Positions 1 through 64,000 of a DNA stretch of 64,000 nucleotides are shown piece after piece. Location of the stretch: contig JALDTO010000179.1 in the NCBI GenBank assembly GCA_023515725.1, positions 1 to 64,000 of the forward strand. Direction: 5' to 3'. The DNA is from Amoeboaphelidium protococcarum X5 (lineage: Eukaryota; Fungi; Aphelidiomycota). The notes beneath the pieces were generated by a model. That model ran no database searches. It worked only from the letters and a program-made list of their open reading frames with translations, and had not been told where the DNA came from. The translations under genes were made by a program, and so were the position numbers. Position 1 is the first letter of the stretch. Each line of letters starts with the position of its first letter.

Positions 1-1043
1 TATGACTAGTAATACAGCAATCGCCAAAATAATAGCTTGATTCGTAGCAGTGCACTACAGTTATTGACCGCTTATTTAGAATCGACATGATTGCCTGATG
101 CAAAGATTGTTACAGCGAAAACTACGATTATTTCGCATATGCTTAAAGAGGATGATCTCTAATCTATCCTTTTCTATTAATTGATATCAATATTGGCAAC
201 AATGCTCAACATGACCAGTACTCCCCGTGATCCTTTAAGAATGATGGTCAAACACTGACGTCCATTAGTAACCTCGTGGCACGACAGTGCCACTTCCAAT
301 CAAATACTGGCGAATGGTTCGAACAGCGACTTCATAATGTAACATATGTTGGATTCGCTGATTAAACTGTTAATAAGGCGAATGTGTCGGTGTGTAAAAC
401 TAGCCTGGCATTAGGGATCGCTTGGGGTTGTGTTCAGGTAACCCGCACAATTATCTGAGTATTTGCTTGAAAAATATGACGCAAACCATGACCGTCGTCG
501 TGGATAAGGAGAATTTTACTTCACCTTACAATTCCTAACTGAGGATCAACAACGCTTCGTTACACTGCGCGGTTCCTATCTTTTCTAATCAGCTTTTAAC
601 ATTAACGTATTATCGTTAGGTTTTTTTGGGTTGATATATCGATTTTGAGTAAATGTAAATAATATTATTTGGAAATAGATTTTCCGTGACTTGCGAATAT
701 GTTTATTGAGAGAGTGACGATTCTCGTGTCTCTGCCAATACTGATTGTACGAGCGGCCCATGTAACAATTTCATTCATCAAATACGCAAAAGACTGTGCA
801 TTCCTCAAGGCCCCGTATAATAAATAGCACACATCTGTAACCAGTTCGTGCACGAATATCGGTGAACAGTCAATCAATCTCTCAGTTGGTCACCCGTTTC
901 GGAACAAATCTACATCGCTGAAACAGAGAAATCGCGAGCTGAATCGCTCGAGTGAATCGCATTAGAATAGTCGCGGCCTCTCTTTCTCTTTTTCTGCAGT
1001 GATCGTATCGTTACAGAAAACGTCAATTCGAATTACCGTAATA

Positions 1044-2196
1044 ATGCTGCAGGATAACACAAACACAGTAGACCAACAGTTGTCATCTCAACTGTAAAAG
1101 ACTGCTCTCAGTAATAATAAAAACATGAGTGTCCAAGATGAGCCTATACTGACTCCAAACCCAAATCGTTTCGTGCTGTTTCCTATAAAGTATCATGAGG
1201 TGAGATTACGTCATTAGTTTTAATTCTCTAAATTTTTTAATGATATTATGGCTAGTTAGTATTAGCCCATCAGTATATCCATGCATGTAGGTATGGTAAA
1301 TGTACAAGAAAGCTGAGGCCAGTTTCTGGACTGCTGAAGAGGTGGACCTGAGCAAGGACATCCATGACTGGGAAGGCCTGACTGACGACGAGAGATGGTT
1401 CGTTTCGCACATTTTGGCGTTTTTCAGCAGCAGCGACGGAATTGTCAACGAGAATTTGGTTGAGCGTTTCAGTCAGGAAGTCTAGATCCCAGAGGCTCGT
1501 TGCTTCTATGGATTCCAGATTATGATTGAGAACATCCACTCTGAGATGTACAGTCTGCTGATTGACTCTTACGTCAAGGACCCGGCTCAGCGTGATTATC
1601 TATTCAATGCCACTGAGAACATCCCTTGCATTCGTAAGAAGGCTGACTGGGCTCTGCGCTGGATCAGTGATGATAAGTCTACTTTTGGTGAACGTCTGGT
1701 TGCCTTCGCTGCTGTTGAAGGTATTTTCTTTTCCGGTGCATTCGCTTCCATCTTTTGGCTGAAGAAGCGTGGTAAGATGCCTGGTCTGACTTTTAGTAAT
1801 GAACTTATCAGTCGCGATGAAGGCCTGCACACCGACTTTGCTTGTCTGTTATTCTCTCTGTTGCGCAATAAGCCTTCCTCATCCACCACGTAGTAGATTA
1901 TTGTTGAAGCTGTTGAAATTGAGAAAGAATTTATGACTGAAGCTCTGCCTGTCAATTTGATTGGAATGAACAGTAAGTTGATGAAAGTTTACATTGAATT
2001 CGTGGCTGACCGTCTACTGGTGGCTCTTGGTTTGCCAAAGTATTACAAGGTTGATAACCCATTTGACTTTATGGACTTGATCTCTCTGCAGGGTAAGACC
2101 AATTTCTTTGAGAAACGTGTTTCTGAATATTAGAAGGCTGGTGTGATGAGTAATAAAGAGTCTGACAAGAAGTTTTCACTGGATGAGGATTTCTGA
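1044..2196 (+). CDS. RNR2: Ribonucleotide reductase small (beta) subunit
   Basis: With TAR=Gln: [14 protein letters not shown]|[50 protein letters not shown], ends FSLDEDF-TGA. One GT-AG intron at 1200-1290. Confidence 0.97.
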
Positions 2197-2366
2197 TCAG
2201 TTGAGTGTTGTCCTATAAGTTATTAAGCCAAATGTGTCCGCTCTTGGATTGATTAAAGCTATGTTGATATGATATATATGTGAGGGAAGAAGTGTGATTT
2301 ATGAATGACGATGATTGTATAAAATCTATTTATCAGAAATTGACCTCTTACAGGCTAACATTATAG

Positions 2367-3116
2367 TCAATAATTGCTCAACTTAACTCCATATTCAGTC
2401 ACTTTGTAGTGCAAAATATCTCTTGCCGCTTGCTTAGAGGAATACTGAGAGAAGAAACCCACAGAACCGTCAACTTCTACAGATTTACCGCTCGATAACG
2501 GTTGGCATTCAACCACATAGTCGGCACCATGAATCATCTAGTTACGCAAGTTATCATGTGATACTAGGCCATTAATATGAATCAGTTAATTCACTTTATG
2601 CTTATAACAATAATTACGTAAACGATGAAGGAAACGCGTCGTCTTCTCTAATGGCACGCCAATACATTCTAGCACACTCAGATCATCGATAATAATCCAA
2701 GATTCACCATTCTGTGTACACCTCTATCCCAATACATCAATAATTTGATCCTCCCACTAGGCAAATAAGAGCCGGTGTATATTGCCATCTGCTGACATTG
2801 CGCTTTCACTACTCTCAGCCATAGACTATTGGTTCTATTAAAACTAACTCAAACCATCACAAAATATGAGTCGATCATCAAGTCGTGAATATCCGAGCTT
2901 CTTCTAAATCTACAGATAGTGATGTATAGTCTGAGAGAAGCTGACAAGAATACAGTTCCCATTCTTCAACGCGTGCTATACAGACAGATGAAGCGCAAAT
3001 GACGCATCAGCAGCAGGGCCATTACTCACAGCTAGAACATTTACTTGACTCCGCGCTGATGATGGCTCGCGTTTATCATCATCAAAATACGGCAGATAAT
3101 CTTGAATAATCGGCAT
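2367..3116 (-). CDS. ELP6: Elongator complex subunit ELP6-like
   Basis: DASFALHLSVQHALK..CILVSFSQTIHHYLQIQKKLG and ADYVVECQPLSSGKSVEVDG match ELP6 blocks. Probable intron 2564-2617; TGA stop. Confidence 0.7.
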
Positions 3117-3314
3117 CTCTTGGTTTCACCTTGATTATGGATAACTTCAATTACGTAATACCGACAGAGAATTGATATGCAATACAATACTAGAAATATA
3201 AAATATACGAATAGTATTAATTTCTATTGCAATTAGTACAGTAATGCACGTATTGTTATAATGACAAAAAAATGCTTTATCACTTTTTTGTATTAAAAGC
3301 AAAAAATAATTTTA

Positions 3315-6300
3315 ATGAAGTCTGTCGCGTAGTGTCTCCCCATCACGTCTGTGCTTTACCTTCACAACAATGACACGTTCTTGTCTGGTATGTTAAATCA
3401 TTGATATGGACCTTGTTATCAGTAATAATTATTGTGTAGGTGTGGGAAGTACGGTTAGATTGCATATCGATGGCGTCATTGTTGATTAGATGCAAATTTT
3501 TCGATATCAGCGCATCTGTGGTATGTCCCTGATTGATGGCACTTCTCTGGTTCTGGTACATGCTGAGAACTGCCTCTCTGTAATAAAGATACTCAACACT
3601 GATGGTAAAATAAAGTTGATATTTTAGAAATCATTAAACGATTATATAAAGTGCGCGTACTGCTTTAGTCAAAGTGATCAAGATACGTTGATGGCTGCAG
3701 TAGTTTATGCTAAAAACTTTGCACAAGTGTTCAAATTAAGTGTTCGGGAGGATAGTGATAATTGGAATTTGAGTCTTGTAAGCACTATATACTGTGAGAA
3801 GTAGTCAGTGATATATGCTGCTCAGGTCATTTAATATAATGATCAATTGTATGTTTTAGCTGGAAATATGGCTGGAGAATTGATAATTTGGAGGTTCTCT
3901 GGTAACGTTTTGCATGTTGACAGTTCAGTGTCTTAGATTGTGTCTGTTTAGAGAGTTCACAATGGAGCCATATTTGGCATAGATTCTAATATTATGGATT
4001 CTATTTTGTAAATTACCTCTTGTTCTGATGATAGAACTATATCTTTATTTTCATTGGATTTGAATACTTTCATGGCATCTGAAGTGATTAAATTTGAAGG
4101 ACATTCTGGACGCGTTTGGGAAGTGAAGTTGATAGAATTAGATCATAGTGACCATGTTTTGTCGGCGAGTGAAGATGGTAGCTGTAAATTATGGAATGTG
4201 CAGTCAGGATAGTCGATTTATAAATTTACGACTGGTGGCATTTTAGGGAACTTTAGGTGTATCGATTATCATAAGGATGGAAGGTAGTTTATTGCAGGCT
4301 CTAACAACGGAGGTGTGATGGTATAATATATTGATAACTAGGAATAGTAGATCCGGAATTGCCCGATTGCTTTTGATAGTCTGACTTTTGTCAAGATTCA
4401 ACATTTGGCGGAAGATGGTCTTATTGCAATATCCAAATGTGGGTGTCTCTGTATTGTTCGTGATATCTCTAGAGGCGCGTCATAGTATTCTATATTGCAT
4501 AAAGATGTAGATTTGTTTAATACCAAGTCTAAGCTGAGTATTACTACTTTGTCTTCTACTGTCTACGCGATTGCTTGTGTCAATTAGCTGGGGAGATTAG
4601 AAGTATTTACGTTAAAATGTGGGGATGATAAAGTTTAATGTGTATATTCTACGAATGTCCCTTAACGGTCTGTAATTCAGGATATTGTGATAAAGTACTT
4701 GGATCAGCATCTTCATGTATTTGTAATGACGCAGAAGTTTATATCCACTCTAGACAGAGGGCTGAATGGCGATGTGCTTTGGTTATAACTGCCGATGGAC
4801 AATACTTATAGTCTTGTTAAGCTTTAATCTGAGACGATCTTGAATTATCCTCTGAGTTTAGCTCAAAAATCTTGTTAATTGAAAATACCATAGGCTATAA
4901 AGTGCATCGACATTGTCAAATGTGACTAAATGTACGTTGTAGTTAGCGGTGATGTTGGCGGTCACTTGTTAGTTTATCTACTTGATTCTGGTGTTAACGA
5001 TCATACTGGAGAGCGTATCATGTTATCACCTGTGGAAGTGTATAAAGTAACTGTGGATTGTGATGTGGTCACTCAAGTTGTTATGGTGCCTGGGTGTGAT
5101 CAGGAGAAGAGATCGTTCATTATTCACACTAGCGCTCGTGATGGATACTATGGACAGTTTTAGCTGACTTGCAGTGAACACAACCGTCTTGTGGACTTTA
5201 AACTTATTAGTCATACTCCAATGTCTTCTAATTAGTTAGAGAATATTTACATCACCCAGAGTCATAAATATGTAATGGAAAAGTCTGGTAATACTTTGCA
5301 TTTGCTTGATGCTAGGAGTGGGCAGTAGGTGTTATATCACACTTGTTCTAAAGGTGCGGATTGGTCATGTCAAGTATCGGATTCTTCTGTCAGAATTAGC
5401 TCTTTACATCATGGTTCAATTAATGTCTCTGAATTAATTCTAAGTTAAGATTAGCTGAGGTAGAATGATAGACAATTTTCTGATTCTTATAGTGGCAATA
5501 GAATTACGTGTGTTGGTATTTTACCATTGCCTTAGATCAACATTGGGAATAATTGTTTATAATTAATATGCGGTAATGATGATGGAGCTTTGGACGTATT
5601 TGAGTACTCCGCAGCTGAAAATCTCTTGCGCAAGATTCAAGTTATCAAGAAGCATACAGGATATTTAAATGATATTAATTTTTCTGCTGACCGAACTGAT
5701 GAATTGTAGTACATGTTTGCTGCAGGTGCGCGCGAAGAGTTCACTTGCTGGCTATATTAAAACGAACCTGGTTCTATAAATCCCTAGTTTTATGAATTAT
5801 GTTCAGCTCCACCTCTATTCAGCTCTTAAGATGTCCGAATTATGGCGATAGATTCCTGTCATGGTCCTAGATATGATCTCATTTTAATCAGCGCTGTGTA
5901 TTCAAACTCGTATCTTGTATTCTGGCTTTTTGATACTATCCAAAATTTATATATTCCTATATCTGCGGAGAATGTTAGTAACAGCTGTCTACTTTCGGTT
6001 AAGCTGATTAAAGATGACTAGAGATACATTTGCTTAACTGGGTGCAACGACGGGTAGCTTATAGTATACGAATGTCGTAACATTGACCAGATTGCTCTAT
6101 CCGTGTACAAATCAGACCGTAAAGTAATCGATAAAAGGCAAGAGTTTCGACTTAATACCATACATACTCGAGTAAATCAAAATTAATAATCGTTTGATCT
6201 ACAAAATCTGGAAAATGTAGAAATTTCTGGTCGTGTTGAATCTATCAGAGTTCATTAGTGTGGTATGAAATCATTTTGCGGCATTAGATCATAATCTGAA

Positions 6301-6651
6301 GATGGTACTTTAGTTATTATCAGCGGTGGAGTTGATGGTAGCATAGTTGTATCATCTATAGATTTGGCACAATTAAAGCTCAAGGTACTCCACACTGAAC
6401 GTCATGCGCATTCATCCAACATATAATCCATCTCTGTTCTGAATCATGCCGAGTAAGTTGTAAAATTCGCGTCTATTGCTAGTGATAACGTTCTGTCCAT
6501 ATGGAAATGGTAAGAGAATCATAATGTACTATCACGCGTCGCATCTCATGTCTGTTAAAATAACGACGTTGCCTCGTTCGCTTTCGGATCCTCCTAACTA
6601 TGCGCAGTGGTTGGTAATGGAATAGAAGTGATTGACATGGTAGATTAATGA
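3315..6651 (+). CDS. WDR6: WD40-repeat protein, WDR6/Trm734(Rtt10)-like tRNA methylase cofactor
   Basis: Long TAR=Gln frame with LPITSV, RVHNGAIF, SCSDDRTI, GHSGRVW, SASEDGSCKLW and C-terminal VVGNGIEV. Intron 3388-3439. Start inferred; an in-frame ATG at 3177 also exists. Confidence 0.8.
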
Positions 6652-6890
6652 TAAATATTTAAAAACGACTCATCATCGTGTGATAAAGAGTGAACAGATA
6701 TTTAGTTTCCACTTTAATCTAGAGAAAGCAATATTTACAGATAAGCGCTGCAAATCGTATTGTTGATCACTCTCAGATCATCACTCAAAACTTACACAAC
6801 TTTATCAATCCAGTCGCTATAAAACGCGTCAATGTCAGTCATACAAAGTATAATCAACCAATATCAATAAATCTATTCATAATTCAGTAA

Positions 6891-7145
6891 TCACAGCTAT
6901 CTCTACTTATGTCGAGGATTCACTTTGCAGTAGACATACCATTTGTTATTACCCTTCTTTATAACATAGCAGTGCTCACACTTTTTCTTGATCGCTGACC
7001 TCACCTTGAGGCCTCGAGATTATAATAGACTAGAGCACTGATTCTATTACAGCAGAGCGCGTTATGACTAAATAACACTAGAATTATTGGTAGGAAACAG
7101 CAATTTAGAATTGGCTCCCAGTAAAGATTTCAAGTAATTTAACAT
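6891..7145 (-). CDS. MRPL36: Mitochondrial ribosomal protein bL36m
   Basis: Presequence then [39 protein letters not shown]. Both Gln of the HKQRQ motif are TAG. Confidence 0.93.
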
Positions 7146-7270
7146 CTTGACGCGTATCAATTTCAGATCACAAATTCGTGCATAAAGAGACAAAAGACAA
7201 TAAGGCGATCGAAAGTACTGAAAATATAAAACTGTGAATCTACGATCAGCTGTAAATAAAATCTCATTTC

Positions 7271-10200
7271 TCATTCTAGCAGCTCATCATCAAAACCCCT
7301 TCCACGCGAATGTTACATCTGGCTTTTCTCATGTGGCGGCACTATTCCATCATGCTCATCCACTCTACTCAGCGTCTCAGACTTGACTTGTGGTGATGAT
7401 GACTTCTTACCAAATGCGCGCATTTGAATGTCCTGAGAACCGCGCGATAAACTGCGATTTCTCATAGCTCCTTCCTCTGCATCAGGCTCTAACGCGTTAA
7501 CATTGTATCTCTCTTCACTATGTATAGCCTTGTATAAACTCAATCTCTTCTTATGCGCTTAAGCAACAGGTACGATAGCGTTTAGTGCCTGTTGTGACGG
7601 AGACAAATCTTCCTAAGATGATCTTGACGTATCTTTCATACCAAAATTGAATCCACAAATCTTGCAGCCATCTCCAGTTGGTAATAGACGCAGAATAACC
7701 GCCATTGGGAACACCAGTAAACCGCACAATATAGTAGTTCCCCACATAGCGCCCGTAAGCGGAGTGGTGGTGAATACAGCTCCACCAAAATACACTATTA
7801 TCACCTGAATAGGCACAGCCAACAAAAACAGTGGAATAAAAAACTTGTTCTATAAAATGCCCTTGAAGATATTGAACTTGCCATCAATCCTTCTGCAGTT
7901 GAACTCATTCAGAAGTAGCTCGAAAATGAACACATTAAACACGAGCGTACTCAGCTGAATGTAATCATTCTTCTTACTAAGATCCAGTCTAAAGATAACT
8001 GGCCCCAGGAAGACTAGAAATAGACAGGAGCAAACAATGTAAGATGACATGCCTAGAATAAGTTTCCACATTTCAACAGTAATCAGAGGATCTTTCCTGC
8101 TATCAGGCATCCTATCCAGAATATCTTCATTCGGGCGATCTGTAGATAGAGAGAGTGAGGCCTGCGAGCACATGATCATGTTAACCCAAAGCAATTGCAC
8201 CGCAGACATGATTGCCTTATTATTAGGACTGGCCACGGCACTTACGAACACGATAATAACTGCGGATATACAAGAGGTGAGCTGGAACTGTATAAACTTG
8301 CGCACCGAGTCAAAGACACTTCGACCCCACATCATGGCTTTTAAGATACTGGCAAAGTTATCATCCATTAGGATGATAGAGCTGGCTTCTTTGCACACTT
8401 CAGTACCAGTGATACCCATACTGAATCCGACGTCGGCCATTTTCAGAGCAGGTGCATCATTAGTTCCATCTCCAGTTACAGCTACAGTCTCGCCCATCTC
8501 CTTCAACTTTCCCACCAGAATCTGCTTGTCACCGGGACTAGATCTAGCTAGAACTTATAAACGCGGTAGCATTTCTTTCATTTCTTTATCAGGCAAGTTG
8601 CGAAACTATGGCCCTTCCATCACTATACCGCCTTGCATGTATATACCACACTTGGCAGCAATAGCTTTGGCAGTATTAACGTTATCACCAGTCACCATGC
8701 GAACAACCACTCCAGCCAGTTGACACTTTCTTACAGCATCAGCGACTCCATCCCGCAGAGGATCCTCAATGCCGACCAGAGCAATTATGCAGTATTTACT
8801 CAGCAGATGGGCTTCTAGTCTAGCGGCCGCGTCTTCCGGAATCTCTTTGCCCACATTCTCTGCACCAACAATATCCTTGTACTCCCCCATAGTCATATCT
8901 TTGTAAGCGATGATGATGGTACGTAGACTATCGTTCGCAAACTTGGAAATCTTCTCTTGAAGCTATACTTTATATTGATCAGACAACTGTGAAGACTAAA
9001 GGTTGTTATGAGCCTAATTATACACCATAACCTTATCAGAGTATCCTAGTACGATTTCAGACGCTCCTTTAATGTAAAAACGCACAGTATTATCATCCAA
9101 CTTGATCACGGTGATCATACTTTTACGCAGACTTGAGAAGGGATACACCTGGAGTATGGAGCTGTCTGCATCCTTCTTCAAAGAGGTGTAATCATATAAT
9201 CCCAACTTATCACAGAAATCCAGCAGTGCACATTCTGTCTTGTTACCTACATATGCGCTGGAGCCATCATCACGCTTCTCTTCAAAAACACTGGAATTCA
9301 TCAAGATAGCATCAAGAAGCAAATTCGTATACTGAACACCAGTAAAAGGATTCTTCATCAGCTACTTATGTCTCTTGTCCATAATATCGGCCTGATTCTC
9401 AGTCAATTTCTTCTTCAACTTGGCAATACCACTATCATTCTTAAATTCAGTCTTGCACCCAATGAATCCAGCCACTACAGTCATCCGATTCTGCGTCAAG
9501 GTACCAGTTTTATCACTACAAATTGTCGTTGCATTTCCCATAGTCTCACAAGCACTCAGCACACGCACCAGATTATTATCCTTCATCATTTTGATAATTC
9601 CATACGCCAATGCAATAGTAACTGCTAATGGAAGGCCTTCAGGCACAGCGACAACAATAATCACGATGGAGCCGACGACAATACCGACTATAGTCTCCAA
9701 AATAATCGGACCTTCATCCCAGCCATTAATGCTTTACGACACCAGGTACTTTATGACTAGAATGACGAGAAGTAACAAACTGACACTCACCGCAGTCTTT
9801 GCAATAGTCTCAGCCAGACCATCCAATTTCACCTGCAGAGGCGTATCATCTTCCGGTATACGCAAGCCCATCATCAACTTTCCATTGAATGAATATTCAC
9901 CGACACAGGTGACCAAGAACTGCCCGACACCTTCCGTGACCTTACTACCACTCAATATAAAAGGATCAAAATCAGCACCATCAGCATACGCAGAGTACGG
10001 AGTCTTGCGGATCAAATCAGATTCACCAGTGGCAGAACTCTCGTCACAGTGCAAGTTATGACCAGACACCATAACACCATCCACATTCACAACATCTCCC
10101 GGTTCAAGAAGGAGTATATCACCAACCACCACATCAAATATGGAGAGCATCTGCACATTACCACTCCGCAAACATTTCACCTCCCGATCTTCCTTCTTGG

Positions 10201-10690
10201 TGTTCAGCTATCGGAACTGAGCCTCCTTCTTATAATCATTGATAGATTGAACCAGGGCCACCACAATGACGGACGCGATAATCGCTACACCTTCCACCCA
10301 ATGAGGTTCTTCAGAGTCATTACTCGGTCGAAATTCCAAGTATAGTCCGATAGCGAGCGAGACCAAGGATGCCACAGTAAGAACGATCAATGTCTTATCG
10401 CGCAGAGCAAGTAAGAACAGCTGAAACAAAGTCTTTGGAGGCTATTCAGGCAAGCGATTCGCTCCGTAGAATTCAGTCCTGTCCTTGTAGTCACCATCTT
10501 TGTCTAGGCCGGAAAAAAGGTTGGTACGCAATGCTCTACACAGTCCGTCAATACCATTCAATGCACGCAGTTTCTTCACATCTTTCGGGTCAAATAACTC
10601 TTGCAATTGCCCGATCGACAGTTCAAATGAAGGAGATTCCTCAGCAGATTCTCCATCAACAATCTACTCCCCTTTATTATGCGACAACAT
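7271..10690 (-). CDS. P2B (PMCA/Pmc1-type) P-type ATPase, copy 1, divergent ion-binding site
   Basis: Intronless 1139-aa frame with TGES, PEGLPL, DKTGTLT, KGASE, TGDN and [10 protein letters not shown] motifs. Confidence 0.95.
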
Positions 10691-11432
10691 TCTGTAATGT
10701 AATATAGTAGAAAACACGTGAAAATATGAAATAAGTCAGGTAATACAATAATATTATTAAGTAAAAAAACAGTTAAAGGAAGACAAATCATGCATGGCAT
10801 ACATTTTAGTGATTCAATCAAATGTTGACGGCATGTGTAACAACGAAGATCGGCGATGATCATCCCGTGCCCGATCTTCGGGTAACTACATCACGATTTA
10901 ACTACCTAGTAGTAAAGATATTAGACTGGTAAATTCATCTACTGGTCCACTAATTAATCAATCAATGCTTAATATACTGGAAGAAAAACTTGCCGCGTCT
11001 GTGTTTGATACAGTCTTTGATCATGGAGGAGGTATAGAGCAAATCGAACGACACAAAGATTGTACGCGAGGCTGGAAAGTAAAGTGTGGGTCCAAACTAT
11101 CATACTCATAAGATTTAGGTTGAAGGCTGTTTACTTTATGATCTATTCTCACGATCCATCGATGGAAAAATACCATTGTATGTTATTGATTATGTGCACA
11201 AAGAGCATGTACTAACCAGAGGATGCCGAGACGAATGATGTGGCAAATAGTTGTCGCCTAACAAAAGAGAATGCTTTGTTAGATTTTGGCCGGTAATAGC
11301 TCGCGGAATCGTAAACAATGTCAAATAGATGTTTTAAAGATGTCATAGAGCATGCATGTACAGAAGAGTAATTTTATTTCCATTCAACTACATTGAATGT
11401 AATTTTATATTTAACAGCGATAGCGATGATAG

Positions 11433-14400
11433 TCATAGCAGTACTTCATGGCTGCTACTCATCGATGCCTACCCACGCCTGTTCGCTGTATGATAATGAT
11501 TATAATTATGATGATGGAGATCCCCCGTAGAACCGCCTTGTTCATTTAGCTAGGAGCGAAGACTTCTTAACGCGACACTCTAAGGATCATCATCGTAAAG
11601 ATAACCATGTTCAGCCAGATTACTAGACTTTCTATCTTTAGTGCGGACATTATGAGACTAGTTACGACTTCCACGCGGTAGACTGTGAACCGAGTCAGAG
11701 TTGCGAGATTGACGCGAGAGATCCCAGTCGCGATGAATAGCTTTAAACAGACTTAAACGCTGCTTAGATTAGGACTATTCGTAAAACAACTGCTACGATG
11801 GTGGAAGATTGAGCAATGCCGCGCGAGGTTCCTCTTTCATACCAAAATTAAAGCCACAGATCTTGCAACCGTCTCCCGTGGGAAGAAACCGAATGATTGC
11901 AGCTATAGGGAATACCAGCAGTCCGCATATCAAGGACACTACCCACATCGCGTTCGTGATTGGAACTGTATGGAATACTTCACCGCCATAATAGATGATT
12001 AAAACTTGAGTTGCAACAATGAGGAACAAGAGTGGGATGTAAAACTTGTTCTTGAGAATCCCTTTGAACACATTGTAACTGCCATCGATTCTTCTACAAT
12101 TAAATTAATTGAACAGAATCTCAAACAAGAATACATTAAACACCAATGCTCCGAGCTGGTACTCGTCATAACGCTAACTCACATCCAACCTGAATACCGC
12201 AGGACCCACAAAGACCAAAATCAGACACGATGTGATGCAATACACGGACTGGCCAAGTATCATTTTCCACATCTCGACAGTTATCAAAGGGTCATTTTTA
12301 CTGTCCGGCAAACGATCTAATATGTATTCTGTTGGGCGATCAGTCGCCAGAGTCAGTGCAGCAATAGAACTAATGATCATATTTATCCAAAGCAGTTAAA
12401 TCGCAGATAGAGCACTTTAATTATTGGGACTAGCTATAGCACTAATAAATACTATAGTTACGGCAGAGATACTAATGGTTAATTAGAACTAAATAAACTT
12501 GCGCACAGAATCATTCACACTTCTTCCCCACATCATGGCTTTAAGGATACTCGTAAAGTTGTCGTCCATCAATATAATATCACTAGCCTCTTTACTCACT
12601 TCAGTACCTGTGATACCCATGCTAAAACCAACATCAGCCATTTTTAGAGCAGGAGCGTCATTAGTACCATCTCCAGTCACAGCTACAGTCTCGCCCATCT
12701 CCTTTAATTTACCAACCAAAATCTATTTATCACCGGGACTAGATCTAGCTAGTACCTAGAGACGAGGTAATATTTCTTTCATTTCCTTATCAGGCAAATT
12801 ACGAAATTATGGTCCTTCCATAATTATACCACCAGTAGTATAAATTCCGCACTTTTTAGCAATAGCAGTGGCAGTGTGTACATTGTCACCAGTCACCATG
12901 CGAACAAATACACCAGCCTTCTAACATCTCTTCACAGCCTCAGGTACACCTTCACGCAGAGGATCTTCAATACCAACCAAAAGTATCACGGCCAAGTCAT
13001 GATGGCACATCTCTTCGAGCTATTCTGCAGCTTCCGCAGGCACTTCTTTACCAACATTTTTGGCTCCCACTATTTCAATATACTCGCTCATAGGCATATC
13101 TTTAAATGCAACCAAGATGGTACGAAGACTTTCATCGGCAAAACTCGATATCTTTCCAAGCATCTAGGCACGTAAAGAATCCGTGAACGGAACCACTTTA
13201 TACTGTACTGAGGCATTATCTTCCAAGACCATGATCTGACTAGCATACTTTAGCACAATCTCAGACGCACCTTTGACGTAGAATCTGACTGTGTCATCAT
13301 TAATCTTGACCACAGTGCTCATACTCTTACGCTCACTACTGAACGGATACACCTGGAAAACAGACTTGTCAGTCGCCGCCTTATAAGAAGTATAGTCGTG
13401 TAAGCCCATCTTGACACAAAATTCCAGTAGCGCAGACTCTGTCTTATTACCCACAAAAGACTTGGCACCTTTCTAGTCAACCTCCTCAAATGCATTAGAG
13501 TTCATAACAACAGAATCTATCAGGAGATTTACATATTAAGGACCGCTGAATGGCTATGATTATACCTATCTATATTTAGTATCCAGCACGTCTTCCTCCT
13601 TCTCATTCAACTTCTTCTTTAACTTGGCGATACCACTATCATTCTTAAACTCAGTCTTACAACCTATAAATCCAGCCACCACAGTCATCCGATTCTGCGT
13701 CAAAGTACCAGTTTTATCACTACAGACAGTGGTAGCATTACCCATAGTCTCACAGGCACTAAGCACACGCACAAGATTATTATCCTTCATCATTTTGATG
13801 ATTCCATAAGCCAGCGCAATGGTAACGGCCAGTGGAAGACCCTCGGGCACCACGACAACTATAATCACTGTAGAAACAACAACAATACCTACTATATTCT
13901 CAAGAATGATTGGACCCTCATCCCAACCGTTAATACTTTGCGACACCAGGTACTTTATGACTAGAATGACGAGTAATAACAAACTGACACTCACCGCAGT
14001 CTTTGCAATAGTCTCCACCAGACCATCCAACTTCACCTGCAGAGGCGTATCATCTTCAGGTATACGCAGGCCCATCATCAGTTTTCCATTAAAAGAATGT
14101 TCACCAACACAAGTTATCAAGAACTGACCGACACCTTCCGTGACCTTACTACCACTCAATATAAAAGGATCAAAATCAGCACCATCAGCATACGCAGAGT
14201 ACGGAGTCTTGCGGATCAAATCAGATTCACCAGTGGCAGAACTCTCGTCACAGTGCAAGTTATGACCAGATACCAATACACCATCCACATTGACAATATC
14301 ACCAGGCTCTAGCAGAAGTATGTCACCCACAACCACATCGAATATAGAGAGCATCTACACATTACCACTTCGTAAACATTTCACCTCCCGATCTTCCTTC

Positions 14401-14873
14401 TTGGTGTTCAATTTCCTAAACTAGGCCTCCTTCCTGTAATCATTCACAGCCTGCACAAGAACGACGATTAAAATGGAGATAAAGATCGCAAGTCCTTCTA
14501 CCCAATGCGGCTCAGTCGAAGTCTTATTAGGCCGCAGCTCCAAGAAGAGACCGACAGCAAGAGATATCACGGCGGCGACTGAGAGAACGATCAGAGTCTT
14601 ATCATGCAATGCAATCCACACCAAGCTTAGAAAGGTCTATGGCGGTTACTCAGGCAGCCTGTTCTCACCAAAATAGTCTTTCCTGATATTGATATCCTCT
14701 ACTCCATCCTTATTAAGACCAGTTTTCACATCAGATCGCAATGTTTGTTGCAATCCCTCAACACCGCCTAAGGAGTGTAGAGCAGACAAGTCTTTCGGGT
14801 CGAATAGAGCCTGCAAGTCTTCAATTTATAGAGGAAATTCATCCTCCGACGTTGGATCATATTGTAGTTCCAT
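11433..14873 (-). CDS. P2B (PMCA/Pmc1-type) P-type ATPase, copy 2 (mosaic of copies 1 and 3)
   Basis: Intronless 1146-aa frame with the same motifs; ends SHEVLL-TGA. Confidence 0.95.
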
Positions 14874-15167
14874 AATTTAAGTGTAAGAATGACAAACTAT
14901 ACGCTATAAAAGATGATTTATGAAGTACGCAAAGCTAAATAATCAATCAAGCTCCTGTACTTGAAGGACTAATAAATGGGAAATCGAAAAATTTACCATT
15001 CGTGCACCAGTATTTTTGAAAAAATTAATAAAAAATTCGACGTAAGGAGGAAGAGGAGGGAGAATTATAGAGGAAGATATTCTAATCATTTGATTTCATT
15101 ACAGAGTATCATGAAGTGGCGTGAGTCTATTTATAAACTCCGGCATCGGCGAGAATGATCAACTTTA

Positions 15168-18150
15168 TCACTGTTTCGGAACAGGACCGCCTTCAAGCAC
15201 GCATTTCGATCTTGTTCCACCGGTACAGCCTTGACTGATTCTGAGACCACAATTCTTACACTTTTTGTCTAAGCGCAGATTTTTCTACTATCCTGAGTCC
15301 GTTACGGTCGGAGTAAGATCAGTCTGTCCACCCATTTAAGGCACCACCTCATTGCTGACGAATCCAACTTAGCGCACTGTTAAAGACGAAGATTATTCTA
15401 CTACAGCAGGCTCCTCATCGTCAACAATCGCATCCAAATCCAGCTGCTCATCAAGTTCTTCGGCTACAGGATTGGCCAACAGAGTGATCATTCTATCAGG
15501 GTAGAGCTACTTACTCTCACCAACAGCCGGAAAGTGATAATCCAAGGCTACAGTTGCACTTAGCTAATGTTTCACCATTTACAGAGACAATGAGTGGAAG
15601 CTGATCGCGTTCTTTCTAGTGAGAGCCTTCAAAAACGTCTTGTAATACGACTCCAAATGTTCTGGAAGCTTGCATGTGATTGCGATTCCGTCAGGCTTTG
15701 CCTTCAATCTGCCAGCATTCCAGTCATCAGCAAACAACTTGTGGTCAATCTGCTTAAACGTGCCGCGCATATATTTTGACACACTGACATTGAAACACTT
15801 AATCTCTTCGACGCTCTATATTGGCAGATGAGGTATGAGAGTTTTCATTTTCACAGCCAAGTACTTCATGGATTCCGTATACTTCTCAATCCTTGGATCA
15901 GAGACACACACATTGACTTGCTAATCAGTGGAGACAACGGGCAAAATACCAAACGATTCGCCATGTAACTTCAACTAGTTGATAGGAGTCCACCAGTCAT
16001 GAACAGACAGACCATAAATCTTTTGCGTTATATCCTGAATCTTGTCAATCAAATCATGATCATAATGTCCAATAGTAGGAAATCCAGGACGATTCCTCTA
16101 AGATGCTCTTACATTATAGCGATTCCTCAGAACAGCAGCTGCCAGATCAGCATACTTTGGTCCAGCATTCCAAGGTTATAACTTCATTGCCAGCTTCTAA
16201 TGAACGGCACCTTCCACACTACTAGACCCACGAATACATCTGTACAAAGTTAGACCATCCTTGTCTTTACCTTTCTCATAATAAAGGGAAATGCCTTGAG
16301 GATCACTAAGACAGCCTCTGCCAGCGTGGATAAGTAGTTTGGCAAACTCCTCTTTGGCCACAGAATCCAGCAATGGCTTCCCACTATCAGGGTCCGTATA
16401 CTTTTCCTGACTAAATTCCATCAATACATGCCGCAATCTTTCAACAAGAACAGGCGCAGGTGGAATTAATCTACGGACACGCTGCAGTATATAATCAGGT
16501 TTACTATACAGTACGTCGTCGTAATTCAGACCCTTCTAGTTTAGAACACGAGCAACGTCATTCGCATCCTCCTAATTGACAACAAAGATAGCGTCACGGA
16601 GTTAGGAGCAGAACTCATACTGAAAAGCATGATGCCTTGGAATGCAAATTCTCTTCATAGCATGCCAAGCGTCTAATTTTACTCTAGAGCAACCATCACC
16701 AACAACAGGAAAAGATGCACAGTCAGTCAATTCAGTTTAAGGAGACTAGACTTCAGAATCAATTTCATTCATAATGGACGGCTGAGAGAACTGCTACTAA
16801 CCAGATACGACTGTTTCATAGATCAACAAAGAGGCTATAACATCTCTCGCTGCATATGTAATCTATAATTCTATTAGCTTTCTTGCGCTCCATTTCGAGA
16901 CTCTTACACCTTCATCTTTATCAAGCTCAAAACCCAAAAACTACTGAGTGAGAGTACGCAGACTTACTTTAGCAGATGAAATAAGGCATTTATCTTTCGC
17001 AATCTTGGCAAGATCTTCCACAGATTCAACCACTTGATTATAATCTTACATCAAAAGTCTAGCATCATCGCCAACCTTACGACCGACCTTCTTAATGCTG
17101 GCATCGCGCATAAATAGAGACAGAATAGTTGGTATCTACTTCAGATGGCACAGTTGAATAATCAGCACTTTACTACCAGGAAAACACAACTACAGTACAC
17201 TAACTTTACCTATCTTACCTTAATTACCACTGTCCTTTAAATATTCCCATTCACAATCAAATCCAACTACAAAGTCTCGTCCATCTTCTGCTTACTTCAT
17301 CTCATTGACCATGGAGCTAAATTAAACTTTTAGAGTCTATTAGTCGCTAACCACAAACACCTCACACATACCGACACCATGCAATGGCTTATGTAAGACA
17401 CCTACTTGAAAGGATGGAAATACAGATTCATCAAACTGACGGTCTTGACAGCATATACTGTATTAGTATAAACTACTTTAGGAGTCTTCATACCATTGCT
17501 TCCAAGAGTGTTGTACATTGCCTTAGGAGGCTGCGTGATATGCTGATGCGAGGTCGACTGAACAAAGCTCTAGGACCGAATCTCTTCATACTCATTTAAT
17601 ACCGTGTGAAACCTTCAAAAGTTTTAATACCACCTAACTATCCCAAATCGCGAGTGACTTTGAAGCTATGTTCAGCGCATATAACTTCTGCATCTCTTCT
17701 TTACTCTTCAAAATCAAAAAAATCCTTCTTTCTCGATATATATCATTAGCAACTTCATCATATATTTAGACTAGTCTCGGCGCGCGTTCTGCGCACCGAT
17801 GAAGTTAAATATATAAGTGTTAAAAAGCTGCATTACACCATCTATGATAATTCATTTCATTTTGTCGCTCTCTCTCTCCTTTGCGCTTTCAGCCTTGGGC
17901 TCTTCATCATCCGACTAATCTTCGTCAGATTAGTTACCATTTTGCTAACTATTTAGTTTAGTAAACCAGATCAGCCCCGCAGATTTTGATGAAGACTGTA
18001 CACTGATACTTGCAGTATTCACAATGTCTTCGATCCTTTTGGGTAGCTCCACAAAAAAAGACCGCAGCTATCCTGGCTGATTTCGTGTCCGGTCCAGCTT
18101 TCCAACTTGCCTGACACGTTCAAGACGCTTTTTGGCTTGAAGCCTTGAAT
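15168..18150 (-). mobile_element. Degenerate Dada-like DDE transposase with inserted DnaQ/WRN-type 3'-5' exonuclease
   Basis: In order: ICAEHSFK, TVLNEYEEIR, VYTN..CCQDRQF, exonuclease (VVGFDCEW, KVSVLQL, VSKWS..QITYAARD), RVKLDAWHAMKRI (DxxH), CLSDP, YRCIRGSSSVEGAVH and a terminal CxxC..C..C. Frameshifts near 17715, 17605 and 17460; open from ~17455 to TGA at 15168. Element ends not identified. Confidence 0.75.
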
Positions 18151-18976
18151 GAGGTTAATTAATCATACCTTTCAGCTAGGTAATTACGAGTAACACCAAC
18201 TTTTTTGTTGTACTGGAAGATAGATACTCCAACGACAACCTTAACACCATCGCACTTTTTGATCGCACCGGTCAGGTTACATTACCAGCAGGAGCAAAGC
18301 TTAGAAACTGGGTTTCGACAGGATAGCACTACGTCGAGTTAATCATAAGATTTCCATTCTTATGAATGGGTTCGGCGGTGATTTGGTAAAATCCTCCAAC
18401 TTCAGGAGTGTACACGCAGAATTCCCAGCCTGACGCCTCATCGTTAGGCCAAATAGACAATGCCAGTTCAGTATCAGATTTATTGAACGCAAATGTATAA
18501 GCAAAGCATATCAGAGGAAACCCATACTCATACCGCGTTTTAGGATCAGTATTCTTAGACTTTGGGACTGTTTGGATACCATCAATACCACTGAAGATAA
18601 CATTTGCGACAAAGAGGCTTTTGATTCAATTGATTGAACTATATTTAGATATTCAACCGATCGATGTGAGGAAAAAGTGAAGTGTTAGTTGAATGCGCTT
18701 TTATAACGCTGCTCTTTACTTGAATAAGCAAGCTTTGTTTAGTCTGATTTAGTATCTCATAGCGTGGATGCAATTGGTTGTCAATCTGTGTAATCTGTCT
18801 CAGTGCCTTGTTTAGTAATATGGAAGCCTGCTTTGGAAATTTATGAGCCTGATTCGTTATCTTTTCTCATTTCTAGTGGTACAAAAGCTTTTTATTTTGT
18901 GATTGATTGATGATGATGACAAAAGAATTAAACTTTAATTTAATACTTTTATAAAACTTACATAGGGTGATGGTAA

Positions 18977-21900
18977 TCATAGCAGTACTTCATGGCTGCT
19001 ACTCATCGATGCCTACCCACGCCTGTTCGCTGTATGACTATGGTTCTGATTATGATGATGAACATCCCCCGTAGAACCGCCTTGTTCATTTAGCTAGGAG
19101 CGAAGACTTCTTAACGCGACACTTTAAGGATCATCGTCGTGATGATGGGCATGTGCAGCCAGATTACTAGACTTTCTATCTTTAGTGCGGACATTATGGG
19201 ACTACTTACGACTTCCACGCGGTAGACTGTGAACCGAGTCAGAGTCGCGAGATTGGCGCGAAAGATCCAAATCGCGGTGAATAGCTTTAAACAGACTTAG
19301 ACGTCGTTTGGATTAAGACTATTCGTAAAACAATTGCTGCGATGGTGGAAGATTGAGCAAAGCCGCGCGAGGTTCCTCCTTCATACCAAAATTAAATCCA
19401 CAAATCTTACAACCGTCACCCGTAGGTAGGAAACGAATGATTGCAGCTATCGGGAATACCAACAGCCCACATATCAGAGACACCACCCACATCGCATTCG
19501 TAATCGGCACTGTATGGAACACTTCACCACCATAGTAAATGATCAATACCTAGGCGCCAACAATGAGGAACAAAAGGGGGATATAAAATTTATTCTTGAG
19601 AATACCCTTAAACACATTGTAACTACCATCGATTCTTCTGCTGTTAAACTGGTTAAACAGAATCTCAAACAAAAACACATTATACACCAGAGCTCCAAGT
19701 TGATACTAGTCATAACGCTGACTTACATCCAATCTAAAAACAGCAGGACCGACAAAGAACAGTATCAGACAGGATGTAATGCAATACGCGGACTGGCCAA
19801 GTATCATTTTCCACATCTCGACAGTGATCAGCGGATCATTTTTGCTGTCTGGGAAACGATCTAAAATGTCTTCAGTTGGACGATCAGTCGCCAGAGTCAA
19901 GGCAGCAATAGATCCAATGAGCATGTTGATCCAGAGCAATTATATAGCCGACAAGGCACTTTAGTTATTGGGACTAGCTATAGCGCTAACAAATACAATA
20001 GTCACAGCTGATATACTAATGGTCATTTAAAATTGAATGAACTTGCGCACAGAATCATTCACACTTCTTCCCCACATCATGGCTTTAAGGATGCTAGTAA
20101 AGTTGTCATCCATCAATATGATATCACTGGCTTCTTTACTAACCTCTGTACCTGTGATGCCCATACTGAAACCAACATCAGCCATTTTTAGAGCAGGGGC
20201 ATCATTAGTACCATCACCAGTCACAGCTACAGTCTCGCCCATCTCCTTCAACTTACCAACCAGAATCTGCTTATCGCCAGGACTAGATCTAGCTAGTACC
20301 TATAGACGAGGTAGCATTTCTTTCATTTCCTTATCAGGCAAATTGCGAAATTATGGTCCTTCCATTATTACACCACCAGCAGTGTAAATTCCACACTTTT
20401 TGGCAATAGCAGTGGCAGTGTGCACATTGTCACCAGTCACCATGCGAACAAATACACCAGCCTTCTAGCATCTCTTCACCGCCTCAGGTACACCTTCACG
20501 CAGAGGATCTTCAATACCAACCAAAAGTATCACGGCCAAGTCATGATGGCACATCTCTTCGAGCTACTCTGCAGCTTCCGCAGGCACTTCTTTACCAACA
20601 TTTTTGGCTCCCACTATATCAATATACTCGCTCATAGGCATATCTTTAAATGCAACCAAGATGGTACGAAGACTTTCATCAGCAAAACTCGATATTTTGC
20701 CAAGCATCTAGGCACGTAAAGAATCCGTGAAAGAAACCACTTTATACTGTACTGAGGCATTATCTTCCAAGACCATGATCTGACTAGCATACTTTAGCAC
20801 AATCTCAGACGCACCTTTGACGTAGAATCTGACCGTGTCATCATTAATCTTGACCACGGTGCTCATACTCTTACGCTCACTACTGAACGGATACACCTGG
20901 AAAACAGACTTGTCAGTCGCCGCCTTATAAGAAGTATAGTCGTGTAAGCCCATCTTGACACAAAATTCCAGTAGCGCAGACTCTGTCTTATTACCCACAA
21001 AAGACTTGGCACCTTTCTAGTCAACCTCCTCAAATGCATTAGAGTTCATAACAACAGAATCTATCAGGAGATTTACATATTAAGGACCGCTGAATGGCTA
21101 TGATTATACCTATCTATATTTAGTATCCAGCACGTCTTCCTCCTTCTCATTCAACTTCTTCTTTAACTTGGCGATACCACTATCATTCTTAAACTCAGTC
21201 TTACAACCTATAAATCCAGCCACCACAGTCATCCGATTCTGCGTCAAAGTACCAGTTTTATCACTACAGACAGTGGTAGCATTACCCATAGTCTCACAGG
21301 CACTAAGCACACGCACAAGATTATTATCCTTCATCATTTTGATGATTCCATAAGCCAGCGCAATGGTAACGGCCAGTGGAAGACCTTCTGGCACAGCGAC
21401 AACAATAATAAGAACAGACAGAACAAAAATCTTTATGAAGTTCTCAAATACTACTGGGCCCTCATCCCAGCCAGTAGTACTCTGTTGTATTATATACTTG
21501 ATAACCAGAATCAATAGCAGTAAAAGACTGACACTTACTGCAATTTTGGCAATATTCTCTGCCAGTTCGTCCAGCTTTATCTACAGAGGTGTATCCTCAG
21601 ATGGAACGCGCAAGCTCATCATCACCTTCCCGCTGTAAGAGAACTCGCCAACACATGTTACAAGAAACTGGCCAACTCCCTCAGTAATTTTACCACCACC
21701 TAATATAAAAGGATCAATATCATCAGCATTTTCGGCGTACGGAGCTTTTCTGATAATATCTGACTCTCCAGTGGCAGAACTTTCATCACAGCGCACATTG
21801 TGTCCAGAGATGAGAATGCCGTCCACATTCATAACATCACCAGGCTCAAGCAGTAGAATATCACCAACCACAATATCAAATACAGACAACATCTAAACCT

Positions 21901-22411
21901 ATCCGCTACGCAGGCACTTTACCAGACGATCTTCCTTCTTGGAATTCAATTTCCTAAACTGAGCCTCCTTTCTGTAATCATTCACAGCCTGTACAAGAAC
22001 AACAATCAGAATAGAGATGATAATAGCCAGTCCTTCTACCCAATGAGGCTCAGTGGACGTCTTATTAGGCCGCAGTTCCAAGAAGAGACCGACGGCAAGG
22101 GATATCACGGCGGCGACTGAGAGAACGATCAGAGTCTTATCGTGCAAGGCAATCCACACTAACGATAGAAAGGTCTAAGGCGGTTACTCAGGCAGCCTGT
22201 TCTCACCGAAGTATTCTTTCCTGGAATTAATGTCCTCCACTCCATCCTTATTAAGACCAGTTTTCACATCAGATCTCAGTGCCTACTGCAATCCCTCAAC
22301 ACCGCCCAAAGAGTGTAGAGCAGCCAAGTCTTTAGGGTCAAAGAGAGCCTGTAAGTCTTCAATCTAGAGTGGAAATTCATCCTCCTACTTGGGAGAATAT
22401 TGAGGTTCCAT
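18977..22411 (-). CDS. P2B (PMCA/Pmc1-type) P-type ATPase, copy 3
   Basis: Intronless 1144-aa frame, near-identical to copy 2 over most of its length (offset 7544 bp in the central and 3' parts). Confidence 0.95.
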
Positions 22412-22806
22412 AAATGAAGTTAAATTATAATAAACTCTATGCAATACTAAATGATATAAAGTAATAGGCAAAGTTGTATAGAACGGTAATCATCAAACTA
22501 CCTGATGAGAATGAATAGAAGATCAGCCTGACTAATAAATAGGGGCGACGAAATGGCAAACAATGACGACGACGAGGGGGATCGATCTTTGTTTCACACA
22601 ATCTCAATCTGTCGAAATGGCAACCAACGGCTGTGAAACATGGACTCGCGTTCTTTATTCAAACATTTAACTACAACAGCACAACCAGCAATTTGGAACC
22701 GAGAAATAAAAAACGCTTTTACAATTAAAGCATTGCGTACATAGGTGGCATTTCTATTAAACTTCATGAAATGAGTTCCATGTATGTATCCTCATTTCTT
22801 ACAACT

Positions 22807-23247
22807 TCAATCATTATCAACCAGAGCGACCTCTTTGTAAAGAGGACGCGTTACATGAAATGACAAGCCAGAACTTCCTGTTTATACTATATCATCAAAT
22901 TGAGCGTTTAGTTCACCCAAAATATCTTTAAAGAGAAGCTTTGTATGATGTTTCACAACTACATCAGTAAATAAAGTAACATCCGCATGGTAATAAGAAG
23001 AACTTGACGGGCGGGCACTTGTTCTCCAAGTAATAGTCACCCGAACATCGTTGATAAGTTTAGTCACAGGAACTCCAGCGATTCGATTGTGAATAAACTA
23101 CAGAATTTGGGACTTGACTTCTTTGCTAAGATGACGGCGGGAAATCTTTACATTCAAGATATGAGTAACATTTCCACCACCTCGAACAAGTTGTTTAATT
23201 GCATTTTGCAGACTGGACAAACTCCCACCTGTCTTGATTGGTGCCAT
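22807..23247 (-). CDS. Hypothetical protein (146 aa), possibly a gene remnant
   Basis: Two track ORFs (23098-23424, 22882-23067) join in frame when TAR=Gln, from MAPIKTGG to TGA. No family recognised. Confidence 0.3.
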
Positions 23248-25414
23248 TTTATTTTCGAAAATGAAACGGAAAGTGTTGACAATTAGAGACCGAGAGAGAA
23301 ATAAAGGAACGCTTGCAATTGATTGCATGTCCCCTTTAGCGTAGTTGGTTATCCGGTTATAATGTTTAATTCTCTGGAGCTGAAGCTGTCGGTTCTGTGT
23401 GATCCCATAATGTCGTCTACCCAAATGAAATGTATGGGAAATTTGTAGCGCTTACCTGATTAATCCTAATCAATATAATGGATTGGGATACAAAATTTCT
23501 GTATATATGAACCTGGCCTGACTATAGAACGTTACGTCAAAATATTCTTGAACAATGATGAAAATTCTGAGGGCGCTGACTTTTTAAACTGCTTATACTA
23601 CAGGCACTTGCTTCAATCAATCTCTAGTCTAGAAATGATCCTGTTGGTATACCCTCCTCATTTGTGGATTGAGTTGCCATTAATGAATTTACTTAAAATG
23701 CATTGAGCAGTCTGATATTTATTAAACTGTCCCCCCTTGGGCAAAGCTGATCTCTTTGTGTGTAAATTGATATTATTAAGCGTTGGGACTTCAGTCGTGT
23801 TCGATAACCTTACAATGCTATATAAAATTGTATAATTTTAAAATATTGTAGTGGAGATATAGATGGTTACCACTCGTAATTCAAGACATTAATTTTAACA
23901 AATAAGCACCTTATCGAGACGTTAATCTCAACAGATTAACAGTCGAAATAGCAATGGCAATCAGCCTTTGAGTTGCGGATGTGTTTATTGAGTCCTCTAG
24001 TGCCAGAATCGTATCCTCTGACTCTGACACGCGTAGTTTGATATCTACACCTGTTGCCTAAGTCGAGCATTTGGATTTCCCTGGAGGTTCCTCTTCGTCT
24101 TTGCCTGTCCAAGACTCTGGACAGTAAACTGTATCCATGCGTTTTACTGAGACTTTACTATTGTAACGCTTTACAATTGACGTGAAACAGTTCATACCAT
24201 TACCTGATAAAAGAAAGTTTAATGGATTAGATGTAATGTCTTTCGAAAGATACTTAAAATTGGAGAGCATCATACTCTGTGACGGTGTCTAAAAGAGTAT
24301 CGTTGAGACTGCAAGCGCACTTACTGTCCATATCCGAAGGAACTGAATTCTGATGAGCAGGGCAATCTGTAATCTGAAGATTCTCTGGAGGCCGAGGAGG
24401 ACTCAAATATCGCATTCAAAGCAAATGCCAAAAGGAGTATTGAGATGAAGTCTGTGCAGTCGGTTGGAGCAGTAGGAAAGCGTGCAAAAGTTTAAGCTGA
24501 TACGTCTGAGGTGACTTCCAATTAAAGCATAGAAAATGCCGCAGAAGAAGTTTACCCATCTTATCCGTGGCATTATCTTACTGGACTATCATATAGAGAT
24601 TTAACAAATGCTTATGCATAAAGTGACGATTAAATATTTATTAAAAATTTGTTGAATATTTAAAATTCAGATTTCCTGATGTCTTCTTCTTCTTCAAACA
24701 ACTCTTGCTAGATAATACAATCCAACGTTATTGTACTCTATTAGTTTGTATCTGCTGGTCTATCTCGACTGCGATATACATCTCTCACTGCAGCCTGCCA
24801 TTGCTACTATCATCTCAAGCATCTGCTGCGACCTTTGAAACAGTCCTATACTAGCTGCTTGCCTCTGTCTCCACTGCTCAGTTCTGATGTTTCTGCACAG
24901 TCTTGTCTCTTAACTGCATCCGCTTCTGGTTGTCTCTACTCTACTTGCCTGCTGATGTCGCTTCTTCCTTCTCCTGTACATCCGCCTCTCATTCTGTGGT
25001 CAGCATGTTGTTTCCTGTTCCTCGTCTACCTGCTTTTGGCTGTAGGTTGATGGTGCTGCTCGATCCTATTATCAACAATTGTCCCGTCATTGCGCTTACT
25101 CGGTACGCTTATCTTTCAGACATCATTTTTTGTAGTGTTCATATAATGATAGGTGTTATGTGTAGGTGTGATAGTTCTCAGTGCGCAAGGTGTCCCCTCT
25201 GTGTTTCTCAGCCAATGTACTCTGCGTATCGAGTGTACCACGTCTCCTCTACTCACCATGGTTATGTCTTCAATCTGTATTCTCGGTAACATCTGCGGTC
25301 TATCTCGCTGATGCTTCCGACTCTCTGTTGGTGCATATCGGTTCACTCATTTGATCTCTATAATACCTTTGAGTAAAGTCGCTACTCTAAGACGTTTGTA
25401 ACAAAGACGACGAC

Positions 25415-25579
25415 AGCACGATAAGATAAGGTGCTTAAGACATATAAAAAGATAAAAGAAGCACTATAATTAAAGGTGCATAAAAAAGATAAAAAAGAAC
25501 TTCATTAGCTCGATAACTTACGGTGTCTAATAATGGTGGCAAGACTTAAGTCTCTACTAGCACGATAATCTACGGTGCA
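25415..25579. repeat. Four imperfect 21-bp palindromic repeats, consensus AGCACGATAA-N5-GGTGC(A/T)
   Basis: Copies at 25415-25435, 25460-25480, 25507-25527 and 25559-25579, with periods of 45, 47 and 52 bp. Confidence 0.8.
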
Positions 25580-25589
25580 TAAAAAATCT

Positions 25590-25840
25590 GGCCAAATGGA
25601 CCTTAATGGTACCATGGCCCACAACTAATGGGAGCGACTGGGCCCGAGCTGACTGCATGGTGAATCCTCGAATCTGCTACTCTTCACTGACCGTCTCAAT
25701 GTTATAGGCTAGTACGTGGGACTGTCGCCGGGTAAGGGGAGCGTTCAGTTAATACTCACTGTTCGTAAAACCTTCTGGCGCAGAGATGACAGGTGGATCC
25801 TTGGCAGCAGTTCGGGTCTGGGTAGTGCCTTTGCACTATT
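25590..25840 (+). ncRNA. Candidate structured non-coding RNA or structured mobile-element end, family unknown
   Basis: GC-rich island with nested stems: 25640-25651 pairs with 25808-25819; inner CTGCTACTCT/AGAGATGACAG and CGCCGG/CTGGCG; 5' hairpin 25590-25619; 3' hairpin 25823-25838. G-U pairs favour the + strand. Confidence 0.45.
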
Positions 25841-26058
25841 TAATAATGAATGAAGTGATTTTATATATTGTACTTCATTCCAAATACTTTCATATTCTTG
25901 TTTCTCTTTCTATACATTGACTTGAACTGAACCAGTTGGATTCTTGATGGAATCGCTGTCTTGATGCTCGTCTACTTCATCAGAGTGCGTATATGATGCG
26001 ATTAGTCATGATGCCGACTCCTCTTCTGATGACAATAGCCTCACCAATTATTGTTTTA

Positions 26059-26625
26059 ATGACATTCTCTTAAAGTTCAAAGCCAGATATTCACAATATG
26101 GACCAAGGATAGTGGGAGCGCGTCAGTGATGAATTTGATTCTGAAAGTGAAACCAGACTTGAAACTGAAGTAAGTGACGCGCCGTTCACAGATGCTGCCC
26201 ATTTAGGCGATTCTACTGATGATGATGTTGAAGAAAAGATTGAGACTGAGACTGAGTGCGAAGACAATGTGATGGCTCAGTCTCATTCTGGTGCAAAAAA
26301 CTTCACCTTATGGAAGATGACAGCTTTTGAAGATATCCATCTTTCCACTATTCTAATCTCCTCCGTAATCGCCCTCAATTGCGGTGCTCTACTACTATGG
26401 AGTATATATCACTTTATCTATACAAACAGGACTCAAACAGTGTCCGTGTAAATAGCTGAAGCTGAACCTTAATGTTAAGAAGACTCTTAAGTCTATTGCA
26501 TTAAAGTACCATTATCCATTGCATAGTATTTCAACAAAGTAATAGCAGTTAGTCAAAACAGCCTTTATTATGGAAAAGACGCCTGGCAAAAGTTGACACG
26601 CCAGTTGCAATAATACATTGAATGA
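26059..26625 (+). CDS. Hypothetical single-pass membrane protein (188 aa)
   Basis: Acidic N-terminal half, hydrophobic segment ILISSVIALNCGALLLWSIYHFI, TGA stop. Confidence 0.55.
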
Positions 26626-27415
26626 ACGAAGTGAAATAAAAGAATCTTTGCTCAAATTTTTGTTCTACAGTATATTCTGTGTGAATTTGGTCACATTACA
26701 TGTATTCTCCTGGTAAAAGCGCCAAGATTTTGCATACTATCATCAGGAGGCAAATGTTCTCAACCTGCATCAGAAGGGTGTGACAATTACCTTAATCGCG
26801 CTATATGCGCCAATACCACCCCTTGGAAGGTAAAAGTACTTTGATGGATGCGAGAACTGCAGTAAACAACTTAGGTTCTGAGTTGATCAATATAGGTGAA
26901 GAAGTGAGCTATAAGCTGCAAACGCCGAACTCTAATTTTTAGAGATTTAGTGGTGCTAGGTATATCTAAATCTAATAAAGAAGAGGTGTCTTTATCGGGT
27001 ATGTCTTACAGTAATACTTTATTGATGTAGTACATTGTTCTACAATGTTCATGGCGAAATATAATAAGAACAAGATCAAGTTTGTGGCTATTGCTTAGAA
27101 TTTTGAGCGACTTGAAACACGGAACTTCTATGGCGCGTAAAGCGTTCTAACTACTTCCGATGATATATTTTTATGCAGTGCAATAGTAGAGTCAAATTTT
27201 TTTATACTTATCGCGAAATATATGATTACAAAGTATTCAAGTAAGTTGAAGCTTTTAGATGGAATTATAATCTCACGGCGTCTATTGAGTTAAAGATGGA
27301 TTAGCGATGTTGACGCCGTTCCGATTGTTTCCCACTGAGCCGACGACACACTCCGAACTGCAATAAATCATTGCAGTTTTCATATAATTTGGTCAGCTAA
27401 ATTTAATAAAAAGTC

Positions 27416-28984
27416 ATGTTGAGACAGATCGCTACTCAAAGATTGTTTGCTAGTGGTTCGGTAAAGTCTGCTACTCCGCACAAGACTAAATTGTTCATCA
27501 ATGGAGAATTTATCGACTCGCAGACTAACAAATGGATAAAGGTGATCAATCCTGCCACGTAAGAGCTGGTGACATTGGTTCCCGAGGCTACACCATAAGA
27601 GTTAAAGTATGCGTCTGAGGTTGCACAGTCGGCATTCAAGTAATGGAAGGATACTACAGTGTTGACAAGGTAGCGAGTGATGCTAGATCTGCAACTGCTA
27701 GTGAGAGAGAATACGGACAAGATTGCAGAGTCTATTACGACTGAACAAGGTAAGACTTTTCAGGATGCGCGCGGTGATGTGTTTAGAGGTTTGCAGGTGG
27801 TTGAGCATGCATGTGCTATTCCAACGCTGAGTATGGGTGAGTATTCTCATCAAGTGTCTGCCAGTATGGATACTTACACATTTCGCTAGCCATTAGGAGT
27901 TACTGCTGGCATATGTCCATTTAATTTCCCCGCGATGATTCCATTGTGGATGTTCCCGCTTTCTATTGCATGCGGTAACACTTCCATTATTAAGCCGAGT
28001 GAGAAGGATCCTGGTGCCATGATGATCCTGGCCAAGTTGGCTCAGGAAGCTGGAGTTCCTAAAGGTGTGCTGAATGTTGTGCATGGAGCTGTTGATACAG
28101 TCAACTTTTTGTGCGATGATGCCAACATTAAGGCTGTGTCTTTTGTAGGCGGTGATGCTGCAGGTAAACATATTTATTCCAGTGCCACCGCCAATGGTAA
28201 ACGTGCCTAGTGTAATCTTGGAGCCAAGAATCACGGTGTGGTGATGGATGATGCTGATCCTTAAGCTGTAGATCAGCTGGTTGGCGCAGCGTTCGGTGCA
28301 GCCGGGTAGAGATGTATGGCTCTATCTGTTGCCATATTTGTCGGTCCTAAATCTGATGCTCTTATTGAACGTGTTCTGCAGAAGGCAAAAGAGTTGAAAG
28401 TTACTGGTGGCTTCGAGTAGGATGCCGATCTTGGTCCAATGATAACACAGTAGGCCAAGTAGCGTGCTGAGAATATCATTGGCGCATCTGTACAAGAGGG
28501 TGCTGAGCTATTACTGGATGGTAGAAATCCTTAGCATATCGCGGAAAAGTACAAGAAGGGCAATTTCCTTGCTCCCACGGTATTGTCTAATGTCAAGCCT
28601 GAAATGTCTTGCTATAAGGAGGAAGTGTTTGGGCCTGTGCTTAGCATAGTAAAGGTGGACACTCTGGACGAGGCTATTGATATTGTGAACAAGAATCCAT
28701 ATGGCAATGGATGTGCTCTGTTTACCACTAGCGGACACTCTGCTAGAAAGTTTTAGCATGAAGTTGACGTGGGATAGATTGGAATTAACGTTGCAATCCC
28801 CGTACCATTGCCATTCTTCTCCTTTACAGGCAGTAGAAACTCTATCCGCGGTGATGTGCACTTCTATGGCAAGGAGGGAGTATAGTTTTATACTTAGACT
28901 AAAACCGTTACGCAGTCGTGGAAGGAGCCGTCTCATGAAAGTAAGAGCTCTGGCGGTCATTTGAACATGCCTGTAATGAAATGA
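27416..28984 (+). CDS. ALDH6A1: Methylmalonate-semialdehyde dehydrogenase (acylating), mitochondrial
   Basis: [47 protein letters not shown] (catalytic Cys), EEVFGPV and [12 protein letters not shown]; 522 aa, intronless. Confidence 0.96.
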
Positions 28985-29040
28985 ATAATAATGGGAGACT
29001 TCTTTATATCATTAGAGCATATTATTTATTACACACAATA

Positions 29041-30837
29041 TCACTTTTTGCGTCTAGTCCTTTTAGAGACGGGAGTATGAGCCGTGCGCAAATTCTTAGA
29101 ACTCTCTTGAATGTTACTATCCTTGCCCAGAGTTACAAGATAATTATCCTTTGGCAAAATGCATCCAGCTATAAGACTTTCAATAATCCAATCTTTAGAA
29201 ACTAATTGTTCATTGGAGGGTAGATTCTTCTAGCTTTGAATGTCGAACAACACTTTTACAGCCTAATTATCATCGCCATCCTAGCAATTTATGATAGTGG
29301 CTCCCAGGTGAATTAAAATTAATTTCCAACCTTGATCATAATAACTTTATGTAGATAGTCCATAACATTGTATACGAATTCCCTCAAAGAGTCTCTACTA
29401 TAAAGAAGAGAAACTCATATAGTCACCATCGAACAAGCCATTAGGGAGAAGATACTGTTTCCTTTCTACAAGCCTGTCACATTACGTACAACAGTCAATC
29501 CACCGACCACTGACTCTATCAATATTAAAGGCCAGAGCCACCACATATTTCATAGTTCGCAGTGCTTTATGTGACAGCAGAATAATGTTCTTACAACTCA
29601 ACTCAAAATCATTGTCAGAAGAGTAACCTTACGTGTTAAAAATATCATCCAGCTCAATAATTTGGCCACCACGCTAACTGATGGATTAGCTTATATGCTA
29701 AACTTCTTCCTCATCCATTCCAGTGATAAGAAACTATAGTCCTTTGAAAATCTAAGGCTTCTAACTCTAAGACCGTAGTCTCTTACTGGGAGTCGAATCT
29801 TCTTCTTAATCTTTTAAATGTCTAATCTTCAACGTAGATGGAACATATTTCGATATATCAGATGAAAGTAGTTGCTACTTGGTTCGATTAAGGTCTAAGA
29901 TCTTGGTATTAACAGATATCATTCGCCAGCTGACAAATTAGAACTTATCTTCAATATGTACCAGGTACTACTAATTTTGACCAATACCAGCAATAAATGA
30001 CTTTAACAACTACTCACCGTTGTCATCACCAACAGATACCATTACCACATCTCCAACATTAAGCTGTACATCGACACATAAAGTGAGTGGCACTTGAGCG
30101 TATTGGCCACTTGGTAGCCGTATCTCAACCTGATCACCCATAATACCGTACACAAGATACGGATTTATCTAATCAGACTGCGTAATCCAAATGATATCGC
30201 CAATCTTCTTAGTAGCGAAAGACTAACCAGTAATAGCAGTACGAGGCAGTGTCAAGCCTTTATATTCACCTTTTGCAGAGGGAGCTGAGCGCGTGAGTTA
30301 AGAAGTATTGGACTAATTTAACAACTTTTTATTACTAGGAGTGACCGACTGAGATTAAACATTCTTCTGCAACTAGGGCACAGGAACAGATTCATTATTA
30401 CTTAAAGCAGCTTAATTGTAGACATTAACAGTGTATTCAGTAGACATTAAATCCTGCTAATTCATACAGGTAGAATTGGCAGTATCATGTCCTATATCCA
30501 CAGTAACCGGAACAATTTTAGCAGGAACGACAGCATCTTGAATCACAGGGCTGGATACGATATTATGTTACTAACTACTAGATAGATTATCAATTTGAGA
30601 TATCTGAGACTCATTAATCTAGAACTGAGGCAGAGCGCCTTATTGACTAGACGGCATAAGAGGAAGTTCTCCTCTCAACTATTACTACTACTACTTCAAT
30701 TACTCTTCCCCAATCTAGGACAGTTAAAAGACACTGAACCGCTCCTTCATTGTCTTATTCCTGGTGGCATTACCATCATCCTTGTTTATCAAATGACTAA
30801 AATCTTGTGAATCTCTGACCAACACTGAACGTGTCAT
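29041..30837 (-). CDS. Rad9/Crb2/53BP1-like checkpoint mediator (tandem BRCT)
   Basis: N-terminal VRDSQ and SQ/TQ-rich low complexity. C-terminal IFKGLQFLITG..NGGQI..RTMKYVVALAFNI..GRWI matches the 53BP1/Rad9 BRCT1 pattern. 598 aa. Confidence 0.65.
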
Positions 30838-30923
30838 ATTTATCTATCGGAATGTGTTGACAGTACAGTATTAATAAAGTCTGTGGTACAGCTCTGGCTG
30901 AGACTGAAAGAAATGACAATGAA

Positions 30924-30947
30924 ACGCGAAAAAGGACGTTGACGCGT
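30924..30947. promoter_or_regulatory. SCB/MCB-like G1/S elements (ACGCGAAA, ACGCGT) upstream of the Rad9-like gene
   Basis: Two CGCG-core motifs about 90-110 bp upstream of the ATG at 30837. Confidence 0.4.
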
Positions 30948-31075
30948 CAAAGCTGAAACGTTTCAAGTTTTATACAGAAGGTGTAAAAAGAACCATCTAA
31001 TGTAGAATCAGTCAAACTAAGAATGTACAGAGAATGCTAATGGTATTTGTTGACTTTAAATTCTTTCTTGTATTT

Positions 31076-31690
31076 TCATACGATAGGTATAGTGACAGGT
31101 GGATTGGGCCACTCCGGTAGCGGCTCATATCTCACTTGTTAACCGAATGGCCAGAGAGCAAAAACGGCCAGCTTGGCATGTTTCAGTGCCAGAAGAATAC
31201 CGATAATTGAGATGAAGAATGTGGCTACTAGTAGAGCGTGTCCAAGAAATATTATCCATCCAAACAATAGAAGCCAAACTACATTGGCGGCTATCGTAAC
31301 AGGACTGTGTGGATTGTTCAGACTGTCTTTGAACCAGAGTCCTGAGGATTAACTCGGCACAAAAGCATCCGGTATGTAGTTCTCTTTCCCGATCGGGTTT
31401 AGGGCGAATAAGGCCAGACGGAATGCTTAGACGCCGAATGGAATGAAAATTATTGTGAGCATCAGTAGCAATCCTGCCGTGGCATATGCCAAAAATAACA
31501 ACCATCCACCGAATATTATCCACACTACCATTGAGACTGTGCGCCATGGTGGACGCGCGTATAAAGCCTTTCCGTATTGTGTCGTATATTTCACCTGTTT
31601 AGCAAATGATGGTTTGTTGACAGGCACATTGCGGCTGGCTGCCAACTTCTTTCCAGTAGGATCATACACTGGTTGATATGATGAATTCAT
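31076..31690 (-). CDS. Stand-alone YccF/DUF307 two-repeat membrane protein
   Basis: Two repeats: VVWIIFGGWLL..TIIFIPFGVQAFRLALFALNPIG and NVVWLLLFGW..SIIGILLALKHAKLAVFALWPFG. 204 aa. Confidence 0.85.
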
Positions 31691-31908
31691 CAACGCGTTT
31701 AGATTTTAATCCAAATGATTTCTCAATAGTTGAAACAAGTAAATAAAGTTGCCATAAAAAAGATCACTGACTGACTGATGTAAAACAGTCTCATGATAGG
31801 CGTTGGTCATACGGACACATCATGCAATCAGAAAGCATCAACACTCAAAATATCAACATCCAGTATTCACAAAATCCTATTACACACACAACAAAAATAA
31901 TTTCAACT

Positions 31909-34171
31909 TCAAACAACAGCTGATATTCCGCCAGCGGATGGATGACTAAAAGGATCGTATTCTCCAAAATCAACACAGATGAATGGTGGCTGAGACTTTC
32001 TATTCTGATTGCAGTCTATGGCACTAATTTTATCAGACGACGCAGACTTTGGCGAATTCAGATGAACAAAGCCATCTTGCGAATTGAGACCAGCGTATTC
32101 AGACAAGTTCATGGTGTTGCACTTATTTTACAGGATCTTCTTCTTGGTCTTCTTCATATCACCAATTTCTCGCTGAATGCAAGTCATAGACTACTTCATC
32201 TCAGAGAATTTTTACTTTAAAGCCAACATTTGCAATTGATAAACACCAACTACGGGGATAACCTGATGCAGAGGCTCATCACTTAATTTAACATCATAAT
32301 CAACAGTTCCTAGGCCTGACAAAAACATTTCCAATTCACGCTCCTTTTACACAGTCACCTCAATAGGTTCCAAATACTCACAAAAACGATCCATCACCAC
32401 GGAACAATCATCCATATCAGAATGTGCATCATAATCTGAATTCTCAGACTCCAGTTACTAAGAACTCTCTCTAACTTTGCGTCTTGGGCGATTCAGAGAT
32501 GATTGCGAAGTTCCATAAACGTTAACACTTCCTCTATTAGCGGGAGCCTTACGTTTCTTCTGCAGATTAGGCTCACTTTCACACTATGAAACTCTGCTGG
32601 TCATTGAAGATGCGCGTGGACGTTTTCTCAGCAGACACTCCAACATTTTCACATCATAATGCTCAGCTTCTTCAGGTGGCACCAGGTAATCAACGCCATA
32701 ACCAAAATCATTCTCATACCTGGTACTATTTTGAGCGGCCTACATTGCTTTTAATTTCAATCTCACTTCTTCGATATTCTCCAAATTAATTCTATCAAAA
32801 TCCAAGTCGGACAGTTGTTCATCCTCTTTCAAATCAGCCGTACTACCTCTAATAGTGGATGTGGTGGATTAGGTAGACGGAACTGCTTAGACATTAGACG
32901 CACGTTAAACTTTCTATGGTTTAGTGACGCGTACATCCTCTACAGATTCTTCATAATCCTCAAACTCATCATCCAGATCCACTTCAATAATACGCTTCTT
33001 TTCAATGACACGCCCAAATCTGGATACTTTTCTATTAGGTCCAGTAGTGGGAGGTGAGAGCTTGGACAATACTGGTAGAATGTTGCAATCATACAGAAAT
33101 TAAACACGTTCCTCATCCAGCTCCGGAAATTCATCAACCACCATCGGCCACAGAGCATTGTCACAAATAGATTAATATCCTCCTAGAGAATTGACCACCA
33201 TGAAGAGCCTATAAAGAAACTTCATGTCGACACTTTTCTGTGACTCTTCTTTGTCAGCATTATTAATGTGGACTGCAGAGTCACCAACAAAACTGTTACT
33301 AGGACGATATTACTAAATTTCAGGGCATGACTGCAACACTTTACAAAATTCACCAAACGTGACTTTATGATCGTGTCCATTCTAACTAGACGGACGAGAT
33401 TTGGCTTGAGAATTTACGCTAACTTCGTCTCCTTATTAGGAATGCTCTTATGAAGAGATGGTATTGTTATTGTTGACACTAAGATTCTCAGCAGAGCAGG
33501 ATCCTGGATAGAAATCACCTGGGAGAATCTTATTTCGCTTCTCTTCCAAAGGAAAGCCACCTTCAGCGCTTCCAAAAGTTGGCAACGATACTGAAGACTA
33601 AGACAATTAAGATTAAGATTAAGAAGAAGATGATTACGATGAAGCTTCCAACCATTTTCGCCACTTGAAATACTGAGGAATCTTGCCGCGGCGTAAGAAA
33701 TCCAAAGCCATTCGGACATCGCGCACTTGACACAGACGAGGGATCTGGTCTTTAAATGAGAGATACGGCTCCTCAGTGCCGGAGAACTTTACCAACTCTT
33801 CAGCAGTATGTAATTAACTACATATTAAGACGATAGCGATTTAGGTCCATATTATGATTTGACACCAAAAAATATACTTACTACTCCTAGGAGCCAAACA
33901 TCTTGACAACGACTTGGTCCGAATGCAGAGGTTGAGGCATCGTTTCATCCACGTCAGCACGAGGCACCACCTACCATAAGACAATATAATTAGCAAATGC
34001 AACTCCAGTAAATGAATATAAAAGAATTACTATAGCTGGATGCCAGTAGTCATCGCTTCTGTTAAAATCTGAAATTACACAGACCACCTCGTAATTAGTG
34101 CCTAATGTTTCGTGTCTATTGCATTTCTAGAGCAGGAGCTCTTTATCCAACAAATCCTTGCCCTATTGCAT
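31909..34171 (-). CDS. PWWP/Tudor-like chromatin protein
   Basis: YWHPAI|VVPRADVDETMP..VVVKMFGSQEY..LVKF..EPY forms after removing introns 33971-34030 and 33818-33881. Long low-complexity C-terminal region; TGA stop. Confidence 0.55.
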
Positions 34172-34900
34172 TTGGAATCAGGCAGTTTGGTCACAGAGCA
34201 AACACTTATAAAGGCAATAGCTATAAAACACGGAATTCGTGTAATGTAGGAGATAGCTGCGACTAACACCTTGTATGAGACAGAACTGCCAAAGCCGTAA
34301 AGCAAAGTAATGAGAGAACGATGAATGAGCGAAGAAGTGTCGCCGAGGTGGAAACGTCAAACAAAGACTTCTCTGAGTGAACGAACGATCAAACGAACGA
34401 GTTGAGATTCAATTGAGATTGTGGGCGAGCAATTGTGGCGCTGAATGATATGATCATATTCGATCTCTTCTTCTTATACAGGAGTGAGTATATTAAGTGG
34501 AGTGGTCATTAACAGGAAAAGTTTAAATAACTCACGATGTATATCTTGCTTAATTATGACCTTACACAGTACAATGAAAGCTAGCAAAGAGTCACCGCAA
34601 TGGTTAGAGAACACGTTTTGATCAGAGTCGGATTCAAAAAATTACCAACGAGTTTCCATTTGATAGTCGATCACTTAAAGTTTAAAGTGGTACCAGCTAC
34701 TAGCGCGCGCTTTTACTGAAAGTTTCAACATCAATTGAATTTAATATTTCTTTGGAGTCTCAGCTGATTGCAAACGTGTTGCAAAACTAGCTATGTACAT
34801 TTGCTTAAACTATTTAATTTATATAAGCTACAACAAGTGGATAAAACGAAGACATAAATGTGAGATGAATCTAATACACATATCAACTCGTAAACAATCA

Positions 34901-37573
34901 TCATTTGACGCGTTTAAAGACAGGCACTTGATCAGTGACATCTTCTTCAGAGCCCATTTCACGATTTTGTTAGCCATAGGTAATCTCATCAGCATCACCA
35001 ATCTCATTCATTTACCTTTTTCGTTGCTATTGTGGAGTACCAATGATTTGCTCTGATTACTATAGACGTCTTGGAATATATAGCTAACTTCCAAGCTCAA
35101 ATTCATCCAAATTTTCGCAAGATGCAGGCGGCTGTTATTGCGAGATAGTGTTGGTCAGACGCAATGGCAGTGATAACTTTCCAAACTATGGAATCTCTAG
35201 AGACGATTTGACATTTGCCTATGTTTATGACTATGGAATTTAAGCAGTCTCGGAGTCAATACTACTATGATTTGAAACAGATAGCTTACTTTGCATACTA
35301 CTTGCATTATTATTGGGGAGAGGAGATGCTTTGAAAGAGAGAGCTTGTATTTTGGCAGAGGGAGAACTCTGAACCCGTTCAAGTTCTAATCGTAGAGAAG
35401 ATTAACTGCAACTATGAGGAAAGCTAGACTCTTTGACTCTTTACTTGCGCTGTAGACATTCTTATAACCACAGAGGTGACACTATGAATTTTTCTTGCTT
35501 CAATGCCAGCTTGAAGTCCTTGAAAGTCTCATTGCGCCTGCTAGACTGATGAATGAAATGAGTACAAACCGGAGAGAAACCTTGGCCCAGATATTGAGCT
35601 CCCAGCTATCTACACAGATCTTTGATGAGTGACTCTTGGTATATCAACTTCGAACTGATAGAGACCAATACTCCGCTTAAAACTTGATTGGAATTCTGAC
35701 TAGTTTCAACCGCCAAATCCGGCTTGGAATCTTCCATACCCTGATGTGAAATATTTTATGAGTAAACGACGTCAATATCTTCCTGTACCGGCTCTCTGAT
35801 TTCATACTCGGCTCTATTCTTGCGATCGCTTTTACTTGGAATAGATATAGGCTGATGCTTAAGCTCGGCAGAACTGAACGCAGGCTTAAATTATGAGTCT
35901 AAACTTTTAGATTAATGCTGTACAATCCCGGTATTAGCAATGTTTATCAACCAGACTTCATCGACAACAGGAACATTCCATTCCAAAGCCTTCTCATACT
36001 TGATGCCATCTTTCTAGGCGCACAATAAGTAGTGAACATTCTTTGAAAACTTTTCATTAGCTTAAGCCCCCAAATGTTTAATCAGCTTTATTAGATGAAC
36101 TCTTTTCAAGCCATCAAATCCGGATATACTTATTTAGATGTCTTTCAAATCTAATAGCGGAACAGAGATAGAGAGTAGAGTATATAAAGGGAACGAATGA
36201 GAAGGCAGCAATTGTTGAGAGTCAATACATGCCTCAATCCACAACTCAGTAACGGCAGTTGGTGCTTATTATGAGCAATCTTTACGAGCAGTGTAAGTAT
36301 ATGGACACACCAAGTAATCTGCAGATTCAAATATGTAACCTCCACTCGATTCAATAGCTTTTCGTAGAACATGCTATTACTTTTCAGTGAAGCCTTCAAC
36401 GGTAAATGACAATCCATCAAATATCTTAGCTTAACTTTGAGAGGACTCTGTCTTTTCTTCACTCACTTTGGAGAATGAATTGACTCTCTGCAATCTGAGA
36501 GCCGATTTCAAATCTTTGAATCCGCTTTAGGAACCAACAGATTAACGTTATGAACTATTAACGCGACTAGATTAGATAGACTGCTACGAAGAAGTGCCAT
36601 CACCCATTCCAAATAGCTGCGACAATTCTTGCACCGACGTAACCGGTTTCTTTTTTAAAATCAAAGAGCTATTATAATTGTTGTTGGATCTTGAATTTTC
36701 TACAACTATCGCAGATTTTTACTATACATCAACATTCTCCGAATTCAAATCTACAACTTTAACACGGAACATTGCTGGATTAAGTAGGGTGTTTTATTTT
36801 TGACACTAGACTACAAAAGTGTAATGTACAGCTTCACCTAATCGCCCCTTAATACGAGACTAATCAATTTCCTTTTATGAGCATAATACATAATCTGCAT
36901 TCTATCGTACATCAGTCCTTATAAAACCACCGCACTATGTCACAATAGAAGTTAGAGCGTCGATTTACATCTTGGTAAATCCTGGCATTAGTAAAAATTT
37001 CAGCCCAGAAAACACTTTATCATCAGATAATAAATCAGATGGTGGATAGTCAGATTCTAGTAGTCGGCCGCCAGCAGATGGACAAGCTTATATCCACTGC
37101 GGACTTACTACAGAGATTCCGTGCTCAACCGCACTCAAATGCTTTTTACTTTTAGGATCGGCAGATACTAGATGAGTACACTAAAGAGTCAAATTTTTAC
37201 TAAATTATCCACCATTGCCAACCACCAAATGTTCAATATTATTCCGGTCCGTCTCCGAGATGCCAGTAACGCAAATCATTAATCCATCAAAGGGCTTCAT
37301 ATTGAACTTGGTGAGAACATTCTTCAGATCTAATAGAGTGATCGTTTCCTAATCATTAAAATTATCTGCACAATAATCAATAAACTCATGACTTATAAGT
37401 GTAATCCTGCGCTCAACTGCAACACGATACTTTTATGAATCGGTGCATCCACACACTAAATGCGTCGTGGACGTGGTCAGATTAGTACTGATTGAACATT
37501 TCTCAATCCGCGAGCAGAGTTCACTCAACTACTCCCTCTACTTCAAATTCAATCCAGTAGAGCAGAATTCCAT
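34901..37573 (-). CDS. TOPBP1: Multi-BRCT scaffold TOPBP1/Rad4(Cut5)/Dpb11
   Basis: MEFCSTG..TTHLVCG..KYRVA; KPFDGLMICVTG..NGG..CTHLV..VVSPQWI; further BRCT repeats including GIKYEKALEWNVPVV. 890 aa. Confidence 0.85.
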
Positions 37574-37815
37574 ATATTATATAAAAAAGCAGTAAACTCG
37601 TATAAAAACAGGATAATTATGGACAGTGAGTATCAAGATTTAACTTTAGCAAGTGAAGTGAAACAGAAGAGAGTTGAGATGGGAGAATAATCGTTTCGTT
37701 TCGATTAAGAGAGAACGCGCGCCATTTCAGAATTCATTTTGAAACAAAAATCATTCAGTGTAAATGCAACTCGCGGCTAAGACAGTATAAACTTAAATGT
37801 CATCTTGGATTCATA

Positions 37816-38982
37816 TCAGCGTTTTCCACCTCTCTTCTTTTTGTCTTGAGCAGAGGCACCATCATTCTTACGCTTCTTACCGTTACTAGACATATTCTCT
37901 TTGGACTTCTTGGCCGGATTGATGGATGGCTCCGACTTCAACTACTTCCCGAAGAATCCATCCAATCGCCCTTGGGTGGTGGTGGAGCGTGCCTTTTACA
38001 AACGCTTCAAACCAGATCTTATTCTGTCCTCATTAAACTGATTCTCATGTACCATAAATTTAATCAATTCTTCCTCATTAGGAGCCTCCCATTTAAGATC
38101 AATATCTTTGGGATCAGTAACTTCAGGATTGAGAAATAGTTTGCGCGCGTCCTTGTATGGCCAATCTTCGGGTATAGGATACTTGTCTGAGTCCAAATGT
38201 TCAAGCACATTCTCAATACACTTGTGCTCTTTAATAAGATCCACGGCCCTCTTTGGACCGATACCTTTGATAGAATCACAATAATCACATCCGAGGAGAA
38301 TACACAAGTCGACAAATTGGTCCAGAGTGAAATCTAAGCCAGATAGAACTTCGTCCAAATGAATCTCAATAATTGGTTCTTTCCTCTGCTCACTGAATGT
38401 CAAATGTCTCAATAGCACAGGTGTCTAAAAGGTCAGAGTATCCATATCCTCACTTCCTGCAGCATAAACTTTACCAGCCTTAGCCAAGGCTGCACACTAA
38501 GCCTCAGCCTCACACGGACTCTCCACATAGGGGATGCCCATCAACTTCAGCAGTTTCTTACACTCATCATTATGCTACTTGGATACTTTTACAGTTCTAC
38601 GCTGAAACTTTTCCATAGCCTCAGCTGAGCCACTCTCTTACGCAGCCTCCAGCCCACTCTGAGCTTCTTTGCGCCGTTCTAATCGCTTCGCCAATTCACC
38701 GCTTTTCAGTGTCGGAGGTTTACCATCGAACACGTACACCGGTTTGATTCCATTATCAATCATGCGAAGAGTACGGTAGAAGATGCCCATAAGATGACTA
38801 GTGGTTTCACCAGATTCATTCATCAGCTGGTTGCCTTCACTCCTGACAGCAATGAGGAACTGATAAATTGACATGGATGCATCGATAGCCACCTTCCTGC
38901 CAAAATATGACGATATCTAATTAGTCTTTAGCGCATTTGGTGCATGATCACCAATAACTTTGGTAAGACCTTGAATTCCCAT
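37816..38982 (-). CDS. FEN1: Flap endonuclease 1
   Basis: [50 protein letters not shown] and PIP box QGRLDGFF; 388 aa. Confidence 0.98.
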
Positions 38983-39067
38983 AATGATACCTTTATGGTC
39001 AATAGTACTGTACTGTATATACAATAGTTCTTCTCTCTCGTTCCTTTGCACGGAATAAAATATATCG

Positions 39068-39147
39068 TTTCGCGTTCATCTCTCACGAAACAGTTTCACT
39101 CAGTTGATCGCGTGGACTCTGTTCTCATCGCTCCAACATTTTCGCGT
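39068..39147. promoter_or_regulatory. Cluster of SCB/MCB/E2F-like motifs in the FEN1-NAA30 divergent promoter
   Basis: TTTCGCGT at 39068 and 39140; CACGAAA at 39084. Confidence 0.45.
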
Positions 39148-39230
39148 TAATCGCCTTTGATAAAACGTTCTTAGTTAAATTCGAAATCTTATATTTTTGC
39201 GGCAATCTCGCTCTGTTTCATTTAATCGTA

Positions 39231-39755
39231 ATGTCTAGTTAAGATGATGATCAACGCGTCTAGCTGGCGGATGATGGATTGAATGAGATAGTGTATAGGC
39301 AGTATGAAGGTGAGCATGAGCTGGATGCTATTATAAGTCTGATTGAGAAGGATCTCTCGGAGCCGTATTGTATTTACACGTATCGATACTTTACAATGAA
39401 CTTTCCCAGTCTTACATATGTCGCAGTGCATTAGAACAGTATAATCGCGTGTATAGTTGGTAAAGTTGACTAGAGATCCAACAATACGCTGCGTGGATAC
39501 ATTGGGATGCTGGCAGTGGATGAGCGATATCGAAAGATGGGGATCGCGTCCAAGCTTGTCGATCTTGTTATTAGCAGAATGGAGTCAGAGTTCAAAGTGG
39601 ATGAAATTGTACTCGAGACTGAGGTTGACAATAAGGGTGCCATAAGTTTGTATTAAAAGTTTGGATTCATTCGCGCCAAGCGATTATACAAGTACTATCT
39701 GAATGGCGGTGATGCTTTTCGACTCAAGTTACTTTCTCATGCATAGGCGTCGTGA
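39231..39755 (+). CDS. NAA30: NatC catalytic N-terminal acetyltransferase (Mak3)
   Basis: DLSEPYCIYTYRYF, RGYIGMLAV, EIVLETEVDN and KRLYKYYLNGGDAFRL. Confidence 0.95.
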
Positions 39756-39983
39756 TCGCTTTTGTAATTTAATTTGTATTTTATTATAGACTTTTCACAA
39801 ACTCTATCTATGGTGTATCTAGTTTTGTCTTTATTACCATTGTCCAATTCGTTTTAATCTTTGTGCTTCGAGTGACTTTTCCCTCTTTTACTCTTCGCAG
39901 ATCACAAAGTTGGTCCATCGAATCCCTCGACGTGAGATAAAGAGAGAAAGCACATTTGGCTTTAGTTGTCGGTAAAGAGAGAA

Positions 39984-42900
39984 ATGTTTACCATAAATAA
40001 AGTGGTAGATGGTCTGAGAATATCTTCTGTGATTATCAATGGTGGTAGTCTCTATATTGGAACTTTGGATGGCGTTCTACTCGTATTTACTCAGACTGAT
40101 GCTGGTCAGAAATGGAAATTATAGTCTACTCAGAAATCTTTAGCAGGATAGAATTAGGCCATATTATTGATAGAAATCATCAAGTCTCTGGATATAATAA
40201 TACTGGGGACAGATAAACGGATATTTGTGGTTGGATTATCCTCTATGGTGGTGAAGAACGTGATTCAGTGTGAACCAGGTGGAGTGTTTTGTGTTTAATA
40301 ATCGCCTTTTGTTAAAGAAGAATTAATGACAAGTTATCTGGCCACTAGAATTGTAATTTACACGAATAAGAAGCATCTGACCGCTTATGTCTGGCTTGAT
40401 GATGAATATAGTCATTCTGAGTAGATTGCTCTTCCATAGACAATTGGCGTTGTATTAGGGATTGAATGTTTTAGCCGTGATAGTTTATTGATTTAGTGTA
40501 AGAGTGGGTACTTTGTCAAATCCCTTGCTGATTCATCGCTGCCTTTGAAGAATTTATTCCAGTCCAAGGATGTGAGTTTATTAAATCCTGTGTAGAATTG
40601 TAAAATATCAGGTGAAGAAATGTTGATTACGCTTGGATAGGAATCGTACTTTGTATCTTCAATCACCGCGGATGGTGGTCCAAGTAGAGATTATTGTATC
40701 AAATGGAGTCGCAATTTGATTTAGAGTGTCTGCTATGTCTTTCCATTTGTACTCGGCTCGTTCATAGCCGATGGATAATGTAAGGTTGAAGTTAGACTTG
40801 TTAGTGATTCCTAGTCTTATGGTCAGTTCTCTGTGGGGAAATCGAGTGATATATCCAAGTTGATTTATTAAAAAGGATCACTTTCGGCTTTGGTGTTTAG
40901 TAACTCTTCAGTATAAGAGCTGGTAGCCTAAGATACTATTACTCGAGTCGATACGCTTATTAAAGATCGCGATAAGTACACAGAAGCCATTTCAATGTTA
41001 TAAGTAATACTCTCTATTAGCGCGGATGACAGTTTAGCGTAAAGTCTTCTTCTTGAGACGTAGATTAAACACGCCAATTATCTGCGCATAGTTAATAGTC
41101 ATAAGGAAGCACTGGATCTACTTTCTAATCTGGGCTGCCATATCTACGATGTTATATCTGTGTTCTATCCTCAACTTTTGTCTGCTGATTTTGCCGCTGC
41201 TATTTCACGATTATTTTTAAGAGATGCATCGCAATAGAAGCTGTAATTGTTGATGTAAAATATAGTTAAAGAGGAAGATTTTTAAGTGGAAGCTGAAGTG
41301 GACTGGTAAGAAGTTATTTTGTATCTGACTCAGTAGAGGTCGTCATTGCTGAAGAGTATAGGTAAAAGTGATGACAGTTTATTAAAGACAAGGAGTTAGC
41401 TTAGTTTAGTTCCAGTGGATAGTTCTTTATCTTAATAGGTATCGTCCAATGCTTAGCATTGGAAATAAAAACAGTAATAGAATGATGTCTCGTTCCTTAC
41501 TAGGGAATAAGATGGTTTAATTAGAAAGGCCAAAGCGAGTATACTCACCTAGAACACTCCTGGTTAGCAGGTTATGGCTTAGAAAACAGATGTTTTAGAG
41601 CAAGCACTAATAAGTCTGATGTTTTGTGAGACGATTCTATTACATTCATATCTTAAAGCTGGTCAGTCGACTCTTGCCTCAGCTCTGATTCGAGTATCCA
41701 ATAAGCTTAATGTTGCTGAAGCAGAGCGATTATTGAAGGGGTATAGTTTGCTTTAGGATTTGGTGGAACTGTATTTTTAGTACAATTAAAACTAGAAGGC
41801 TGTAGATTATCTTGCTGATATTAAGGAATATGAAATGCTATCTACCTATCTTTTTAGAATAAATGACATTGATGATGAGGTGTACTTCTCTGGGTTTAAG
41901 ACTTTGCTGAATGTTGATAGTATTGATGTGCGACCTTGTCTCTTTAATGCCTTATGTGGACCATTCGATTATAAATCGGTTGATTTCACGCTAATAAGTA
42001 AAGCTAATGATGGCGTGTAAATACCTGAAATGTCTACTCGTATTATTAAATTTCTAAACGAGAATGATCTTGCACTCTCTGCGCAGTATTACTTGTATTT
42101 GTTCTTTGAAATTGGTGTATCTGCGCCATAGGCACATGATTAGTTTATTCTGATGCTTTTGGACATTGTGCAAAAGTGTCTGGTGTTTAAAATTGTATCA
42201 TTTGATCAACTTTAGTAGTATCCGGAACTGGTTAGATTCGTGGAGGTATTTTAAAGCATAAAGTCCTTAGAGAAAATCCGGGTTGATTGTGATTCAGTGG
42301 TTGCATATCTGCGTAGAGTGTTATAGCTCTTCATGCGACATAGTTCTGCGTATAGACCAGAGAAGCTGATCAATAGTTTTCCTCAAAGTTTCTATGATGA
42401 ACGTGCCATCCTTTTGAGCAGGGTTGGAAAGCATAAAGCTGCTCTGGATATTTACATCAATTACTTGAAAGACTGTTCACTGGCAGAGACGTATTGTCAT
42501 TCTGTAAACATGTAGTATCCCCAGGTGTATCATGACCTGTTTGATATTTACATCGATAACTTGAACTCGTAAGATATACAGAACAAGGATTGGCTCCTGC
42601 GACTCCTACATAAATATGCATCTGAGCTGAACTCATTATTGGTTTATAGTAAACTGCCGCAAGAGCTGAAACTATCTGACCTGCAATCTTATGTGCGGCA
42701 AGCAGAGATTTTAAACTAGCGACGGGTGCATGATCTGCTCATCAAGAAGAACGTGTCATCCTCTGTAATTGTGTTAGCTAAAGAAGTCAGAAATTATTAT
42801 AAGCAGAACAAGATTCTTCTGACTGATACCACTACCTGCTCATATTGTAAGAGGCGATTTGGCTGTCCAAATGTTTTCAATGTGCTATCCTTTGGAAGAG

Positions 42901-43034
42901 ATTTGCTCAGTGAAGATAATCTACTTGACATCACCGCCGGATCTCTTTCCGACCAACCGATCATAATGCATTACTCTTGCTACGAGTAATTTCAACAATA
43001 TAACGTGAATAAACAGTAGAATAGATAGCTTTGA
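39984..43034 (+). CDS. VPS39: Vps39/Vam6 (TGFBRAP1) family tethering subunit
   Basis: N-terminal CNH start LYIGTLDG, ERAILLSRVGKHKAALDIY..AETYC and C-terminal CSYCKRRFG..MHYSC; 1016 aa. Confidence 0.8.
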
Positions 43035-43187
43035 ATTATTTGCCATGATATTGAGCAACTATTGACGCGTTTTATGACTTTAAACCATGAATGCTTTTTA
43101 CTTTGGCGATCACTGACGAAGATCTTTTGATTGAAATCTTAAACAAAACAGACATTTATTGGACCTCATTGATACTTTTAATTAAAA

Positions 43188-44145
43188 ATGAATATTTTAC
43201 CACCGAGACCACCACCAAGTAGATAATAGAAAGCTGCAATTAATGTTTAAGCAATCAGCACAAGTGACAGCGATTACGGCAAGCCCATAGCGACTTTGTA
43301 CATTCGAAATCTCAACGAAAAGATTAATCTCAAAGGTTTGTTCATAATCTACTCAGTCATTAATAATCAAAATCATTACTCTCAGTGTAGTTTTGAAAAA
43401 TGCTCTCAGAGGAATATTCTAAATATATGGACAAGTGCGGGAAGTGTTGGCGTGGAAGAACATTAGAATGCGCGGTCAAGCATTTGTCGTATTCGCTGAT
43501 GTCGACCAAGCAACTGCAGCATTAGCCGTGGATGGATTTCCTTTATTTGGCAAGTAGATGTAGGTGAGATATGCCGCATCTGATACATTCCGTTTATCCT
43601 AATCTCTCAAGAACGGGGATAAGACAGATCATTAGAAGCACCTACGTCCATAGTAATCATAGAAGTAGACTGAATATTAATAATCTAAATTTCGCGCCAT
43701 GGCTGAGAAGGCGCGGGTGAACGGTCTGGCAGGTACTAAGCGTTAGTTACTATCTTCTGCTGCTCCTACATCTGGCCCGATGGTTGGTGCTTTTGGTGTA
43801 GCTGGTGCAATCGTTCGACCTCCATTTATGGCACCTGGCTCTATGCGGCCTCTATTCTCTGCTCCTTAGACCACAATCGTCCACTCGGTGCCCGACGAGT
43901 TGCTCCCACCGAATAAGATTCTCTACTTGTAGAACTTACCCACTGGCGTTACATAAAATGACATTTAATCGCTCTTTGAAAGCATAAGTGGATTCATGGA
44001 AGTTAGACTTGTGCCTGGCCGTCATGATATCGCGTTTGTCGAGTTTGACAATGAATAACATGCGGCAATGGCGCGCAGTAGTCAGCCAAATGGTTTGTTT
44101 AATATCAAAGGATAGTTGATCAAGGCGACCTTTGCTCGGAAATGA
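43188..44145 (+). CDS. U1A/U2B'' (SNF) two-RRM snRNP protein
   Basis: TLYIRNLNEKI, MRGQAFVVF, PPNKILYLQNLP and EVRLVPGRHDIAFVEF; intron 43336-43390. The ATG at 43188 is out of frame unless a very short (~34 nt) intron is removed, so the start is uncertain. Confidence 0.88.
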
Positions 44146-44239
44146 TATTGTCCATTATGGTGGTAGCAGATATGTGGTAGATTTACCTATGTACAAATTA
44201 TGTTTATCTATACAGTTATATACATGCCGATTAAGTCAT

Positions 44240-47200
44240 TCAATCATCAGCCTATGCCTCAGTGTCGTCTTTCATGTCCGCTTGCGATAGTGAAGATTTC
44301 TTCTTTCTAGACTGCAACAAAAATTTACCAAATGATAATTATCTTGTGGCAGGAGCCTTCTTATCAGAGTCTTGTAGTGCTGATGACGGCTAAGATGATT
44401 GCAGAAAACTAAGACTTTTCATCTTTATCAGATCCTTGAGCTTTTTGCCACCACCACTTTCACGACCACCATCCGTCTACGCCATAGGCTTCTTGTCCAA
44501 TGCAGATTAAGATGAATGCTGGGCACCGCTACCACCACGGCCAATCTGATTCGGCCGCTTCCTTCGGAGCTTTGACGGCTTCCTACTGAGACTCTGACCG
44601 CCATACTCTATGGAAGCATCACTATTGTATCCATCTTCGTCCAAATCTTCTTGTGAGGATAGAGGATGCGCAATACTCTTTCTCCTACCCTTGGTCTTGA
44701 GCACATCCTTGAATTTAAAAATTTTCTACTGACTTGATTCGTCACTGAGATTGATTTAATCTGCATCAACCAACTACTTTTAGTCATCACCACCGCTACT
44801 GATGACTGAGTCATCACGCGTAAAACTTTGAGGACTATCTGGCGAACTAAATCGATGCTTGAAAGTCAATGAACCAATATTGAGAGCCAGCTAGTCAAGT
44901 ATGGACTTTTTACCGGCCGCATCATCGACTCTCTTAGCCTCGATCATGCTCTTCTATCGGGCTACACCTTCCAGCAATCTAGGCAACTCTTTATATATTA
45001 CAGACTTGGCAACGTGAACTCCATTTTGCGATCTAATCTTCTCTCCAAGAGCTTAAGCTTTAATTTTCTTATTCTGATCTTGAGCGGCTCTTACCAAAGT
45101 ATCAGCTAGTGAACTCACGTCAAGCTTTCGCAGCTGCAGACCAACGCCCAGTGCTGCCACTCGAGATGCCCAGAAATATTAGTCGCCAAAGAATGGTTTG
45201 ATTATAGTGACACAACCAGATCTCAGACCAGCCGCTGTGGTTCCAGCTCCACCATGATGCACCACAATTTACACTTTGGGAAACAACCAATCATGAGGAA
45301 CCGATGAGATGAAGTAAACGTCATCGTCATCACCACTGATATCTTATTAAGGCTGCTGATTAAGATCAATCGTATCACTACCGCGACTGGACCAGCCTTT
45401 ACAAATGATGGCTCTGACTTTAGCAATCTTGACGGCTTGAATGATGGATCGAGTCATTTCTTGAGCGTCTGGCACGATGATGGAGCCAAAACCAATGTAA
45501 ACCAGGGGACGATCATCGACTCTGTGTATAAAATTCTAAAGAGACTCCTCAGCACGCCACTGCTTTTCTGGCTCATCCAAAAACCAATAACCAGTTATAT
45601 GATTCCAAGTCTTCCAGTCACTTGGCAATTTCACAACCTGATTGGAAAACGAATACAAAAACGGGACTTGGTTTTAATCAAAGAACGCACCAGATGTGAG
45701 AGGTTGCAACTTCAATACATCAGTTCTAAACTTATTGATCTAAGGCTGTTACCCTCTCCATAGTACATTGTCCATTAGTGACCATGACATCAAATTGTAT
45801 CCCAATCCAAGAGAGTAATCTGCAACTGCAAAAGGATGCGGAAAATCGCTTGTGCGAGTCCACGGCATAGGGAAGGCTGCAAAATATGGTACCTGTAATT
45901 TCTCAGCAACGTGATAGCCTGCCATTGCAACAGGAGATTCAATGACAACATCGGCACCCTGCAATGCCTCGTAACTACTGATTAGTAAATCATCCAACCA
46001 AGCGCGAAATTTAACGGCAGCCTCCCTAAAGAATGATATGCTAAACATACCATTATCCACACAAAGCTTCATTAGCTCAGCAGGATTCCCGCTTATCGGT
46101 CGAAAAGATATTCCATGACTCTCTATCCAAGACTGGTATTCCTGATGAGTGGCTATTGTACATTAATGTCCATCTTTCAATAGAGCTTTACATAACGCGA
46201 TAAATGGTTAGACATCACCGCGGGTTCCAATAGTTTAGCAAATTATATGGACCGATTTTTAGAGACCGGTAGAATTTACAGACGCGGGATTTTCAGTTAA
46301 ACTACTGATGTCATGCATAAGAGAATGGACCAGAGAATCACCTGCAATTTGAGGAGAATCTCCAATCGATGCAGGGTGAGAAGGCATCACAGATAGCCTG
46401 GTAAAATCATCTACAAGAGATTCATCATCAATTTCGTCATCTTCTTCTTAACTTGGAGCATTTAAATGCCGATATTCGCCAGTAGCATACTTAATTTTAA
46501 TCAAATTTTGCAACAACAAATGTAAAGTATCTCTCTTATTCGCAGCAGAAAACTCCAACCAAGTCTCGCCATTCTTCATGGCCACGTACAGCCCACTCCA
46601 TAAAGCAAGAGGACTCTTTCGCTTTTAGACAATTATAATATCCTGCAATGGTATCACCGCTTTAGTTCTTACAGCAATCACTTTAGAGTAAAAGAGCAAA
46701 TACTCACCAGTTAAGAATACTTGTCCAAGCTTGGGAACTAAAGACTATTAACTTTGGATATACGCACCGCATTTAAATAGAATTCCTACATCCTAATCAT
46801 TTTGAAATAACGACGAGAAGTGCTTTTTAAGAAATGCCGAATTGTCACCCTACGCCATGACACCAGATGTAGTGCTGACAGATTCTCGCTACTAATGTTT
46901 AGACAGCGACTTTCTTTAAGCAGGTGGGGAAATGCCATTTAGAGACGACTAGCTATGTGATGCAATTAATCGTTTCAATTCTGACTAAACTTGTTGAATA
47001 TCACTTAAATAAGCAAAAGCAAATTCATCCATATCACCACTGTAACTATCAGTAGAATTCGCTGTAGATGCAGAAAGAAACTAAATAGATTTCACTGAAT
47101 TGAAAAAGCCAGCCTATTAGCTCTGAGTATGGGACGCATCAACAGTAGTACTGTCAACAACCTCCTGAGGAGTACAATTAATTAAAAGACAGTTACTCAT

Positions 47201-48022
47201 AATTTTGGATTCCACCACTTTCGTCGTAGTAATTTCATCGTACGGCAGAACTAGCTTCAAAGAGTCATCTTGCAGTCTGGCTTTGGCGATACAATTCTCA
47301 ATCATCTATATCCACTATTGCATAGTGTCATAAGAGTCGGCAATAAAGTAAAATCTTCTATCAGGACAGATGATTTTAAATCCATTCTTTCTCCTCTTCA
47401 CCAAATTTATACCAATAGCAGACTTCAAATTAATGGTTCCCAGTGGAAAATAAGTATCCTTGCCAGAGTCATAATATGTCAAAAGATTGTCTTTCAGAAC
47501 TACCCAATAAGTAAAATACTATGCTCTTTTCTTGCCCTTTTTCAACAGGAATCCCTCCTTGTAAACATTCTGCTCCTTTGGGAGTTGAGCCAGGAAACAA
47601 ACACAAGTCTTACACAAGAACAGGTATCCTCTTATCATGACATTATTTACAAGCCAGCATGTATAAATCTTTTAAAATTCCTCAAGCTCTGGCAATTCAA
47701 ATATCTGACATAGTTTACCATTCAACTGCTACAATGTCCTGGATGACTAATCAGTTTCACCTGCACTGAGATTGTTCAATTCTTCCCTACTCAAACTAAC
47801 TCTAATTCGACCAGTATCACCTCCAGTTGTTATATTTGCATTTTGAATATTAGAACCAGTGCTCAGTATCGACTGTACATCGTCAGTTTCCAAGAGTTCG
47901 TCAGCCAGCGAGAGTTGAGTAAGATGACTTGCAATCTGGACGAAAGCATGAGGACCACTCTAAACAGCAACATCATTTTCATTATCTAAATCCTGCATTA
48001 AACCATTAAATTATCTATCCAT
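44240..48022 (-). CDS. ATG26: Sterol 3-beta-glucosyltransferase (PH/GRAM plus GT1)
   Basis: [51 protein letters not shown] and KPFFGDQ; 1260 aa. Confidence 0.93.
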
Positions 48023-48444
48023 TTCTATCTATATTAATTTAAAAGACTAAAAATATAACTAGAGTACAATGAAATAAACTCAGTATTAATTAAAGTGAGT
48101 ATAAAGAAAGAGTTGACGGTCACACTGAAAGATGATTGAAAGGGCGAAAGACGGAAAGTGAAACAAACTGTGAAACGGGAGCGATTGCCCAGTAGAGACT
48201 TTTGGGCGAAACGCGGCTCTCCACTCTCAGAGTTGAGAAACGTCTCTATTTTGCAAGATTCGGGCTTTACGCGACAATAGGGGAGTGTCTTTCCTTAAAG
48301 CTTCGAAAGATTGGGACACATGTAAGGTGGGTTCAATTGCGCTCCAGATGAAAGAGCAATCACCTTCATTCTCACTTTACTTCAACAGAACGCGAATTCT
48401 TACACATTTCTTTTACATCTTGAATATCATATCTTTACTTTACA

Positions 48445-50697
48445 ATGAACAGCGTATTGCATAAAATAAGTGTTATCTAGTGCACGCCTTTATAGAGGCT
48501 GTGTAGACAGGGAAACCATAAGCTGATATTATCGTTCACACGTCCGTATCATCACCGTGGCGTTGTTGTTCCACAGTTGAACGCGCCGCCGTCGATGATT
48601 TCCTTTCCGTCTCTGCGTCGAGCTTATTTAACCACCACCATCTGCAATAGAAGAATTGGAACAAGTCTAAGTACAATGTCGTCAATTCAAGGACTGAGAT
48701 GGGACTTGTCGCCTGCAGAGATCAAGAGTGCTACTGAAAAGATCATTCAACGCTCAAAGAACGTTCTCGATTCTGTTGCTCAGTTGCCTCAGGATAAAGT
48801 ATCGTTCGATTCTGTCATCAGACCACTGGCTGAGGAGGAAGCATTGCAGAGCACAGAGTCCACCAACATTGATTTCCCGTAGTATGTTCATCCTGATAAG
48901 GAGATTCGCGATGCGTCTGTGGCGTGCAGCAAGCAACTGGAAGAGTATAACATCGATGCCGATATGCGTCCGGATGTGTACAAGCAGGTGAAGTTGGTAT
49001 TTGACTCTGCTGATAGATCAAAGTTGAATGCTGAGGAGATACGTCTGTTGGAGAAGATGGAACTGGGATATCGCAGGATGGGTCTTGCTCTGTCGGATGA
49101 TAAATAGACGGAGTTGAAGTAGCTGAAGAAGTAGCTCAGTGGTATCTGTATAGACTTTAGTACCAACGTCAACTCTGATTCGACTTCTATTAGATTGACG
49201 AGGGATGAGTTGACCGGACTTAGTGAAGATTTCATTGATAATCTAGATAAGGAGCAGGCTGCTGATGGTACGTCTGTGTTCATTGTCACCATGAAGTATC
49301 CTCACTATTTTCCCATCATGAATAAGGCGTCAAATGTGGAGACTCGCAAGAAGATGGAAAAGGCTTACACCACAAGATGCGACTAGAATATCAAATTGTT
49401 GGAGTTGGCGGTTCAATTACGAGTTTAGATTGCCAAACTGTTGGGCTATGAAAACCACGCGCAGTTTGTATTGGATGATCGAATGGCGAAGACTCCAGCT
49501 GCAGTGCGTAAATTTCTTCATGAATTGCGTACCAAGTTGAATGTTCTGGCCTAGAGTGAGCTAAATGTTCTCAGTGATCTGAAGCGTCACGATGTTGGAG
49601 ATTCTGTGGATAGTAGAATTAACTCGTATGACTTTCGCTACTATCACCAAAAGTTGTTGGAGTCCAAGTACCAGGTGGACGAGGATGCAATAAAGTAGTA
49701 CTTTTAGTTAGGCCATGTGACTGACAAGATGCTGGCTTTGTACTAGCAATTACTACGCCTGAAGTTTGTGAAAGTTGATAGGCCACCGGTCTGGCATCAG
49801 GATGTAGAGATGTATCAGGTGAAGAACTCTTCAGATGGTTCACTGGTTGGTTATTTCTATCTGGACCTGTTTCCTCGTGATAACAAATACTCTCATGCCG
49901 CTTGCTTCAAGATTCATCCTGCGTATGCTCAAGGTGGTGATAAATCTGGTCAGCATCAATTGCCTGTTAGTGCAATGGTTGCCAACTTTCCTAAACCTAC
50001 GTCAAAGCATCCTTCTCTTCTATCGCATAATGATGTGGTGACTTATTTTCATGAGTTTGGGCATGTCATGCATCAGATCTGCTCTATCACCCAGTTTAGT
50101 AGATTCCACGGTACTAATGTGGAGAGGGATTTTGTTGAGGCTCCATCTCAGATGTTGGAGAATTGGTGTTGGGAGGATAAAGTGTTGAAGTAGTTGAGTG
50201 GCCACGTTGAAAAGAAGGATGCTAATGGTATACCGTTACCGTTACCCGATGACTTGATATCTAATCTGGTCAAAGCAAAGAATGTTAATGCTGGACTGAT
50301 GAATTTGCGTCAGATATTCTTTGCCACGTTCGATCTGACAATTCATGAGCTGCCTGATGTTGATCACAGTCTGGACACCTCAAAGTTGTACAATCGTCTG
50401 AAGGATGAAATTAGTCTAACGCCAGCCATCTCCAATACTTATGGCTAGTCTACTTTTGGTCATGTCATGGGTGGATACGATGCTGGATATTATGGATATC
50501 TGTGGTCCCAGGTGTTCAGTGCTGATATGTTCCATTCTGTGTTTAAGAAGCAGGGAATCGATAGCGCAGCGATGGGCCAGAAGTATCGCGAGTGTATATT
50601 GAAGCCTGGTGGTAGTAGAGATGGAATGGACAGTTTGAAAAGCTTCCTCGGTCGCGAGCCTAATTCTGAGGCATTCCTTAGAGCTCTTGGTCTCTGA
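48445..50697 (+). CDS. M3A metallopeptidase (thimet oligopeptidase/neurolysin/Prd1)
   Basis: [35 protein letters not shown] and [12 protein letters not shown]. In-frame ATGs at 48445, 48595 and 48676. Confidence 0.95.
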
Positions 50698-50872
50698 GTG
50701 GTTAAGGACGTTATTTATGAGATTAATTATAAAATGATCTTTCGTTCCAAGTAAATTGGGTATGTAGATTTTCATTAAAGTTTCTACTTCAAATGCTCTA
50801 AGTAAAGATGCAATTTTGCTAACCACTTTTATTTGTGTTACTAATCTTCATATATTTCCAGTATTGTTGAAC

Positions 50873-52189
50873 TCATTGAATTAATTATACTCGATCAATA
50901 AAATCGTCATTCTCTAAAGCATTTTAAATTGCGGCTCTGACTTTTTCACGTAGTTTCTACTTGAGCTGACTCAAATGCACTGACATTGGCAAACTGTTTA
51001 GTAATTTCTAACAATCATATTCGTCAATGGAGGCAACCAGCTTATCAAAAATATTCGAATTTTAAACCAAAAATGCCGGAACCATCAATAAATAATCGAT
51101 CGTGACCAATACCTAAGATATTTGATCCAGCTAAAATGATAGCAAATCTTCAGCAGCTAATTCACCTAAGAATGCAGATTTCAGAAAGCGCAAAGCTTCA
51201 AAATCAACATTTTCCAAGTATACGGCACCTTATTCAATGCATCTGGTTTGTCTGCGGCAAAGCATCGTCAAGGTTGCAGAGGCGCGGAATATTTAATCGG
51301 GAACTATCAACTCATCGGATCCATTTGTAATTGTCCATTCAGGCCGTGTTGGAATTTATCTTAGAGAATTTGGTACAAGAGCATAACTTGCAGAGAGCAG
51401 CTTTTGATTAAATGGCTTTCTCACATTATTGTCAGTCTTGGTAAAAGACAATCGAATCGCAATCACAGGCAATCTCCCAGAAGCTAGAGCCAAATCCTGA
51501 CCTGATTCTACATCTGCAAACGTGATTTTCTTTTCGATGAAGTATTCAGCAAATTGACTGCATAGCGGAGTAGGGATGTTTGGAGTGCCAGTCGTTTCAA
51601 TATTGGGAGGAACTTCCTCCAAAAAAGCAACGGAATATTTGATATTGTATTTTCCCCAATGTGGCGCCGCGTGAATGATGAAATTTTCAAAAACCTTGTC
51701 CTTGTCGAATTCATCAGTAAAGTCATAAAACGCAAAGATATCAGTTAAGGGAGCGACTTTGTAATCCTATTCAAAGCGGGATATGTAATGCCTTTGAAAC
51801 CTTTTGTTCTCGGCCACTGAAAATGTAACATCATTATTCTCAACAGAAGTTTGACAGCATCGCAATTCAAAAGTTTTAGATGATCTCGCGCGCGCCATAT
51901 TTTTAATCATTTAACCAGGCACAATACCACCCAGAGGCCCTCCAGCAAGATTTAAAATAATGCTTGTGCCGATTACGCAAAAGTTCAGTGCTTCTTTCGC
52001 GCTCTTAAGAGCTGCTGTCTCTAAATTCAAACAAACTCTTGCATCAGATTGGCCGCGATAAGTGCCATCGTTGAAATATTTTAGATCCAATGGCACGTCC
52101 AGTTATTTCCAATGAATAACGCGTAAATTGGCTGACTACGTAACCGTAACTAAGGCTTAGATTAGACAAAAGCAGATAATAAAATTCAT
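50873..52189 (-). CDS. Putative secreted protein with C-terminal BTB/POZ(Skp1)-like domain (438 aa)
   Basis: N-terminus MNFIICFCLIQALVTVTQSA resembles a signal peptide. C-terminal EWTITNGSDELIVPDQIFRASATL..VYLENVDFEALRFLKSAFL..ISQVLVTIDYL resembles BTB. Single open frame with TAR=Gln. Confidence 0.6.
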
Positions 52190-52409
52190 TTTCCATAAGA
52201 TTTTAGTATCGAAGACAATTCGATCAATTTTCATCGAGCCTCTAATAGGGGCTAATCAAAAATGATTAGGACTAAAGGACGCGTTGGTTGTATAGTCCAA
52301 AACAATTCAGTCGTGTCAAGCTCCGCGACTCCTCGCTTCTTCCCGCTCATTAAATAAACGAAATATACTGATTGATTAACTTTTATTGAATAGAGCGTAA
52401 TTAAAAGAG

Positions 52410-64000: not shown

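Follow-up and report, generated by a model that had tools for sequence, protein, structure and literature searches.

Tandem PMCA-type ATPases with a rebuilt ion site and probably altered transport in the aphelid Amoeboaphelidium protococcarum

Introduction

What does a calcium pump of the plasma-membrane type (PMCA; subfamily P2B) transport once an aspartate that binds its calcium ion has been replaced? The question is raised by three tandem genes of Amoeboaphelidium protococcarum, an algal parasitoid related to fungi. They lie in the window analysed here, a stretch of 64,000 nucleotides (contig JALDTO010000179.1), and the altered proteins appear in the databases as hypothetical proteins only. 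Among the papers searched, none mentions these proteins, and nothing usable turned up on the ATPases of A. protococcarum or on mutagenesis of PMCA Asn879/Asp883. New ion specificities of P-type pumps are usually inferred by comparing subfamilies a billion years old. In this genome the ancestral gene, a canonical PMCA, and the derived genes occur together.

Results

All three pump genes are intronless, are read from the minus strand and encode PMCA-type proteins. Copy 1 (7271-10690; 1139 codons plus TGA) is identical to database protein P0151, and copy 2 (11433-14873; 1146 codons plus TGA) to P0154. Copy 3 (18977-22411; 1144 codons plus TGA), whose protein is 92% identical to that of copy 2, had no match in a word search of the database proteins and has no stop-free reference. 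Between copies 2 and 3, on the same strand, lies an 805-codon open reading frame (15168-17585) that belongs to a dispersed repeat family and encodes a mobile-element protein carrying an exonuclease-like motif; a Pfam search of its stop-free pieces found no domain. It is not part of the pumps. It marks the duplication of copies 2 and 3, which is specific to this contig, and it is missing from the version of the locus on contig C181.

Under the standard code an open-reading-frame listing of the region yields only fragments, since copies 1, 2 and 3 carry 14, 29 and 29 in-frame TAA or TAG codons, respectively. Decaying duplicates, or an assembly or annotation artefact, would look like this at first sight. 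Yet in-frame TGA codons are absent from all three genes, no frameshift occurs across the 3.4 kb of each, and each frame is closed by TGA (at 7271, 11433 and 18977). TAA and TAG both encode glutamine in this species; every other gene of the genome likewise uses them in frame. Within the pumps, counting only family columns with a clear consensus, TAA or TAG stood opposite glutamine in 24 of 34 cases, and the NCBI proteins of A. protococcarum, read with glutamine, agree with the pump frames. The frames, described as uninterrupted in the first-pass annotation, are therefore uninterrupted under the TAA/TAG glutamine code, and only under it. A reading of the stops as pseudogene or RIP-type decay was dropped, all of them being TAA or TAG and frameshifts being absent. 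The same genes are also present in a second strain and on another contig, and together with the selection analysis below these observations already refute decay or artefact as an explanation.

By profile and fold the proteins are PMCA-type. With the profile TIGR01517 (cut-off 507 bits) copy 1 scored 953 bits and copy 2 978, against 1007 for the canonical paralogue, and the altered copies contain five Pfam P-type domains and the ten-helix layout, with 39-40% identity to mouse PMCA2. An AlphaFold model of an altered pump (mean pLDDT 79.9; 85-96 in M5-M10) matched PMCA2 best (TM 0.78-0.81), followed by ACA8 and PMCA1. As a prediction, the model confirms a PMCA-type fold and nothing beyond it. The P-type ATPase motif set is complete in all three copies: the phosphorylated Asp of DKTGT, TGES, TGDN and GDGxND (here GDGTND) are all present, as expected from the first inspection, and their columns are invariant in alignment A1. 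The M4 Glu of PEGL (copy 1, 9632-9643; copy 2, 13836-13847; copy 3, 21380-21391) and the M6 Asn (Glu351 and Asn837, respectively, in copy 1) are likewise retained.

The ion site itself is incomplete. In PMCA2 the calcium ion is held by E412, N869 and D873 together with the M4 backbone. D873 forms a pair with Q837, which N841 joins when calcium is released, and the N841D substitution nearly abolishes transport (PMC12488499). The site of human PMCA1 consists of E433, N891 and D895, and its Q983 is the equivalent of SERCA E908 (PMC6127144). The altered copies lack the Asp of the single P2B site, which comprises M4 Glu, M6 Asn and M6 Asp. They also lack the P2B pattern of an M5 Gln/Asn pair with polar Gln residues in M7 and M8, although the equivalent of Q837 is still there. 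In M6, copy 1 reads WVNMIMCS (8165-8188), copy 2 WINMIISS (12366-12389) and copy 3 WINMLIGS (19910-19933), so that Asn is kept while Asp has become Cys (TGC, 8168-8170), Ser (AGT, 12369-12371) and Gly (GGA, 19913-19915), respectively. The M5 Asn (N841 of PMCA2) is replaced by Cys (TGT) in QLTSC of copy 1 (8270-8284), and by Ser (AGT) in QLTIS of copy 2 (12471-12485) and QMTIS of copy 3 (20015-20029). The family Gln of M7 has become Ile in SYIVCSC of copy 1 (8024-8044) and Cys in YCITSC of copies 2 (12225-12245) and 3 (19769-19789), and a new Ser-Cys pair in this helix is common to all altered copies. M8 reads FIFELLLNE in copy 1 (7904-7930) and FLFEILFNQ in copies 2 (12105-12131) and 3 (19649-19675), with a new Glu (Glu924, codon GAG, in copy 1) one position before the lost Gln, which is now Leu or Ile.

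HMMER placed the altered M5, M6 and M8 motifs opposite QFQLTVNV, WVNLIMDT and FV(M/L)MQLFNE of the solved PMCA2, PMCA1 and ACA8, and the losses of Asp, Asn and Gln are therefore real column-for-column replacements. We compared seven altered sequences with their 267 nearest PMCA-type relatives. The M6 Asp is retained in 264 of the 267, whereas each of the seven altered sequences has Cys, Ser or Gly there; the corresponding figures are 259 of 267 for the M5 Asn, 258 of 264 for the M7 Gln and, counting filled cells, 251 of 262 for the M8 Gln. An acidic residue in the column of the new M8 Glu occurs in none of the properly aligned relatives. In all seven altered sequences the equivalents of D873, N841 and Q983 and the M7 Gln are replaced, and the M8 Glu is gained. 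Of 235 family columns conserved at 90% or more, eight are changed specifically in all altered copies, and six of the eight lie in M5-M8. As judged from this alignment, the pattern is not one of chance variation. The substitutions that the first-pass annotation had read in M5, M6 and M8 thus hold up, and the loss of the M7 Gln, which it had missed, is to be added to them. Its picture of a rebuilt transport site is supported by their coordination. The substitutions are not common among the fungal Pmc1-type proteins compared, so this one of its refuting conditions does not apply.

Whether the altered copies could simply be calcium pumps with a relocated carboxylate has to be asked at this point. 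M4 Glu, M6 Asn, backbone carbonyls and the new M8 Glu could form a divalent site, perhaps one that differs in affinity, stoichiometry or proton coupling, or that favours Mn2+ or Mg2+. The acidic count of the site region is indeed unchanged, one Asp being lost and one Glu gained in every altered sequence; no variation occurs in PEGL and the residues beside it (M4 Glu in 7/7) or at the M6 Asn, and profile and fold are typical of PMCAs. However, the lost Asp is a direct calcium ligand in PMCA2 and PMCA1 and is nearly universal among the relatives. Its partners in M5, M7 and M8 are gone too, as though the Ca2+/H+ apparatus had been dismantled rather than fine-tuned, and the new Glu falls one residue before the SERCA E908 column, not at it. 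The C-terminal tail may also speak against this reading. The altered tails retain only RLSL(Y/F)KAIH and lack Trp, whereas the tail of the canonical paralogue resembles PMCA2 1076-1110, Trp included, in a weak collinear match whose domain E-value is not significant alone; searched alone against PDB sequences, this canonical tail gave no meaningful match. We take PMCA2 1076-1110 to be the calmodulin site. The earlier remark that the tail has no Trp-anchored segment of this kind agrees with these data. On balance, we consider continued calcium pumping through a shifted carboxylate an unlikely explanation.

The altered form is not the only PMCA of this organism. A canonical PMCA with the M6 sequence WVNLIMDS is encoded on contigs C137 and C181, so the initial statement that all the pumps had lost the Asp is correct for the tandem cluster but not genome-wide. 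Besides the three genes described here, two altered copies lie on C181 and more were found in the second sequenced strain, in line with the expanded subfamily proposed at the outset. In a quick-search tree with SH-aLRT support only, the seven altered sequences formed one clade (support 100), sister to the species' own canonical PMCA (support 100). Altered and canonical A. protococcarum proteins, 61-67% identical to each other within one genome, belong to an aphelid clade that is otherwise canonical throughout and that in turn nests in a clade of aphelid and fungal PMCAs. By this tree, the altered genes are PMCA-type (P2B) by descent from within the P2B clade. Among the database proteins of the other sampled aphelids, A. 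occidentale and Paraphelidium tribonemae, only the canonical form was found. Since these are parasitoids as well, the suggested link to parasitoid life is not borne out.

Selection on the altered copies was examined through dN/dS, and the values were well below 1. Whole-gene dN/dS was 0.05-0.11 at dS 0.38-0.53. Between copies 2 and 3 it was 0.04 in M5-M6 and 0.015 in M7-M10, at dS 0.95-1.5, and in M5-M10 it was the same as, or below, that of the catalytic domains. Synonymous sites were saturated between altered and canonical genes. These results demonstrate that the altered copies are not decaying and that purifying selection on them is strong, the rebuilt helices included. The residue at the Asp site is stable within each paralogue type, being Cys in four copy 1-type sequences, drawn from two strains, and Ser in the two copy 2-type sequences examined (copy 2 and the copy on C181).

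Copy 2 is a mosaic of conversion tracts. Its segment from the A domain to M3 (13980-14459, minus strand) is 88-97% identical in nucleotides to positions 9775-10255 of copy 1, against a background of about 60%. A second tract (13380-13859) is 100% identical to copy 3 and includes a stretch (13440-13799) with 88-93% identity to the canonical PMCA gene of the other contigs, again over a background of about 60%. The tracts shared with copy 1, copy 3 and the canonical gene span the cytoplasmic domains, and M5-M8 is left unreverted.

Contig depth was inspected in three sequencing runs of unrecorded kind. It was about 10-30 over copy 1, 160-600 over copy 2 and 0-4 in intergenic DNA. This RNA-like profile hints at expression; the pump genes were found in no run that is on record as RNA.

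A protein under such constraint need not transport an ion. The ATPase cycle might have been reused in an uncoupled ATPase, a sensor or scaffold, or to regulate the canonical pump, and the membrane domain might be kept only because folding and contacts with partners require it. In favour of this, the membrane core has exchanged four conserved polar residues, mostly for hydrophobic or small ones, Asn, Gln, Asp and Glu together number 11 in M5-M8 against a family median of 15, and the Asp-site residue varies among the paralogues. On the other hand, the dN/dS of 0.015-0.04 in M5-M10 is no higher than that of the catalytic domains, neither the M4 site residues nor the M6 Asn varies, and multiple copies are maintained in two strains. 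The new buried charge in M8, fixed in all copies, would be costly unless used. We regard loss of transport as improbable, and slightly more so than a calcium pump with a shifted carboxylate.

Discussion

We favour the reading that the altered genes are functional, recently arisen P2B paralogues encoding working P-type pumps with changed ion chemistry, and give it a probability of roughly 0.55. Because the calcium-binding Asp has been replaced together with three polar residues near it, the substrate or the mode of transport has probably changed: the altered copies probably pump something other than calcium, or pump calcium differently. We infer the activity and the changed specificity of these pumps from their sequences.

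In mechanistic terms, the altered pumps would retain from a plasma-membrane/vacuolar-type Ca2+-ATPase all that drives phosphorylation and dephosphorylation, together with the M4 part of the ion site. The rest of the site would have been re-engineered along with the counter-ion path next to it: a small residue has taken the place of the M6 Asp, Cys, Ser or hydrophobic residues that of its partner Asn in M5 and of the Gln in M7 and M8, and M8 carries a carboxylate instead. Most likely, an ordinary E1/E2 cycle would be gated by, and would transport, something other than the canonical exchange of one Ca2+ per H+. A site in which hydroxyl or thiol side chains join the M4 Glu, a single Asn and backbone carbonyls would suit a monovalent cation (Na+, K+ or H+), and less probably a softer metal. 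M5-M8 is enriched in Cys and Ser: copy 1 has 5 Cys and 18 Cys plus Ser there, against maxima of 4 and 13 among 264 family proteins. Several points speak against this reading. With an ENA pump and a Na/K-class pump already present in the organism, it is not obvious why a further monovalent pump would be needed. The new M8 Glu lies one residue away from the SERCA E908 position. The Asp-site residue differs (Cys, Ser, Gly), and the position could have ceased to take part in binding; and two specific calcium ligands, the M4 Glu and the M6 Asn, stay invariant.

More tentatively, at somewhat less than even odds, we propose that a PMCA was duplicated within a single aphelid lineage and its site rebuilt for a new specificity (a monovalent cation, or a soft metal for the thiol-lined copy 1 type), which selection has kept against ongoing conversion from the canonical gene. 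If this is true, the locus would provide a natural, datable change of substrate in a P-type ATPase, with the ancestral form still alongside for comparison. The eight changed family-invariant positions, six of them in M5-M8, would then be a short, testable list for turning one site into the other, and the profile annotation ('calcium-translocating P-type ATPase, PMCA-type') would misname the altered proteins.

Among known pumps, the P2B family (animal PMCA1-4, plant ACA8, fungal Pmc1; TIGR01517) gave the best sequence, profile and fold matches. The altered copies share with it all catalytic motifs, the ten-helix layout, M4 PEGL and the M6 Asn, but differ in having no M6 Asp, no latching M5 Asn and no Gln in M7 and M8, in the gained M8 Glu, and in tails without the Trp of the calmodulin-site-like segment of the canonical paralogue. 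Only two other sequences among the 267 relatives, the metagenomic PMCA-type fragments P0008 and P0082, lack the M6 Asp, and P0082 also lacks the M5 Asn. Unlike the altered copies, they show a conservative change of Asp to Asn, have no M8 Glu and are fragments only.

The Na+(K+)-efflux ATPases (ENA; P2D) resemble the altered copies in having a small hydroxyl residue, Ser, at the M6 Asp position, and they show that a P2 pump can carry monovalent cations in the absence of this Asp. The genome's own ENA (C158:273705-276647; TIGR01523, 853 bits) reads LNMLTST in M6, compared with INMIISS in copy 2, and the equivalent TM6 pair of N. crassa ENA1 is T855/S856 (PMC10779151). The altered copies are not kin to ENA by descent, however, scoring 278-280 bits with TIGR01523 against a cut-off of 645. 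In M5, ENA still has Asn and Glu, but its M4 has no Glu (IPAGLP); the altered copies show the opposite, M4 Glu without the M5 polar pair. PfATP4 belongs to another subfamily, is a distant PDB match (E 1.8e-34, against 1e-63 for PMCA) and is no recent PMCA derivative. It was first named a Ca2+-ATPase from its sequence, and its structure (PDB 9n10) was deposited as 'Non-SERCA-type Ca2+-transporting P-ATPase'. It is reported to be a Na+ efflux pump (PMC12537908). This illustrates how a family-level name can hide another substrate.

Three uninterrupted pump genes under a reassigned code

Under the standard code, region 7271-22411 held only short ORFs. When all six frames were scanned, P-type ATPase motifs turned up on the minus strand in three collinear sets. 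The c1 set lies in a single frame that runs over 3.4 kb without a frameshift; its 14 in-frame stops are TAG (10) and TAA (4), with no TGA, and the frame terminates with TGA at 7271-7273. Amoeboaphelidium protococcarum is an aphelid, a parasitoid of algae from a group that is sister to Fungi, and in aphelids of this genus TAA and TAG encode Gln, a subject on which published papers mention this organism. With TGA as the sole stop and starts set at the first Met, three intronless minus-strand ORFs were called across the window: c1 (7271-10690, 1139 aa), c2 (11433-14873, 1146 aa) and c3 (18977-22411, 1144 aa). Where the family alignment shows a clear consensus, 24 of the 34 TAA/TAG codons fall opposite Gln in relatives. 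The uninterrupted frames claimed in the first-pass annotation were thus borne out under the TAA/TAG = Gln code, and a pseudogene reading was excluded. The Gln-translated products of c1 and c2 are deposited as hypothetical proteins of A. protococcarum (P0151 and P0154 in the public collection), which also holds near-identical entries from a second strain.

Loss of Ca2+-site residues in the three pumps

A stop-free piece of c1 (7853-8554) was aligned to solved structures with HMMER. The best matches were PMCA2, ACA8 and PMCA1 (E about 1e-63), followed by SPCA, PfATP4, SERCA and Na,K-ATPase from E 1e-38 downward. Column for column, the PMCA-family M5 sequence QFQLTVNV reads QFQLTSCI in c1, the M6 sequence WVNLIMDT reads WVNMIMCS, and the M8 sequence FVMMQLFNE reads FIFELLLNE. 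In c2 and c3 respectively, M5 has QLTIS and QMTIS and M6 has WINMIISS and WINMLIGS, with FLFEILFNQ in M8 of both. TGES, DKTGT, TGDN, GDGTND and the PEGL of M4 are intact in all three genes. Every element of these replacements and motifs had been described correctly from the sequence; loss of the M7 Gln is a further change, absent from that description. The former Asp site is constant for each paralogue type: four c1-type sequences, drawn from two strains, have Cys there, whereas c2 and a c2/c3-like copy on another contig, C181, have Ser. Its codon is GAC in the canonical gene of this species, TGC in c1, AGT in c2 and GGA in c3, which would fit one initial change from Asp to Gly, with Cys and Ser each arising later from Gly.

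In mouse PMCA2, Ca2+ is held by the main chain of V407, V408 and V410 together with the E412, N869 and D873 side chains, and D873 pairs with Q837 of M5 in a 'bracket' (PMC12488499). Upon Ca2+ release, N841 of M5 joins D873 and Q837, and D873 takes the counter-proton as its pKa goes up; N841D loses transport to an extent comparable to site mutants, and the counter-ion exits through a water-lined C-terminal path (PMC12488499). The human PMCA1 site consists of E433, N891 and D895, with Q983 in place of SERCA E908 (PMC6127144). Mapping via the alignments shows that the M4 half of the site is retained in the aphelid copies, as are the equivalents of PMCA2 N869 and Q837. The D873 and N841 equivalents have been lost together, as have the M8 Gln that aligns with SERCA E908 and an M7 Gln conserved at 97%, and the new Glu of these copies stands one residue ahead of the SERCA E908 column. 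Since the lost residues cooperate in Ca2+ binding and proton exchange in PMCA2, we read the changes as a coordinated rebuilding of the site rather than drift.

Rarity of the substitutions among PMCA relatives

Searching 1.84 billion representative proteins with the stop-free piece gave 39,320 matches, and a word-indexed collection was searched with full-length proteins (database entries P0151, P0154 and P0155). The best 150 and best 120 matches were combined with the local copies in a family alignment. Among its 267 other PMCA-type sequences, the M6 Asp was kept in 264 and the M5 Asn in 259, and the M8 Gln in 251 of 262 filled cells; the three M6 exceptions were Asn in two metagenomic fragments and one misaligned row. 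In no other properly aligned sequence of the 267 was the residue at the M8 position of the new Glu acidic. By these counts, the substitutions are not common in fungal Pmc1-type pumps, a possibility that the first-pass annotation had raised against its own reading.

The alignment contained 235 columns conserved at 90% or more, and all seven altered sequences deviated at 13 of them. Five of these departures are common to the canonical gene of the species; the eight specific to the altered copies are, in c1 numbering, G300A, V783L, V806x, N807C/S, L838M, D841C/S/G, Q885I/C and Q925L/I, in addition to which E924 was gained. Six of the eight fall in M5-M8. In the c1 type this segment is unusually rich in Cys (5) and in Cys plus Ser (18; family medians 1 and 4, maxima 4 and 13, 264 proteins), and poorer in Asn, Gln, Asp and Glu, with 11 in all against a family median of 15.

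The two metagenomic fragments (P0008 and P0082) were the only others among the 267 with the M6 Asp replaced, and P0082 has Ser for the M5 Asn in addition. Their sites may have been remodelled independently.

Genome copies and ancestry

In the assembly (23.6 Mb, 346 contigs), seven loci of PMCA type exceed the TIGR01517 cut-off: the three in the window, one c1-like and one c2/c3-like copy on C181, and two canonical genes (C137:34403-37300 and C181:126113-129010). The canonical genes are nearly identical and read QFQLTVNIS, WVNLIMDS and FIFLQLFNQ; that on C181 is separated from the altered pair by about 38 kb. One contig of the second strain likewise carries a canonical gene (MP228_000331) and altered genes (MP228_000356 and MP228_000358). 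Between c2 and c3 lies an 805-codon minus-strand ORF (15168-17585) whose 'DCEWE' motif is DEDD-exonuclease-like. A 112-aa stretch of the ORF had 34 matches dispersed over the genome, many identical, which identifies it as a mobile-element protein. Of the cluster versions, that on this contig alone has the c2/c3 pair with this ORF between; the ORF is absent from the C181 version. A plus-strand piece of an aldehyde dehydrogenase gene (27890-28207; Pfam PF00171, E 1.5e-35) is ordinary neighbouring content.

A phylogeny of 38 sequences was built by maximum likelihood (LG+C20, in a quick search, with support from SH-aLRT only). In it the seven altered sequences formed one clade (support 100), sister to the canonical PMCA of A. 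protococcarum (support 100). The remaining members of the enclosing aphelid clade (support 100), from A. occidentale, Paraphelidium tribonemae and a metagenomic relative, are canonical, and no altered copy was found among the annotated proteins of A. occidentale. Branch lengths after the duplication were 0.13 substitutions per site for the canonical gene and 0.19 for the altered stem, with a further 0.14 to c2/c3 and 0.30 to c1. Topology and branch lengths point to a subfamily that is young, lineage-specific as far as databases show, and moderately accelerated.

Selection and gene conversion

dN/dS was estimated by the Nei-Gojobori method with the organism's code. It was 0.05 for c1 and its C181 counterpart (dS 0.38, dN 0.020), 0.09 for c2 and c3 (dS 0.52, dN 0.045) and 0.05 for c3 and the C181 c2/c3-like copy (dS 0.53, dN 0.028), so that whole-gene values for the three pairs lie at 0.05-0.09, not near 1. 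By region, c2 and c3 gave 0.04 over M5-M6 (dS 0.955, dN 0.038) and 0.015 over M7-M10 (dS 1.5, dN 0.023), and the rebuilt membrane half ranks among the most constrained regions.

Sliding-window identity showed c2 to be a mosaic. Its 13980-14459 segment is 88-97% identical to c1 (9775-10255) over a background of about 60%, 13380-13859 is 100% identical to c3, 13440-13799 is 88-93% identical to the canonical gene, and M5-M10 is 98-100% identical to the C181 copy. The conversion tracts lie over the A, P and N domains, outside M5-M8. These identities show that the paralogues, the canonical one included, exchange cytoplasmic-domain sequence; in the same analysis no copy had M5-M8 reverted to the canonical state. 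We read this exchange without reversion as selection that maintains the rebuilt site. The expansion of the subfamily and the rebuilding of its site, as first proposed, are shown, and so is selection on the copies; the proposed link to parasitoid life is unsupported, because other aphelid parasitoids have the canonical pump only.

Between the two genome versions, the altered genes (the window's contig versus C181) differ at dS 0.38-0.53 and the canonical genes (C137 versus C181) at dS 0.016, a very uneven divergence.

Fold, tail and expression

An AlphaFold model of c1 from a 60-sequence alignment (mean pLDDT 79.9, and 85-96 through M5-M10; pTM 0.74) reproduced the domains and helices expected of such a pump, and M4 is broken at PEGL. 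Its best structural neighbours were PMCA2 states (TM 0.78-0.81), then ACA8 and PMCA1. The altered copies are P2B ATPases by profile, fold and descent, yet do not have the Ca2+ site that defines the type.

The canonical paralogue carries LVMTRERLQWQHAIGSVRTQLHVFKALRG in its C-terminal tail, which gave a weak but collinear HMMER alignment to PMCA2 1076-1110, the calmodulin-binding segment. The tail of the altered copies keeps only RLSL(Y/F)KAIH, without Trp, which is weakly consistent with release from Ca2+/calmodulin control. The weak likeness of the canonical Trp segment to the mouse PMCA2 calmodulin-site region merits attention, since according to a review (PMC10654040) the calmodulin-binding domain of animals arose with multicellularity.

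The pump genes were found in no sequencing run recorded as RNA. In three runs of one study, of unstated kind, contig depth was about 10-30 over c1, 0-4 between c1 and c2, and 160-600 over c2. Such contrast between adjoining stretches looks like RNA rather than genomic DNA, and hints that both types are expressed, the c2-like more strongly, although contig depths are crude and would not tell c2, c3 and the C181 copy apart.

A possible change of substrate

What is left of the site is a single Glu, a single Asn, backbone carbonyls and side chains with hydroxyl or thiol groups; M8 adds a second carboxylate, which may face it. We consider a Ca2+ site with a relocated carboxylate unlikely, and a non-transporting role slightly less probable again. 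That the altered copies are active with a different substrate is the reading we prefer, at a probability of about 0.55, and the remaining site would be nearer to that of monovalent-cation pumps.

The genome additionally encodes SERCA, PMR1, a true ENA (TIGR01523, 853 bits) and other P-type pumps. With seven of 59 candidates scored, no locus reached the cut-off for a Pma1-type H+-ATPase (TIGR01647), the best being the PMR1 locus at 422 bits; on these scores, this relative of Fungi may be without the fungal plasma-membrane proton pump.

The genome's own ENA-type pump (C158:273705-276647) has IPAGLP in M4, with no Glu, and LNMLTST in M6, where the altered genes read INMIISS. We take T855/S856 of N. 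crassa ENA1 to occupy the SERCA T799/D800 columns. This pair lies in TM6, and S856A lowers salt tolerance (PMC10779151). The altered copies scored only about 280 bits against TIGR01523 (cut-off 645), so the likeness to ENA would indicate how the rebuilt site might work, not membership of that family.
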